Source: Candidatus Thorarchaeota archaeon (GTDB lineage Archaea; Asgardarchaeota; Thorarchaeia; Thorarchaeales; Thorarchaeaceae). From it: a stretch of DNA of 64,000 nt. Positions 1-64,000 of this stretch are shown here, piece by piece. Each line of letters opens with the position of its first letter. The first letter of the stretch is position 1. The notes under the pieces were generated by a model, which saw nothing but the letters and a program-made list of their open reading frames with translations, made no database searches and was not told where the DNA came from. Location of the stretch: positions 96,001-160,000 of the forward strand of contig CAVSBO010000003.1 in NCBI GenBank assembly GCA_963726195.1. Direction: 5' to 3'. The translations under genes were made by a program, and so were the position numbers.

Positions 1-100
1 TGCATATTGCTGTCCTGCTCTAAAGCATGACTGTCAAAACCGATTGTGGCATCACGTTCAACCGATTTTGCTCGACTGCCAATCAGGCTGAAACGGATAC

Positions 101-547
101 TTGTGCCCTCTCCATTGCCAAACAAAAAGCCTATTCCAGAATAATGCTAATATATGCGTGACAATCCTGGACCATGGAGAAGGGTTGGTGGGAAATGGCA
201 TTAGTAACAACTTTCAGTACGGAATCAGTTTGGAAAGTGGGGTGTCAGGTTATCTGCTGTACAATAACTGGCTTGGTTCCAATGGCATAAATGCACGGGA
301 CGATGGCTTGGGGAACAGCTGGGATAACAGTGCAGGAGTTGGCAATTACTAGAGCGACTACTCGGGTCTTGGCGATTACACAGTTGCAGGCACTGGAGGG
401 AGTGCGGACCACTATCCCAACGGCACGATCCTTACATCTCCCTCGGGTCTGTATCAGCTTAGTCTCACGCTGTGGCTTTTGTTGTCGGTGGCCGTCCTCG
501 GCATACCTGTGTTTTTCATCATTCGGACAAAACGAATTCAATTGTGA
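101..547 (+). pseudogene. C-terminal remnant of NosD/parallel beta-helix surface protein with TM anchor
   Basis: NARDDGLGNSWDN..GNY[TAG 350-352]SDYSG..GSADHYP; TAG replaces the Trp of the GNYWSDY motif; frame continues to a TM segment and IIRTKRIQL*; 5' part degraded. Confidence 0.7.
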
Positions 548-791
548 GAGAGCAGACTGTGGACACGGGTCGTCAGTCCTCGGACAAGCCCCCCACTCTT
601 GAGGGCTTGTGGTCCTTAGTACGAGACCACATCGCTTCTTCGGTCTCCGCGGTCGGGTGGTTCCTACGTCTACTCTCACCGGAACGGATAAGAGAGTTGA
701 TTGTAATCACAAATCATTGATTGTGTTTGGTCGCCGCCTTGAATGAGCTGACTCGCCTTTTTGACGGCGGCCCGGGGATGGCGGTCAGCGA

Positions 792-2541
792 TTGTGGAGG
801 CGTCACGTCGTGGGTAGGTTTGTTGTTGGAATTGTCGTCTTGGCACTCCTGTTCAATAGTGCTGGTGCAGCATACGCCACAAGGAATGGCTGGCACACGA
901 TTGTGCAGGTCTATCAGTCGCACGCGCGGATAGAGATACACGGCAATAGTGATTTCGCAGGTCAGGCGTCTGCTGGTGGTTGGCCCGGAACCGGATCTCA
1001 GTCTAACCCATACATCATCCAAGGGTACAGCATAACTTCCGATTGGTCCAGTTGTATCGAGATCTGGGGCACAACCGTCTACTTCAGAATCCTAAACTGC
1101 CTTCTGACCATAACAAGCGACTCAGGTACATGCATCAGCATGTACTCCTTGATGAACGGATTGATAGAGCATTGCACGCTCATTTCTTCAGGCGCCGGTA
1201 TCGACGTCTATTCATTGCAGAATTGCGTCGTCCGGAACAACGTAGTGCAGGGTTCCAGAGTGGCTGTGTATCTCTCCACATGTTCGTCATGCACTTTCGA
1301 GAACAACGTGTTCAAGGATGGTGGGATTGCACTTTGGCCTATGGATCCTAGTGAGCTGACAAAACAGCTTTGTGAACAACACTGTTATGGGAAGAGCCCT
1401 CCGGTACTGTCTGAATGTCACAGGTGCGACCATATACGCCGCGGACTGCGGTCAGATTATTCTTGCAGGATGTACTGACGTCGTTGTCAAGAACGGCGTC
1501 TTCCTCAGCCTCGAGATGGGCTGTTCCATACTCTTCTCCACGCACTGCACGCTAGAGCATTGTCTGCTCTACGACAGTGACTTCGGTGTCCACATCATGT
1601 ATTCAAATGACACCCGCCTCCTTGATAGCAGGATTACCAAGAGCAACTACATGGGTGTTCTGATCAACTGCTCTGCTGGCTGCCTAATCGACGGCAACCG
1701 GATAGACTCCACCACTGGCAGCGGCATTGAGGGCTCTGAGTCGTCGGACTTATGCGTGAGCAACAACGTCATCTACAACAACTCGGAAGGCATACGACTA
1801 TACGCGACACATGGAGGCATGATTGCTAACAATAGTCTTCTTTCGGAATGGGGATGCCCCATCGAGCTGGTAACAGCGGTAGTGGGGCTTAGGCTCTTCA
1901 ACAATTCGATGAGTTCGACCACCCATTCGAATGCAACTGACAATGGAATCGCGAATGCGTGGGATGATGGCACAAGCTTAGGGAACGCGTGGCAGGACTA
2001 CGCAGGGTCGGGTCTGTACAACGTTTCCGGCACGGCAGGCAGCGTCGACCACTTCCCTCGGCACCTCAACCAGACCGAGATTGCTATGAGTCCGTGGATA
2101 AGCAGTCCATCAGACGTTTTCTACTATGGCACCACCGGAAACAGAATCAGTTGGTATGTCCAAGTCGATGGCCTTGGATCCTTCAAGGTCTTCAGAAACA
2201 ATGAGAAGGATGCTGTCCTATCGGGTCAGCTTGGTGAACCGTATCTCGACGTGGTGACCGTAAATGTCGATGGTTTGGCACCAATGGATGTGGCCTATAC
2301 GTTCACGCTGGTTGCGACGGACTCTCACGGCAGGCCCGTGACCGACACGGTCTATGTGTTCTCTCTTGGATCCACGACCGGCATTACGACTTCAAACATC
2401 ACCACTAATTCCACCAACAGCGGATTCGGGTCTCTATCTCAGATAAGTGGCGTGATCACGGCTGCCTCTGTCGCTGTAATAGTCGTTGTATCGATCTTAA
2501 TCTTCCGTGCAAGACCTAACGTCCGGCAAACGGTGGGCTAG
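792..2541 (+). CDS. NosD/right-handed beta-helix secreted protein with Ig-like domain and C-terminal TM anchor (frameshift ~1365)
   Basis: Signal peptide, GWPGTGSQSNPYII motif, PbH repeats, DNGIANAWDDG..GNAWQDY..DHFP, Thr-rich linker and TM; ORFs 792..1478 and 1372..2541 join. Confidence 0.75.
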
Positions 2542-2662
2542 GCGAACGTGATTCCTGGATGCTCTTTCATCGGGAACTCAACTATCATCATCTCAGACCA
2601 TAGACCGGTGTTGGCGAGAGGACTTCAGGCATGACTGACGCCCGATTCATTGTTCCACATCA

Positions 2663-2745
2663 GTGTTTCTCATGATTCGGACAAGACGATCTCAATAGGC
2701 AGAGAACGTATTGTAGATACCGAATTTCCTCTACTCGGGAAGTCG
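2663..2745 (+). repeat. Degenerate copy of the 3' end/UTR of the upstream NosD gene (~509-590)
   Basis: gtgtttctcatgattcggacaagacgatctcaatag (VFLMIRTRRSQ*) vs gtgtttttcatcattcggacaaaacgaattcaattg (VFFIIRTKRIQL*); similarity continues past the stop. Confidence 0.7.
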
Positions 2746-2784
2746 TCCGTAAGAGTGTGCCCATGGCCAATTGGTCAAGTAGAA

Positions 2785-4971
2785 TTACTTCCAAGCTGAG
2801 TCGTTCTTGGGCAGAGTCTCTTTCTGTGGCTCGGTTCTTTCGAACTTGGAGACGAGCTTGACGACGGATGGGAAGTCAATTCCCAATGCCTTGACCTTGT
2901 CTAAGGTGGGCACACCATTCCTGGTCCAGCCACGTCTCTTGTAAGCGGCGTCAGTGAGAAGCTTGTATTGTTCCTCTCTGTACTCTCTGAGTCTCTTTCG
3001 CTTGTCGCTGGTACCTATGCCTGCTGGGTCGGTTCCGACTTGCTCCTTGAGTTGCCTGTCGTATCTCTCCTGTCTGCTTTCGTACTCCCAATCCGTCACA
3101 GGGCCCATGCTTCGGTAGGGGGTATTAGAGTCATCCGCTCTTAGACCATGACCTTGACGGAGATTGAAGACTCTCTGCAGGTTGTACACACGCTCTGACT
3201 GAGTGATTAGGTCAGCACCAGTTACTTCCTTTCCAGTCATCGCCTTGAAGAACCTCGTATAGAATGCCACATGACCCGGAACCTTTGCCGGTTCTGAGGT
3301 CTGTTTGTTATCGGCCGGAACAACATCATTCCAAGGCAGCTTGCAGAGTCCGTTAAGGCCGAACCACGTTCTCCACATGGGGAAGTAGTGAAGTGCCTCA
3401 GCCTTCTTCTCGAAAGTCGGGAGATACTTATGGACTTGGTCCATGAATATGAGCCATGCCTCATCGTGCTGAGGCCCCTTGAGCGCGAGCCCGTATCCTC
3501 CCTGCTGAGCAAGGCTCTCCTTAGTGACATACTCGCTGTACTCGAGACCTTTGTGTTCCATGCCGATGTCTTGCATGAGTGACTTGTCGACCTTAAACTT
3601 GTCAGCAAAGTAGCTCTTCAGGTATCGGATGCCCTTGCCGAAATGCTGACCGCCAAAGCCCTCTCCACTTCCTATCTCGTGGAGCACTGACAAGACTTCG
3701 GCCACTGCTCCCCACTTGAGCTTGTGTCCACCCGTTGCTTTGTCGGTTATTTGACCGCCCTCGAACAGTTCCATGACGAAGCCCATGGTTGTGCCAAAGG
3801 AAATCGTGTCGATGCCGTAAGTATCGCAGTAGAAGTTGATCTCTGCGACGTCTCTTGCGTTGAAGATTGCAAGGTTGGAACCACAGCCAGCGATTGTCTC
3901 ATACTCTGGACCGTCAACTGTCACAGTTTTGCCCTTGAAGGGGCCCGTCGTTGGTACGAAACCCTCTATGCAGTGCGAGCAGTTGATAGCGCAGGAGATC
4001 CAGCACCCATCCCAACCCTTGCCTGTGTTGGTGTACATCTTCTCCCAAACATCGCCAGATAGACCCTTGGCTTCAGGGTCGCTGCCGGACCTGAAGTTAC
4101 GCGTTGGAAACAGATCGAACTCATTCATTATCGAAGGCAGGTGACCAGTGCCGATAACACGCATTCGGTTTTGCTTGGAGTCTAGTTCAATAATCTCTTG
4201 GCTGTGTTCCCTTCCGACAGCCTTCAGTGCTTCGGGGTCCGCAGGCCCATTCATGTCAGGAGTCATCTTGGCTTTCTTGACAACCAGAGCCTTGATCTTC
4301 TTGTCCCTGAACACGGTTCCCGCGCCTCCCCTGCCCGCCTGCTTGTAGTGAGGCTGTTTTCGCCATGTGTCATACCATGAGAAATCCAGGCAGCCCATCA
4401 GGGCGTGTTCTGCGCCAGGACCCGTGGTGACCACAGATATGTCCATGCCCGTCTTGGCTGTGTGACGTTCAGTGAGAAGCTTTGTCGTCATATGAGCGTA
4501 TTTGGGCAAGTCGGTTCCGTCAAGTATCTGGATCTTACCTTCATCGCCGTCAATGAACACATACACATCATTCTGACTCTTGCCTTGTATCTCCAAGGCA
4601 TCAAAGCCTGCAAACTTCAGGATGGGCCCGAAATACCCACCAACATTACTATCAATGATCAGGCCGGTCTGTGGTGATATGGTTGTGACAAGCGACTTAC
4701 CCGCCCCAGGATAGAGGGGCAAACCACCGAGAGGACCTGACGCGATGCAAATCTCATTCTCAGGGTCATTCCACTTGACAACCTTGTCCATCGGCAGGCT
4801 GTTCCACATGAGCCACAGGTCGAAGCCCTTGCCTCCTGTGAAGGTGTCCTTCATCTTTTGATCGACAGGCTTGACTGCAATGGCGTTCTTGCTGAGGTCG
4901 ATGTAAAGTGTCTGCCCTGCATATCCTTTGTTCACAGCCGGAATCTTGTAAGAGAACTCTTTCAGCACCAT
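2785..4971 (-). CDS. aor: Tungsten-dependent aldehyde:ferredoxin oxidoreductase family protein
   Basis: SNVGGYFG, QAGRGGAG, CWISCAINC, DGPEYET, CDTYGIDTIS, GLCKLPW, RRGWTRNGVPT motifs. Confidence 0.9.
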   Translation of the reverse strand: MVLKEFSYKIPAVNKGYAGQTLYIDLSKNAIAVKPVDQKMKDTFTGGKGFDLWLMWNSLPMDKVVKWNDPENEICIASGPLGGLPLYPGAGKSLVTTISPQTGLIIDSNVGGYFGPILKFAGFDALEIQGKSQNDVYVFIDGDEGKIQILDGTDLPKYAHMTTKLLTERHTAKTGMDISVVTTGPGAEHALMGCLDFSWYDTWRKQPHYKQAGRGGAGTVFRDKKIKALVVKKAKMTPDMNGPADPEALKAVGREHSQEIIELDSKQNRMRVIGTGHLPSIMNEFDLFPTRNFRSGSDPEAKGLSGDVWEKMYTNTGKGWDGCWISCAINCSHCIEGFVPTTGPFKGKTVTVDGPEYETIAGCGSNLAIFNARDVAEINFYCDTYGIDTISFGTTMGFVMELFEGGQITDKATGGHKLKWGAVAEVLSVLHEIGSGEGFGGQHFGKGIRYLKSYFADKFKVDKSLMQDIGMEHKGLEYSEYVTKESLAQQGGYGLALKGPQHDEAWLIFMDQVHKYLPTFEKKAEALHYFPMWRTWFGLNGLCKLPWNDVVPADNKQTSEPAKVPGHVAFYTRFFKAMTGKEVTGADLITQSERVYNLQRVFNLRQGHGLRADDSNTPYRSMGPVTDWEYESRQERYDRQLKEQVGTDPAGIGTSDKRKRLREYREEQYKLLTDAAYKRRGWTRNGVPTLDKVKALGIDFPSVVKLVSKFERTEPQKETLPKNDSAWK

Positions 4972-5203
4972 AGTTGGTCACCGCTTCCGTTAGTCGACAA
5001 CAACGTGCGAGGGCGCGCTCTCAATGATTTGACACGGATTCGTCTCACATTTTAGTCTTCGCCTAGATGACTTGTCTCAGCGTGCACGACCTATGCCATC
5101 CGTGAGTGGCTAATTGCTTCTCTCATTTAGATATGATGGAGCTGAGAGCGGCTTTGATGGTGCGTTCGATGGTCCGCGACCAAGAGCTCACGCTAGGAGA
5201 TGC

Positions 5204-5443
5204 CTAGCCACCGTATCTCTTTCCCATCGCATAGGCGTCAGCACAGTCTTCCGACTCCATGGGAAAGAAAGCATTGTCAGCGACCTTTGAGCAGTATATC
5301 ATATGTGTGCTCGATGCCTCTTTGTAGCACTTTTTGCAGTCTTTGCGAGCGGAAAGGCTTGTCAAGGCTTCATAGAGAACGATCCCAACAATACACGTTG
5401 ATACCGATGCCACTACCCATGCGATAGCCGCAACCAAACCCAT
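5204..5443 (-). CDS. Small single-TM Cys-containing hypothetical protein
   Basis: N-terminal hydrophobic helix followed by CKKC and two more Cys; ORF evidence only. Confidence 0.4.
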   Translation of the reverse strand: MGLVAAIAWVVASVSTCIVGIVLYEALTSLSARKDCKKCYKEASSTHMIYCSKVADNAFFPMESEDCADAYAMGKRYGG

Positions 5444-5729
5444 GGTTTGTCCTCCATCTTCAGCAGTCCTAATGAATACATATTGTATCTACGTATCTTT
5501 GCTCTTATGCGTTACCCTCTAATTGTGTCTTCGTGAAACGCAGTTCTGCAACGAAACGCTTGACAAAGGCATGTTGACAGACCTTGTCGTGTCTGTGCCT
5601 TGCCGCACCCGGCAAAGATATAATAATACCACAGGAGAACTGCCGGTCGGAATTCCGCTTCACAAATCCCTAAAACGGCTCAATTCGGATTGTTCTATGG
5701 ATTTGTCTGCTGCTAATGGGTGAAAGCGA

Positions 5730-6227
5730 ATGGAAGAGGTTCACACGCCAACATCAGCCTTTGCTCGAGAGATTGCAAGGCAACCTGGTGGAGAAGCCAT
5801 AAACAAGTGCATCCAGTGCGGCATATGCTCTGCTAGCTGTGCCGTCGCTAACGTATCAGACAAGTATCGCCCTCGTCAACTGATCCAGAAGATTCTGATT
5901 GGCGAGAGAAACGAGGTACTCAAGAGTGACCTTCCATGGCTCTGTATGACATGCAGGTTGTGTGAGGAGCGATGCCAAGAAGGCGTGAGCCCTGCTGAGA
6001 TATTCGAGGCCGTGCGACGCATCGCTGCTGAAGAGGGACACGTGCCCGATGTGTTCAATCGGACTGCTGACATGGTCCTTCGCGATGGGTGGATGCTGAA
6101 GGACTCTTTCACTGATTTCAATCAAGATGAGCGCAATGACTTGGGCCTAGATCCGGAATTAGGATGGGACAACGAGTTTACGAAGAAAGTGAAGGTTCGT
6201 TACTTCTCAGGAGGAAAAAAGAAGTGA
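5730..6227 (+). CDS. hdrC: Heterodisulfide reductase subunit C
   Basis: CIQCGICSASC and WLCMTCRLCEERC 4Fe-4S motifs; first gene of the operon. Confidence 0.9.
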   Translation: MEEVHTPTSAFAREIARQPGGEAINKCIQCGICSASCAVANVSDKYRPRQLIQKILIGERNEVLKSDLPWLCMTCRLCEERCQEGVSPAEIFEAVRRIAAEEGHVPDVFNRTADMVLRDGWMLKDSFTDFNQDERNDLGLDPELGWDNEFTKKVKVRYFSGGKKK

Positions 6228-7105
6228 AGGAGTACATCCTGTATACGGGATGCACCACACCTGTCAGGCATCCAGGGTACGAAGCTGCCACGAGGGCCGT
6301 GCTTGAGAAGCTGGGTGTGCACCTTGTCACCGTGAAAGGGATGAACTGCTGCGGAGCGCAGTACATCGAGTCCCTAAACAGAATGGCCTTTGCCGCGATG
6401 GGCGGACGCATCCTCGCTCTCGCTGAACGCGAAGGCAAAGACATTCTGGCGATATGCGGTGCGTGTTCGGGTTCTTTGAAGCACAACAAGCACCTTCTTG
6501 ATACAGATAAGAAAGTCAGGGACGAAGTGAACTCGCTTCTGGCAAGTGAGGGGCTCAAGTACACGGGAAAGGTTGACGTCAAACATCTCTTGCAGGTCAT
6601 GAGAGACGATATTGGTTATGATAAAATCAAGGCCGCAACTGTGAGACCGTACACGGGCATTCGTCTTGCCGCTCACTATGGGTGTCACGTCACGAGACCC
6701 TACGACATAGTGAAGGTTGATGACCCCGAGAACCCGACCGTCATAGACAAAATCATCGAAGCGGTCGGCGCTACACCAGTTGACTACCCGGGCAAGACAA
6801 GATGCTGCGGCGGACCCTTGCTAGCAATGGACCAAGATCTGGCTGGCAAGATCGGTATGGAGAAGATAAGGAACGTTAGGTCCGTCGGAGCCCAAGGCAT
6901 CGTTACGGCATGTGTGTTCTGTGATATTCAGCTCACCCAAGTGCAATTCGGAGAAGACATTCAGCCTGAGGAACGCATTCCGGTTATCACACTTCCACAA
7001 TTCATGGGCCCGGCGCTTGGAATAGGTGACCAGGCACTAGGCCTCTACCTCACGAAGATAAGCCCTGATCATATTCTTGAAGCATTGCAGGAGGCAAAAA
7101 CGTGA
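6224..7105 (+). CDS. hdrB: Heterodisulfide reductase subunit B
   Basis: YTGC, CCG, HYGCH, CCGG and TACVFC CCG-domain motifs; GTG start overlaps the hdrC stop. Confidence 0.92.
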   Translation: MKEYILYTGCTTPVRHPGYEAATRAVLEKLGVHLVTVKGMNCCGAQYIESLNRMAFAAMGGRILALAEREGKDILAICGACSGSLKHNKHLLDTDKKVRDEVNSLLASEGLKYTGKVDVKHLLQVMRDDIGYDKIKAATVRPYTGIRLAAHYGCHVTRPYDIVKVDDPENPTVIDKIIEAVGATPVDYPGKTRCCGGPLLAMDQDLAGKIGMEKIRNVRSVGAQGIVTACVFCDIQLTQVQFGEDIQPEERIPVITLPQFMGPALGIGDQALGLYLTKISPDHILEALQEAKT

Positions 7106-8442
7106 GCAAGACCGCAGGAAAGAAATCATCTTCCTCAACGAAATCCAAGGGGTCTCAGAATGCTCTGGTAATAGGCGGCGGTGTCGCAGGAATGCAGGCA
7201 TCGCTAGACTTAGCAAATCAGGGATTCAAGGTCTACTTGGTAGAGAAGTCACCATCCATAGGCGGACGGATGGCAATGCTGGACAAGACATTTCCCACCT
7301 TGGATTGCTCGGCTTGCATTTTGACTCCCAGATTGAGCGAAGTCACTCATCATCCTAACATCAAGCTGCTGACCTATTCAGAAGTAGAGTCAATCAGCGG
7401 CACTGCTGGCAGTTTCAAGGTGAAAGTGCTAAGAAAGGCGCGGTTTGTTCGAGAGGACAAGTGTTCAGGTTGCGCTGCATGTTTTGCTGAGTGTCCAGTC
7501 GAAGCACCAAACGAATTCGATTGGGGAATAGGATTCAGGAAGGCGATTTACATTTCATTCCCACAGGCAACACCGAACATATCTACAGTGGACAAGGCAA
7601 CTTGTATCAAGTGCAACCGTTGTGTCAAGGTATGCGAACGAGAAGCAATAGACCTGAACATGACGGACGAATACGTTGATCTCGATGTCGGTGCGATTGT
7701 TGTTGCCACTGGCTATCGCCTATTTGATGTCGTTGCATACCCACGGCTGGGTTATGGCAAGTATGCCAATGTCATTCATGCAATGGAGTTCGAGCGACTA
7801 ATCAATGCTGCAGGCCCCACAGGCGGCCATCTGATTAGACTGAGTGACGGAAAGATACCCAAGAGCGTTGGATTTGTCCAGTGCGTCGGCGCCAGAGACG
7901 TGAACAAAGGTGTGCCGTTCTGTTCGAGGGTGTGCTGTATGTACGGCATCAAGAACGCAGTGATGACAAAGGAGCACTATCCTGATACTGATGTCACCGT
8001 ATACTATGCAGACATCAGAGCTTTCGGGAAGGGATTCGAAGAATTCTATGAGACTGCACAGAGTCGGTTTGGAGTCAAGTTCATGAAGGGAAGGGTCGGT
8101 GAGGTGGCCGAGAACCCAACGAGCGAGGATTTGGTAGTTCGGGTGGAGGATGTCTTACATCACAAAGTGATGCAGGTACAGCATGACCTTGTCGTTCTGT
8201 GTCCAGGGCTTCAGCCGCCGAAGGACTTGGAAAGTCTTGCCAACCAACTGGGAGTTGACCTCAGCGAGGAGGGTTACATTGAGGCTCAGAACGTATTTTC
8301 AGGCCCAGTGGATACGAAGATTCCAGGCGTCTACGTATGTGGTTGCGCTGACGGTCCTAAGGATATCCCCGATTCAGTAACAGCAGGAAGTGCTGCGGCC
8401 ATGAGAACTAGCATAGTACTCGCAAAAGGAGGCGCCGCGTAA
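7102..8442 (+). CDS. hdrA: Heterodisulfide reductase subunit A-like flavoprotein (FAD domain + inserted 2x[4Fe-4S] ferredoxin)
   Basis: GGGVAG, LDKTFPTLDCSACIL, two ferredoxin motifs, CSRVCCMY, GPKDIPDS; lacks the N-terminal HdrA domain. Confidence 0.9.
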   Translation: MSKTAGKKSSSSTKSKGSQNALVIGGGVAGMQASLDLANQGFKVYLVEKSPSIGGRMAMLDKTFPTLDCSACILTPRLSEVTHHPNIKLLTYSEVESISGTAGSFKVKVLRKARFVREDKCSGCAACFAECPVEAPNEFDWGIGFRKAIYISFPQATPNISTVDKATCIKCNRCVKVCEREAIDLNMTDEYVDLDVGAIVVATGYRLFDVVAYPRLGYGKYANVIHAMEFERLINAAGPTGGHLIRLSDGKIPKSVGFVQCVGARDVNKGVPFCSRVCCMYGIKNAVMTKEHYPDTDVTVYYADIRAFGKGFEEFYETAQSRFGVKFMKGRVGEVAENPTSEDLVVRVEDVLHHKVMQVQHDLVVLCPGLQPPKDLESLANQLGVDLSEEGYIEAQNVFSGPVDTKIPGVYVCGCADGPKDIPDSVTAGSAAAMRTSIVLAKGGAA

Positions 8443-10190
8443 TGGCTACCAAGCAAACTCCTAGGATTGGAGTCTTTGTGTGTCACTGCGGGCACAACAT
8501 CGCTGGAGTCGTGGACGTGGCACGAGTGGCCAAGTCGGCGGAGACCTTGCCAAACGTGGTATTCGCAACTCACGAGATGTTCATGTGCTCAGATTCAGGC
8601 CAGAAGCTCATTAAGGACAAGATTGCTGAGCTCAACTTGAACCGAGTCGTTGTGGCCAGCTGCTCGCCGAGAATGCACGAGCCTACGTTCAGACGAGCCG
8701 TTGAGGAAGGAGGTTTGAACCGATATCTCTTCGAGCAGGTCAATCTCAGAGAGCACGTTTCATGGTGTCACATGCGCGAGCCCGAGGCGGCCACGAAAAA
8801 GGCGATAGATCTTGTTCGCATGTCTGTAACTCGTGCTGCCAAACTCGAGAGCTTGCCTATCAAGAGTGTGAAAGTCACTCCCAGAACTCTCGTTGTCGGT
8901 GGCGGGATTGCGGGCCTAACCGCCTCTCTCGATATAGCGGACAGAGGATTTGATGTCGTTCTCGTAGAAAAGCAGAAGGATCTGGGTGGGCACACAATCA
9001 AGTGGGATAGCCTATTCCCTACAGGAGAGAGTGGCACAGAAGTCATGAAACCCTTGATTCAGAAAGCAAAGACTCACAAGAGGATACAGGTGCTCACTGA
9101 CAGTGAGGTCACTAGCTTTGATGGATACATCGGAAACTTCGAAGCAACAATAAAGAACAAGTCGAATGGAACTAGCAAGAAGTTCGATGTCGGTGCCGTT
9201 ATCGTTACCACAGGGTTTGAACCTTTCAAACCTTCGGGCTACTTCTCATATGGTGATAGCCCTGACATCATGACACTGGCGGAATTCGAGGAACGGCCAA
9301 GGGATTCTCAGCTCTTGAAGCCGAGTGATGGTAGAACCGCCAAGAGGGTTGCATTCATCGGCTGCGTGGGATCCCGCGAACCCGGAAAGATCGGACATGA
9401 GCATTGTTCACGCTACTGCTGCACTGCCGTGTCAAAGGTGGCGGGAGACATCAGGGATAGGCTAGATGAAGTGCTGATTCTATACAAGGACATCCGCACT
9501 TATGGAAAGGGTCACGAGGAATTCTACAGACTAGCCCACGCTAAGAGTGTCATCTACTCAAGATACCCCACAGATGAGGAACCTTCCGTTAGTGTGAGAG
9601 ACGGTAAGATCGAGATTGACTGGAGAGACATCTTTGCAGACGAGCAGCTTCACTTCGAACCCGATCTCCTGATACTTGCTTCTGCCATGATGCCGCCTGA
9701 GGACATGGCGAACACTGCCAAGATGTTCAGTCTGACCCGAAGCGGTGATGGCTTCTTCAATCCTGAACACATTAAGCTGGCTCCTGTCACAACTCACACT
9801 GCAGGTATAATGATAGCAGGTGCTTCTCAGGCTGCCAAGAACGCTTCCGAATCGGTAATCGATGCAAGCGGAGCTGCAGCGAAGGCTGTTGGTCTGATGG
9901 CGAGAGGGCAGGTGGAGATTGAATCTACTGTTTCTCATGTGATTTCGGAACTGTGCTCCAGTTGTCGCACATGTGTCACGGCCTGTCCTTACGGAGCCAT
10001 TGCTATGGATGAGACCGAGAAACCTCCGGTAGCACTTGTGACAGAAGCAAAATGCCACGGTTGTGGAACCTGCGCTGCTGCGTGTCCGAGCAGTGCCATT
10101 ATCATGTATCATTCAACAGATGACCAGATTCTCACGATGGTCGAGGCGTACCTGTGTCCGCCCGTACCCGCTGAAGGAGGTGCCGCATGA
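8442..10190 (+). CDS. hdrA: Heterodisulfide reductase subunit A-like flavoprotein (N-terminal domain + FAD + C-terminal ferredoxin)
   Basis: RIGVFVCHCGHNI, ASCSPRMHEPTF, REHVSWCH, GGGIAG, CSRYCC, C-terminal 2x CxxCxxCxxxCP. Confidence 0.9.
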   Translation: MATKQTPRIGVFVCHCGHNIAGVVDVARVAKSAETLPNVVFATHEMFMCSDSGQKLIKDKIAELNLNRVVVASCSPRMHEPTFRRAVEEGGLNRYLFEQVNLREHVSWCHMREPEAATKKAIDLVRMSVTRAAKLESLPIKSVKVTPRTLVVGGGIAGLTASLDIADRGFDVVLVEKQKDLGGHTIKWDSLFPTGESGTEVMKPLIQKAKTHKRIQVLTDSEVTSFDGYIGNFEATIKNKSNGTSKKFDVGAVIVTTGFEPFKPSGYFSYGDSPDIMTLAEFEERPRDSQLLKPSDGRTAKRVAFIGCVGSREPGKIGHEHCSRYCCTAVSKVAGDIRDRLDEVLILYKDIRTYGKGHEEFYRLAHAKSVIYSRYPTDEEPSVSVRDGKIEIDWRDIFADEQLHFEPDLLILASAMMPPEDMANTAKMFSLTRSGDGFFNPEHIKLAPVTTHTAGIMIAGASQAAKNASESVIDASGAAAKAVGLMARGQVEIESTVSHVISELCSSCRTCVTACPYGAIAMDETEKPPVALVTEAKCHGCGTCAAACPSSAIIMYHSTDDQILTMVEAYLCPPVPAEGGAA

Positions 10191-10663
10191 TGGCTTCTGC
10201 GTCGGTACAGACAACTGACCAGACGACAGAACCACTGTCTGCCACTGGAGAAAAGCAATGGGAACCCAGGATTCTCGCGTACTGCTGTAACTGGTGCTCA
10301 TACGCCGGCGCTGATCTTGCTGGCACAAGCAGGATACAGTATCCTCCGAATGCAAGGATCCTCCGGGTGAATTGTACCGGACGCATCAGCCCTGAGTTCA
10401 TACTTGCCGCACTGGAAATGGGCGCAGACGGTGTCCTTGTATCGGGGTGTCACCCAGGTGATTGCCACTATACGAGCGGAAACCTAAAGCTTAGGGCCCG
10501 CTGGGCATTGCTTGAGAAGACAATCGAACAAGCCGGAGTAGATCCTCGACGTGTAAGACTGCAATGGGCGAGTGCGTCGGAAGCGCAGATATTCGCTGAT
10601 GGAGTGAGGACTCTCACAGAGCAGGTTCGTAAGCTTGGACCGATAGGGAGGGAATGGAAGTGA
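10187..10663 (+). CDS. mvhD: F420-non-reducing hydrogenase delta subunit (Cys form)
   Basis: CCNWCSYAGADLAG, VNCTGRI, GCHPGDCHY, WASASE. Confidence 0.93.
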   Translation: MMASASVQTTDQTTEPLSATGEKQWEPRILAYCCNWCSYAGADLAGTSRIQYPPNARILRVNCTGRISPEFILAALEMGADGVLVSGCHPGDCHYTSGNLKLRARWALLEKTIEQAGVDPRRVRLQWASASEAQIFADGVRTLTEQVRKLGPIGREWK

Positions 10664-10893
10664 GAGAGTTCACGCAGTTCTTCGAACAGAACAGGGGTGC
10701 AGTCAGAAAGCAGAGGAAGTCCATAGAAGATGCACTCTCGTCTTCTCCCGCCACCGTAACAGAACTCGCTGCGAAGACTCAGCTGACTAAGAAGCTGATT
10801 GTATGGAACCTTATCGGGATGCTGAAGTGGGGCACTGTGGAAGTAAAAGGCGAGCATGATGATGAGCTCGTATATGCATTGAAGGAGGCCTGA
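10660..10893 (+). CDS. Small winged-helix-like protein within the hydrogenase operon
   Basis: IEDALSSSPATVTELAAKTQL..LIVWNL..GTVEV wHTH pattern; overlaps the mvhD stop and ends 2 bp before mvhG. Confidence 0.7.
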   Translation: MREFTQFFEQNRGAVRKQRKSIEDALSSSPATVTELAAKTQLTKKLIVWNLIGMLKWGTVEVKGEHDDELVYALKEA

Positions 10894-10895
10894 GA

Positions 10896-11825
10896 ATGAC
10901 TGAGCCCGTTCCTGTAGCGATGGCACAGGGCAGTTCCTGCTGGGGCTGCTTTCAGAGTCTTATAGACATCCACCTCAAGCTTGCAGATGTTCTGCCACTG
11001 CTAAACATCAAGTATTGGCAAGCGGTGGTCGACTACAAGCTCAAGGATCTTGAAGGTTATCCTGACGGTTCAATCGCGGTTGGGTTCTACGAGGGAATGG
11101 CCAGAACGGAAGAGGACGTCCATCTTCTCAACACGATGCGAGCAAAGTGCAAGACGCTGATAGCGTTCGGCTCTTGCTCATGCTTCGGTGGTGTTCCGGG
11201 CATGGCCAACTTTTATGATATTGAGGAATGTTATGACGCCAAGTTCCGTCACAACAAAACTGTGAATGATGGGAAGGTTCCTTCAAAGAACGTTCCGCCA
11301 ATCGAGAATGTCGTCAGGCCTAACACGGACTACGTGAATTTCGAAGTGTTCCTGCCAGGCTGTCCTCCAACTTCAAAGTTGATCCTCACGGCGGTCAGTG
11401 CATTGCTGGAGGGTAAGCCCTTGGATTTGCCTCCACACACGGTCTGTCATTACTGCAAACGCGAGAAAAAGGAGACACCCATCTCAGAAATACTCAGACC
11501 GTACGTTGGCAAGGCCGATTCCAAGAGGTGCCTATTGGAACAGGGATACATTTGCATGGGTCCGTCGACGTGGGGACTATGTGAGGGACCGTGCGTGAAC
11601 AAGGGCGCAACATGCCGAGGCTGCTTTGGCCCATCGCCGCCTATAACCAAGGATCATGGTGCTGCGTCGATATCAATGCTCGGCACGTATGCACCGATTG
11701 AACCAGAGAGTCTTGTTGCACAGGTGAAAGACCCTCTCGGGACCTTCTACAGATTCGACTATCCCACAAGCCATCTAGGACGTATTCGTATCAAGCGCGA
11801 AGACGCAAAGAGGAGGCGCGAGTAG
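10896..11825 (+). CDS. mvhG: F420-non-reducing [NiFe] hydrogenase small subunit
   Basis: SCWGC, FGSCSCFGG, LPGCPP, CLLEQGYICMGP, CRGCFGP. Confidence 0.92.
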   Translation: MTEPVPVAMAQGSSCWGCFQSLIDIHLKLADVLPLLNIKYWQAVVDYKLKDLEGYPDGSIAVGFYEGMARTEEDVHLLNTMRAKCKTLIAFGSCSCFGGVPGMANFYDIEECYDAKFRHNKTVNDGKVPSKNVPPIENVVRPNTDYVNFEVFLPGCPPTSKLILTAVSALLEGKPLDLPPHTVCHYCKREKKETPISEILRPYVGKADSKRCLLEQGYICMGPSTWGLCEGPCVNKGATCRGCFGPSPPITKDHGAASISMLGTYAPIEPESLVAQVKDPLGTFYRFDYPTSHLGRIRIKREDAKRRRE

Positions 11826-11826
11826 A

Positions 11827-13144
11827 GTGCCAGAAGAAAAGACAATCCGGATCAATCCTGTTACTCGCCTCGAGGGTCATGGAGCTCTCACCATAAAGCT
11901 GGGTCCCGGCAACAAGGTGAAGGATGTTCAATTCAATATCGGGAGTACTCGCTTCTTTGAGCAGTTCATGGTTGGCAGGCCGATGGAGGAAGTACCAAGG
12001 ATTGCTCCAAGAATATGCGGCATCTGCCCCGAGCCACATCACCTAGCCTCAGTGAAGGCTGTCGAGGCCGCTTGGGATGTCAAGCCACCCCCTGCTGCAA
12101 CGAAACTGAGAACGGCTATTGCTCGAATCTAAGCAGCTATCTTCTCATGCGATTCATTTCTATGCGTTAGCAGCCCCTGACTTCGTCTTTGGCCCGTTCG
12201 CCAAGCCAGAAGTAAGAAACGTTGCTGCCGTTTTGAAGTACAAGCCGGATATCGCCGTGCAAGCTATCAAGATAATGGAGTTCGGTCAGGAACTCTGCAG
12301 GGACATAGGAGCAAAGGCCATCCATCCAGTGACTGCGATTCCTGGAGGAATGCTCAACACTCTGACAGAGGAAGAACGTGACAAGTGGCTTGCTGCCGTG
12401 CCCGCGATGCTGGACAATGTGCAGAAGACCGTTGCACTTGCAAAGACAGTCGTGAACGCTTACATCGACGTGATCAAGAAGGTAGCGGTAACTCCGACTT
12501 ACTACGTAGGGCTTTCGAACAGAGGAGTTCATGACATATACGACGGGACCGTTCATGTGATGGACCCCGCGGGAAAGATTGTTGCTGACTTTGAAGCAAA
12601 GGACTACACGAAGTACTTTGGTGAATATGTTCCTGAACACTCCTATGCGACCCACATCTACTACAAGCCCGCAGGCTATCCCCAAGGAATCTGGAGGGCG
12701 AACACACTCGCGAGATGCAACATCGCAGACAAGATGGCTACTCCACTTGCTGATGCAGCATTGAAGGAAATGCGAACCTTGCTTGGGAGACCTTCTCATC
12801 ACACTTTCGGCTATCACTATGCAAGGATAGTAGAGATGGTACAAGCCGCTGAATCAATCAAGAGGCTCCTAGAAGACCCAGACATCGTAAGTACAGACGT
12901 CAAGCTGTCAGATGTGCAGCCCAAGGCTGGTGATGGAGTAGGCGTTGTCGAAGCGCCTCGTGGTACCTGCTTGCATAACTACGAGTGCAACGATGAAGGC
13001 ATTGTTACCAAAGCAAACATTATAGTCGCGACGAACCACAACGTAGGCGGCATTGAGAAATCACTGATGGATGCTGCCAAGCTCATCTTTGAGCAGGACG
13101 GACTCAAGAAACTGAAACTCCCTGAACCACTTGTGAAAACCTAG
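11827..13144 (+). CDS. vhuA: Group 3c [NiFe(Se)] hydrogenase large subunit, VhuA type, lacking the C-terminal Ni motif (frameshift ~12115)
   Basis: PVTRLEGHG, PRICGIC, VEAPRG, IVATNHN; one extra base at ctgagaAcggcta; no DPCxxC at the C-terminus. Confidence 0.88.
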
Positions 13145-13157
13145 AGAGGAAATCAAG

Positions 13158-13310
13158 ATGACAGACGAAATACCCGAAGGCGTGCTCAATCTCCTTGAGA
13201 TGGTAGTACGCTGCTATGACTGCTGACTCTCGTGCGCCGCTCATATCGTCATCGTGGACGAAGAGGGGCGCGAGATAGCCAGGAAGGAGATAGTGACCTG
13301 CGAAGAATGA
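13158..13310 (+). CDS. vhuU: Selenocysteine-containing hydrogenase subunit VhuU (50 aa)
   Basis: MTDEIPEGVLNLLEMVVRCYDC-U(TGA 13224-13226)-LSCAAHIVIVDEEGREIARKEIVTCEE*; supplies the L2 Ni motif missing from VhuA; RBS gagagga upstream. Confidence 0.92.
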
Positions 13311-13368
13311 AGGTGCGGTCGCAAAGAACTATACCGCGCTCGACAACCCTGCAAGGGTCGCCGGTCAC
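13293..13368 (+). promoter_or_regulatory. Eukaryote-like SECIS element of vhuU
   Basis: AUGA 13307-13310; stem ggtgcggt/accgcgct; AAA 13323-13325; GA 13342-13343; basal helix gtgacc.gcga/tcgc.ggtcac. Confidence 0.75.
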
Positions 13369-13574
13369 TCTCCTTCGTTCTCTCTCATTTCTGTGTCATG
13401 ACGTGCCTTGACTTCAATGCTCTTGGTGGTATTTCCGGAGGATTTGAGCTATTGCCTCGATTAGATCACGCCCGGGTGCAATCAGCCAATCTGCATGCGG
13501 CACCCTTCTCTATTGGAGTGGATGCGAAAACGAGAAGGGGAGGATATATCTCGACCTACTCCAACCAAGAAAGC

Positions 13575-13757
13575 GTGACTAATCGCCAAGCCGAATCAAT
13601 ACCAAAGCAGGTGAGACGCCGACGCGACCGAGAGCAGATTGTGTCCGCTCTTCGTGCCAGACAGTTGTCCGGGGAGGAGACATTGTCCCTAGGACTCGAA
13701 CTATCCGACCTTGCGGTTCGAACGACCAGAAGGCAGCACGATGAACGAATTCGGTGA
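13575..13757 (+). CDS. Small putative antitoxin/partner of the nucleotidyltransferase
   Basis: Short basic ORF (RQLSGEETLSLGLELSD) overlapping the NTase start; typical two-gene arrangement. Confidence 0.5.
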   Translation: MTNRQAESIPKQVRRRRDREQIVSALRARQLSGEETLSLGLELSDLAVRTTRRQHDERIR

Positions 13758-14310
13758 GGTTCTTCGGGTCGTCTGCAATTTCCTCAACGAGAATGAAGTC
13801 GACTATGTTGTGGTGGGCGGTATTGCTGTAATGTACTATGGTGTTCCCCGCACTACAACCGATATCGACCTGATTATCAGGATGAAGACTGCTGAAATGA
13901 GTCCGTTTGTTGTCTTTCTGAGCTCCCATGGATTCCATGCGAGATTAGAGGACTTGACTGCAGCGTTGAAAGAGGGCTCGCATTGCACTTTCTTCTACGG
14001 AAGAAGCCTCCTCAGACTGGACATTCAAGGGGTCGTCTCTGAGTTCGATAGAATGACCCTTGAAAGGGCAGTCAAGGTGAATCATCTAGGGACCGCTGTC
14101 AGGCTGGCAACGGCCGAAGATACTCTTGTCAACAAGGTGTATTTCCAAGCGGAGCAGGACCTGCGCGATGCCCTAGGAATTTATGTCCGCAATGAGGACA
14201 AGCTGGATTTCAGTTATATCGAGTCTACGTGCAGACTCCTCGGAATCGAAAACAGGTGGAAATCCTTTGTAAGAAAAGCCACCAGGAATATGAAAGAACA
14301 CACCGAGTAG
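13741..14310 (+). CDS. Nucleotidyltransferase (AbiEii/DUF6036-like)
   Basis: YVVVGGIAV..G.PRTTTDIDL, TAEDTLVNK, QDLRDA. Confidence 0.8.
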   Translation: MNEFGEVLRVVCNFLNENEVDYVVVGGIAVMYYGVPRTTTDIDLIIRMKTAEMSPFVVFLSSHGFHARLEDLTAALKEGSHCTFFYGRSLLRLDIQGVVSEFDRMTLERAVKVNHLGTAVRLATAEDTLVNKVYFQAEQDLRDALGIYVRNEDKLDFSYIESTCRLLGIENRWKSFVRKATRNMKEHTE

Positions 14311-14347
14311 GACTGGCCGAACCATGCTCGTGCACCTGTGATGTAAC

Positions 14348-14470
14348 GATGAGAATGGGTGGCAGACGCCAAGAGCTAGCACGTGACGAGCGGCGAATGA
14401 ACGCGGAGTGGCAAAGAACTGTACCCCCTGGACAAACCCATCGAGGGTCACCGGTCATTTTCCTTCGGTT
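14348..14470 (+). pseudogene. Decayed duplicate of the vhuU 3' end and SECIS
   Basis: gaatgaa..gcaaagaactgtacc..gacaaaccc..gggtcaccggtca..tccttcg aligns with 13305-13378; upstream reads DENG..VTSGE* vs DEEG..VTCEE*. Confidence 0.7.
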
Positions 14471-14585
14471 CCTCACCTTCGGCATTGAGATGGATTAATC
14501 CGAAACGGAGGGCACAGGCACAAGCGTTCATAGGAAAGGTGATTCTTATTAGCCGTGGAGTCATTAATATGGACGACTGGCAGGA

Positions 14586-15780
14586 ATGGAGCAGCCTACA
14601 ACAACCACGGATACAAAAGTCTGGTTCAAGCTGATAGTGATTCTCCTTTTTCTATTAGCACTACCGGAATACATGCAGTTCGGCTATGGTGGTTTCACAT
14701 ACTCCTCGGTGCTGTTTAACATCGGTTCGTATGTCGGGATAATGCAGTTGCCTTCAACGGGTCCCGTTTCCGTTACACCTCGAGCTCATCATTCTGGCTC
14801 TAATACTCTCGCTGCCAGGCATCATCTTCTTTGTTAGGATTCACGGAGCAAACCGAATAGGGCCAATCAGACGGTTAATGATAACATGTATCGTGACAAC
14901 CTTCGTTCTTGGTGCATTTGTCCTGAGCTTGTGGCCAGCTTTCATTCCAATGAGCTTTGTCGAGTATTATGTGTTTGCTGAGGTTGCGAATGCCTACGCA
15001 GTGTATGCTCTTGTGGCTCTGGTTTTCGTTCCGTTCTTTCTCCGTGAGTCAAGTTTCCTTCTGCCTATCTCCACCGAGCTAGGAGTGACGAAAGTATCTA
15101 CAATTCAACCCGGCCGTACAGCGAGCGCGAGAGTCGCCTATAGCATTGGTCTTCTTGTAGCGATCGTGACTCTCATCACACCAACGTTGGTAGCTTCCGT
15201 TGGTAACCAGTACGTTCGGCAGACAGTCTTTAGTGGCGTGACCATCAGTCTCCAGTTTATGGTGTACACGAGCATCGGGGAGGCGGGATCGCCTCTTTAC
15301 TCTCAAACTTACTATATGGTGAGTACTCTATTTCCCTTCGGGGCGCTTCTTGTCCTGTCCCTTCTGCGCGTCGTGTTTGCTCGAAACCTCATGCGCTACT
15401 ACAGAGGCATCGGACGAGTCGGGAGATTGTTGGCCACAGGAGCGATTGGTGAAGCCATGCTCTTTTCTCCATACATCCTCGCCTCCGGGTACTACATGAC
15501 AGTGTTGCCGCTACCCCTCTTGCCTGTCCTAGGACTCGTGTTGGTAAGACTTCGCGGATCGCTTACCTCTATGCGTGCGCCCAGCTATCTGGAGAAACTT
15601 CGCGAATCGCTTATCTCTATGCATGCGGTCAGCTATCCGGACGTCTGGCCGCTGACGTTCGAAGAGGAAGGTGTGACACGGCAAAGTGAGCAGAATCTCA
15701 AACGTGCTTCTGTGAAAGTGCCTGTCACATACGTGGTTATTTCGCGAATGCGTGGCCACCTTAGGCATACCCAGGAATAG
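14586..15780 (+). CDS. Multi-pass membrane protein, paralog 1 (frameshifted ~14790-14860)
   Basis: Many TM helices; shares KL.I/L.L..LP, P..RESSFL and RV.FA..L.RYYRG.G motifs with the next gene. Confidence 0.6.
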
Positions 15781-15843
15781 GACTGGACTGTGCTGTGCAC
15801 ATCTTAGCTCATGACTGCCCTTATTAGTTGACGACTGAATTCC

Positions 15844-16953
15844 ATGAAATGTGGTAAGCAGGTTACGAAAGGCATCGACGCGAGAGTGCTGCTCAAGCTC
15901 GCAATACTAATGCTCGTTTTGTACATCCTGCCATTGGAAGTCAGGGTCCTCGATGCTCCCATTGCATACTACTCGGTCCTCTTCTTTATGGGGTCTGGCG
16001 GCATGGGAGAAATCGGGACGACCTCAGGCGGCATCAGCTCTTGCTCCGCCTGCCATTATTCTCTTGGCAGTGGCTGAGTCTTTGCCGGGGGCTTTCTTCT
16101 TCCTGCGTATTCACGAATCTGGCCGCTCTGGACAAATCAGAGGGCTATTCATTGGTTCTGTGGTTGGAACGTTCTTTCTCGCTATGCTTCTGCCCCAGAA
16201 TTGGTTTGAGACTTTTCCATACCCATCGCCCTTGTCCTGGGAGTTCAGTGATGTTGCCGGTATCTACCCAACGATAGCTCTACTGGGTCTGATACTCATC
16301 CCGCTCCTTTTCCGTGAGTCATCTTTTCTTGCGCGAGAGAGGGCGGAGCACCAACAGGAGAAGGAATCCGCTATACTCTCAACTCGGGTCGCCAGCTTCT
16401 GGGTTTCGAATGGTATTGCGTTGGTGATTGCGCTTGTGACATTCTTCGTGCCCTCTGGGTTTGGGACACAATCTGGCCAAGGTTCTCCAGTTGGAGCTGG
16501 GAGAGCGTTGTCGCAACGGTTTATTCACAGGATTTTTGGTTTTCATCTTTCACGCAGTCGCAGACCAGATCCTTGTTCTATCCCCTTTTCCAGTTTGTGG
16601 TAATCCTTGTCGAGTCTTCTGTTCGGGTTCTCTTCGCCCAGAGGCTCATACGCTACTATCGTGGATTCGGACAGACTCGTAGAGTCCTAGCAATCGGAGT
16701 GATTGGCGAGGTCTTGGCGAATTCCCCCTACATCTACCAGGTTTATACCATCATTCTTCTGTACGGCCGCTATTGGGGCAGTCTCGTGCTGCCGGTGCCT
16801 TTGTTCTTCATTCTGGGACTGCTGTTCATGAAGTTTCGTGGCTCACTGACAACAAGAGAAGTGGTAAGTGATGCTGGCATGCGGTCCATGACGTTTGAGA
16901 AGGAACCAGCAGCAATCTCCAGTGGACAAAGCGTTGATGCTGCATCGCAATAG
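15844..16953 (+). CDS. Multi-pass membrane protein, paralog 2 (several frameshifts; possibly a pseudogene)
   Basis: ORFs 15844..16077, 15953..16603 and 16573..16953 together align with paralog 1 (PLLFRESSFL, RVLFAQRLIRYYRGFG, RGSLT). Confidence 0.55.
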
Positions 16954-17295
16954 TATAGGCTGCTCGCGTGATTCTTTCGAGTCCGTGAGTATCTTCTGTG
17001 TTCTCACGACTGATTTTAGTGTTTGAGGCGTGTTGCTTGGTCGAGGTCTCGAATGTCCACTAGAGTGGTTGATTGGGTGACCTGTACACAGAGTAGAGAT
17101 CACTACCGGTGGACTCTTCACCCTGCATGTGCGAATTATGACTCACATGCTCAAGCAGACTTAAAAGGAAGGGTGGCAGAACAAGAAACAGCAGGGCTTA
17201 CCAAAGCATTTCGTCCTTGGAGTACCGAATATGGTACGTCCTTGTGAAGTACTTGTTTTGAAAGCACCTGTCTAGTTTCAGACGTGACTTAACCT

Positions 17296-17856
17296 ATGAG
17301 TAGTGAATCAGAGCCTATTGTGGCTACTGTTTCCGAACTGAAGCCCTCAATGAGGAACATCTCGATTGTCTTCAAGGTCCTAGAAATGACCGAACCCCGC
17401 GAAGTCACATCGCGGGATGATGGCCAGTCTCATAAGATCGTTGATGCAAAGGTCGGTGACAAGACCGGCACAGTCATCGTCCCTCTTTGGGATGACGCGA
17501 TAGAGCGCGTCAAGGTCGGTTCAACATACAAGCTTGACAACGGATACACTGGTCTATTCCAAAGCAACCTCAGACTGAATATCGGCCGGTATGGTGTAAT
17601 CAGTGAGGCTACCGAGGAAATAGCCGATGTTGACACCTCCAATGATGTATCTGCTGTTGAGCACGAGAGAGTGTATCGCAGAAGGCCTAGCAGCGGGTAT
17701 GGAAGGCCCCGCGAGGACTCCGACCGTGGTGGCTATGGAGGCGGCGGCGGATACGGTGGTGGCCGTGACCGTGCCACTGGGCGTGGCACTGGCCGTGGTG
17801 CTGGCCCTGGCGGGCGTGGTGACCGTGGTGACGGCGGCCGCAGAGGCTATGACTAG
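17296..17856 (+). CDS. ssb: Single-OB-fold ssDNA-binding protein with RGG/Gly-rich tail
   Basis: VSELKP..VFKV..VGDKTG..LWDD..NGY..LNIGRYG, typical of crenarchaeal SSB/hSSB1-type OB folds. Confidence 0.85.
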   Translation: MSSESEPIVATVSELKPSMRNISIVFKVLEMTEPREVTSRDDGQSHKIVDAKVGDKTGTVIVPLWDDAIERVKVGSTYKLDNGYTGLFQSNLRLNIGRYGVISEATEEIADVDTSNDVSAVEHERVYRRRPSSGYGRPREDSDRGGYGGGGGYGGGRDRATGRGTGRGAGPGGRGDRGDGGRRGYD

Positions 17857-17898
17857 CACAAGCCGATCAGTCTAGATTGTTTTTTCTGCTGAAGAACA

Positions 17899-17940
17899 GT
17901 GCGAGAACTCCAACTTCTCGCACTCCATTGTTTCCTTTCG
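17899..17940 (+). terminator. Stem-loop followed by a pyrimidine-rich tract
   Basis: gtgcgagaa-ctccaac-ttctcgcac downstream of ssb, with nearby T tracts. Confidence 0.5.
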
Positions 17941-18170
17941 CACAGAAATCTTCGCGAGGCTTCAGAGAACCTGCAAACGTGCTCTGACTCCTATATGGTG
18001 TTACTTGGTTGATACACAATCAGCCAGATTTATATGGCACCAAGCGCGGTCGAGGCCTCAGCAGGTTTTGCCGAAGCACGACAACTCTATGAAAGGCAAA
18101 TCAATTCGACTCGTCTTCCATGGGGCGAATCCGTTAGTCGAAGCCTGTCTATTCGCTGATGTGGTATACA

Positions 18171-18704
18171 ATGAGCGACAACACGGTCCAACCTATACAA
18201 GCGACCGTTTCCGAACTTAAGCCCCGAATGAGAGGTTTAACGATCATATTCAAGGTCGTTTCCATAACCGAACCCCATGAAGTCACATCTCGTGATGATG
18301 GTGCCACTCATCGAGTTGCTGACGCGAAAGTTGGCGACAGCACCGCTACAGTCATCATACCTTTATGGGACGACGCGATTGAACGCTTCAAAGTTGGTTC
18401 AGTCTACAAGCTGGACAACGGTTACACGAAGCTGTTCATGAATAACATCCGTCTGAACGTCGGACGTGATGGGATTGTCAACCCCTCTGATGAAGAGATG
18501 CCAGAAGTCAACATGGAGCACGATGTGTCTTCCGTTGTCTATCCTCAGAGGCCCAGACGCCGGTACGGAGGACAACGAACTGAACGAGACCGCCACTATC
18601 GCGAGGATTCTCGCAAAGCGGAGGAAGGCGAAAGCCGCGAGGGTGCCAAGGGCCACCGCGGTGATGAGGACGAATCAGACGCAGGTGATGAGCAGAAGCA
18701 ATAA
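18171..18704 (+). CDS. ssb: Single-OB-fold ssDNA-binding protein paralog with charged/acidic tail
   Basis: OB fold closely similar to 17296..17856; tail ends GDEDESDAGDEQKQ. Confidence 0.85.
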   Translation: MSDNTVQPIQATVSELKPRMRGLTIIFKVVSITEPHEVTSRDDGATHRVADAKVGDSTATVIIPLWDDAIERFKVGSVYKLDNGYTKLFMNNIRLNVGRDGIVNPSDEEMPEVNMEHDVSSVVYPQRPRRRYGGQRTERDRHYREDSRKAEEGESREGAKGHRGDEDESDAGDEQKQ

Positions 18705-19006
18705 ACCACAGCAACCATGAGCTGTGTACCTGTACTTGGGGCGAGGAAAAACTTTCGCCCCTTGCTTATCTTCGACCTACGCGAACCGAGAGTTCGCTAC
18801 ACTCGTTTTTCGCTGCCAATTCAAATGGCGGTTTCATTATCAATGCAAACATGAATCGTTGATTCGTCGTCTTGGCCTTCGTCATTCATTGATGCGTCTG
18901 CTTCGAGCAGCAGGGAAAATGCCAGAATTGACCTTTGGCGGTCATTTTGTGTCAATTCGCATTCTTCATAAGCGATTGGCCTACGCCCTTGGATTTGGTG
19001 AATACA

Positions 19007-19294
19007 ATGTCACGTGAAGTTGAGCTAGAAACTAGCTCAAGAATCCTGACTACAGCATCAAAGTACATGATTGTGAGCGTACTCGCTGTAGCAATCGGCT
19101 GCGTCGCAGGTGTGTATGCTATTCTCGCCTACCTCGCCTACGGAGTAGCAGCCCAGTACTTCGCTATTGTGGCAGGACTCTTCGTCGGTGTTGCCTTCAT
19201 CCTGATTGGAGTGTTCCTGGCATTCTGGGGCCTCTACTGGATGCGAAACGAAGGCAAACGTCTGAGGAGAATGTTCGGAGAAGGTGGTAAGTAA
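19007..19294 (+). CDS. Small 2-TM membrane protein
   Basis: Two hydrophobic helices; paralogous to the next gene (ASKY/F..SV, WG..W). Confidence 0.65.
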   Translation: MSREVELETSSRILTTASKYMIVSVLAVAIGCVAGVYAILAYLAYGVAAQYFAIVAGLFVGVAFILIGVFLAFWGLYWMRNEGKRLRRMFGEGGK

Positions 19295-19297
19295 GCC

Positions 19298-19621
19298 ATG
19301 AATAGCAAGTCTGACAAGGCGGCTGCCAAGGCAGAGAAAGAACACTATGTCCCGAGCAGCTGGGACGAAGTCAGCACCAACCTCTACCAGCGAATCGAGT
19401 GGTATGCCTCGAAGTTCATCACGGTCTCTGTTATGGGTGTCGTGATTGGTGTGATCGGTGTTGTCTACGGTCTCGTTAGCTTGGTCTTGGGCAGCGCAAT
19501 TAGCGCAATCAGTGTCTTTCTTGGATTCTTCGTCGGTTTTGGCGCTCTAGTCGCTTCGATAGTCCTCCTCCTCTGGGGGGTCTTCTGGCGTCGCAGAGTT
19601 GAGAACAAGAAGATACTCTAG
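19298..19621 (+). CDS. Small 2-TM membrane protein paralog
   Basis: ASKFITVSV..LLWGVFWRR; 3 bp after the previous gene. Confidence 0.65.
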   Translation: MNSKSDKAAAKAEKEHYVPSSWDEVSTNLYQRIEWYASKFITVSVMGVVIGVIGVVYGLVSLVLGSAISAISVFLGFFVGFGALVASIVLLLWGVFWRRRVENKKIL

Positions 19622-19834
19622 GTCAACAATAGTAAGTAGTAACACAGCTCCAATACAATTTCCAGCTGTGCGTTCTATTGAACGGACTCGGAACCCTTCG
19701 GTTCCCTGTCCCATGCTTTTTTCATCATGCATTCGATTAGACGAGTGACATTCAGAATTTGCCGTCTCGTGCCGACATGGTGGATGTTCTGATGTTCGGA
19801 CAGGTCCATTGCCCTTGGGATTAGACGAGAATCT

Positions 19835-20913
19835 CTAGATCCAGTGTCTTCGCCTGAATGTGGCAAGCATCGCGATCATCATCGCAAGGGCCAGTGAAAC
19901 GAGCAGGAGATAATAGAAGGGCCACTGCACTTCAGGCATCTGGGGCACGAGGTTCATGCCGTACCAAGACGAAATCACCAAGGGAGGTATCACCACTGTG
20001 GACAGAACAGTGAGGAATTTTATGACCTCATTCAGCCTGTTCGTGACGCTCGAAAGGTAAATGTCAAGCATGCTTGCAAGCCATTCTCTGTAGATTTCGA
20101 TGTGGTCGGTTATCTGGATGACGTGGTCGTAGAGGTCCCGCAAGTATGGTAGAGTCGTCCTGTCAAACAGCTGAGGAGCTCTCTCTCAAGGGTCAGCACA
20201 ACCTCTCTCACGGGCCACGTGAATCTTCGAAGTTCCACAACCTTACGCTTTATGCCGTATATCTCTCGGAGTGTTTCAGCCGACGGATTGGCAATTAGCT
20301 GCTCTTGAGTCTCTTCAATCTTCTCACCTATTTCGTCGAGCATAACGAAGTAGAAGTCAACGATTGCGTCGATCAGACTGTAGGCAAGATAGTCTGCCTT
20401 GCTCTTCCTGATTCGCCCAGATGGTTCTTTGATCAACCTTCTAATCGGGTCAAACACATCACCCTCGATTTCCTGGAAGGATAAGACGAACCTATTCCCG
20501 AAGACAATGCTGACCTGCTCTGAGATTATCTCTTCATTGTTCGTAAGGTGATGAAACATCCTGGCCACGATAAATCCATACTCTGCGAGGATCTCTGCTT
20601 TTGGCTGTTGACCCGTATTCAGGATGTCCTCGATAGTAAGTGGATGAAGACCGAAGCAACGGCCAATCTGGTCCACGATATCATGATTTCGGACTCCGTC
20701 GACATTAATCCAGCGAACGTTGATACCTTTGGGTGGAGGCAAACACACGTCCAGAGACGTCGCAGTCCACTCCTTGTACTCGCTCTCATTGTAGTCGAAG
20801 ACAGTTATGCGAGGAATCTTAGTTGCACTTACGGTTGTCTCTGGACCGGTCGGCATATCCAGAGGAGACCGGGCTGCCGAATCTTTGTTACCTAGGTCGA
20901 CGCTCACATGCAT
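19835..20913 (-). CDS. corA: Magnesium/cobalt transporter CorA (frameshift ~20160)
   Basis: WINVDG, LHPLTIEDI, EQVSIV, RDLYDH, YGMN signature. Confidence 0.9.
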
Positions 20914-21093
20914 GCCTCGCCAACATAGACTACAACGGATACCCGAGAGATAATCAACCAATAAAAAGGAAATGCATACGGGTACGTGTTCAGATTCCTT
21001 TGATTTCCTTCGTCCTGTCGCAGTCGCTACTCACTCTGTGGCTATTGGACTGTCTTTTGGTTTCGTGTCAATCAGTGCATGCTTTCAAGAAGC

Positions 21094-22009
21094 TCAAGAA
21101 GGGGTGGGATTGACAACGAACTGCTTCTCCAGCAGTGTCAGTGCAAAGCGCTTCCTGCTTCCTTTTGGTATCAAAGGACTTGCCAACAGTGCTTTCCTCA
21201 GCTGAAGCGGATAGATGCCCATCGCTCCTTTGTACTTGTGCCTCTTCGCGTATGAGAGTTGGTGGCCAAGATGAGAACAGAAAAGCCTCATCGTTGTGTG
21301 CATATATCGTGAAGCTCCACTCTGTCCCCTTCATTTCCTTTCTGTCGAGTCCAACTGAGAATGATTCTAGAAGCCCCGAACGCGCCGTGCTCCAAAACTG
21401 ACACTTCTCTTCCAACGCACTTAGGGAAGATCTGCTGACCTCTACTGCCTTCCAATCGAAAATGAGCATATCATTCAAAACCAAGTCCTGACTTGACAAG
21501 AGCTGCTCGTAAAGTGATGTGCCGTCCATCTTTGTCAGCTTTCGTCCCAGCTTGCGGACTGGTTCGATTTTGTCTGTCAAGGCCCAGAAGACCCCCATGT
21601 CGAATACTCGGTGCATTCCCACTTCTTCGCCGAGCTTGAGGGACGCATCATTCGTTGTGTCAGTTGTATACCTGACTCGGCTGACGCCAGTTCCTTCACT
21701 GAATTCCACGATATGCTTCGTTAGCAATCTCGCGAGACCGTGCTTTCTATAATCCCTATGCACTCTGAGCCCTTCCATCCACCCAGTGCGGCCGTCATCG
21801 ATTATCCTTAGGTTGTTCAGCCCCACCAAGTGCCCGTCAATCTCGATGCCAAAGGTATAGCACTTAGGGTCCTTAAGCCATTCATCAAATGCAAAGGGCA
21901 GGTAATCGTATCCGCCCCATGTGAGACGAGCTATTCTCATCATGTCGTCACGATCTGACTCGGTGACTCTTCGAATTTGAGGCTCCATGGCTGCTACACC
22001 CACGCTCAT
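21094..22009 (-). CDS. GNAT N-acetyltransferase (frameshift ~21270)
   Basis: WGGYDYLP, WMEGLRVHRDYRKHGLA, NDASLKL. Confidence 0.8.
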
Positions 22010-22073
22010 AGCTAATCTAGCTTTCTGAAATGATAATGAGATAGCAAACTCGGCAAAAGCTTGGAGCCAAGGC

Positions 22074-23510
22074 CTAGTGCTCAAAAACCAAGGTTTTCAC
22101 CACAACCGGCACGACAACGCCTTCGATGATTGGCTCTCCGATGTCTAGAAAATCACCATCACGAAGTGTTATCTCATCAATCGAGAGTATGTTGTTCACA
22201 ACATGGGTCTCTCTTTTCATCACGTTGCCCACGCTGTTGCCAACATCTGTGTCGAAGCACATTAGGATTGGTCTCCCTGAGGATATGGTGTTCGGCAGAG
22301 CGCCTAACACACCCTTCGCGAACTGGGTCAGGTTCTCATATGAAGGTCGCACGGCATCATTGAAAGCCAGAATTACATCATCTACACCTTCCACGAGGTC
22401 GAATCTCTGAAACGCTTTCAGCACGGCCGTCCTGACACTACCAACAAGAGTTCGCCCCTTTGGTACATCGGGAACTATCGCCATCAGGTTCCTCAAGGGA
22501 TACTTGAGCCCGGCCGTGAGAAACGTCGTGGAACCGCTCACCTGCAGATTGAACATCCCAGCACCGATCACCGTCGCGCGGATTCTTTGCTCAGGTGCCT
22601 CAACCCGCATCGGGAGTCGCTTCACAGCCGACAAGATCGCCTTGGCTAGGCCGGTCCCCAAGTCATGGTAGTCCTCACTCGTGGTACCGTAGATGTATTC
22701 AGCGACTCCTCCGGAGAATGTGAGTTCGTCCACTTTTCCCGAAAATGGAAGAGGGGGAGTGAGCATCAGCATTCTAGTCAACTTCGACTGTTGATTTGGC
22801 TGAATTGCATCGCAAAGAGCATTCGCCATCGCCGAGCTAATCGATTCCTTGGCTTCTCGTGTCAGCTGATTGCCGAGGTCAAGTGAGTACCCAACCTCTC
22901 TGGCAATCGCCTTTCCGGAGTCTTCGAGCCGCACAATTCTGTCTTGAGAGTCAGTCGCGACGAGGCGGCCGCCTACATTTATCGCGGCTGTCGCAATTAC
23001 CTTGCCGTCCTGGCATACCGCGATTTTCGATGTGCCTCCTCCGATGTCAACGTTCATGACAGTATTGTGCAGAGAAGCGGACCTAGCAACAGCGCCTGAG
23101 CCATGTGCCGCGAGCATTGCTTCATAGTTCGGGCCTGCAGTTGCTGCCACGAACTTCCCTGTTTCTCCAGCAAGTGACCTCACTATGAATTCTGCATTTT
23201 CCTTTCTTGCAGTCTCACCTGTGATGATGACTGCGCCCGTGTCAACGTCTGACGGATTAATCCCCGCCGCTCTGTAGTCATCAAGAAGGAGCCTTCTGAG
23301 TGTCTCAAAGTCGATGCTCCGCATTCCCACCAATGGCGTAAGATGAACGGCTCCAGCATGGATGACCTTTCGGTCGGTGATCTCGAATTTCTCAGTACGG
23401 CTCACAGGATCCTTTTCCAGAACTAAGCGGCTGAACACAAGATGCGAAGTCGAAGTGCCGATGTCAACCCCGACACTTGTCAGTTCTCTCTTCTGGGTCT
23501 TCAAGAACAT
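22074..23510 (-). CDS. eutA: Ethanolamine ammonia-lyase reactivating factor
   Basis: SVGVDIGTSTSHLVFS, GAVIITGETARKENA, NVDIGGGTS, IRATVIGAG, VPVVVKTLVF. Confidence 0.9.
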   Translation of the reverse strand: MFLKTQKRELTSVGVDIGTSTSHLVFSRLVLEKDPVSRTEKFEITDRKVIHAGAVHLTPLVGMRSIDFETLRRLLLDDYRAAGINPSDVDTGAVIITGETARKENAEFIVRSLAGETGKFVAATAGPNYEAMLAAHGSGAVARSASLHNTVMNVDIGGGTSKIAVCQDGKVIATAAINVGGRLVATDSQDRIVRLEDSGKAIAREVGYSLDLGNQLTREAKESISSAMANALCDAIQPNQQSKLTRMLMLTPPLPFSGKVDELTFSGGVAEYIYGTTSEDYHDLGTGLAKAILSAVKRLPMRVEAPEQRIRATVIGAGMFNLQVSGSTTFLTAGLKYPLRNLMAIVPDVPKGRTLVGSVRTAVLKAFQRFDLVEGVDDVILAFNDAVRPSYENLTQFAKGVLGALPNTISSGRPILMCFDTDVGNSVGNVMKRETHVVNNILSIDEITLRDGDFLDIGEPIIEGVVVPVVVKTLVFEH

Positions 23511-23863
23511 CTTTGGTCCGACCGTCTGCAAGACTTGAGCGCGTGTTGATGCTCCTTTAAGGTTGCGAAATCCTGCATTTGCCGCTTTGCGACGAATCTG
23601 GAAACGCTCAATGGAATCTCGCGAGCGAAGTCCGCGGGACTATCGTCCACTTCGAGTGGCAACACAAACCAATCCAAGTAGGGAGCTTCAGTATTCGCAG
23701 AGCTCACCCAGAGGCTTGAATTCTCTGTTCGGAATCCTGTACGTGAAACAGCTATGCAAGAAAACAAGAATCTTGAAAAGGCAGGGCGACTAAGCGGCAC
23801 GCTGAATTCTTGGAAGACTGCTGGGAACGCACGAGCCTTCAATGGAGGCTTGGTACTAAGAGA

Positions 23864-24490
23864 ATGAATGAATCCGTCATAGATGCTGACACCATTGCTA
23901 AACAGCGAGGGTGGGTGATAGAGCGATACCAAGCGGATCAAGAAGCTGTAAGAAATCGCATTTTCCAAGGAGTTCCCGATTTAAGGCCACCCGACGGTCT
24001 CTCTCCTAACTGGAGAGACGAACTCATCCTTTGGTGGATGTGTCCGCCTTTGCTAGTCGGGCAGAGATCAGACATCATTCTAACAAGCAGGAGACTGATT
24101 GTTGAACATGCGATTACAGATAAGAAGATGCTCCAGAAAGCGAAAGAACACAAAGTGTTATGGGTAGTATGGTACGGGGACATCTTGAGAGTCACACCTA
24201 GATGGACCGGCGACTTGGGATCGCACGTCGAGGGCGGCGGAGGATATACTTATGGCTGGGGTTGGGGAGGAACGGGGGGAGTCTGGGGTCAGCAACAACC
24301 AGTCTGGACTGTTCAACACTATGTTCGGTGCGTTGTGGATGTTGAGACTAGACAAGGGGTTGTTAACGTGCCGACTATTGGCACGCCTTTCACTTGCAGA
24401 AATCCAGGCGAGATAGAGAACATCAGGCAATTCGCCTGGATGCTGGACGACCTAGTGAATAGGGCATGGCAGAAAAGCGGCAGTAAGTAA
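23864..24490 (+). CDS. Hypothetical protein, PH-like fold with a Gly/aromatic insert
   Basis: IILTSRRLIV..YGDILRV pattern of bacterial PH domains; GGGGYTYGWGWGGTGGVWG insert. Confidence 0.55.
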   Translation: MNESVIDADTIAKQRGWVIERYQADQEAVRNRIFQGVPDLRPPDGLSPNWRDELILWWMCPPLLVGQRSDIILTSRRLIVEHAITDKKMLQKAKEHKVLWVVWYGDILRVTPRWTGDLGSHVEGGGGYTYGWGWGGTGGVWGQQQPVWTVQHYVRCVVDVETRQGVVNVPTIGTPFTCRNPGEIENIRQFAWMLDDLVNRAWQKSGSK

Positions 24491-24621
24491 GCTTCGCCTC
24501 TCATTTGGAGATTCATCAACACAGCAAGTCATACGGGAAAGGCGGTTTTTGGTAAGAGACACAATGAGTGCGTTTATACGCAAGGCGCATGCCGCGCGTG
24601 CATCGCCGGTGGACTTCAGCC

Positions 24622-25572
24622 ATGCCCTCTGCCTCGACCAAAGACTATGTCTTTCTGATATTCACAATGTTCTTTTGGGGAGGATCATGGGTCTCTGGGA
24701 AGGTCATAGTAGGAACAGCACCATCTTTTACAATCGGGTTCTTCCGTTTCTTCCTTGCTAGCATCTTTCTTCTGCCTGCCGCCTTCCTGTTGAATTCTCA
24801 CAATTCAAGTCATATCACCCGACGCACCATCATGCAGTATGCCGCGATGGGATTCATTGGCATATTCGGATACGGTATGTTCTTCCTTACGGGCATGAAA
24901 TTCACCACTGCCGCCCAAGGATCCATTATAGCAGGAATAAACCCGGCTACAGTGAGCCTTTGGGCTCACGTCGTTCACAAGGAGCACCTTGACAAGAACT
25001 GGAAATACGCAGGTTTTGTTCTGAGCTTCATTGGCGTCCTTTTTGTGATTGGAGTCCAAGCACTAATCGACTTTCGACCAGACTACATTATCGGTAATCT
25101 GCTCGTTCTGTGTGCGATGATGACCTGGGGAGCCTACTCAACAATAGGAAAGTCCGCCATGAAAGTGAGCTCACCGCTTCAAACGACCGCGGGAAGCGTT
25201 GCATTCGGCACCATGTTTTTCGCAACTGGTGCGTTCTTCGAAGGGTTCTGGACTCTCCCGGCAATGACAGACATGGTCTTTTGGGAAAACATACTCTTCC
25301 TTGCAATCCCGGTAACGTTCATCTCTTACATATTCTATTTCAGTGCAATCAAGGACATCGGAGCAACGAGGTCCGCAGTGTTCATCAATCTGGTTCCAGT
25401 GTTCGGCGTTTCCCTGTCCCTTCTTCTACTTCAGGAGACTATCTACTGGACCTTTGCCATTGGTCTCATCCTTGTCGTCATTGGCATAGGGGTTATCAAT
25501 TTCCCGGCAAGGAAGAAGAACGGGTCTACGTCAAAACCAAGTCCTGTCATTCATACGACAACTCAGACCTGA
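24622..25572 (+). CDS. DMT/EamA family transporter
   Basis: FWGGSWVSGK, RFFLA, two EamA repeats, FINLVPVFG. Confidence 0.9.
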   Translation: MPSASTKDYVFLIFTMFFWGGSWVSGKVIVGTAPSFTIGFFRFFLASIFLLPAAFLLNSHNSSHITRRTIMQYAAMGFIGIFGYGMFFLTGMKFTTAAQGSIIAGINPATVSLWAHVVHKEHLDKNWKYAGFVLSFIGVLFVIGVQALIDFRPDYIIGNLLVLCAMMTWGAYSTIGKSAMKVSSPLQTTAGSVAFGTMFFATGAFFEGFWTLPAMTDMVFWENILFLAIPVTFISYIFYFSAIKDIGATRSAVFINLVPVFGVSLSLLLLQETIYWTFAIGLILVVIGIGVINFPARKKNGSTSKPSPVIHTTTQT

Positions 25573-25599
25573 GCACGGCGTTCGGGGACTAGCTTTTGA

Positions 25600-26589
25600 G
25601 TGTCCGGTCTTGGTACTACGATTGTGGTTACCCTTCGGGACATAGTAGAAGCCTATGACAGAATCAAGGATGCAGTTACGAAGACGCCCGTGATGACGTC
25701 ACGAACTGTGGACCAAATGGCTCAGTGCAAGGTTTTCTTCAAGTGCGAGAACTTCCAGCGTGCTGGAGCCTTCAAGTTCAGGGGCGCGTTCAACGCCATA
25801 TCACAGCTCACCGACGAAGAAAAGAGACGCGGAGTGATAACTCACTCATCTGGCAATCACGCTCAAGCACTCGCCTTGGCTTCTTCGATTCTAGGCGTCA
25901 AAGCTGTAGTCGTAATGCCACGCAACTCATCGAAGGTGAAGATGGAAGCCACACGCGGATACGGGGCAGAAGTAGTCCTTTGTGAGCCGACGCTCGAGTC
26001 GCGCGCGGCTACCGCACAGAAGCTGATCTCGAAGCATGGCTACGTGATGATTCATCCCTACAATGACGAGAGAATAATCGCGGGTGCCGGAACTGCAGCC
26101 CTCGAACTAATACGAGAAGTCGGGCCTCTGAATTGCGTACTTGCCCCAGTCGGAGGTGGAGGTCTCCTAAGCGGAACGTCCATTACGACAAAGGGCCTTT
26201 GCCCGGGAGCGAAAGTCATTGGGGCTGAACCCAAGAATGCGGATGATGCGTCACGCTCGTTCAAGACGAAGACGCTCCAACCAAGCGTGAGCCCAAGAAC
26301 CATTGCCGATGGGCTGAGAACATCACTCGGGGACATCACTTTTCGGATAATCTTGGAGAACGTTGACGACATCGTCACGGTTTCTGAAAACGAGATTCTC
26401 GCAGCGATGAAGATTCTTTGGGAGCGCATGAAACTCGTTGTTGAACCGTCAGCTGCTGTACCTCTTGCGGCGCTCTTGACGATCAGAGAATCATTGGCGC
26501 GAGCCAATGTAGGAGTCATTCTCAGTGGCGGTAATTTGGAATTGGATGCTCTCTTCCGGGAGTACGAAGGGACCATAGCCAAGGAATGA
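25600..26589 (+). CDS. PLP-dependent threonine/serine dehydratase (serine racemase-like)
   Basis: KCENFQRAGAFKFRGA, SSGNHAQ, PVGGGGLLSG, VEPSAA, SGGN. Confidence 0.92.
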   Translation: MSGLGTTIVVTLRDIVEAYDRIKDAVTKTPVMTSRTVDQMAQCKVFFKCENFQRAGAFKFRGAFNAISQLTDEEKRRGVITHSSGNHAQALALASSILGVKAVVVMPRNSSKVKMEATRGYGAEVVLCEPTLESRAATAQKLISKHGYVMIHPYNDERIIAGAGTAALELIREVGPLNCVLAPVGGGGLLSGTSITTKGLCPGAKVIGAEPKNADDASRSFKTKTLQPSVSPRTIADGLRTSLGDITFRIILENVDDIVTVSENEILAAMKILWERMKLVVEPSAAVPLAALLTIRESLARANVGVILSGGNLELDALFREYEGTIAKE

Positions 26590-26680
26590 CTCATGCCCCG
26601 GACGAGAATAACGTGAAGTGTACGGCGACTGATTATCACGATGCATAAGACCATTAGGGAGCATAAAGGTGTCCTCAGGT

Positions 26681-27211
26681 ATGGCCGAAAGGGTTCTGGT
26701 GTGCTATGGCACTCGTTACGGGTCGACCGCAGAAGTGGCAGCAGAAATAGGCAAGACAATTCAGGAGCGGGGTGTAGCCGCAGATGTCGTTGATCTCAAA
26801 AAGGGCAAGGTTCAACCAGTCGGCTACGATCTTATTGCGATAGGAAGCGGAATTCAGGCCGGAAAGTGGACCAAAGAAGCACTGGGTTTCATTGCGCGGC
26901 ACAAGGATGCACTTGCAGAAACGAGAGTGGCACTTTTCGTGGTGTGCGCTAGTGCTGGTTCCCCCGACAAGTGCAGCTTTGCACAGACAGAGTACCTCGA
27001 CAAGATTGCGGCTTCCTTTCCTTTTCTTCATGTTGTCAGTACCGGGCTGTTTGGTGGTGTGTTCGATTTCAAGAAGTACAGCGCTCCGGTCCGAATGCTA
27101 GTAAAGAGCATAGTAAAGAAGCAGACACCGGACGGCAAGGTGCCAGAGAAAATCGACTTCAGAGACTGGGACAAGGTACGTGCATGGGCCAAGTCGATTG
27201 CGGATTCCTAG
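26681..27211 (+). CDS. Flavodoxin-domain protein (HemG-like)
   Basis: YGTRYGSTAEVA, GSGIQAGKW, DFRDWDKVRAWA. Confidence 0.85.
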   Translation: MAERVLVCYGTRYGSTAEVAAEIGKTIQERGVAADVVDLKKGKVQPVGYDLIAIGSGIQAGKWTKEALGFIARHKDALAETRVALFVVCASAGSPDKCSFAQTEYLDKIAASFPFLHVVSTGLFGGVFDFKKYSAPVRMLVKSIVKKQTPDGKVPEKIDFRDWDKVRAWAKSIADS

Positions 27212-27266
27212 CGCCAAACCTGCCTCAGCCGGAAAGTTCATCATCCAACCATCGTGGGCTTCGGGT

Positions 27267-28000
27267 ATGCCAAAGGCTGCAAAGAAGGTTTCCATCAAGA
27301 GCGAGCCAAGAGTAGTAGTCACAAAGAATGGGCCATATTTGGTTTCGGGCAGCATTCCGCTCGTCAAGGAAGTTCCAATCATAGGCAAAGATGGCCACCC
27401 CGATAAGTGGGAGGTCACATCCACCTACCCTCCGCAAGAAGCTATGCATTGTGCCGATGCGGGGAATCACGAAACATGCCCTTCTGTGATGGAACGCACG
27501 CGACTATAGGATTTGATGGTACCGAGACCGCAAGCAAGAAGAAGTACCTTGAGCGCGCGAGCATGATTACAGGTCCAACGATTGACCTCACGGATGAACA
27601 GGATCTGTGTGCCGGAGCAAGATTTTGTCACAAGTCTGGGGGTACTTGGTCAAATGTCAGAAAGTCCGACGACCCGAAGGCGAAAGAAGATGCGATAGAG
27701 TCTGCAAGCAATTGTCCTGCGGGCAGACTTGTAGCTTGGGACAAAGCGACCAGAGAACCGATTGAACCTGCATTCAAACCCACAATCAGCCTGACAGAGG
27801 ATACCCAAAGAGGAGTAAGCGGGCCTCTATGGTTGAAGGGATGCATACCCTTCGAATCTGCAGATGGCTTCAAGTACGAAACAAGAAATCGTGTGACACT
27901 GTGCAGATGCGGCAAGTCGAGGAACAAACCGTTCTGTGATGGAAGCCACGTTTCTGCGAGGTTCAGTGATGGAGACGAGTCTCTGAAGGCTAAGCCATAA
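27267..28000 (+). CDS. CDGSH iron-sulfur domain protein with central divergent 4Fe-4S domain (frameshift ~27435)
   Basis: NGPYLV, ALCRCGESRNMPFCDGTH, CAGARFC..CPAG, LCRCGKSRNKPFCDGSH. Confidence 0.88.
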
Positions 28001-28066
28001 AGGCTCTCCCAAGTTGCTGAACGTTCAGATTGTCGAGAGAACTTCACTGGGTCTGAGGGTGGCTTG

Positions 28067-28739
28067 CTATTCTGACAGATAGCCCTTCTCAACAGAGCTG
28101 TCTATCAATCCCTTGGCATAAGCCCACAGTTTCTTCGATGCCTTCTCGATGTGCTTGTTGCGTTCAAGGACCTGTGCTTTTCTGATTTGATGCTTCTTCC
28201 ACGCGTGGCCCTCAGTGTTGTAGTTGAGGAGCAAAGGTTCTAACCTATCCAATGCGGCCGCGTAGCGCGCCTCGGCTGTTTTCGTCTCAACGAACTCATC
28301 CCACAATGCGCGCAATTCCTTTGCTTGATTAGCTGGGAGAACCGGAAACACCTTGTCAGCAGCACCATTCTCTCTCTTTCAGCTGCCCCTTCACTCCTTC
28401 TTCGTCGTAGCAGAATGTATCTCCTGCAAATACCTCGACAAGGTCGTGGATAAGAACCATCTTCATGACCTTGAGAAGATCCACGTTTTTCTGGTCAAGG
28501 TACTCATAGAGAATCATGGACATCAGTGCTAGATGCCAAGAATGCTCTGCATCGTTTTCTTGACGACGGGTCTGTGTAAGCACTGTCTGCCTGAACACAT
28601 CCTTGAGTTGATCCGCGAGGACAAGGAAATCTATCTGGTGAGAGAGGCGGTCCGCTACAGTATCAGTCAATCTCTTCTGTGCCTCCGTTCCGGACAGGCG
28701 AGGCCTCCCGGAACCTACTTGAAGCTTCTGTTTGGACAA
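28067..28739 (-). CDS. HD-domain phosphohydrolase (HD_3/YfbR-like; frameshift ~28355)
   Basis: ENDAEHSWH, IHDLVEVFAGDT, EARYAAALDRLEP. Confidence 0.85.
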
Positions 28740-28877
28740 TCGGCCTTCCTTAACACGACAGGAAGCTCTACGATTATCTTCGGAGCCCTCTCCACTTCAA
28801 ATCTGTTTCATTGAGAGTAGCCTCTGCGCCCTGAATATCGAAGGGTAGCTTGTGGGTTGCGATTAGAGGCGGACACC

Positions 28878-29975
28878 ATGGACCGATGGATCATGCATGT
28901 CGATATGGACGCATTCTTCGCATCGGTAGAGCAATTCAGAATTCATCCTGAGATACAGGGACGACCTGTTTGCGTTGGCCCTGACCCTAAGAGCGGACTG
29001 AGAGGCGTTGTCCGGTCAGCATCATACGAGGCGAGGGCTTATGGCGTCAAGTCAGGCATGCCGGTCTCAGCGGCTTCCAGACTATGCCCGGACGCAGTCT
29101 TCGTAGGCGGGGACTTCTCGAACTATGTGACTGCTTCTGAAGAAATGATACAGATCCTAAGGAGGTACGCTGACGGAGGCCGAGTTACGAAGGCAAGTAT
29201 AGACGAAGCGTATATTGAAGTCACAGAGAGGGTCGCACACTACTCAAGCCCCGTGGATCTTGCCAACGAGATACGCGCCACAATCAAGGCTGAAACCAAT
29301 CTCCCGTGTTCGGTTGGCATCGCACCAAACATGGCCGTAGCGAAAGTAGCTACAGGCCGCGGCAAGCCAAATGGAATTACGCTTGTCAACCAAGGCGCTG
29401 ACGCGGTAGCCAAGTTCCTAGCACCACTCAGCGTTCGGGTGATAAGCGGCGTCGGCGAAAAAACCGGAGAACGTCTTCAGGCATTTGGTATCGAAATTCT
29501 AAGCCAAGTGCAACAAATGTCGATTGCTGATTTGTGGCCGGTAATGGGCCGTGCTTCTCACTGGTTGCATCAAATGTCGTTCGGAATCGATGAGAGACCA
29601 TTGTTTGACACTGGACATCATGCAAGGGGGTCGATGAGTCATGATTCGACTTTCATGGAAGACGTGGATCCTGACAGCCTAGACTTTCTATGCGGCAGAC
29701 TCACAGATATGTGTACCAGAATCGCAGAGAGAGTCAGATCAAAGGGCTTGCTGTTTCGAGTCCTCACAGTCAAGATACGTTACAAGGACTTTACAACTGT
29801 TCAAGTAAGCAAGTCCCTGCCTGTCGGAACTGACAGCTGTCATGAACTATGTCGTGGAGTTCTTGACTTGTTCAATCGCAGACGCAGAACAGACATTCCT
29901 ATCCGGCTCCTAGGAGTCAAGGTCTCGGATCTGAGTGAAAGGCAAGCACAGACTGCGCTCACTCAATTCCTCTAA
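28878..29975 (+). CDS. dinB: Y-family DNA polymerase IV
   Basis: HVDMDAFFASVE, SYEARAYGV, SIDEAY, KPNG; C-terminal PIP box QTALTQFL. Confidence 0.95.
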   Translation: MDRWIMHVDMDAFFASVEQFRIHPEIQGRPVCVGPDPKSGLRGVVRSASYEARAYGVKSGMPVSAASRLCPDAVFVGGDFSNYVTASEEMIQILRRYADGGRVTKASIDEAYIEVTERVAHYSSPVDLANEIRATIKAETNLPCSVGIAPNMAVAKVATGRGKPNGITLVNQGADAVAKFLAPLSVRVISGVGEKTGERLQAFGIEILSQVQQMSIADLWPVMGRASHWLHQMSFGIDERPLFDTGHHARGSMSHDSTFMEDVDPDSLDFLCGRLTDMCTRIAERVRSKGLLFRVLTVKIRYKDFTTVQVSKSLPVGTDSCHELCRGVLDLFNRRRRTDIPIRLLGVKVSDLSERQAQTALTQFL

Positions 29976-30125
29976 TCAACTTGGTCAGAATGATGGCAGG
30001 ATTGAGTCAAGAGAGCACTCCGTAATCCGCGTTCCCCTCTGCAGGCCAATGTCCTTATCTAGCACCAAAGTATCAGACAACTGAGGGCAAGCCAGTCAGT
30101 TCGTGTTTACCTCGCGGGTGATCAC

Positions 30126-31049
30126 ATGGTGTATCGAAATGATGTGGTCGAGAGGATGACGGGCGACGAACTCGTAGGCCTTGCTCGTGCGCTGAAGATT
30201 CCGCTCACTAGTCGGTCAATTCCGAGAACGTCGCTCTTGGAGAAGATATACACACGCCTTGAGGCCGCAGAGAAAGATCAGAAGAAGCCCACTCTTCAAT
30301 CACCAGCTATCAGGATGTGGCACGTTGAGAAGCGTTTCGGCAAGACACCTGCAGTCCACAACTTGTATCTCTCTGTTAATCCCGGGGAGATTGTTGGGCT
30401 TGTCGGTCCCAATGGCGCAGGAAAGACCACCACACTTAGAATGTTAACCGGAATCATAGCTCCATCAATGGGCATAGTTACCGTTAATGGATTTGATATG
30501 AAGAAGAAGCCCTTGCAGGCCAAGCAGAGGATTGGCTACATACCAGAGCGTCCAACCTGCTACCAGAGTCTTAGAGTGAATGAGTATCTCACCTTTGTTG
30601 CACGGATTTACGGGGTTCCCAAGTCCACGATGCACATCAGAATGAAAGAATACGTGGATTTATTCCAGCTGGGACCATTTCTTAAGAACTTCATTGGAAC
30701 GCTTTCGAAGGGCAACTTGCAGAGGACGCTGCTGGCAGGTATCTTCGTGCGAGAACCTCCTTTCATATTGGCTCTTGATGAACCAATCTATGGCTTGGAT
30801 CCACGTGGTGCATGGATTTTCAAGAGGCTCCTGGTGAAGCTAAGAAATGAAGGCTCGTGTGCAGTCATATCAACGCACACTCTGGAGGTTGCCCAAGGAC
30901 TGTGTGACAGGTTTGTCATAATGAACGACGGAAATGTTGTGGGTGATGGGACTCTGCAGGGTCTTCTGGCTTCGCACAAAACTGCACACACACTTGAGGA
31001 GGTGTTCCTTGAATTGACGGGGGGAATCCCCAAGGGACAGGGTGTGTAG
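30126..31049 (+). CDS. ABC-2 type transporter ATPase with N-terminal helical extension
   Basis: GPNGAGKTT, LSKGNLQR, LALDEP, STH. Confidence 0.9.
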   Translation: MVYRNDVVERMTGDELVGLARALKIPLTSRSIPRTSLLEKIYTRLEAAEKDQKKPTLQSPAIRMWHVEKRFGKTPAVHNLYLSVNPGEIVGLVGPNGAGKTTTLRMLTGIIAPSMGIVTVNGFDMKKKPLQAKQRIGYIPERPTCYQSLRVNEYLTFVARIYGVPKSTMHIRMKEYVDLFQLGPFLKNFIGTLSKGNLQRTLLAGIFVREPPFILALDEPIYGLDPRGAWIFKRLLVKLRNEGSCAVISTHTLEVAQGLCDRFVIMNDGNVVGDGTLQGLLASHKTAHTLEEVFLELTGGIPKGQGV

Positions 31050-31071
31050 GTTGGTCGGAACTTCGATTGTC

Positions 31072-32632
31072 ATGAGGGTCGAGTTGCGTCAACTGTTGAA
31101 CCATTTACGTATGACAATAAAGACGCCATCGCTTTTGGCTTTCTATGCCATAATGATCTTCGGCGCCTATTTTGCCATGAGCATTTTCGCTGCGCTGTAT
31201 AGCTTTGCAACCTTGTTAGGTGGGCTATCGGATGTTCTAAGAGATGTCGTTGGCGGAGACATCTTGTTTTCAGCTGCAGGCTTGCTCACTCTGTCGTCAG
31301 TGCTATCAGGCTACATAGGTGGCGGACCGTCGTCGTCTCTGGAGACTTCTGATGAATATGTGATTATGCCTGCGCCGATCAGACCGCATCAGTTGCTCCT
31401 CACTCGATACACTAGGCGCCTGTTAAGAAGGCTTTCTATTTCGGGAGTAGCTCTCTTCACGCTCGTACCAGTATTTGTGAGCGCTCCCTCTCTTTTCATG
31501 CCAGTCCTGCAATTGGTACTCTCGACACTTCTTTTCATCGAGTTCAATCATTTCGTAGCGGAAGTCACCTCACAGCTGAAGACCAGGCTAGATGCAAGAG
31601 TGCACAGCAGACTTAGACATGTCACACTCTTTGTGCTAGCCGGCTTGGTATTTCTGCCTACGCTTTCACAGGTCGTTGGCGATCCCGGAATCATACTGCT
31701 CCTGCCGTCCAATGCATTCTCCATCGTAATTCTGGCGAATCTAGGTGTTCACTACTCTGTGGTCATGGAAGAAGTGGGAACTGTGTTCCTTCTCATTGGC
31801 TATTCAATCGGCCTGCTCACGTTAGCCAGCCTCTGCGACCAGAGCCTCTACGAGTCATTCGCAGCTGGGAGTTCTACAAAGGAGTCGGGAAACCGCTTTG
31901 GGAGGATGGCCCACGGCAGCGTGGATTTCTCAGACTACAGATTCAGCGATCCAATGGTGTCCATTATGGTCAAAGACTTCTGGAGCCGCATGCGAACACC
32001 ACTGCAATTCTGGAAATATGTCTACTTCGCAGCTGGCATGTTGCTTGTCTTGTGGTTGAACTTGGTTCAGCCTGCTTGGGTGCCTGGTCTACACATACCT
32101 TCACAGCTGAGCGCCTCGGCAGTTCTCGCGTTTCTAATGATGTTAATCATCTTGTGCCTGATGTCAAGCATGAGCAGCATGGTTCTCGTTCCTTGATGAA
32201 AAAGACAACATCTACCTACTGAAGGCGAGCCCATTCAGGAAGTCTGACATAATCCTAGCCAAGTACGTTGGAAGCCTGTTTGAGAGCACAGTATCCCTCT
32301 TGCCTGTGTTGGGTCTGTTCGTCTATTTCTTTCACCCCGAAGGCTCTCTGATATATGTGGCCCTGTCTATTCCTTTGCTAATATTGTTCAACGCTTCTGG
32401 GGTCATGATTGGTTCTTATGTACCAGTTCTGACAAACGATCCAGAGAACCCACCCATTCCGATGGTCTTCTCGTACCCAACGATCAATCTCGGAATGGGC
32501 GCTCTTGTTGTGCTCATCGTTAATGCTTTCCTGAAAAGCACGCTCCTTCTCTTGATACTGCCTACGCTCGTTGTGCTTCTGTCGGTTCTGTTCTTGGGTC
32601 TGTCAGTATTCGCTCTGGGTGCGTTCAAGTGA
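31072..32632 (+). CDS. ABC exporter permease (frameshift ~32185)
   Basis: Multi-TM protein downstream of the ATPase; DEKDNIYLLKASP..IILAKY continues in the shifted frame. Confidence 0.7.
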
Positions 32633-32839
32633 CCAAATCATTCTGACCCTGTCCGGTACTCAGACATTGCGTGTTGTCACGGCGAACCGGTTCCGACAAA
32701 CAATGATTATACAGACACTCACCTGATTACATCATACTTGACGTAATGTAGCCATTCATTGCATGCTCTGTACAAGTTACGAACAATTGTCACAGGGCCG
32801 GCAATTGGCTTCACTTCTGTGCCTTGCGTGAGAAGAAGG

Positions 32840-34643
32840 ATGTCGGTGTTGTCGGATAATACTAGTACGACGAAGCGAGACGATTCCCATGACCCGTATC
32901 AGGACATCCTCCAAATGGCGAATGATGGGATAGTTGTGGTGCAAGAGGGTCGGATTGCGGTCGCGAATCCTGCGTTCGCTAAGATGCTCGGCTACCAGGA
33001 ATCGAAGCTCCTTGGGATGGCCTTCGAGTCGCTTCTAGATCCTGTCGCGTCCCACCTATACGAGGAGAAACAGGAGGAATTTCGGTTCGGCCAACAGGAT
33101 AGACCCGCTTTTCGTGCAAGATTCGTCACCAGCGACAAGAGAGCATTAACTGCTGAAATCAGTACTGCGGATTTCGTCTTCAAAGGCCAGCCTGCAGTAA
33201 TCGTGCTCGTCAGGGATGTCACCCACCAGCTTGAGCTCGAGAGTTTGCTCGAACAATCCGAATCTCGGTACAGGATGATGTTCGAGTCTTCACCCATCGC
33301 TTGCTTCACCCTGAGCGCTTACGGGATAATCCAGAGTATGAACAATGCAGCAGAGAGGCTCGTGGGTTTCAAGTCCGACCAGCTGCTACACAGGAGTGTC
33401 TTGTCGCTTCTGCCCAAGGCCAAGGCAGAAGCAGAGGTGGCAAGATCGGTTCTGTCCGGTGCTCTGGAGGGGCGGACAATCGGAGATGAGGAAATCAAGC
33501 TCGCTACCTCAACGGGTCAAGATGTCTGGGTTAGTGTTAGCTCAAGTCTACTTTCTATGGAAGGGCAGTCATCGATAATAGCTCTCATGGCACTGGACAT
33601 ACATCAGAGAAAGATTGCTGAAGAGAGGGAGAAGGCACAACGTGAACGAGCGAATCTCTACCTCGAAGTCACCACACACGATCTCAACAACGTGAACCAG
33701 ACACTTCTATTCGTGACGGGCCTCATGGAGCTTTCATCTGACCTCTCTGACCAGACAAAGGAGATGGTGCGTCAAAGCAGCTGGAATGTGAGGAAATCCG
33801 CAAGATTGATTGCAAACCTGAAGCTGCTTATGGCACTGCGAGACACTCCACCCCTGGTTGCGAAAATAGACCCCTGCGCGACGCTTCAGAGCGCAGTTGA
33901 CGCCGTACAGCTTGATTTCCCATGGAAGACAATCAGGTTGAGCAGTAACCTGAGACCTGGTGCGTTCTTCCTCAGCTGCTAATCTGAACATCGAGGTTGT
34001 CTTCTTCAACATCATTCACAATTCCGCCAACTATGACCAGAGTGATTTGGTGGAGATTGACGTTGCCGCACGGAAGGACGAATCGAGCGGTGAAATCTGC
34101 TTCGAGTTCTGTGACAGAGGCCCGGGCATACCTGATTCCCTCAAGCAGTCCATATTCAAGCGAAGCGGCAGTCCGGATGCACAGACTGTAGGAAGAGGCT
34201 TAGGTCTAACCCTCGTTGACACGATTGTGAGGGGTCTTGGAGGCAAGGTGTGGGTAGAGGACCGTGCCAAAGGTCGCCCATCTCAAGGGTCTAAATTCGT
34301 TGTGTTGATACCTGAATGGAAGGAAGAGACCATCCTGCCATGTGGAAGAGGTACGTGCATCACATTCTACAAATCGGACAACTGCCTGTTCTGCGAGCAA
34401 GTCTTAGTTACCATAAGGGCCGCGCTCGAGGAATTGAGCATACCCGCTCAGATGGTACAGGTAGTCAACGTAGATGATCCTGATGCAGATGTGTCGGAGA
34501 ACGACGTACCCATGGTTCCCCTTGTGAGAATCTGCAAAGATAGGGATCTCACTGGATTGGTTTCTGATGACCAAGTCCGGTCTGCCCTTCTTGCATTAGT
34601 CGTGAAATCATGCTACCCCATGAATCGGGATATGCATTCGTGA
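32840..34643 (+). CDS. PAS-PAS sensor histidine kinase with C-terminal thioredoxin-fold CxxC domain (frameshift ~33975)
   Basis: Two PAS domains, THDLNN H-box, NIIHNS, DRGPGIP, GRGLGL; then TFYKSDNCLFCEQ..VPMVP. Confidence 0.85.
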
Positions 34644-34752
34644 GCCGGACTGAGCGGTACATCGTGGTTCGAAAAATAGCTGTGTGGCTGACCCCTAGAG
34701 CGGGTCAGACACACGAGGCGGTATGAAACCAATAGAACTTAGACTGCGCTTT

Positions 34753-35115
34753 CTAGAAGAACATGACCCTGTCGTGCTTGAGGACATCGTTCACCATTGC
34801 GGCAGCGCCGGCTATGACGATCCTCTTGTCGCGGAAGTCTTTCTCACTGAGCTTGCGGAATGTGGCAGAGTTAGAGCAGACCTCTATTTTTCCGCCTGCC
34901 TCTAGAAAGGAGTTGATCAAATCAGGCAAAGGCGGGAAACCCGGAGCCTTGATTTTCTCTGCAATACCTTTCTTCATCAGATAAACGGCGTCCATCATCA
35001 AGAAGATCTTGACATCGACATCCAGTGTCTGTGCAGTCGTGCCTGTTACAAACGGTCCGAAGCAGCGCTCTGCAGCTTCCGGTCCCCATTGTCCGACTAT
35101 GTATAGACTTGGCAT
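34753..35115 (-). CDS. DsrE family protein
   Basis: ERCFGPF, KIFLMMDAV, GGKIEVCS, IAGAA. Confidence 0.85.
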   Translation of the reverse strand: MPSLYIVGQWGPEAAERCFGPFVTGTTAQTLDVDVKIFLMMDAVYLMKKGIAEKIKAPGFPPLPDLINSFLEAGGKIEVCSNSATFRKLSEKDFRDKRIVIAGAAAMVNDVLKHDRVMFF

Positions 35116-35128
35116 TGAATTGTCACCT

Positions 35129-35548
35129 CTACATTACTGCAATCTGCGTGTAGTACAAAACCATTGCAAGAGCGAAGAACAGTGTCACGATCAGGTTTGT
35201 GATGTGAGAGCTGTGCATCGGTCCTCCCTGCATCGTCTTGAGCAGGATTGGCAGGACTTTCCCGAACTCCATCAGTGTTGCTACTAGCACAAGGACAAAG
35301 TCGAGTAGCAACAGAATGTGCAACAGGTCGAACATGACATGCATTGCCGGGGTTAGGAACAGCTGGTAAACCAGTGCAACCATTCCCACCATCATGGCAA
35401 TCATCAGTGTCATGACCTGGCTCATTAGATACATGCCCATTCTCCTAGCAAGCATGAAGCCCGAGAACATCGTGCTCATGCCCATGGCGAATAGCATGAA
35501 TAGCATGATTTGGAATATAGCCACGGTTTTACACCTAATTTTGGGCAA
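35129..35548 (-). CDS. Methionine-rich 4-TM membrane protein
   Basis: 22 Met in 139 aa; about 4 hydrophobic helices; ends 13 bp before the dsrE start. Confidence 0.65.
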   Translation of the reverse strand: MPKIRCKTVAIFQIMLFMLFAMGMSTMFSGFMLARRMGMYLMSQVMTLMIAMMVGMVALVYQLFLTPAMHVMFDLLHILLLLDFVLVLVATLMEFGKVLPILLKTMQGGPMHSSHITNLIVTLFFALAMVLYYTQIAVM

Positions 35549-35638
35549 ATGCGAATCGCTTCAAATAACTCTGTTGAAAGCGGCTATAGAGTAAGGGATA
35601 ATAGTGGAAGTCTCTGATGGCCTTTCTGAGGTTCTAAG

Positions 35639-35878
35639 ATGGTAACCTATACTGTAGCTCGAGAGCTCGATGCAACTGCCATGAGGTGCCCAATGCCCGT
35701 TCTTGAGTTGAAGAAAGCAATTGCTCAGGTCAAGGTGGGAGAGGTTGTGAAGGTCGTAGCAACTGATGTAGGCACCAAGAAAGACTTCCCTGCTTGGGCC
35801 GAGCGAACTGGCAACCAGATTCTCGAAGTGAAGCAAGAAAGCAACAAAATCATTTGGTTCATTAAGCGCTTGAAGTGA
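35639..35878 (+). CDS. tusA: Sulfur carrier TusA/SirA family protein
   Basis: LDATAMRCPMPV, ATD..DFPAWA..GN. Confidence 0.9.
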   Translation: MVTYTVARELDATAMRCPMPVLELKKAIAQVKVGEVVKVVATDVGTKKDFPAWAERTGNQILEVKQESNKIIWFIKRLK

Positions 35879-36022
35879 TTTGTTCACTCATGCAGTAGCC
35901 AGCGATCGCTAGCCAAATCCCGTGCCTAGGACAATCAGTGCCTGCGCCTGTGGCTCTTCTCTCGCCGGGCACTATTCTGATTGTGGATAGGGAGAGCCGA
36001 TTAACATCAGAGCATTGTTAAT

Positions 36023-36529
36023 ATGGCGACATCAGAGATTCGCTTGAAGGCGTCCCTGATGACCGTGATAGATGTCGTGGAAGATCTGCTCAAGCAGGCG
36101 GAAATCAACTACAGACGTGACGAGAAAGTCATCACAATGCACTGGAAGACAGATCATTTCGATGACCTGAAAGTCATAATAAAGACAAACCTCGACGAAT
36201 CGTGGACGTACGTCGCGGCGCCTTTCACGAGCCTCGACAAGGTGCCTCAAGCTCAGAAGATGAAGTTCCTGTATGACATGCTGAAGTCGTCTTGGTTGGT
36301 CAATGGGGTGAAGTACGCGGTCGATAATGATGATGACATCATGGTCATTGCGGAAACCAACGATTCAAGCCTCACAGTTCAGGAAGTCGAAATGTTCGTA
36401 AACAATGTTGTTCATGCCTGCGATACTCTTTGGGAAATCTACCCGAAAGAAGAAAAGAAGGCGGAGAAGCCAAAGGTACGAAAGAAAGCAGAAGAGTCGA
36501 GCGGGCGAAAGAAACCACAGAGAACATAG
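36023..36529 (+). CDS. YbjN-like domain protein with Lys-rich tail
   Basis: Alpha/beta pattern LKSSW..GVKYAVDNDDDIMV resembling YbjN/T3SS-chaperone fold. Confidence 0.6.
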   Translation: MATSEIRLKASLMTVIDVVEDLLKQAEINYRRDEKVITMHWKTDHFDDLKVIIKTNLDESWTYVAAPFTSLDKVPQAQKMKFLYDMLKSSWLVNGVKYAVDNDDDIMVIAETNDSSLTVQEVEMFVNNVVHACDTLWEIYPKEEKKAEKPKVRKKAEESSGRKKPQRT

Positions 36530-36733
36530 AACAACGACTTGACACGAGATTTCATGCGGAAAGTGCGTGATATGCACCAACATCTCACGTGAACCCACTC
36601 CATCTCATCGCCTCTGTCGTGTGTTCCCTTTCGGTTTCGTTGAGGACAGTCTCAAATGCAACTGGCAAGTGCAGGCAAGAAGCAAAGACATCAAATTGAT
36701 AAGACCCTCATCCTGCTCGTAGAAGGGACCAAC

Positions 36734-37291
36734 ATGAGTCAGGGCGTTGCCAATCTTCAATCCAATCCGGACGACAGAGAAAGGCTGTTAATGATCATGT
36801 TCAGGAAACGCACAGGCTTCTTGTTCTACTATGTATTTGGCGCAATGCTTTCAGGCATTGGTGTTCTTGGCAACGTCGCAACCGCCGCCGGATTCGTTGA
36901 GCAGAGCTGGATAAGATGGGAGCTTGGTGTTGCCGTCATAATCAGCGGGGTTCTCATAATAGCAGCGGCCGAAATCAAGAGGAGACTCACACTCTACATC
37001 CTGACCACTTGGAATGTGAGAATAAGGAAAGGGATAATGAAGAGAACTACTATCCGTGTCTTCTATGACGAGATATCGGCTGTTGACACTTCGATGAATC
37101 CGGATGAGAAATCTATCGGAATCGGAGACCTTAGAGTGTATTCGAACGATAGCAAGGAAAAGCCGACAGTCGTGTTTACTGATATATACAATCCTGACGG
37201 CATTCGCGAGATTGTCCTCCGCATGATGCAGACAACCCCAGCTCCCGTGCCGTGGGTCCATGTCCCAAGAACGCACACGGTTGTCTTCTAA
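36734..37291 (+). CDS. Membrane protein with bacterial PH (bPH_2) domain
   Basis: Two TMs, then YILTT..RKGI..ISAVD..IGIGDL..DIYNP. Confidence 0.75.
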   Translation: MSQGVANLQSNPDDRERLLMIMFRKRTGFLFYYVFGAMLSGIGVLGNVATAAGFVEQSWIRWELGVAVIISGVLIIAAAEIKRRLTLYILTTWNVRIRKGIMKRTTIRVFYDEISAVDTSMNPDEKSIGIGDLRVYSNDSKEKPTVVFTDIYNPDGIREIVLRMMQTTPAPVPWVHVPRTHTVVF

Positions 37292-37393
37292 TCGAACTCC
37301 ACTTACATTGCCTTCAGATCTTGTTGGTCGGGCACTGATGTATCACCGGGGTATGGCTAACGGTTATCATCCCTTCTGTGCGTAGTTAGTCTC

Positions 37394-37570
37394 ATGACGA
37401 GACATCTGACAGTCAAGATTCCTGAAGACTTCAAAATGATGTGGGTCAGGAAGAACCTGCAGTATGGCCTCGGTTACTCTTCTTTCCCTGAGTTCATCAA
37501 AGACTGCATGAGGCGTCGCTTCGAGGAAATCGACAGGAAATCGACCGCACGCAAGGCTGGTCAAGCGTGA
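37394..37570 (+). CDS. Ribbon-helix-helix (CopG-like) regulator, 58 aa; not in the ORF track
   Basis: MTRHLTVKIPEDFK..GLGYSSFPEFIKDCMRRRFEE. Confidence 0.7.
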   Translation: MTRHLTVKIPEDFKMMWVRKNLQYGLGYSSFPEFIKDCMRRRFEEIDRKSTARKAGQA

Positions 37571-37703
37571 CATAACACCCGAAAGGTGCAGCACAAGAAG
37601 CAGTTAGAAGGTTAACCCTGACACGCCATTCCAAGTGTGGCCTTTCATGCCCGTATCGTCTCCCCTTGCGAAACCGGATGTGCGAACCTGGCAGACCTAC
37701 AGA

Positions 37704-38588
37704 CTACTCTCCAGCAAATCCCCACTCAGAAGGAATATGCATTCGAGGCTCTGTCTTGTAGTAGCCCAGCACCTTCTCGAACTCCTTGTTGACATTCAAT
37801 GCCATCCTAGCGATGCAATCGTATAGCATCAGGGTTTCGTTGTCTGGAAGCGGATCGCTCAGTTTTTGGTCGAGAAATCCCCAGCCTCCGTCCCAGGGAA
37901 GAATCTCGATTCTGTTCAGAGAGAGAAAGTCTCGCACTACATTTCCCCAGATGAATCGAAGACCGTGCATGTCCATGATACCAAACTTGTCCGGGTCGCC
38001 CCTTCCCGTACGACACATTTCCCAAGCCCTGCCGGCATTGATGAACCCCTCAGGTGGAACATCCAAGGGATTAAACGAAATATGAAGGGCCTCCTTTTGA
38101 AGCGAATCGAGTTGGGAGTCCACCATCGCCCAGCGTTTCAGTTTCGGTTCCCAGTATTCACAGACCCAATGGTCCTCATAATGATTGGGCATGAAGTACG
38201 CACCGAACCCGCAGCGGGCTCTTGCTGGTATGCCTTTATGCCGCAATATAGTACAGAGCAGGACAGAGAAGTCCCGACAGTTTCCTACCTGTCGCTCCTG
38301 CAGTGGTCTAGGTATGCTAAGTGGCTGGTCATTCTTTTCTGACATCATTGCGAGCTTTTCGGCAACGGGGCGAATTTGCAGGCTGAGCTGTTGATCCTCG
38401 GTCAAAGCAAGTCCCATGCGTTCGGCCCAGAAGACATGAACCAAGTTGGTCTGCACTACCTGGCAAATTGAAGCCAAGTCGTTAGGAATACCTACCAACA
38501 TTGAAGCATATGTGCCCGGATTTGTCATTACGCCGGGTCTTGAATAGAAGGAAAGAGGATTCACGACCTGCCGCTGAAGCCTGCGCAC
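37704..38588 (-). CDS. Transglutaminase-like domain protein
   Basis: GNCRDFS, GIPARARCGF, EDHWVCEYW, VDSQ (Cys-His-Asp triad). Confidence 0.85.
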   Translation of the reverse strand: MRRLQRQVVNPLSFYSRPGVMTNPGTYASMLVGIPNDLASICQVVQTNLVHVFWAERMGLALTEDQQLSLQIRPVAEKLAMMSEKNDQPLSIPRPLQERQVGNCRDFSVLLCTILRHKGIPARARCGFGAYFMPNHYEDHWVCEYWEPKLKRWAMVDSQLDSLQKEALHISFNPLDVPPEGFINAGRAWEMCRTGRGDPDKFGIMDMHGLRFIWGNVVRDFLSLNRIEILPWDGGWGFLDQKLSDPLPDNETLMLYDCIARMALNVNKEFEKVLGYYKTEPRMHIPSEWGFAGE

Positions 38589-38767
38589 TTAAGTCTGGGG
38601 GCACATGCCTTTCGCTTCATAGGGTGACAGGAAACAAGAGCAGCATCCAATCCCTCTGAATCAGAAACAGAATGTAACACTAAAAAGGATAGAGACCACC
38701 AATTAGCTCAATCAATAGAGAGTTCATACGGGTCAGTATCCACACAACACAATGGGAGCAATCACAG

Positions 38768-40231
38768 ATGCCACTCATGACCGGCAAGGAATACCGAGAG
38801 AGCCTCAAGAAAAGGAAGCCGCTTACTATCTTCCTCCATGGAGATAAGATCGAGAATCCAATCGAGCACCCGATCATAAAGGCGTCAATTAACTCATTGG
38901 CGCTGACATACGACCTTGCCTCCGACACGCAATACCGCGAACTGATGACCGTCAAGTCCTCGTTGACTGGAAACACTATCAATCGCTTCTGCCATTTGCA
39001 TCAAAGCACTGAGGATCTCCAAAACAAGGTTCGAATGCTGAGACTGCTTGGGCAGAAATGCGGAACATGCTTTCAGCGCTGCGTTGGTATGGACGCATTG
39101 AACGCGGTTTTCCTCACAACTTATGAGATTGATCAGAGTCATGGCACAGACTATCATCAACGTTTCACTGAGTACGTGAAGATGGCGGAGAAGAAGGATT
39201 GGACAATTGATGGAGCGATGACCGATCCGAAAGGAGACCGGAGCAAGCGTCCTTCTGAGCAAAAAGACCCTGATGTCTACGTCCATGTTGTCGAGAGACG
39301 AAAGGATGGCGTTGTTATCCGCGGTGCGAAAGCTCACCAAACCGGCGCCATCAATTCCCATGAACACCTAATCATGCCCACGGCCGCACTGCAGAAAGAG
39401 GACCGCGATTATGCGATTTGTTGCGCTGTTCCTGCAGATGCTCCGGGCATCACTTACTATTATGGACGACAATCGTCGGACATGCGTCGACTTGATGAGA
39501 GTGTCGAGGGCGACATCGATTGCGGTAACCCGACGTACGGAGGTCAGGAATGTCTCGTCGTCTTTGATAACGTATTCGTGCCGAACGACCGCATCTTCAT
39601 GAACGGGGAGACTGACCTCTGCGGAAGGCTCGTCGAATCTTTCGCCGCCTATCATCGCCAAAGCTATGGAGGCTGCAAAGTTGGGGTTGGTGACGTGCTA
39701 ATCGGCGCGGCGGCCACTATCGCAGAATACAACGGCGTTCTCCAGGCGTCTCACATCCGGGACAAACTCACAGAAATGACGCATCTCAACGAGACCCTAT
39801 ACTCATGTGGTATGGCTTGCTCAGCATGCGGCAGCAAGACTCCAGCAGGTAACTACCTCGTTGACATCCTTCTTGCAAACGTGTGCAAGCAGAATGTCAC
39901 GCGCTTTCCTTTCGAGATTGCACGCATTTTGCAGGACATAGCGGGCGGACTGTTTGTCACTTGTCCGAGTGCCCGTGAGCTCAGGAATCCCCAGACTCGG
40001 AAGATCATCGACAAGTACCTGGCAGGTGCAGAGGGAGTAGAGACGGTAAATCGTATCAAGATGCTTCGGCTGATTGAGAACCTAACGCTAGGAAGAGCGG
40101 CGGTCGGATACTTGACCGAATCAATGCATGGTGCCGGTTCGCCTCAGGCACAGAGAATCATGATCCACCGTTTGGCCAACATTGAGGAGAAGAAGAAGAT
40201 GGCCAAGCTGTTGGCTCAAATCAAGGAGTAG
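38768..40231 (+). CDS. abfD: 4-hydroxybutyryl-CoA dehydratase/vinylacetyl-CoA isomerase
   Basis: CGTCFQRCVGMD, MTDPKGDRS, YHRQSYGGCK, ESMHGAGSPQAQ. Confidence 0.93.
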   Translation: MPLMTGKEYRESLKKRKPLTIFLHGDKIENPIEHPIIKASINSLALTYDLASDTQYRELMTVKSSLTGNTINRFCHLHQSTEDLQNKVRMLRLLGQKCGTCFQRCVGMDALNAVFLTTYEIDQSHGTDYHQRFTEYVKMAEKKDWTIDGAMTDPKGDRSKRPSEQKDPDVYVHVVERRKDGVVIRGAKAHQTGAINSHEHLIMPTAALQKEDRDYAICCAVPADAPGITYYYGRQSSDMRRLDESVEGDIDCGNPTYGGQECLVVFDNVFVPNDRIFMNGETDLCGRLVESFAAYHRQSYGGCKVGVGDVLIGAAATIAEYNGVLQASHIRDKLTEMTHLNETLYSCGMACSACGSKTPAGNYLVDILLANVCKQNVTRFPFEIARILQDIAGGLFVTCPSARELRNPQTRKIIDKYLAGAEGVETVNRIKMLRLIENLTLGRAAVGYLTESMHGAGSPQAQRIMIHRLANIEEKKKMAKLLAQIKE

Positions 40232-40266
40232 TATCTGCCTAGCGCTTGACTCAGAGGTCTTGAGTG

Positions 40267-41680
40267 ATGGGCAAAGTCACCTTGGATGTATGCCGAGGAA
40301 AGGTGAAGGAGTCCATCGACGTACCTGATGACTCCGTCTATCTCGGTGCCCAAGGCTTGACCTCTATCGACCTTAGCCCGCTGTCAGAATCCACAAGACT
40401 ACAGAATCTCTGGCTCTACAACAACGGCATAGAAGACTTGGACCTGACCGCCCTTGGCTCATGTACCCATTTGCGTTCGCTTTCATTGCGGAACAACCGT
40501 CTGAATTCCCTGAACCTTAAGCCCCTAGGCCAGTGTTTGCGTCTTGAAGAGCTGGACCTGTCAGATAATGAGATCAGAAATGTCGACCTTGAGCCAATTG
40601 GCTGGCTCAACAACCTGCGACGGCTAGACCTCAGCGGCAACTCTCTGAAGAGGTTGGTTCTGAATCCCATTGCGTCGTGCTCGAATCTCGGAGCACTAGT
40701 CATAGGAGATTCCGAATCGCGCCGGTCCGATTCTCTGAGGGCAAAAGATGAAGCATCAGTGCAACGCAGTTGGGATTTCCGCTTTGTTGAAGCTGTCGAT
40801 GTGAGCCCACTAGTTTGGTGTGACCATCTTTCAACATTTGTAGCTAGAGGTCAGGTCGATCTGACTCTGGACCCCGCCCTCTGGTATGTTGCGGCCACCA
40901 AGGTCCTTGCTAGTGCTGACACAGTGACATCGGCTCCACGCGACAAGGCTGCTCCAGTACTGGCTTGGATGAACCCGTCGCTCTTTTCGAGGCTAACACC
41001 TCTGAATTACGAAGCAATCGCCACTCAGACCGATACTCGAAATCTTCGAAGCATTATCATCCGTAACATCAAGAGGGTGTCGAGAAAGCACTGGTATCAT
41101 TCACAAAAGGGCATGCTTGAGGGCTTTGCGCTCCCGCAACTCTCGGGATATGACGGAAACCCGCTATCAATCCTGGATCTGCCTTCTTTCCCACGAGAGT
41201 ATGCCGGATTCAGGACCGCCTTGCGTAAGCACGTTGTAAGCCTCGTTCGCAGGCAGATTGCTGCCGGCGGGCCCACTTTGTTCATGGAGGTCGATGCCCT
41301 GCTAACCGAAGATGAATCAGCTTTGGCAAAGGCAGTTGTGCGAGCTGAGGAAGGAGGAGATGGATGGGTTAGTTGTGCCAACCGACGGACGTTCTGCTGA
41401 TGTGAGCAGATTGAGTGTGACAAGCTACGGGCTCTCCATAATTAGGGCTCTAGGTGAACAACGGGCGAAAATCCCTTTATCAAACTTCAATAGGGTTCAA
41501 GCTGCACTTAGAGATGCTGGGTTCAACATAAGGAGTGAACGCGGCAAGCCCAGCAGGCTTGGGTCTCCTCCCGCGCCAAGGGTTTCCGCCAGCCTCATCA
41601 GCTTTGTTGTCAATAGTAGGATGGACCTTTCCCCGATGAAGGGGCCGGACCGGATGTCCGCCTTCGAATCCGGTCCCTAA
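40267..41680 (+). CDS. Leucine-rich repeat protein (frameshift ~41345)
   Basis: Repeated L..L.L..N.I..LDL.PL units; GPTLF and TSYG C-terminal region. Confidence 0.8.
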
Positions 41681-41704
41681 CGAGTATTCAGAATCGGGAA
41701 CGTC

Positions 41705-42622
41705 TCAGTGAGGAGACCCCGTGGTCTGACCTGGGACCACGCGTTCAAGTGGGACGTCTTGAGCACCTAGTCGCCTGCTAATGCCTTGGACTGCTCTCGA
41801 CATCCATTTCATTATTATTTCATTGAGCATGATGACTGGCAACACAAACGACATCAGGAGCAATGGAACTCCAATAGTTGTGAGTAGACCCAGCGTCAGG
41901 TTTCCGCTGGTCATGGGCACCCCTCGGACGAAGAAAGGTACGTAGAAGTACGTGTAGACCATTGCGATGGGAAAGCCCAGCAGAGCAAATCCACTGATGT
42001 AACTGCTGTACCAGCGGCCTACGCCTTCTGTATGTGGGGGCCGGCGGTTGTCCAACTGTTCCGGCTTCAGGTGGGTCACAATCCCGCTATCGTCCAAAGC
42101 CCAAGTTGGCATGAAGATTGCAAGGGCCACTGGGAGAACCACCAATGAGGACAGTATTGAGAGGAGGGGGTTTATCACCGTATGTTCAAATTGGACGTTG
42201 ACGAGGGGAATAGGCTCGAAAGGCCAGTTGCCGACAAGACTGAGGAGAAGGTCACCAAAAGAGAGAGCAAACAAGGCCGGCATTGCAGCGCGCCTCACCA
42301 TTCTGTAGGCTCCAAACTTGGTTCCGAGTTTCATTACGCTCTGAGTATAAGCTGTGGACTTGACTAGCTTGTTTCCAATCAGCATTAGCGACGCTAGGGG
42401 AATCGTGAGAATGAGAAACTCAACTAGGTATAAGGGAATGACAACCATGAGAAGGAATTGCGCGTCTGACGGCGTAGTACCTGAAACAGCGGGTATCAAA
42501 TCATACGTTGGCTTCTGAGCATAAAGGAACTCACTAAGCCGGTTGACGAAGAAGACGGTCAATGAGATCCCGCTGGCTGCCAGCAGGATAGTCAAGAGAA
42601 AACGGTTCGATTGTGCGTGCAT
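41705..42622 (-). CDS. Multi-pass membrane protein, unknown function
   Basis: About 6 TM helices; WALDDSGI..EGVGRWY. Confidence 0.7.
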   Translation of the reverse strand: MHAQSNRFLLTILLAASGISLTVFFVNRLSEFLYAQKPTYDLIPAVSGTTPSDAQFLLMVVIPLYLVEFLILTIPLASLMLIGNKLVKSTAYTQSVMKLGTKFGAYRMVRRAAMPALFALSFGDLLLSLVGNWPFEPIPLVNVQFEHTVINPLLSILSSLVVLPVALAIFMPTWALDDSGIVTHLKPEQLDNRRPPHTEGVGRWYSSYISGFALLGFPIAMVYTYFYVPFFVRGVPMTSGNLTLGLLTTIGVPLLLMSFVLPVIMLNEIIMKWMSRAVQGISRRLGAQDVPLERVVPGQTTGSPH

Positions 42623-42725
42623 GAGAATCCCTTGATGACAAGGCGCACGGCTCTAATCTAAGCCTTGTTGTGACGAATTGAGATACCTTCCAGCAAAGTG
42701 CCTACCCGCGCTCAGCCAGCCTAGT

Positions 42726-43483
42726 TCATCCGTGGAAGAGGTCCTCACCTTGGTTTCTCACGATTTCTGAAGCCGAACCGGACGTCAAGTCGTACTTGAC
42801 ACCCCGGATTAGAGCAACTGGGATGCCTTCGTCGGCCTGTCCCATGACCAGCTCTGCAGCCTGAGCAAGCTCATCAGCCAAACACACAAGGGACGATCTC
42901 AAGCGGCGTCCGTAAGATCCTCCTTCCCGGCGTTCTTGAAAAATGGAGACATTCCCGCAACACCGATTGCTGTATTGATGGCTCCCTGTCGCCAAGGTCT
43001 TCCATGGGTATCCGTGATGATGACGGGTATGTGTACTCCGAATTCCTTGGACAGACGACTATGCAGTCTTCGAGCTGACTCATCGGGGTCGATTGGTAGT
43101 GCGACATAGCTCCCCATCGGAGCATTCTTCTGGTCCACGCCAGAAAAGTCGGTCACAATCCCCTGTCTGGTCTTAGTAATGAGAACCGGCTCTTCTCGAA
43201 TGACCTCCGATGCCTCTCTCAGAGCGATTTCCACCTTCTGGGGAGTCCTTCCCGTAGCTGCCGCAATGTGTGTTGCCCTTTCTGAGAGCTCAATCTCACT
43301 GTCGTGAAAGACTCGATTTTCGGCCATTGAGACAATAGAATGCGTTACTACCACAATGTCGCCTGAACGCAGCCTGATTCGAGACCGTTTTAGAGCTGTT
43401 CCGATAATGGAGGCGAGATCATCTCCAGGTTTCACCATTGGGATTCCCGAGAGCGGCACAATCTCCATGCTACGCACTGTCAT
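42726..43483 (-). CDS. cofE: Coenzyme F420-0:L-glutamate ligase (frameshift ~42915)
   Basis: IPMVKPGDDL, GVDQKN, PDESA, DTHGRPWRQG, ADELA, MGQADEGIP. Confidence 0.9.
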
Positions 43484-43729
43484 GTGGTTCTTTTCCTTCA
43501 GTTCTCCGAATCCGAGTCTCGGGCTGCATCTCGTTTCACGCTTTCAGAGCTCGAGTTCCAGAATCTGTAGTCAATGTTGAACCTATGTGGCAGACAGATT
43601 CCCTCGCTCTTAGGGATGGACGCTTGATTAAAACCCATCGATGTAGATGACCTTTCGGAAGGAGCGATAGTCCGTCTTCTAGGCAAAGCTTTTCATTAAG
43701 GACGATTTCAGGAGGATAAGTGAGCTGAC

Positions 43730-45475
43730 ATGTTTCTTACTCGCCCCGATACTTATCCCCTTGACCAGATGATAGACGTGGCGGCCGGAAGAACACGGGC
43801 CGACCTCGTGCTCAAGAACGGATCGGTCGTCAATGTGTTCACTGGAGAGGTTGCCCAAGGAGATGTTGCCGTTCACGCTGGCTTCATCGCAGGCGTGGGA
43901 CAATATGTCGGCAATGAGGTCATCGATATTCAGGGGAAGTACGTCGCTCCATCCTTCATCGATGGACATGTTCACATCGAATCGTCTATGGTAATGCCCA
44001 TGGAATTTGCCAGAGCGGTTGTGCCTCATGGTACCGGAGCTGTGGTCACAGATCCTCATGAGATTGCTAATGTCCTTGGCATGGAAGGCATCATGTACAT
44101 GAGCAAGAGCATGAGAGGGGGACCGCTCGAGGTCTACGTGATGTTGCCTTCGTGTGTCCCATCGACTGACCTCGAAACAAGCGGTGTGTCACTTGACTCC
44201 CTTGATATTCAACCACTTATGACAGAGTCTTATGTTCTCGGGCTTGCCGAGGTAATGAACTATCCGGGCGTAGTCTACAAGGATCCGCAGATTCTTGATA
44301 AGATTCGTGTCTCCCTCAGGCTCGGCAAGAGAGTCGACGGACACTGTCCACAGATTGCTGGAACCGACCTCATGGCGTATTCCGCCGCAAGGATTAGTTC
44401 AGACCACGAATGCACCACACTCGATGAGGCCAAACGCAAGCTCGCGGCTGGAATGCATATTCATATCAGGGAGGGCTCGACAGCAAGGAACCTCCACGAC
44501 CTCGCTCCTTTGATAACTCCACAGACCGCTATGTCATGCAGCTTCGTCACAGACGATCGAAACACCTTGGACCTAATGACGAAAGGCCACATAGACAGCA
44601 TGATCAGAGAAGCTATCAAGATTGGAGTAGACCCTGTCGTCGCAATCAAGGTAGCGACGCTGTCCACTGCCTGCCACTACGGCTTACGATACACCGGCGC
44701 CATCGCGCCCGGATACGTTGCAGACCTCGTGGTCTTGGATTCTTTGGACCGCATTGGTGTTGACATGGTATTCAAGCAGGGAGTTCTTGTGGCCAAGGAT
44801 GGCAAGATGGTCGACACATTCGGAATTCAGGAGCAGCCTAGACTGCGTCGGTCTGTCAATATTCATTTTCTGGAGCCCAAGGACTTCCTGGTGAAGGCAC
44901 GCGGTCCCAACATGAATGTGATCGGAATGATTCCACAGCAGATTGTCACAAAGCGGCTAATCGAAGAACCAAGGGTGATTGATGGCATCGTTGTACCAGA
45001 CATCGACAGGGATATTGCAAAGGTGGCAATCATAGAACGACACAATGCAACAGAGCCGAAAGCCATAGGCTTTGTCAAAGGAATGGGAATAAAGGAAGGA
45101 GCGATGGTGTCGTCAATTGCGCACGACAGTCACAACATCGTAGCAGTTACGACAAACGATCATGACCTCATAGAGGCAGCGGTGCAGCTGGTTAAGATGC
45201 AAGGGGGTCTGGCGATAGTCCGCGATGGAAAGGTTCTTGCTTCTTTGCCATTGCCAATTGCTGGGCTGATGTCAGACAAACACATCGAGGAAGTCAGCGA
45301 GGGTATAAAGCAGCTAAAAGAGGCGGCGCACACGCTGGGGAGCAACGTTGAAGACCCATTCATGGCTATGTCGTTTCTTTCATTGGCGGTCATACCGGAG
45401 CTGAAGATAACCGACTTGGGTCTGGTTCATGTCAAACGCTTCAGAATCATCGACCTATTCGACACGAAGGATTAA
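43730..45475 (+). CDS. ade: Adenine deaminase
   Basis: DGHVHIESSM, DPHEIANV, EVMN, DGH, DHE, REGS, TDD, AHDSHN. Confidence 0.95.
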   Translation: MFLTRPDTYPLDQMIDVAAGRTRADLVLKNGSVVNVFTGEVAQGDVAVHAGFIAGVGQYVGNEVIDIQGKYVAPSFIDGHVHIESSMVMPMEFARAVVPHGTGAVVTDPHEIANVLGMEGIMYMSKSMRGGPLEVYVMLPSCVPSTDLETSGVSLDSLDIQPLMTESYVLGLAEVMNYPGVVYKDPQILDKIRVSLRLGKRVDGHCPQIAGTDLMAYSAARISSDHECTTLDEAKRKLAAGMHIHIREGSTARNLHDLAPLITPQTAMSCSFVTDDRNTLDLMTKGHIDSMIREAIKIGVDPVVAIKVATLSTACHYGLRYTGAIAPGYVADLVVLDSLDRIGVDMVFKQGVLVAKDGKMVDTFGIQEQPRLRRSVNIHFLEPKDFLVKARGPNMNVIGMIPQQIVTKRLIEEPRVIDGIVVPDIDRDIAKVAIIERHNATEPKAIGFVKGMGIKEGAMVSSIAHDSHNIVAVTTNDHDLIEAAVQLVKMQGGLAIVRDGKVLASLPLPIAGLMSDKHIEEVSEGIKQLKEAAHTLGSNVEDPFMAMSFLSLAVIPELKITDLGLVHVKRFRIIDLFDTKD

Positions 45476-45489
45476 GCTCTTGTCTGGGC

Positions 45490-46382
45490 CTATTTCTTGC
45501 TTAGGCCAAGTATCTTCCTTGCCTCTTTCAGACTGGTTGCGCTTCTCTGAACCAATAACGATAGCAACTCGCCGCCCCAATGAAGACCAACAGAGTCGCT
45601 GAGCCGAACGCGGCCAGTAGTACGAGGACCAAGTACGGGTTGGGGTAGTACCTGAGGTTGAAGAACAAACCTCTTTCGACAAGCAACACAACCTCTACGA
45701 CGAGTAGCACTAGAAGCACTATGCCTGCGCCCAGCTGTCTTTCGTGAATATAGACTTGCAGTGCGGTCTGCAAGAGTATCGCCGAAACGAGGTTACCAAG
45801 AATACCAAGAACAACTACCGCGTCGCCTCTGATGAAGAAGTACGGAATATTCGATTGGTTGAGGCCCCATGACGTGAAGAATTGGATGTATACCATGGTT
45901 AGAATGAAGACGAGCTCGAAAACCATCATCAGAATGGCGCCTGAACCTGCAACATGAAGTACCGCGTTGTCCACGGAATCAGCCCAATCCATGTTTGTGA
46001 GCTGCTGGTATTCCGGATTGACTTGCTGTGCCCAGTTGCTTGCAGCAACGCATTCCTGCTTGTGACAGTTTGTGATTGTGAACAGCTTTCCCCCATAATC
46101 GCCAACTCGTTTTTCCATGCACTCTTCACAGATTAAGTCCCCACAGACATTGCACACAGCCACCGCAAGTCTGCCGGGATGGTTAACACAGTCTCTCTTC
46201 TGGGAACGGCCCAAGACCGGGCTGCCGCAGAACTCGCATCTGTTCACTTTGTCAGTGGGCCCAGCCTTCACTGCGCCACCGCAAACAGGGCACCTGATTG
46301 TCTCTGTAGACATCTGTACGCTCACCTCGGATAGGGGCTTCTTTCGTTCTGAGGCTCCCGTAATGTCTTCGGATGCTGCCAC
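45490..46382 (-). CDS. Zn-ribbon + B-box-like zinc finger membrane protein (indels near the C-terminus)
   Basis: CPVCGG..CEFCG; CVNHP..CNVCGDLICEEC..C..C; 4 TMs. Confidence 0.75.
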
Positions 46383-47724
46383 GAGCGGCTAGGACCTCGC
46401 AGTGCGGACTCCTTCTTCTTCATGGGTTCGCGGTTCATGACTGCCTTCTCCCTCAGCTTGGTCGAGTGAGACAAAGTCGGTCCGACGTATGATCCGAACA
46501 GCCTCAACTGCTACGCCAACAAGCCCTGCATAGAACAGAATTGGAACAATCACAATTGCGCCAAGGAGGAGTGCGATTCCTGTGAGCACTGGGATGGCTA
46601 CAATGGCAATAATCATGGCTATTATCACGGCCCCGGCATTGTCATTACCACGATTGCCACGGTTCATGGAGGCGAGAACTCGGCCTGCAATCTCCAAGGA
46701 ATAGGCCATGATACGGAAGTACTTGCGCAGAAATCTGCCGTAAAGTGAACCCACCCTCGAGAACCTGGAGCCAGCTTTTGTGAAAAGCTCCTCAATCGGA
46801 ATAACCAGTGAAGTGGTTGTCACTGCAGGGCGATATCGACCTTCAAAGCATTTCGAGCATAGGAAGACAGTGGATCCCTTCCATCTGTCCTCGATGGGTG
46901 GCTCTTGGGAGGTTAGACATCGACGACAGAAATGCTCTCCACAGACAGCACAAGCGGCTGCAGCGAGATACTCAGGATGGTTTTTGCAGGGTACGAAGAC
47001 CCCGCTCAGTGCGAGCCTGACTCCACAGAACTGACATCGAATTGTGTTGTCTGAATCAGCCTTTGTCAGGGGCGTGGCGCCGCCACAGTTGGAGCAAAGA
47101 ATAGCCATTCCTTCTTCGGTTGTTACCTCGCGGGTCTGCATTATGCTCTGGCTCTCTTCCTCGGTCAGAGTTGTACGGCCGTCGCTCCCAAGAAGACTGG
47201 TCGACAATGGTGTCGGCATAAGGCCATGTTCAATCATTCTGGCCAATGCACGGTTCTCTTTCCACGCGAACTCCCTTGGCCGGGACAACATGCTTCCATC
47301 TGACAACCAAGTAGAGAACAAATAGGACCTGAGTGAGCAATATCAAAGCCGCAACAAGACCGATAGCCACTTCGGTGACCAATCCAAACAAGGGGACACT
47401 CCACTGATACTGTAGTCCCCAGTGAACCAGAAAGTAGCCTGCAAGCGCAATTGCCGCGAGGCTGTAAAGTAGCTGCGCGATTACTGCATTTCTTCTCAGG
47501 TCATCAACGTAGTTGCCTATTACCAGGCAAGGTATTCCCACGCAGACCAGTATCACCAACGCGTACATAGGAGCCAGAGGAGGGATTGAGGGACTCTCGT
47601 TGAGCCAAGCTGCGAACAGACCAAGTGATGCAAAGGTACCCAATAGTCCAAATGACATCTGAGTAATCCCGATAACTCTGAGACCATGAGGGCGTTCGAA
47701 TATCGTCTCTGCGGTTTGACTCAT
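46322..47724 (-). CDS. TM + Zn-ribbon + B-box-like zinc finger + TM protein (frameshifts ~47265, ~46450)
   Basis: 4 N-terminal TMs; CSNCGG..CQFCG; CKNHP..CAVCGEHFCRRC..CSKC; C-terminal TMs. Confidence 0.7.
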
Positions 47725-47968
47725 GTCGCTGTCTTCTCCCTGCATCCAATCAGAGGCGCTCTGTGTCTATGACTCGGTGACTTGATGACAGTCTTTTCTG
47801 CTTTGTGTCCTATGCACATGACTCAGACGAGACAACAACACTTCCCACCCTGCCCGGTGAGGGAAGGCGATGTCAGGCACAACTCTCATAAGCTGACGCT
47901 GGCGACATCGTCAACTCAGCCCCCAATTTGGGTAGCGAAGGCGTTCTCTTCAGGGTGAGAGTTCAATC

Positions 47969-48964
47969 GTGTTTGAGAGTCTCCCGAGGCATCGATTGGC
48001 CTTTCTTCCAACTCCGCTTCATCCAATGAAGAATCTGGGACAAACAATAGGTCTCAACGAGCTCTGGATCAAACGAGATGATATGACTGGACCGAGCTTC
48101 GGAGGGAACAAGACCAGAAAGCTCGAGTACGTGATTGGCGACGCGAAGGAGCACGGATGCGATACGCTTGTGACGGTCGGCGCAATACAAAGCAACCATT
48201 GCAGACAAACTGCAGCCGCGGCTGCCTCCGCAGGAATGAGAAGTGTTCTGCTTCTCGGGGGTGAAGAACCGGAGACCTACACGGGGAATCTCTTGCTGGA
48301 CAAGCTCTACGGGGCCGAACTGAAATTCATTCCCGATGAGGATTTCATGTCATTGAATGATAAGCTGGCCGTGGTTGTGCCCACGCTTGAGGACCTCGGT
48401 CTCAAGCCATATGCAATCCCTGCCGGAGCTGCGACCCCACTCGGCTCATTGGCGTATGCGGCCGCCATGGAGGAGCTGAAAGGACAGCTAGAGAACACGG
48501 ACTTCAAACCTGAACGCATCATTGTAGCCACGAGCACAGGTGGCACGCTCGCAGGTATGATTGCGGGAGCTCACTTGGTTGGACTTAACGCTGACATCCT
48601 AGGTGTTGATGTATATGACTCAGCAGACTCCGCGGTCTCCAGAGTCCGACAGCTCATCCAGAGAATGATCAAGGAATACCCATCGTTGATTCCGAAGTTC
48701 AGTCCTGAAATCTTGGTAACAGATCGTTTCATCGGAGAAGGCTATGCAAGAATGAACGACACCGAACTCAAGGCAATCGAGATGTTTGCCAAGCTTGAGG
48801 GTATCTTGCTTGATCCTGTCTACACTGGGAAGGCTGGTGTCGGACTTATTGAAATGGCCCTTTCCGGTGAGACCCCCAGCGATAGCCCGACTCTATTTTG
48901 GCACACCGGAGGGCAGCCGGCACTGTTCGCCTATTCCGAGGAGTTGACACGAGACCTTCAGTAG
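47969..48964 (+). CDS. D-cysteine desulfhydrase/ACC deaminase family PLP enzyme
   Basis: LPTPL, KRDD, GGNKTRKLE, QSNH, LDPVYTGK, WHTGG. Confidence 0.92.
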   Translation: MFESLPRHRLAFLPTPLHPMKNLGQTIGLNELWIKRDDMTGPSFGGNKTRKLEYVIGDAKEHGCDTLVTVGAIQSNHCRQTAAAAASAGMRSVLLLGGEEPETYTGNLLLDKLYGAELKFIPDEDFMSLNDKLAVVVPTLEDLGLKPYAIPAGAATPLGSLAYAAAMEELKGQLENTDFKPERIIVATSTGGTLAGMIAGAHLVGLNADILGVDVYDSADSAVSRVRQLIQRMIKEYPSLIPKFSPEILVTDRFIGEGYARMNDTELKAIEMFAKLEGILLDPVYTGKAGVGLIEMALSGETPSDSPTLFWHTGGQPALFAYSEELTRDLQ

Positions 48965-49018
48965 GCTTACTAGTAGGTTTCGCATGGAGCTTGGTATGTT
49001 ACAGGTTTCGATGCAAGT

Positions 49019-50038
49019 ATGAGCACAATGACGGGCTTTAATAGTCTGGAAGGAATCTCGGCATTGTCAGGGGGTAAAGCGTTGCACGGAAATGAGGATA
49101 CGGCCTTTGCTGATGCTTTCCAAGACCGTCTGGCTGCGGCTTCCACAGAGAAAGTGCGAATGGTTGTCCGAGAGCAGTACAAGGACGCATTTGACATACT
49201 TCAGGACTGCGAGAATGCCAACTTGATACCGGCGATAATCGGTCCCCCGGGCGTAGGCAAGACACTACTCTTGCGTGCGTACGCTCAGAATACGAACCGA
49301 TTGTTCGAATGGGTGACCGGGGATGAGGGAGTTCGCCCGTCCCACCTGATAGGTTCATTCAACCCCGCACTGGTTCTCAATCGGGGCTTTACTCTCGATT
49401 CATTCGAGCCGGGCCCGCTTCTCAGAGCGATGGTCTTCGGAGGAGTCTTTGGTCTGAACGAAGGCAATCGTTTGCCAGAGTATGTTCAGAACTCTTTGCT
49501 TGAGCCTTTTGAGGAGTTCAGCGTTAACGTGCAGAGGATTGGTAGGATAAAGGCACGTGATGGTTTCTTTCCAGTTCTCACGATGAATCCTGAGGAGATG
49601 GCAGGCGTTCACAGGCTCAGTGAGGCATTCAGAGACCGTGTGCGGGTATGGATAAAGTTAGGCTATCCTCGCAAGGAAACTGAAATCGAGATCATACGAG
49701 TCAATTGTCCTGAGTACAAGCTGAGTGATCACGTACTCGACAGCATATACAATCTGGTCTCGGCTACGAGGGCAAATACTGACGTCGAAGTACCTGCCTC
49801 GATTCGTGCAGGTATCTCGATTGCTCGGCTGGCGGCTGAGATGTCAAAGCGAGAGAATAAGCAGATTACTCATGAAGTACTGTCAGATGCCGCTCACCAT
49901 GTTCTTCTTGGAGGCCTGAAGTTCCGACCTGGGATTGACCCTGAACCTGCAGTGAGTCTTCTTGTTAGCAGGGCATTGGCTTCCAGCCGCTCGACAGCTC
50001 ATGTATCAGAGTCCAATGAAGATGAGACAAACAAGTAG
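49019..50038 (+). CDS. MoxR-family AAA+ ATPase
   Basis: GPPGVGKT, GPL..AM, LNEGNR, QNSLL, TMNP, LSEAFRDR. Confidence 0.88.
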   Translation: MSTMTGFNSLEGISALSGGKALHGNEDTAFADAFQDRLAAASTEKVRMVVREQYKDAFDILQDCENANLIPAIIGPPGVGKTLLLRAYAQNTNRLFEWVTGDEGVRPSHLIGSFNPALVLNRGFTLDSFEPGPLLRAMVFGGVFGLNEGNRLPEYVQNSLLEPFEEFSVNVQRIGRIKARDGFFPVLTMNPEEMAGVHRLSEAFRDRVRVWIKLGYPRKETEIEIIRVNCPEYKLSDHVLDSIYNLVSATRANTDVEVPASIRAGISIARLAAEMSKRENKQITHEVLSDAAHHVLLGGLKFRPGIDPEPAVSLLVSRALASSRSTAHVSESNEDETNK

Positions 50039-50056
50039 GCTGGCGGTGCCTGAAGC

Positions 50057-52583
50057 TTGACGAGCAACCCGGTAATTACCCCGAACATGCAAAACGTGCC
50101 TGCGTTCGCCCACGAGTTCGTTCACAGAATGAGACAGAGCCCAGAAGCGAAAGCCAAGCCGAGCGTTCGTCAGACACAGGCGATTCCTGGTTTGCTCTCC
50201 TCAAGATTCTTCAAGAATGGCCAGCTGACATTGGATGATTTCATCGAGGCTGCTGTGTTCACTACATTTCCTCCTGACCAAAAGCTGGCACGCTTAGTCG
50301 CCGAGGATATCGTCTTTGGAAAGTCGTCAGAGAAAAAGATGGAGGAAGCCGCCCCCAGCCCAGAACAACAAATCAGCTCGAATGCACTTCAGGCTGTAAT
50401 ACAGCAGATACGACACGAACAGGAACTTGCCAAGCTGATCAAGAAGGAACGTGTACAAGCAGGTTATGACTATCTTCAAAAGATTCGAAAAAGACAGGAT
50501 ACTTCACTGTACGATGCTGCCAGAGATTACCTCAGCGACGGGGACATTGTGCTCCAAGGGATTTCCAGCGACAAACAGCTGAAGAGAACCGCTTCGCAGA
50601 AGCTTCTCGACAAGGCTGGCGACATGACCAGCAAAGACATTCTGAACTCCAAGGTGCTCGATGCTCTTGACGAATTATCTGAAGTGGAGAATGCCGCCGA
50701 ACGGTTGGCAGCGAAGGCATTGCGACGAGACCGAGATGTCACAACACAATTCGAGCAGCTGGCCATCAAGGATCCAGCGACCGCTGCCAAGGCGTTGCAT
50801 TACATGGAGGACATCAAAGTCTCCAAGTAAGGCGCAACGTGAAGCGATGGACACGGCCTTGCAGCAAGCGCTTCAGAATCTCAGTGACGCAGGAAATTAC
50901 TCTGCCCAGTTTGGAAGGGCGCCTGATAACCTGGTCGACCTAGCTAGGTCTGCTCCTTCTAGCTTTTCGCTTGGCGACTCATTTGAGTTTGCAAGCCAGA
51001 TCCAAAGTGGAACGGGTCTAGATATCCGAGAAGACCTGTTGCGTGAGTATGACAACCAGTACGATTCCGGCGCGTCAAAGAACATAGATGCAAGACAGCT
51101 GGCAGAGAACGCAATGGATAGTCCAAGTTGGAAGAACCTGGTTGACAAGCTCACGAACGACCTCATCCAGAACGCCTACTCCCGATCAAACCCCGCTGAG
51201 TACTTGGTTCAGAAGGTGAGTGAACATGTCGGCCTTCGCCAGAAGCTCCCTGATGCAAACACGGGGAAGAAGTGGGAAGAGTCTGTGCAAAGGCTAGCAG
51301 ATGCGGCAGCGGCACGGGCGACCAGCAAAGCTCACCTGCGTCAAATCGTGAAGTCATCCTCGAACGCAGGCCAAGCGCCAAGTTCCGAGGCCATCAGGAG
51401 CGCAGGGGAAGCATTGGGGATGACTGAAGAGGAGATAGGCGAGCTACTCAATCCATCTTTCGAGGTCATAAAGAAGCTAATTCAGCAAGGTGTGTCTAAC
51501 TTTGACAGACTTCACGACCTGATGTCTGCGGCCGGACTGAGCCATGACCAGCTTGAGCAACTCGCAGACTTGGCTCTATCAAAAGACAACCAAGCGGCAC
51601 TAGGGGCCGTCGCGCACATTGACCTGCATGCTGCTCTTGGCACCAATTCTCCCAAGATGGGATATAGAGGCGGACTGCGAGGCCAAGGCGTACCGTCTGG
51701 AAATCAACCCGGTCAAGACCGCGTCAATAAGGTCATGGGTGGTCTTCTTGGAGGCCCTGCAACTAACATCGTCAGAATATGGTATGCATATCGTGATGAG
51801 GTGCCCGATGAAGTCAGAGACAGACTAAGGGAAATCGCCAAGAAACTTCTAATCGACGTGGGCGAGCGATTCGCTCGTCAAACCATGGGAACATCCATGC
51901 TGGGAGGCCTGCAGGAGAGTTCAATTATCAGACCGTTCAGGATAGGCGACGAGACTGACCTGATAGACCTCGAGGAAACCATCGATTCCCTGCTTTCTCA
52001 GGGTAGAACGAGTCTTCAGATTCTGAATCCAGAAGACTTCCTAATCAACGAAACCTATCAAGGCCACAGAGCCTTCTTCTGGGCGCTGGACAAGTCAGGC
52101 TCGATGGAGAGTGCAGAGAAGCTCGGGATGCTTGCCATTGCGGTGATGGCAGGCGTATTCGCAGTGCAAAGAGATGACTTTGGAGTAGTCCTGTTCGATA
52201 ATGAGACGCATATCGTGAAGCGACTGGAAGATAGGCTTGCCTCAATAGACAAGGTTGTAGCAGACCTTCTCGATGTGAGGGCTGGAGGTGGGACCGGCGC
52301 GCGCACAGCTCTTGCTCTTGCACTAGCAGGTTTCAAGGAGACAAGAGCCAAAGAAAGAATTCTGATCTTGAACACGGACATGTACCTGAGTGATCTTGAA
52401 ATATGCGAGGAGCTGGCAGGCGAGATCAAACACCAGGACATAAAGCTCATAATAGTCGTACCCAGAATATCGAACAATGCGCAGGGGGCTGACGCTCTCG
52501 CAAAAGCCGCACGTGGGGTAGTTCTGGAAATAGCCAGCATAGAAGAGCTGCCTGAGAGACTGCTCCGACTCACTAACTACTAG
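50057..52583 (+). CDS. Large vWA-domain protein (frameshift ~50820)
   Basis: IDLEETI, MIDAS DKSGSM, GGGT, NTD; ORFs 50057..50830 and 50661..52583 join. Confidence 0.8.
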
Positions 52584-53323
52584 GCCTGCGGGACGAACCC
52601 AAGTTTGGGTGCAAGCGACTTGTCCTTCACTTCGGAGACCCAGAACTTGTACGCGCAAGTGTACTCGGCGACTCGCATATCCATGAATTTTGAAGAGAAG
52701 AGCGACCTAAGGCACCTCATGAACCTGTAGAAGGGCTCCTTTGGTTGAGAAATCTCAGCCAAGCAGTTGATTTGGTAGCCCGGGGCGACAGCCTCGCCGG
52801 GTCTGTTCCACATAAAGGAAAGCGTGGCTCTTGGGTCTCGTTGGATGTTCGAGTATGTAACATCCTGGAACATCTCTACGGCGCCCAATCTCATTCGGTC
52901 GACCTTCTTGTCATCGACGTAGAGCCGCTTGTAAATGTCTATCCGTTCCTGTAGGGTTTGTCTGAATGGTCGGCCCTGCAAGGCAAGAAGCTCACCCTCA
53001 ATCTCGTCCATAGTATCCTCGATTGCTTCGTCTGTAAGCGTGAGTCTTACGAGCTTCGTAGCCGCGTTGATGGGAAACGGACCGGAGAGGTTGAGAGTGC
53101 AAACAGCAGGTTTCATCACACTTGAGCTGTATAGCTCCTCCACTCTGGCGTATGCTTCGACACTACCGTCCAGTGCGGACGCCATTGCTTCATAGATTGG
53201 GTCAGGAATTGCGTTTAGAGGATAGCAGACTAGTATCTGGTCCGGATACGTGACCTCGATTCTTCTCCTCTCGCGGTCGACGAACCAACCGATGGAGCCG
53301 TCCTCTTGCTGCAGAGTGATCAC
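52580..53323 (-). CDS. FMN-binding split-barrel (pyridoxamine 5'-phosphate oxidase-like) protein
   Basis: TYSNIQRDPRATL..YQINCLAEI..AYKFWVSEV. Confidence 0.6.
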   Translation of the reverse strand: MITLQQEDGSIGWFVDRERRRIEVTYPDQILVCYPLNAIPDPIYEAMASALDGSVEAYARVEELYSSSVMKPAVCTLNLSGPFPINAATKLVRLTLTDEAIEDTMDEIEGELLALQGRPFRQTLQERIDIYKRLYVDDKKVDRMRLGAVEMFQDVTYSNIQRDPRATLSFMWNRPGEAVAPGYQINCLAEISQPKEPFYRFMRCLRSLFSSKFMDMRVAEYTCAYKFWVSEVKDKSLAPKLGFVPQA

Positions 53324-53499
53324 CCTCAGAATCGTTCAAAGCACTTGCCGAATATAACGTAATTTGCGATGTTGCGGCATTATCTCGTGACTCTGCGAGG
53401 TTGGGTCATCGGGGCATGGCCCTACCAACTCAACTGAAAAGGATGATAAGACAAATAGGAATCAAGAGACAACCGCCATGGCTGCTCGGAGCTACGATA

Positions 53500-53784
53500 A
53501 TGGTCGAAGCGTTTGAGATAGACGAACAAGCAAGGCTCATACCCGCGGAGGAGTACGTGACACACACCGACTCCAGTAAGGTTCTGGTCTTCGTTGACCA
53601 CGAGAACAGAGTAGTCTATCTCTGGCGCGGAAAGAAAGCGACTTTTATGACCAAGCTCATGGGCACACGTGTGGCTGCCCGTTTGAGCCATTCTTATCCT
53701 GACTACCGTGTTCGTCCGATATCAGAGGATAATGAGCCTGCTGCATTCTTAGCGCTTATTGGCTTGGACCATGCTCTGGACTAA
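53500..53784 (+). CDS. Single-domain gelsolin-family protein
   Basis: DSSKVLVFVD..VYLWRGKKA..EDNEPAAF gelsolin-repeat pattern, 94 aa. Confidence 0.75.
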   Translation: MVEAFEIDEQARLIPAEEYVTHTDSSKVLVFVDHENRVVYLWRGKKATFMTKLMGTRVAARLSHSYPDYRVRPISEDNEPAAFLALIGLDHALD

Positions 53785-53839
53785 TCTGGAAGCTCTCATA
53801 TAGGCATTGACGCATTGGACTCAATGGTAAGTGGTATGA

Positions 53840-54190
53840 ATGTCGATAGACCCTCGAGCACGTCTCCATTGGATTCGAAACGTACGAAGGGGTCTGGTCG
53901 CTCGAACCAGCATAATTAGGAGGCTTGAGCGACAAGAGTGGAGCACAGTTCAGGACATAGCATACGATGTGAACCTGACGGCAGCAACGGTCCTGTACCA
54001 TCTCCATCACATGCATCGTGAAAGCATAGTAGAAAAGGAAGCTGAGGGCAGAAAGTGGGGGATGTCAACGCGTCATCAAACATCGCTTTCAGACTACCTG
54101 CAACCAGACACGCTCAGGAGGAAGAAGGAATCTCGAAGTTCCAAGAAGAAACGGACCCGATCAGCAGGAGACTCGGGTCAGCTCTCGTAA
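53840..54190 (+). CDS. ArsR-like winged-helix protein with PIP-box-like motif
   Basis: TVQDIA..LTAATVLYHL..IVEK; QTSLSDYL; basic tail. Confidence 0.75.
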   Translation: MSIDPRARLHWIRNVRRGLVARTSIIRRLERQEWSTVQDIAYDVNLTAATVLYHLHHMHRESIVEKEAEGRKWGMSTRHQTSLSDYLQPDTLRRKKESRSSKKKRTRSAGDSGQLS

Positions 54191-55110
54191 AGCGCCAACG
54201 CATTCTCCCAGTATATCCGTTTTAAGACGGCTGGTGATAATGACAAACCGTTGATGAAAGTACCTCCGGAGTTCTTGGTGTCTTCATCAACGAAAGGCAG
54301 CGGGACTCCACGGACATCGCTTTCCCATAACAGCCTCTCGGTGAGAAAGCGTCCCTCATAGTAGTCTCGTTCGAGTGTGCGGGCAACGCAATCGGTACCG
54401 AAGAGAATTCTACGCGAATAACGGGTCACGAATGCTCTCGCCTTCTTAACGTTCTTTCCCAGTTCTCTCGCCATCCACCTAGCAGATCCTGTGTCGACGC
54501 ATAGGTTGGGATGCGTGTCAAACATTCGTCCTAGGTTCTCAAGTCTTGGCAGCTCGGGCTGTGCGCCGAAGTGCGCGGCTTGGAATCTCAGTTGCTGGTT
54601 CTTCGACAGTCTCTTCTCGAACTCTGCGATATGGCTGTCCTTTGTTCCATAGACCTGACTATTGGAGTACTTGGTCGCATAATAAGTGTCAGGGTCAGAG
54701 ATGTGTATGACCACTGGAATCTTGAGGTCAGAGAGGAGGTCAAAGAAGGAACTGAATCCGTCGTCTTGAACGGGAGGTATCGGCTTGCCTCCTTCGGGAA
54801 TTCGGTCCCTCCAGAACGGAGCGAAATGTGTCTTAGCCACGGAATAGCCTTGCTCTCTCATCGCAAGGACTTCCTGCTTCACACCTGTGAAATCGTCAGC
54901 GCAAAGTGATGTGTTGAGGAAAAACTTGGCAAAAACAAAACGCCCCGGGTACATCTCACGAAATCGTGCAGCCTGAGCAGTGTGCAGAATGAGGAGGGCT
55001 CTTTCGACGCCAAACTTGCTACCTGTTTCCACCATGAGCTTCAAAGCTGCTTCGTCGGCTGCATGGGAATGGGCATCAAACAGCGGACCGTCATAATGGA
55101 AATCGGACAT
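54178..55110 (-). CDS. Amidohydrolase_2 family metallohydrolase
   Basis: DAHSH, PVVIHISDP, AAHFG, VDTGS, RILFGTD. Confidence 0.85.
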   Translation of the reverse strand: MSDFHYDGPLFDAHSHAADEAALKLMVETGSKFGVERALLILHTAQAARFREMYPGRFVFAKFFLNTSLCADDFTGVKQEVLAMREQGYSVAKTHFAPFWRDRIPEGGKPIPPVQDDGFSSFFDLLSDLKIPVVIHISDPDTYYATKYSNSQVYGTKDSHIAEFEKRLSKNQQLRFQAAHFGAQPELPRLENLGRMFDTHPNLCVDTGSARWMARELGKNVKKARAFVTRYSRRILFGTDCVARTLERDYYEGRFLTERLLWESDVRGVPLPFVDEDTKNSGGTFINGLSLSPAVLKRIYWENALALYES

Positions 55111-55256
55111 CAAAGAGGATTCCTCCCTATGTGCCACGCGAACAGTAGTACAAAACCGTTGAGATACGTGCCGCTCACTTGCCCCGTCGAGAGCGCCGAA
55201 GAGCTTTTCTCTTGGCATTGCTTGGTATCAGGCCAAATTCTGAAGGAATGTGAAGC

Positions 55257-55949
55257 ATGAAACGCGCCGTGCAAGTCGTGGCTGCGGTTACGGTCTTGAC
55301 GATGTGTCTGGTGTTTCCAGCCGCAGGGGCCAACCTTCAGGGACTGAAGTGGGGCTTCAATCCCGGTGACAAGATAGACTACGAGTTTACTCTGATGACA
55401 AGCCCGGCGTTGAACCTTAACGAAGGCATGTACGCCACAATGGGCAGTATAAGTGCGATTCCCAGCACTGTCAACCTATGGAGCGACATTCCGGATCCCA
55501 ACCCTTCCTTTGATTGGAGATGGACCAACGGTTCAGTTGTCCCAATCTTGCTATGGCTCTATCTCCTGCCACTCGCGACGTTTGGCGGGTATCTTGCTGT
55601 TCCGACCGGGAATTGGTCACTCCTGACAAGACTGGTTGACAAGATTCCACTGTGGCAGATCAATACCACAATGGTCGAGAACTCTGCGTACTGGGGCATG
55701 AGCCTTACCACCTCTTCTAGCGGAAAGACGATCGTACTCGAAACATCGTACTTGAAATCCGACGGCGTCCTTGCACGATATCATTGGACAGAGACCGACA
55801 TCGCCACACACGTGAAGGAGAGCGACTTGTCGCTGGTTAGACAAGGACTTCCAAATGACTTGGTGGTCTTCCTCGAAGGCAACTTGCTGTACATTGGAAT
55901 TGGCGTCGTTGTTCTTGTTCTGCTTGTAGTCGCCTGTAAGAGAAGGTAG
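55257..55949 (+). CDS. Secreted C-terminally anchored surface protein, paralog 1
   Basis: Signal peptide, QGLKWG, VPTGNW, YWG, YLKSDGVLARY, TM + KRR. Confidence 0.75.
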   Translation: MKRAVQVVAAVTVLTMCLVFPAAGANLQGLKWGFNPGDKIDYEFTLMTSPALNLNEGMYATMGSISAIPSTVNLWSDIPDPNPSFDWRWTNGSVVPILLWLYLLPLATFGGYLAVPTGNWSLLTRLVDKIPLWQINTTMVENSAYWGMSLTTSSSGKTIVLETSYLKSDGVLARYHWTETDIATHVKESDLSLVRQGLPNDLVVFLEGNLLYIGIGVVVLVLLVVACKRR

Positions 55950-56161
55950 GGAGGATTAGGGGCTTTTGTCCCTTATCTGTTCCCTTTTTCTGGGAAGCCG
56001 AGATTGGGTCTGTTTTTCATTCAATCGAATCTGTCGCTCACTGGCCTCTGTAGAACCTCAAGGTAGCCTGTCGTGAGAATGGGCCGAAGGCAATGTTTTT
56101 CTTCAAATCTGAGCCTGTTACAGGTACCATTATCAAATGGTTTCTATGGAGAAATGAACTA

Positions 56162-56866
56162 ATGAAGCGCACGCTACAGCTGTTAATCGCGCTTGCGATT
56201 GTAACAATGTTTGTTGCGTCCCCAGTTGCTGCAGCTTCTAATCAGGGGCTGTCGTGGGCAGTGGTGAAAACTAACGCTTACAACTACCACATGACCACAA
56301 GTGGAGTAACAACTGGTACGAATCTCAATGAAGCTTGCTTCATGAACATAACTGACGATCCTCCGTCCATACCGAATTCCATGACTACGTGGGCTCAGGT
56401 TCCCAATGTGGATGTCGACATTTTCTGGCACAATGGGACCAGCATTGGTATCTATGGACTCGTATTCCTCGGGATACTCCTCGTCGGTACTGGGTTTGTT
56501 GTGCCTATCGGAAACTTTACCCTCCTTGGGAATTTAATCAAGACCTACGTAGCTTGGAACAGCACAGCTACCACCTATGTCAATAGCACTCTCTATTGGG
56601 GGCTGAAGTACACACAGACTCAGACTAAGCAGAACACTGTCCTTCAGATGTCATTTCTGAAGAGCGATGGCGTATTGGCCCGCTACATCATTGATTTCAC
56701 CAACAATACATCACACGCGACCACAGACTTTTCATTCATCCGAGATGGCCTGCCCTCCGAGGGATTCGACATAGTCGGGTTCCTGCAGAATAATATACTC
56801 TACGTCGGTGCTGCGGTGGCTGTTATCGTAATTCTTGGTGTTGTCGTCTGCATCAGGAAGAAGTAG
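56162..56866 (+). CDS. Secreted C-terminally anchored surface protein, paralog 2
   Basis: SNQGLSW, VPIGNF, YWG, FLKSDGVLARY; many N-x-S/T sequons; TM + RKK. Confidence 0.75.
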   Translation: MKRTLQLLIALAIVTMFVASPVAAASNQGLSWAVVKTNAYNYHMTTSGVTTGTNLNEACFMNITDDPPSIPNSMTTWAQVPNVDVDIFWHNGTSIGIYGLVFLGILLVGTGFVVPIGNFTLLGNLIKTYVAWNSTATTYVNSTLYWGLKYTQTQTKQNTVLQMSFLKSDGVLARYIIDFTNNTSHATTDFSFIRDGLPSEGFDIVGFLQNNILYVGAAVAVIVILGVVVCIRKK

Positions 56867-56878
56867 TTTGCTTCAAGT

Positions 56879-56910
56879 CAGGGGCATCTGCCCCTGCTCT
56901 CCTCTTTTTT
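56879..56910 (+). terminator. Hairpin plus T tract
   Basis: caggggca-tc-tgcccctg followed by ctctcctctttttt. Confidence 0.55.
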
Positions 56911-57221
56911 CGCCTAGTGTTTCCGTGACTCTACCCTGGTCTTTTTTCAACTTCGACGCTCTTGGCAATCGAGAACCAACCCTACTCGCAGATTCCGTTC
57001 ACAACCCTCAGATCGACTCATAGAGATTGACTTCAGTTTACGATTCCAAACGGTTAGCAGCCCACCGACAAAGACATCCAGAAAGCCCCTGGTCATGAGT
57101 CTTGAGTACACGGTCTCAAACCTCATCCGCGCGGTTCATGCGTCAATGCAGAATGCTTTTCTTCAAATCTGGCTATATTGTAAGCAGCACCATCAAGTGG
57201 TTTCTAGGGAGAGTTACACTA

Positions 57222-58178
57222 ATGAGACACATGCTACAACTACCAGTCGCACTTGCAATTTCGAGTCTCTTTCTCGTTTCTCCAGTTGCCGCAGCCTCTA
57301 ATCAAGGGCTATCATGGGCAGCCGTGAAAGGTGACGTTTTCAACTTTCACCTGACCACAAGTGGCGTAACAATGGGTCCGAATGTCAATGAAGCTCTCTT
57401 CATGAATGTGACCAGCGATCCTCCATCCATACCGAATTCCATCACTGCGTGGGCTCAGGTTCCCTGTCCTAACGTAGGCTGGTATTGGAGCAACGAGACC
57501 GCAATCGGCCTGTACGGGATCCTATTCCTCGGGCTATTGTACTTCGGTACAGCGTTTGTTCTGCCAATTGGGAATTTCACCTTAATTGGGAATGTGATTA
57601 AGACCTATACATCCTGGAATAGCACAGCTACCACCTATGTCAATAACACTCTCTATTGGGGGCTGAAATGCACACTGAATCAAACCCAGCAGAACACGGT
57701 CATTCAGGTGTCATATCTCAAAAGCGACGGCGTTCTGGCCCGGTACACTATTAGCGCCACCAACAACACATCCCATGCGACAGAAAGGATATCATTCATC
57801 CGAGATGGCCTGCCTAAGTGGGTGGTCACACCTGTTTCGCAGACACTGGCCTACGGGCAAGCACTGAGTTATCAGTTGCAAGCCTCTGATCCTTCTAGCA
57901 TCGGCCAGTGGCAGGTCAATGACACCTTACACTTTGCAATCAGCTCCGGCGGCCTTCTTACAAATGCGTCAACTCTGGCAAGCGGCACGTATGGGGTCGC
58001 TGTCACGGCATATGACATGTACGATGGCCATTTCACTGCAACATTCAACGTTACAGTCCAACCCCAGGCAACAATAACGTTACCACCTTTGGGCATTCCT
58101 CTTTTCGTTTGGCTGGGTGCCGGTGGCGGGATTGTGGCGGCGGTCCTGATTGTCCTTCTGCTTCGCCGCAGGTCTTGA
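57222..58178 (+). CDS. Surface protein paralog 3 with added Ig-like domain
   Basis: Highly similar to paralog 2 up to IRDGLP, then YQLQASDPSSI..WQVNDT..F.I..G Ig-like domain and a new TM. Confidence 0.78.
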   Translation: MRHMLQLPVALAISSLFLVSPVAAASNQGLSWAAVKGDVFNFHLTTSGVTMGPNVNEALFMNVTSDPPSIPNSITAWAQVPCPNVGWYWSNETAIGLYGILFLGLLYFGTAFVLPIGNFTLIGNVIKTYTSWNSTATTYVNNTLYWGLKCTLNQTQQNTVIQVSYLKSDGVLARYTISATNNTSHATERISFIRDGLPKWVVTPVSQTLAYGQALSYQLQASDPSSIGQWQVNDTLHFAISSGGLLTNASTLASGTYGVAVTAYDMYDGHFTATFNVTVQPQATITLPPLGIPLFVWLGAGGGIVAAVLIVLLLRRRS

Positions 58179-58180
58179 GA

Positions 58181-58270
58181 CAGACTCTCGGCCTGTACAT
58201 CGCGGCTTGCGTGGTCGTCATTGTACTCATTGGCGTAGTAGTGTGCCTGAGAAGGAGAAAGGTGACCTGA
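58181..58270 (+). pseudogene. Orphaned ancestral TM anchor of paralog 3
   Basis: QTLGLYIAACVVVIVLIGVVVCLRRRKVT* vs paralog 2 ILYVGAAVAVIVILGVVVCIRKK*; no start codon, out of frame. Confidence 0.7.
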
Positions 58271-58316
58271 GCGGCTTCCGCCCCTTCTTTCCTTTTCTCC
58301 CACAATGTTTGTTGAC

Positions 58317-59672
58317 TCAGTCTTGATTTTTCTTCATCCTTGAGTCCTTCGACAAACGGGACCAGAGCGCTTGTGCGGATTCCCTTGACGTCGCTGAGAC
58401 TGAATCATCAGAAGCCGTCTTCAGTTTTCCATTCCACACTGCTGGTCGACCATTGACGAACACATGCAACACATCCCGTCCTGAGAACGTGTTGATCAGA
58501 TGAGCCACGACGGAACCAGAATCAACAGGGGTAGGAACCCTGGAGGCATCAAGGACAACTATGTCTGCGAGTTTTCCAGACTCAATGCTTCCAATGATGT
58601 TGTCAAGTCCGTAGCATCTTGCGCCTTCAATCGTAGCCATCCTGAATACTTGGTCTGGACCAATCACACTCGGATTCCGCGTTGCAAGCCGGTGGACAGT
58701 CAATGCACACCTCATGTTCTCGAAGGGGTCGAATATCCAACCGTCATTCCCAAGGCCGACCTTTATGCCCCTTGCCAACATGTCAGGCACGGGCGCAGTG
58801 CCGACAGCATTCAGCATATTGCTCATTGGATTGTGGGCCACCGCTGCTTGATACTTGCTAATGAGATTGAGTTCATTCCCGTTGACGTGTACGCAGTGTG
58901 CCAGCACAGTTCGCGGCCTCAAGACACCCAGTCTTGCGAGCCGTTCGACCGTTCGTTCACCCTTCTTTTCCAGATTATGATAGAGATCTACGAGACCTTC
59001 TGAAGTATGAATAGTCAAAGGAATTCCATTGCTGGATGCGACTTCTGCACCTTTGGCAATCACCTCATCGTCAACAGTAAACGAGGCATGAAGGCTGACC
59101 ATCGCTGAAGTCAATCCCTTGATTCTTGCGCAGGCCTTCGCGAAGCGCACATTCTCTTTCATGCCGCGCGCGGCTTCATCAGTGCCGTTGCGTTCTGTGA
59201 CTTCAAAGGCCAGCATCGATCGAATCCCGATTTGTTGTGTTGCCTCAGCAATTGCATCGAGCACGCCCTCTATTGAATTAGGACCTGAGTACGTGTCAGC
59301 AAAGAAGGTTGACCCATTGCGAATCATGTCTGCCGATGCGGCCAGTGCACTTGCTTTCGCATCCTGAACCGTCAACGCTTCGTCAAGCGGCCACCAGACC
59401 CTCTGAAGAATCTGGGCGAAATCTGTCGGTGGTTCTATGTTGAGTGATGCTCCTCTAAGAAGAATCCCATACAGGTGGGTGTGGGCAGTGATAAGACCCG
59501 GAATGATGACACAGCCGGATGCGTCGACTGTCACATCTGACTTGGTGCGCGGTTCTCCCTTGCCAACCTCTGCAATCTTGGTACCTTCGATTCTAACGAA
59601 ACCAAGAAAGATTCTTCCCTGTGCATCACCCGTGACAATCAGCCCGTTCTTGATCAGAGTGGATTCCGCCAT
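58317..59672 (-). CDS. Metal-dependent amidohydrolase (SsnA/MTA-SAH deaminase-like)
   Basis: PGLITAHTHLY, IHTSEG, AHCVH, HNPMSN, GLGNDG, GKLADIV. Confidence 0.88.
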   Translation of the reverse strand: MAESTLIKNGLIVTGDAQGRIFLGFVRIEGTKIAEVGKGEPRTKSDVTVDASGCVIIPGLITAHTHLYGILLRGASLNIEPPTDFAQILQRVWWPLDEALTVQDAKASALAASADMIRNGSTFFADTYSGPNSIEGVLDAIAEATQQIGIRSMLAFEVTERNGTDEAARGMKENVRFAKACARIKGLTSAMVSLHASFTVDDEVIAKGAEVASSNGIPLTIHTSEGLVDLYHNLEKKGERTVERLARLGVLRPRTVLAHCVHVNGNELNLISKYQAAVAHNPMSNMLNAVGTAPVPDMLARGIKVGLGNDGWIFDPFENMRCALTVHRLATRNPSVIGPDQVFRMATIEGARCYGLDNIIGSIESGKLADIVVLDASRVPTPVDSGSVVAHLINTFSGRDVLHVFVNGRPAVWNGKLKTASDDSVSATSRESAQALWSRLSKDSRMKKNQD

Positions 59673-59796
59673 GATGATCATCCCTGTGCATGAAGCGATC
59701 ACGCTCAGTGATATGACACCATGTGTCAGATGGGGCGACCTAGATGGAGCTTTCGGCGCGATATGCAAACGGGACCAAGGTCAAGTAATCCTCGCA

Positions 59797-61325
59797 TTAC
59801 GGTTCCATGTCGGCCACACTTAGCCTGTCCTTGCCTGACCGGTAGACGATACCATCCCGCTCAAGTTGCTCCAGCGCCAAATCGAACTCTCTGTCATCCA
59901 GTCCCGAGGACGCAGCATTGTTCTTGAGCTTGGAAATCTCTACCTCCTTCCCCGTCACAGCAGTCATGCTACGAAGCAACCTCATGAAAGTGTCAGCGGG
60001 TGCATATTCTGTTCGTCCGGAAACAGGCTCGGCTTCAATCTCGGTCGTGTCCTCGGCTGGCACTGAGTGCCGCGCTTTGGCGGCGTCTCGTGCACCGACA
60101 AGAGCAGCCATTAAATCCGAGCTGGGATGTAGCTCGGCTTCACCGGTTAGTTTGCGCGCGCCAATATCCTCCAGACTCACACCTTGAGGGGCTTCGGTGC
60201 TACCACTTGCCTCTTCTTCTTCTGAGATAACAGGGATTGGAAATGACTCGACGAGACTCACTCCGAGCCAGCTAGAATCAACATCACCGTTTGTCGTAGC
60301 CGCTTCCAGCAGCTGAGCTCTGAATTGCTTCTCTATCTTGTCGCGCTGAGCAGAGAGATTGGAATCGCGACAAACCTCCGACCCGAGCCGCAGCAAAATC
60401 CTCCCGGCGAGTCCGTGCACCCTAGTGTGTGGATCCCGCACGAGATACTCCAGTATCTTCAGAAGGGGAAGGAATCTGGAGCCTCTGATGCTCATGCTGT
60501 CCAACAGTGCCTGCTTCACGCGCCAGTCTCCGTCGGCGACAAGGTCCATGACAATCCCCGCTGGCGCAGTGACTCCCTGCTTGGCCACGGTTTCTGCAAC
60601 CTCAGACCTGACCTGCCAGTTGCCATTCCTCAGGAACGGATGCAGGTACTGCACTGTTTTTGGGTCGATAATAGGACATATGTACGGAAGCAGGTCAGGC
60701 CTCTTCTCAGCTGATTTCTGGCAGAACATCTTAAGCAAGTTGGCGCGCGTTGCCACTGGAAACGCCGTCAATCTCTGCACACTACCGAAGCTCATTGTCT
60801 CCACGCGCTCGGAGACAAGCTCCTTCGCCCACTGTGTGCCAACGCTTCCTAGAAGAGCCATGATGCCCACAATTGTCGGCTGATGTTCCCTTCCTGAGAG
60901 ACTGCAGGGCCTCTGCCCACCTCTTCTGTTCTGTGAAGGATTTTGGACCGGTCTGAATGAACTTCTCCTCGATTGCCTGAAGGACCTGCTCGCGCTCAGC
61001 AGGATTGACTTCCTTCAGCTGTGACATCAGCTGTCGGATGTATTGCCCGTATGCATTCTGACCGGCAACCCTGAGAGCAGTCTTTCTCATAACGGGGTCA
61101 TCGGCTTTGGACACACTCAACGCTTTCGCCAACAGAGTTCTCAGCTGTTGGCTGCGCGGCGAGGTGGCTTGCAGCTTCATACATGCTTTCCAAGATTGGA
61201 GAATCCAGGCTCCACGCAATATCGCGGAGTTGCTTGATTGCCTTCCGCTCAGCCTCTGACGTGGTTGACTTCGTTGTCTTCGGCTTTGCTGTCGTAGGCT
61301 TCAAACAGGTTCTCTCCCATCTCAC
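59797..61325 (-). CDS. HEAT-repeat protein with acidic linker and C-terminal winged helix (frameshifts ~61150, ~60890)
   Basis: DDPVMRKTA, NWQVRSEVA, DWRVKQA, DPHTRVH repeats; C-terminal ISKLK..GLD..FDLALEQLERDGIVY. Confidence 0.65.
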
Positions 61326-62241
61326 TTGTGCGCACGCTTTGTACTCTCCCGCTTCGCCGGGCTTCTTCCGGCTCTTGACCTTGGACGACTAGGCATCGGA
61401 ACGTGTTTTGAAGCTGCTCCTTCTTGGGGATGCCCCACATACTCCGTTAGGTTGGTCTGCACTGCCAGACGCCGGCTTTCTGTACCTCTCGTTGGCTTCT
61501 TCCCCACAGACGCCTTAACCGGTCCGCCAACAATTGTGGCTTGTTCTGTGTCCGAGACGGGAGCAATAGCGATGTCCTCACCGATTTCAAGGTCTACAAG
61601 CATATGCTCATAGCTCTCAAGTAATGCCGCCGCGCGAGGATCGTCCTCATCCAGTTCATCTTCCATGATGGCAAGTTGCCTGAGCAGTGTTCGTCCGACG
61701 ACTGAACTGGACAATCGTCTCAAGTCCAATTCTCCCTTCAGGGCCTTGGGTTTAGCTTCTTGAATTCATCAAGCTGGGCTTGTCGCAAGGAAGGCAGAAG
61801 GAAGCCAAGTCCATCTGTCGCAAGACCGATTGTTGTCAAGTACTTAATCTCGCCCTGTCCAATCATGTCAGATACAATGCCTGATGCATATTCTCTAATA
61901 TTCCGCTGTGCGTCTTTCCAAGAATGCTGCTTGGTAATCTTCCGGACAATCTCCTCTGTGCTCACGTCGAGGACCAAACTGAGGGACGTCAGACCCAGTG
62001 CTCCGAACACAGCGTCTCGCAACAAGAGCAGCGTATTTGACAAATCAGCATCTGGCTCTTTTGTGAGGGATCGCTTCTCAAGGAGCGAATAGAGTGTGTG
62101 CCAAGGGTACTTCGTTTTGTCGGTCCAGTATCCTTCGAACGTTTCGGCGACTGCAGAAATGTCACCGCGCCTACTCATGTCACTTACCATGTCGACAAAT
62201 GCCATCTTGTCCGTGGCGACACTTCGGCGCTCGGTGGCCAT
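61322..62241 (-). CDS. Helical hypothetical protein with PIP-box-like motif (frameshift ~61755)
   Basis: ORFs 61738..62241 and 61322..61729 join (EFKK/AKPKALKGELDL); QTNLTEY in a disordered basic tail. Confidence 0.55.
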
Positions 62242-62357
62242 GGTCAGTCCTCCGCTCGTTTGACAAGCAAGAGACTTGCACATGGTGCTTTTGATTGTAT
62301 CGTGCCGTCGGACTGCGCTTTCAAACCAAAAGCATGCCTGAACACGGCAGTGGCCGA

Positions 62358-62890
62358 TTAAGGATGTGGAATCCATCTTCTGACTCTATACACGTAGTCC
62401 GCATATTCATCCCCAAACCTCTCGGCAAGGTCTCGCTCTTCAAACGCTGCGATTCTGTCGTAGAACACGAACATGACAGCAAGAATGTCTAGGCAGAAGA
62501 TAGAGCAGGTTGTCACAAACAATCCCAAGTCCATGCATAGGCTTCCCAAGTACATGGGATGCCGCACATGGGCGAAAACGCCGTTGTCAATCACACGAGG
62601 AGGATCTCGCACTTCGCCGAAGACAACTCGATCGGTCACCCGAGAACAACCACATGCCCAAGACAAGGAAGAAGCCAGCAATTGGAAGGCGAATATACAG
62701 TGGCACATAACCCGCGAGTAGTGTCGAGATACCGAAGATGAATGAATCCGCCACCCAAATAACGAAGAACACGAGCTGGAAAAGCGCTTGACCTCGGTCA
62801 CCCCACGGATGCTCTGGACCTAGATCTGCCCTTTCAGGTCTGTGGGGATTGCCTTCGTGCGACGTACTACCGCCTTCTGATTCTTCACTA
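62358..62890 (-). CDS. Isoprenylcysteine carboxyl methyltransferase/PEMT family membrane protein (frameshift ~62640)
   Basis: EHPWGDRGQ, GVFAHVRHPMYLG, EERDL..FGDEYADY..VRRWIP; start approximate. Confidence 0.8.
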
Positions 62891-63001
62891 AGCCGTCATA
62901 TCAGACTATGCATTTCAGTAGACTGCTGAGAGATGCGTGAAAACACCTTTCGTGTTTCTACTTCTCAAAGGTTTGCCCGGTCTCGCTCGGCACAACGCGA
63001 C

Positions 63002-63613
63002 TCATCCAAGTAACACTCGAAGGCCGCTCCGCCAAATGGCCTCACCCATGCGTCTGTATCCCTCAATGCTCAAGTGAAGACCGTCGCCACTATCGAATTC
63101 TGCAACCAGCAGACCTTTCTCGTCTGACAGGTTGTTGAATAGGTCGACCACTAGCAGATTATTGTAATCCTTTCCTGACATGCGAATTGTTCTCGTTAAG
63201 TCGAGCTTGTGTTTCTTGCACCCCGGGATATGCAAATCCTACCGGCGGAATCGTGCATGCGATGACTCGCGAACCTCTGTCGAGCGCATGCTCCCAAAGC
63301 GACTTGACGTGAGAACAGATTGTTTCCGAGTCACTCCCCCATCCAACATCGTTGCTGCCTGCTAGGATTATGACAATGTCATAGCTGCGCAGGTTCATCG
63401 CTTTCCTAAGACGTGGCAACATGTGTCGCGCGAGCTCACCAGGCACACCCTGATTATCGAAATCTATGTCAATGCCGTCTTCCTGGTTTGCCTGTCTGGC
63501 CAGCCAGTAACCATACTGGGATTTCTCGTCCCCCGAAAGATCGAAAGGGTCGTAGCCAGGTGTGCCCGCAGTTAGACTATCACCAAAACCTAAAACCCGA
63601 ACGACTGCTTCAC
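63002..63613 (-). CDS. SGNH/GDSL hydrolase (frameshift ~63190)
   Basis: FGDSLTAG, NQGVPG, AGSND, DGLHLS..GY; start approximate. Confidence 0.85.
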
Positions 63614-64000
63614 TTCTGGCCAACTGCTTCCAGCTCTTTGCAGACCTCTGTCTTTCTGACGAGGAGAGTCTGCCCACGCTTTATGAGCTCTTCGAGTTCG
63701 TGCTGGTATTCGTCTCTGTCAATGCGACCTTTCTCGTATCTTCTTTCAAGGTCTTCTCTTTGCCGTCTCACTTCTTCGATTTCGGAATCTATGGATTTCT
63801 GTTTCACCTTCAACAGAATACGGTTCTTCCCTTCAGACGAAGAGACGGGTACAGTCTTCATCGAACTGACTATTTGACCTTGTGAACCCGAAAGCTTGAG
63901 TGGCTCGGTTATCTGTACGGCAATCGCATTGCTAGCGGGTTCAGAGGAAACGGAGCCAGCAGCGCTCATTCTCGGACTCGTTTCTGGCAGTCCCTCTTTC
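63610..64000 (-). CDS. C-terminal part of a coiled-coil protein (runs off the window)
   Basis: Frame is open to the window edge; LERRYEKGRIDRDEY SHOCT-like helical hairpin. Confidence 0.55.
   Translation of the reverse strand, partial: KEGLPETSPRMSAAGSVSSEPASNAIAVQITEPLKLSGSQGQIVSSMKTVPVSSSEGKNRILLKVKQKSIDSEIEEVRRQREDLERRYEKGRIDRDEYQHELEELIKRGQTLLVRKTEVCKELEAVGQK

Follow-up and report, generated by a model that had tools for sequence, protein, structure and literature searches.

The reading frame at positions 13158–13310 of the window, which is a 64,000-nucleotide stretch of a Candidatus Thorarchaeota contig (CAVSBO010000003.1, positions 96,001 to 160,000), is very probably an authentic vhuU gene from an Asgard archaeon resembling the Thorarchaeia. 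Its product would be the C-terminal part, split off as a separate peptide, of the large subunit of a cytoplasmic [NiFeSe] hydrogenase of group 3c whose operon also holds HdrA-like genes. The gene is a member of the Asgard VhuU family that has been in print since 2016, and the little-noticed point about it is a clade-wide D-C-[U/C] signature at the metal site. Positions below are those of the window, and its hydrogenase genes, SECIS element and decayed vhuU copy all lie on the forward strand.

The vhuU gene within its hydrogenase operon

The vhuU frame opens with the ATG at 13158 and runs through 50 codons, including the one for selenocysteine (Sec), to the TGA stop at 13308–13310; its start is separated from the vhuA stop (13142–13144) by a gap of 13 nt. 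The original prediction had described a hidden gene with this length, position, motif and spacing, all of which were reproduced from the sequence. The best family for the product (P0001) is the NCBIfam model VhuU NF041786 (E 3.2e-16), with a score of 58.9 bits that lies below the cut-off of 70 of this model, which is apparently Methanococcales-based, judging by its cited characterised members. Additionally, 9sfi_M, a VhuU chain of 27 residues, and the C-terminal ends of MvhA and FrhA can be aligned with the product residue by residue. This alignment puts the in-frame TGA (13224–13226, codon 23) where the D-P-C-x-x-C-x-x-H motif at the C-terminus has its first Cys, just as had been predicted for the UGA; we take this residue, from established structures, to be the terminal Ni ligand, with Sec in its stead in [NiFeSe] enzymes.

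The metal-site motif R-C-Y-D-C-U-L-S-C-A-A-H (13209–13244), which is homologous to those of 9sfi_M, 5odc_F and 3zfs_A, contains the vicinal pair Cys22-Sec23. By homology, Cys26 would be the bridging ligand and His29 the expected cleavage site. Behind the His lies a C-terminal extension of 21 codons (13245–13307), a predicted substrate of a HycI-type endopeptidase, and the 3′ half of this extension doubles as a basal helix of the SECIS element. A HycI-family endopeptidase gene is present in the genome, and removal of the tail is presumed.

A homologue with the in-frame TGA at the same codon, and with the frame kept on both sides of it, was found in 22 of the 40 related genomes searched and in the genome itself. 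These take in most of the same family and, in addition, three other families of the phylum. The reading D-C-[TGA] is present in all extracted loci (23/23, own genome plus 22 relatives). Since the product matches the VhuU model and aligns with known C-termini, and since the TGA is kept in relatives, the vhuU frame is not a chance one. The genome also holds a second TGA-bearing vhuU copy on contig C5, beside an intact VhuA frame of 444 residues, as part of a vhuGAU paralogue.

The gene stands in one operon with two tandem genes for HdrA-like flavoproteins (7102–8442 and 8442–10190), vhuD/mvhD (10187–10663), vhuG for the small Fe-S subunit (10896–11825) and vhuA for the large subunit (11827–13144); the HdrA-like genes, vhuD and vhuG were each identified by a profile match. 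Between them, the two HdrA-like genes match complementary segments of the HdrA2 profile: 128–563 for the first gene and 1–233 for the second, which in a separate model, hdrA_Methbact, also matches 309–636. The vhuD gene is of the Cys type and has no in-frame TGA. A 79-codon open reading frame at 10654–10893, between vhuD and vhuG, has no match in Pfam or NCBIfam.

As had been noticed at the outset, VhuA carries RICGIC and lacks the C-terminal Ni motif; specifically, its C-terminus reads ...PEPLVKT, with no D-P-C-x-x-C metal motif. Its nearest match in the PDB is Methanococcus maripaludis VhuA (9sfi_g, from the Hdr-Vhu-Fwd complex; E 1.5e-93), followed by MvhA (5odc_F). In the window, VhuA is read in two pieces, which cover positions 4–93 and 100–417 of the NCBIfam VhuA profile with 124 and 363 bits, against a cut-off of 800 set for a Methanococcus-trained model. 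As these parts of the profile adjoin, the pieces belong to one gene with a local break. A VhuA/MvhA-like large subunit together with VhuD and HdrA genes makes up a group 3c arrangement. The profile matches of VhuU and VhuA, the operon, the conserved TGA and the SECIS element described below together bear out the prediction of a Sec-encoding vhuU belonging to a group 3c hydrogenase.

A SECIS element at the stop codon and the decoding of UGA

The SECIS core (13307–13343) consists of AUGA (13307–13310), an upper stem of 8 bp (13312–13319 paired with 13333–13340), a loop of 13 nt that contains AAA, and GA (13342–13343). The AUGA includes the UGA stop of vhuU itself and begins 83 nt 3′ of the Sec UGA. 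ATGA occupies the stop in all of the aligned relatives (20/20), and the GA is likewise invariant. Across these 20 relatives, both sides have changed in 7 of the 8 stem pairs while 94.6% of cells remain paired; none of 500 shuffles reached the observed value, and slid controls came nowhere near it.

The core is followed by a small side hairpin, ACCC-UGCAA-GGGU (13346–13358), in which CCC/GGG is invariant and the outer pair covaries. A longer fold (z −2.66) adds basal helices within 13283–13376 (13283–13290/13369–13376, 13293–13298/13363–13368 and 13300–13302/13359–13361), which pair the last vhuU codons with 13359–13376 and would close a three-way junction. These helices are 81.8% paired across the relatives, with double-sided changes in six pairs, and RNAalifold, run on the long alignment, gives a lower pairing other than the hand-drawn junction; the support for a three-way junction is moderate.

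The genome encodes a complete archaeal Sec pathway, for which the original prediction had suggested looking. It comprises a tRNA-Sec (57.7 bits, anticodon TCA), SepSecS, PSTK, EFSec and SelD, the gene of the last having an in-frame TGA of its own. EFSec, SepSecS, tRNA-Sec and PSTK (the last on the opposite strand) lie within 4.4 kb on contig C13 (130545–134868), and the SelD encoded on contig C7 is a selenoprotein too. The adverse case named in the prediction, a genome devoid of Sec machinery with Cys in all orthologues, is contradicted by this complete set and by the TGA kept in 22 relatives. Three independent lines, namely the conserved UGA, the covarying SECIS element and the Sec machinery, indicate that the UGA at 13224–13226 is read as Sec.

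By homology with the Methanococcus Vhu system, EFSec would bring Sec-tRNA to the first UGA, and the second UGA, within the SECIS element, would terminate translation. Sec23 would then become the terminal Ni ligand and Cys26 a ligand bridging Ni and Fe, together with two Cys of the RICGIC motif of VhuA. Once the metal has been inserted, a HycI-type protease may trim the 21-residue tail behind His29, as expected from other [NiFe] enzymes.

It had been anticipated that gene callers would miss the gene, and public calls indeed truncate or mistranslate Asgard vhuU. One entry (P0019) ends at ...YDC, while five others (P0006, P0007, P0010, P0014 and P0018) read Trp at both TGAs, apparently called with a code in which TGA is Trp. 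In the annotation of this and similar genomes, the main cytoplasmic hydrogenase is left without its catalytic Sec peptide. With the UGA read as stop or Trp, a metabolic reconstruction can take the enzyme, wrongly, to have no C-terminal Ni ligands.

Integrity of the locus

The original prediction treated vhuA (11827–13144) as one open frame, and a break in it went unseen. Frame 1 closes at the TAA at 12130–12132, and the remainder of the gene is read in frame 2 from about 12113. In comparison with the orthologue of the same genus (G002), one extra A is present at about 12112, inside the GAGAAC at 12108–12113. Both halves are open, with 88% protein identity to the G002 orthologue and no other lesion, and over 20 kb of comparison with G002 this indel is the sole frame-breaking one in the hdr-vhu operon. 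The gene is unbroken in the G002 orthologue and in the closest copies in two further genomes (G001 and G003).

The word statistics around the break were examined genome-wide. The observed/expected ratios, 0.90 for GAGAC and 1.01 for GAGAAC, give no clear signal, and deletion of one A would fuse frames at 1.41% of GAGAAC sites, against 0.6–2.1% for 11 control words; within the window this applies to 2 of 69 GAGAAC sites. The split-looking open reading frames in the neighbourhood matched no Pfam families. A programmed +1 frameshift was considered and rejected, as no slippery sequence or pause signal is known in this context, and the G002, G001 and G003 copies are uninterrupted. The split is probably a one-base consensus error of long-read assembly; a recent real mutation, with the C5 paralogue then carrying the function, takes the minor remaining share of our confidence. 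In two other loci, L023 (G011) and L028 (G014), the VhuA frame 5′ of vhuU is also fragmented, at sites unlike that of the break in the window.

In the downstream flank, 3′ of a nucleotidyltransferase cassette, the vhuU tail and SECIS element occur a second time in decayed form (14368–14470). The duplicate has 71% identity over 58 nt to 13278–13335 and retains AUGA, a loop AAAGAAC and the side hairpin. This copy lies 1.1 kb downstream of vhuU, behind a small open reading frame and a DUF6036 nucleotidyltransferase (13398–14310), and homology to G002 stops at about 13377. The ghost tail and SECIS element imply that the vhuU locus has been rearranged, and the arrangement suggests that the vhuU 3′ end was the target of a cassette insertion or was duplicated by the cassette.

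These features bear on two other readings of the locus. If the TGA were an ordinary stop, the 22-codon piece and the piece downstream would be remnants of a broken large-subunit C-terminus, and a gene caller that closes the frame at this TGA (P0019) treats it in just this way; however, families across the phylum have the TGA at one and the same codon and keep the frame behind it as well, the SECIS element covaries and the Sec machinery is complete, which makes this reading extremely improbable. Alternatively, the operon copy could be a recently inactivated pseudogene in an organism that relies on the intact vhuGAU on C5. The frameshift at about 12112 is what such a history would leave behind, as are the rearranged 3′ flank with its ghost tail and SECIS element and the intact vhuA in the G002 orthologue and the closest G001 and G003 copies. 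Yet the vhuA halves have stayed open and 88% identical to G002 with no further lesion, and vhuU, its SECIS element, vhuG and vhuD are all intact, so we consider recent inactivation fairly unlikely. The preferred reading remains a genuine vhuU within its hydrogenase operon.

The D-C-U motif and its relation to known systems

The Pro of the D-P-C/U motif is near-universal in [NiFe] hydrogenases. We scanned one genome per prokaryotic species with the pattern E-x3-R-x-[YF]-D-[P/C/S/R/W]-TGA-x2-C-[AG]-x-H, which gave at least 80 loci. Among the matches listed, 57 are bacterial, mostly from Desulfobacterota, and are fused large subunits that read D-P-U throughout (57/57), and 23 are archaeal split genes, with D-C-U in 22 and D-P-U in one. 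Methanococcales are absent from the matches listed, and D-P-U of Methanococcus is taken from one PDB chain (9sfi_M) and general knowledge. The codon before Sec is TGC in 32 and TGT in 8 of 40 distinct Asgard sequences, and the use of both indicates that the Cys residue itself is under selection. As judged from these sequences, D-C-U is a trait under selection that marks the Asgard clade as a whole; it is the norm of an already catalogued family and not a peculiarity of the gene in the window. Accounts of the motif as unusual therefore need dividing: it does depart from a near-invariant Pro, as the original prediction stressed, but it is shared by 22 of the 23 archaeal split genes listed. A further Cys, placed in the prediction three residues earlier, lies in fact four before Sec and is not conserved, Hel-like and other Asgard lineages having N, I or A there. 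The D-C-[U/C] signature found no mention in the literature searched, nor in the accessible portions of PMC4989117 and PMC11227280, and only generic CxxU/UxxC motifs are noted in PMC11291895.

The sole archaeal split gene with D-P-U among the matches listed, L101, reads R-C-Y-D-P-U (Promethearchaeota archaeon Zod_Metabat.1044, 6582–6629, reverse strand), and may represent either a reversion or a deeply branching lineage. One D-C-U vhuU (L080) was found on a contig, DATKTP010000196.1, in a bacterial MAG (bin Candidatus Deferrimicrobium). The contig has 38% GC and is syntenic, at 70–80% identity, with an archaeal contig (L094); it is probably misbinned.

A Cys-type VhuU-like paralogue (L052, G015:C63:34318-34449) reads D-C-C-L-S-C-S-A-F, as verified in DNA; it has Cys where Sec would stand, and Phe for the His expected at the protease site. 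About ten further small database proteins from Thor, Sigyn and other Asgard MAGs read D-C-C-L-S-C-[AS]-A-H at the protein level. The existence of such D-C-C homologues shows that the extra Cys is independent of Sec and is not a Sec-specific device. We also sought a change in VhuA coupled to D-C-U and found none. The candidate partner, the Cys in E-A-P-R-G-T-C-L-H of VhuA, occurs in three loci only (the window, G002 and one Thorarchaeota MAG); other D-C-U lineages have Leu at this position, and a coupled change was rejected for this reason.

These observations enter into what the vicinal pair might do. The original prediction suggested a protective selenenylsulfide. In this reading, Cys22 and Sec23 would close on oxidation to an eight-membered selenenylsulfide ring that protects or switches the [NiFeSe] site. 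Such a role would fit the retention of the Cys in 22 of the 23 archaeal split genes listed and in all 23 loci of the relatives' set, as well as the use of both synonymous Cys codons, and there is a chemical precedent in thioredoxin reductase, in which an adjacent Cys-Sec pair forms a selenenylsulfide (PMC10779653). Against it, Cys-type homologues keep D-C-C, D-P-U occurs in one Asgard gene (L101), the mature enzyme should have its Sec bound to Ni, and VhuA offers no partner change; the proposal appears unlikely. In a wider form, the Asgard change from Pro to Cys, giving Cys-Sec or Cys-Cys, might act as a reversible redox lock or assist maturation, with a selenenylsulfide or vicinal disulfide forming while the site lacks Ni or has been oxidised, an idea that we offer by analogy and hold to be quite unlikely. 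We know of no hydrogenase for which a vicinal Cys-Sec or Cys-Cys lock has been described as protection. Whatever its role, D-C-[U/C] changes the residue adjoining the proton-accepting Ni ligand in Asgard group 3c hydrogenases, enzymes that are thought central to hydrogen syntrophy. The established picture of Sec use in Asgard archaea is unchanged by the vhuU of the window.

For Lokiarchaeota, Mariotti et al. 2016 describe a single-Sec VhuU some 50 residues long, and eukaryote-like SECIS elements with AUGA, a 9-bp stem, an 11-nt A-rich loop and GA, or AA in the case of VhuU; in VhuU.1, the AUGA doubles as the UGA stop codon (PMC4989117). According to Huang et al. 2024, the VhuU family is present in 68% of Sec-using Asgard genomes, Sec is used in 77% of Thorarchaeia, and there are Thor-specific loop variants (PMC11227280). 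VhuU has also been found in Atabey- and Freyarchaeia by Valentin-Alvarado et al. 2024 (PMC11291895).

The gene in the window agrees with VhuU of Loki and other Asgard archaea, a family reported to be widespread in Thorarchaeia, in being a gene of about 50 codons behind vhuA, with a single Sec and an AUGA...GA/AA SECIS element directly 3′ of the coding sequence; as in Loki VhuU.1, the UGA stop is part of the AUGA. Its SECIS element deviates slightly from the published Loki form: the stem has 8 bp and an A.C mismatch in place of 9 bp, the loop has 13 nt and not 11 nt, and GA stands where AA was given for Loki VhuU in 2016. Its operon differs as well, with a Cys-type vhuD where a two-Sec VhuD was reported for Loki. 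With Methanococcus VhuU (9sfi chain M), the gene shares the split large subunit, Sec at the terminal Ni-ligand position and the pattern U-x-S-C-A-A-H. The Methanococcus chain reads R-A-Y-D-P-X-Y-S-C-A-A-H, so that R-A-Y-D-P-U there stands against R-C-Y-D-C-U here, and the Methanococcus SECIS element is of the methanogen type, in the 3′ UTR and without AUGA/GA, while AUGA/GA is present here. The Sec-containing fused MvhA of Desulfobacterota shares the pattern E-x-x-x-R-x-Y-D-x-U-x-x-C-x-x-H, with Sec at the same site, but is unsplit, with about 440–470 residues upstream in frame, reads D-P-U throughout among the matches listed, and is served by the bacterial Sec system. Finally, the Gly-Cys-Sec-Gly of mammalian thioredoxin reductase also has an adjacent Cys-Sec pair; the protein is unrelated and the likeness chemical only, since its Sec is a free redox-active selenol, whereas that of Asgard VhuU is expected to be a metal ligand.

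Follow-up and report, generated by a model that had tools for sequence, protein, structure and literature searches.

The vhuU gene and its two UGA codons

The vhuU gene at the end of a hydrogenase operon raises the question of how two UGA codons in one short reading frame can carry opposite meanings, and whether the RNA structure in which the second is embedded is the signal that would recode the first. In the window (the whole stretch of 64,000 nucleotides that was analysed), vhuU occupies positions 13158-13310 of the forward strand when TGA is translated as U, with the ATG start at 13158, 50 codons and a UGA stop as codon 51 at 13308-13310; the product is MTDEIPEGVLNLLEMVVRCYDCULSCAAHIVIVDEEGREIARKEIVTCEE. 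The in-frame UGA, codon 23 at 13224-13226 on the same strand and followed by C, takes the position of a Ni-ligand Cys. More than 70 vhuU orthologs were collected, and every Sec-type ortholog has UGA at the equivalent position, where both Cys-type copies have Cys (TGC/TGT). The gene has the features by which VhuU is recognized, namely a length of about 50 codons, a location directly after a large-subunit gene devoid of the C-terminal motif, and the pattern D-x-U-x-x-C-x-x-H; the C-terminal Ni-ligand motif RCYDCULSCAAH is absent from the truncated vhuA and is provided by vhuU instead. This large-subunit gene, vhuA, which matches the Pfam family NiFeSe_Hases, ends at 13144, 13 nt before vhuU, and vhuU is the last gene of the [NiFe] hydrogenase cluster hdrC-hdrB-hdrA-hdrA-mvhD-(small ORF)-vhuG-vhuA-vhuU. 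The hdrA genes and mvhD (10187-10663, Cys form) of this operon contain no in-frame UGA; vhuU is thus its sole selenoprotein gene, and no second SECIS follows mvhD. The two neighbouring HdrA-like genes, at 7102-10190, encode 446 and 582 aa with complementary sets of Pfam domains.

The Ni-ligand motif R-C-Y-D-C-U-L-S-C (13215-13244) has a Cys where other hydrogenases have a Pro, as do all Asgard VhuU examined (about 90 sequences from several lineages); by this comparison the substitution is a family trait, predicted to create a vicinal Cys-Sec pair, and not a sequencing miscall.

The host genome (2.9 Mb in 19 contigs, 88.9% complete) encodes the machinery for selenocysteine decoding: a tRNA-Sec at C13:134005-134095, SepSecS at C13:131935-133207 (split over two frames at about 132153), an EFSec/SelB-type (EFSec-like) gene at C13:130545, and, on contig C7 at 50061-51160 (L082 1489-2600), a selD with one in-frame UGA of its own. 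The EFSec-like gene, SepSecS and tRNA-Sec are clustered inside 3.6 kb, C13:130545-134095. All of the sequences most closely related to vhuA were deposited under the name Candidatus Thorarchaeota. The sequence-only reading had set the locus against the eukaryote-like SECIS elements of Lokiarchaeia; the Asgard eukaryote-like type fits, and, the organism belonging to Thorarchaeia, the Lokiarchaeia background holds only by extension.

Anatomy of the element

The element starts inside the coding sequence and ends in the 3' UTR, and all its parts lie on the forward strand. In the minimum free energy (MFE) fold, an outer helix joins AGGAGA at 13285-13290, within codons K43-E44-I45, to UCUCCU at 13369-13374, whose place is also supported by the alignment. 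Inside it, fold and alignment agree on a basal helix formed by the coding tail at 13293-13303 (codons V46-T47-C48-E49) and by 13358-13368, in which 10 of the 11 positions are paired and U13299/C13362 is the mismatch. The AUGA core follows at 13307-13310; its UGA (13308-13310) is the vhuU stop codon and A13307 is the third base of the last sense codon. Above the core stands an upper stem (helix II) of 8 bp, 13312-13319/13333-13340, including two G-U pairs and again found by both fold and alignment, which is closed in the fold by a 13-nt apical loop, CGCAAAGAACUAU, at 13320-13332; the AAA of this loop (13323-13325) is separated from AUGA by 12 nt. The GA at 13342-13343, followed by a conserved C13344, forms the 3' half of the sheared G.A/A.G core. 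Fold and alignment also place a side hairpin, ACCC-UGCAA-GGGU, at 13346-13358, on the GA (non-bulged) strand, where it makes a third junction arm, so that the whole element is a three-way junction.

RNAfold returns the same three-way junction together with the outer helix, with an energy of -36.9 kcal/mol and z = -2.97; two of 200 shuffled sequences folded equally well. The AUGA, the 12-nt spacing, the AAA, the GA, the helices and the side hairpin are thus found in sequence and fold where they had been described, and the selenocysteine UGA does lie 83 nt upstream of the A of AUGA. The side hairpin had been drawn with five pairs around a GCA triloop: the hairpin itself is present, and the family consensus is 4 bp with a 5-nt YGCAA loop, the fifth pair (U13350-A13354) that would give the triloop being an option specific to the window.

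Conservation and covariation in Thorarchaeia

Conservation of the element was assessed with 71 distinct Thorarchaeia vhuU 3' ends, 70 of which entered a MAFFT alignment. The stop is A-UGA in 71/71, the opposite of orthologs that end in UAA or UAG and lack a conserved core, and lies 84 nt from the selenocysteine UGA, or 96 nt where the gene has a four-codon insert. In the alignment AUGA is invariant (70/70), as are the AA of the apical loop and the A-C on the 3' side of the core, the whole GAC being invariant or nearly so.

RNAalifold, which the earlier reading had proposed as a check, independently predicts a three-way junction from this alignment. Under the four-helix model, 91.3% of the cells are in standard pairs, compared with 36-48% in controls in which the 3' partners were slid by 1-3 columns, and 154 cells show double changes, compared with 23-37 in the slid controls and with a value that none of 500 shuffles reached. 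Because it is conserved to this extent, the structure lies far beyond chance. The outer helix (columns 8-12/100-104) is 92.6% paired, with an AU/GC exchange at one pair; the basal helix (columns 16-25/88-97) shows double changes at 8 of 10 pairs, and the upper stem (columns 35-43/58-65; 93.9% paired) at 7 of 8. In a strain from a peat metagenome, U13319-A13333 is replaced by G-U and U13314.G13338 by C-G. The side hairpin (columns 72-75/82-85) is 96.4% paired, and its closing pair occurs as AU in 40, GC in 17 and CG in 3 sequences; the other three of the four pairs hardly vary, so that the support for this stem is in part sequence conservation.

RNAalifold also offered an alternative basal register, GGCG at columns 25-28 with CGCC at 88-91; the window has GAAG there, which cannot pair, and this register shows almost no double changes, in contrast to the covarying 10-bp register, and was rejected.

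Dual coding of the 3' end

The 5' arms of the element coincide with vhuU codons 43-50, and the choice of synonymous codons in this region is constrained accordingly. Fourfold sites within helices and core are frozen (GGA for Gly50 in 46/46, GGC for Gly48 in 40/40 and GTG for Val46 in 48/50), including those at codons 46 and 48 in the 5' arm of the basal helix; outside the helices there is free variation, with entropies of 1.4-1.9 bits, at Gly8, Gly37, Val16/17/33 and the unpaired Leu45. The last codon ends in A in all 54 full-length genes, since that A is the A of AUGA, and the third base of the Thr47 codon covaries with column 92 of the UTR. The check on synonymous sites that had been suggested for the last codons therefore agrees with the proposal, and its three structural parts, a stop within the core, a dual-coded 5' arm and a three-way junction, all stand.

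The two UGA codons also have consistently different 3' contexts, C after the first and A after the second. The codon after the selenocysteine UGA (13227-13229) is Leu CUA in 49 of 54 genes and CUC in the other 5, a strong synonymous bias; the stop UGA is followed by A (position 13311) in at least 90% of the sequences.

The same architecture in other genes and lineages

Every Asgard set examined contains the three-way junction: vhuU of Thorarchaeia and their selD, vhuU of the Loki-like group, and the Loki-like vhuD elements, where most of those examined have it. In Thorarchaeia selD (30/30) the plan is that of vhuU, with the stop UGA inside RUGA, and the order runs from a basal arm GAGACCG in the last codons through RUGA, an upper stem whose apical part is of type II, GA and a side hairpin of the form GCCGY-YGCRA-GCGGC to CGGUCUC; in the alignment of these genes 87.7% of the cells are paired, compared with 32-45% in slid controls, and 85 show double changes, compared with 14-44. 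The selD of the same genome has its stop in a GUGA core (L082 2521-2524), a type II apical part, the side hairpin and the basal arms GAGACCG/CGGUUUC. The AT-rich vhuU ends of Loki-like genomes (n=12) are 91.3% paired (25-50% in controls), with a UA/CG exchange in the basal helix.

A covariance model, R1, built from Thorarchaeia vhuU only, recovered all 20 vhuU elements from outside Thorarchaeia, among them one with a UAA stop and its entire SECIS 20 nt downstream. Of 12 Loki-like vhuD elements it matched 9 at E <= 0.015 and one more marginally (E 0.79); the vhuD matches agree with the model in AUGA, the stem, AAA, UGAC, the side hairpin CC..GCAA..GG and the basal arms. R1 does not match Thorarchaeia selD, where the type II apical part differs and the junction comes from the separate alignment. 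At the two Cys-type vhuU loci, which served as controls (n=2), R1 gave no match and the element is absent. Over the 2.9-Mb genome the model recognizes three sites only: the element described here, with a full match of 100.3 bits at 13278-13386 of the forward strand, a paralog at C5:11902-12011 (69 bits) and a decayed copy (33.7 bits). Two other approaches were given up. Strict regular-expression descriptors run over the whole genome were too rigid, one mismatch or a side loop of 4 nt or 7 nt being enough for the paralog and selD to be missed, and were excluded from counting; an ad hoc helix parser handled 66 of 69 Thorarchaeia vhuU and returned wrong sub-structures in the AT-rich Loki-like sequences, and R1 was used instead.

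The layout of AUGA, 8-bp stem, A-rich loop and GA, the presence of a gene with an in-frame Sec UGA and of the Sec machinery, the covariation, and the absence at the two Cys-type copies all support the eukaryote-type SECIS that the sequence-only reading had proposed; the stretch 13285-13374 most probably constitutes the vhuU selenocysteine insertion sequence of Thorarchaeia, an Asgard 'eukaryote-like' SECIS built on a three-way junction, with an estimated probability of about 0.88. A structure of another kind at the 3' end of the hydrogenase operon, for example one that serves termination, processing or stability, or a generic K-turn site for proteins of the L7Ae type, with UGA-23 recoded by other means, appears highly improbable. 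It would be in keeping with the pyrimidine-rich tract 3' of the element, with the comparative nature of the data from which SECIS function is predicted here, and with the Rfam searches, which gave no match to SECIS_1 at the gathering threshold in the 64-kb window and none to any SECIS model at E <= 10, or to any other family, in 13100-13600 (weak matches to Bp1_684 and mir-196 were set aside as chance). Against it, a terminator scan found no terminator-like site in 13100-13500; the structure goes with Sec-type genes whose functions differ, and neither of the two Cys-type vhuU copies has it; AUGA, the A-rich loop and GA are core features of SECIS elements; and nothing else downstream is conserved, the only other R1 match in the window being the decayed copy.

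The stems of the side hairpin differ by family (ACCC/GGGU in vhuU, GCCGY/GCGGC in selD, CCUAU/AUAGG in vhuD), and its position and a loop containing GCA are the same in all three. These data bear on whether a plain AUGA-stem-loop-GA hairpin could be the whole SECIS, the basal helix and side hairpin being gene-specific extras, for instance for mRNA 3'-end stability, that have no role in selenocysteine insertion. Eukaryotic SECIS elements are functional without such a side hairpin, and three of the four pairs of the hairpin hardly vary; in the published models, moreover, core, upper stem and apical loop suffice (PMC11227280 section 7; PMC4989117). This simpler account is nevertheless very unlikely, as the basal helix and the side hairpin are shared by three unrelated families of genes and by several Asgard lineages, with position and GCA loop kept and stems changed, and the basal-helix pairs covary across the boundary between coding sequence and UTR.

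Some lineages depart from the overlap of stop and core. In one Asgard vhuU (L112, G297:C215) the stop is UAA at 84 nt and a complete AUGA three-way-junction SECIS lies 20 nt downstream, entirely in the UTR, which makes this locus a natural 'uncoupled' control for the overlap. The constant spacing of 84 nt may reflect the length of the protein tail and not a distance rule of the SECIS, because the stop at this locus keeps the 84 nt even though its SECIS lies 20 nt further on. In four non-Thorarchaeia Asgard vhuU (L100, L108, L109 and L110) UUGA or CUGA is found at the core and stop with the remaining structure intact, whereas the published Asgard models allow only A or G at the first core position.

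Relation to known SECIS elements and to k-junctions

SECIS elements of Thorarchaeota were reportedly first described by Liu et al. in 2018. The overlap between stop codon and AUGA is not new in Asgard archaea and has been in print since 2016, so that the locus joins a class already described. According to Mariotti 2016 (PMC4989117), AUGA also serves Loki VhuU.1 as its stop codon, UGA terminates many Loki selenoprotein genes, and recoding there would be precluded by proximity to the lokiSECIS, which implies a minimal-distance rule; Huang 2024 (PMC11227280) likewise describes UGA stops as often overlapping AUGA in Asgard archaea. With the lokiSECIS and the Asgard type I elements (PMC4989117, PMC11227280) the element shares an AUGA directly 5' of the stem, a loop that opens with A-rich sequence, a GA on the 3' side of the stem and a location right where the selenoprotein gene ends; in VhuU the AUGA contains the UGA stop, as both papers state. 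It agrees with the type I description of Huang 2024 in the core, (AU)GA ... [G/A]A around the upper stem (AUGA 13307-13310, GA 13342-13343), in the upper stem (7-15 bp with at most 2 mismatches; 8 bp here), in the loop (8-20 nt with unpaired adenines near the 5' side; 13 nt with AAA here) and in location, at or just past the end of a gene whose frame contains a UGA at a Cys/Sec position (codon 23 of vhuU), in a genome with Sec machinery. For Thorarchaeia frhA/vhuU elements the same study reported G[U/G]AAA loops and a lower stem [U/C]GG_C[C/U][A/G]; the AAA loop of the window matches the loops of the frhA type, and the basal helix fits the lower-stem signature. In the Loki consensus the stem is 9 bp long, the loop of 11 nt closes with AG, and VhuU has AA in place of GA; in the Thorarchaeia element the stem consists of 8 bp and an A.C apposition, the loop (CGCAAAG...) is 13 nt long and lacks the terminal AG, and the 3' dinucleotide of the core is GA.

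The non-Watson-Crick quartet AUGA...GA is shared with eukaryotic type I/II SECIS elements, as are a helix II of about 9-10 bp when the quartet is counted, adenines left unpaired some 12 nt 3' of the core, and a helix I beneath the internal loop. Differences from the eukaryotic elements are that the Rfam SECIS_1 covariance model does not match, that the element overlaps coding sequence and stop and does not lie far out in the 3' UTR, and that the 3' strand of the internal loop, plain in eukaryotes, carries a conserved hairpin. With the SECIS elements of Methanococcales and Methanopyrus it has in common the vhuU family, the archaeal/eukaryotic Sec pathway and a site 3' near the gene end; unlike the GAA_A type of Methanococcales, it has neither the asymmetric GAA/A bulge, which there separates a long GC-rich lower stem from a GC upper stem of roughly 3 bp, nor such a short upper stem, and shows instead the AUGA/GA core and an uninterrupted 8-bp stem. 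Bacterial SECIS elements, SelB-binding hairpins within the ORF, resemble it in that RNA structure and protein share nucleotides, here in part of the element, and differ from it in that the bacterial hairpin begins about 11 nt after the Sec UGA, compared with 59 nt to the first helix here, where the core is K-turn-like.

Neither the side hairpin nor a junction is mentioned in the main texts of Mariotti 2016 (PMC4989117) and Huang 2024 (PMC11227280); the sections available of a 2026 review (PMC13188914) give only the type I/II model, and a literature search for SECIS elements with a three-way junction returned nothing relevant. The conserved side hairpin, or three-way junction, of Asgard SECIS elements may thus be new. 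The nearest structural parallel is the k-junction, in which a third helix is placed on the non-bulged strand opposite the G.A/A.G loop of a k-turn and which folds with metal ions and not by L7Ae (PMC10573300). The side hairpin, placed after GA-C-A on the GA strand, has the same topology as in the TPP riboswitch and DUF-3268 (PMC4005666, PMC10573300), a likeness at the level of secondary structure only; the k-junction bulge has 3 nt, compared with a 5' linker of 6 nt (AAGA+AU) between basal helix and GA here. A bulge of 3 nt, G-A-U, would result in most relatives from the alternative pairing GGCG/CGCC, which shows no covariation. We know of no k-junction in a SECIS element.

How the two UGA codons may be told apart

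The observed anatomy, conservation, covariation, synonymous constraint, tie to Sec-type genes and Sec machinery can be arranged in a scheme in which selenocysteine insertion by the element, its melting at termination and the removal of the protein tail are each inferred from comparative data. The 5' strand of the basal helix is supplied by the last eight or so codons of vhuU, with the sheared-pair AUGA/GA core below the 8-bp helix and the A-rich loop on top. When the Sec UGA (13224) occupies the A site, some 45 nt would still separate the leading edge of the ribosome from the outer helix; the distance of about 59 nt from this UGA to the first helix would leave the SECIS folded and able to deliver Sec-tRNA(Sec) through the EFSec-type factor. 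By the time UGA 13308 is in that site, both the outer and the basal helix would have been unwound, the AUGA strand held by the ribosome and the 5' arm of the upper stem drawn into the entry channel; as no SECIS would be left, the release factor would win and translation would terminate. The C after the Sec UGA and the A after the stop UGA are contexts that fit such a reading, folded at the first UGA and melted at the second. The 21-residue tail that contains the 5' arm would probably be removed after His29 during hydrogenase maturation, as suggested by the mature form of M. voltae VhuU, which has 26 aa (PMC9929600), and its codons would then be free to serve RNA pairing.

The junction is relevant to the proposed role of the Asgard SECIS as a link between archaeal and eukaryotic selenocysteine decoding, since no SBP2 is known in Asgard archaea (PMC4989117). 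That the side hairpin is an obligatory part, and the real Asgard SECIS a k-junction-like three-way junction, is a tentative idea that we hold to be possible and rather doubtful. The third helix might let the core fold without an L7Ae/SBP2-type protein and keep out the abundant L7Ae, as k-junctions are reported to do, or it might be where EFSec or a putative Asgard SECIS-binding factor docks. If true, it would help to explain the absence of SBP2 from Asgard archaea, and eukaryotic SECIS elements would have arisen by loss of the arm when SBP2 appeared. The published Asgard model ends at core, stem and loop; the element found here in vhuU, selD and vhuD of the sampled Asgard lineages is larger and strongly covarying, its basal helix extending into the tail of the coding sequence and a third helix being conserved on the GA strand. 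The conserved junction refines that model in a way that can be put to the test with regard to the missing SBP2: the analogy with k-junctions makes the question accessible in vitro, and the loop of the side hairpin is a concrete target for mutagenesis and pull-downs. Descriptors and covariance models of Asgard SECIS elements could also gain in specificity, as the three matches of R1 in 2.9 Mb indicate.

Paralogous locus, decayed copy and the state of the operon

The genome contains a second full vhuU+SECIS locus, on contig C5, with the architecture kept and the stems changed: the upper stem is AGACUAAGCC/GGCAUGGUCU, the side hairpin GCUCU/AGAGC, and one basal C-G pair has become A-U. In the window, vhuA (11827-13144) is spread over two frames, 11827-12132 and 12119-13144, by one extra base, at about 12105-12115, relative to four Thorarchaeota relatives; as the insertion is not conserved, it is not a programmed frameshift, and the split is either an assembly indel or the mark of a pseudogene, so that this copy of the operon may be broken. 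From the 1-nt insertion, the complete second locus and the decayed further copy 1 kb downstream, the locus might be taken for a decaying remnant, with its vhuU and SECIS unused and the paralogous operon on C5 doing the work. This is unlikely, though less so than the other alternatives considered above: vhuU and its SECIS are intact, R1 scoring 100.3 bits here against 69 at the paralog, and SepSecS on C13 is likewise split over two frames in the same assembly, which favours indel errors of the assembly as the cause of the split in vhuA.

An RNA-library contig, 93% alike over 12999-13243, bridges vhuA and vhuU of a relative and ends before the SECIS; it is not proof of transcription. Among the metagenome contigs aligned to the window, none spans the extra base in vhuA.

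The decayed copy, at about 14328-14480 of the forward strand, was recognized by alignment as the 3' half of vhuU plus SECIS (tail and SECIS at 14368-14476) and is not part of the working element. It keeps AUGA, AAA, GA and the side hairpin; its upper stem has 6 of 8 positions paired and its fold has z = +0.75. It follows a 1.1-kb insert with a 119-aa ORF (13398-13757) and a DUF6036/DUF2204 nucleotidyltransferase (13711-14310), an arrangement suggestive of a cassette whose insertion duplicated the end of the gene.
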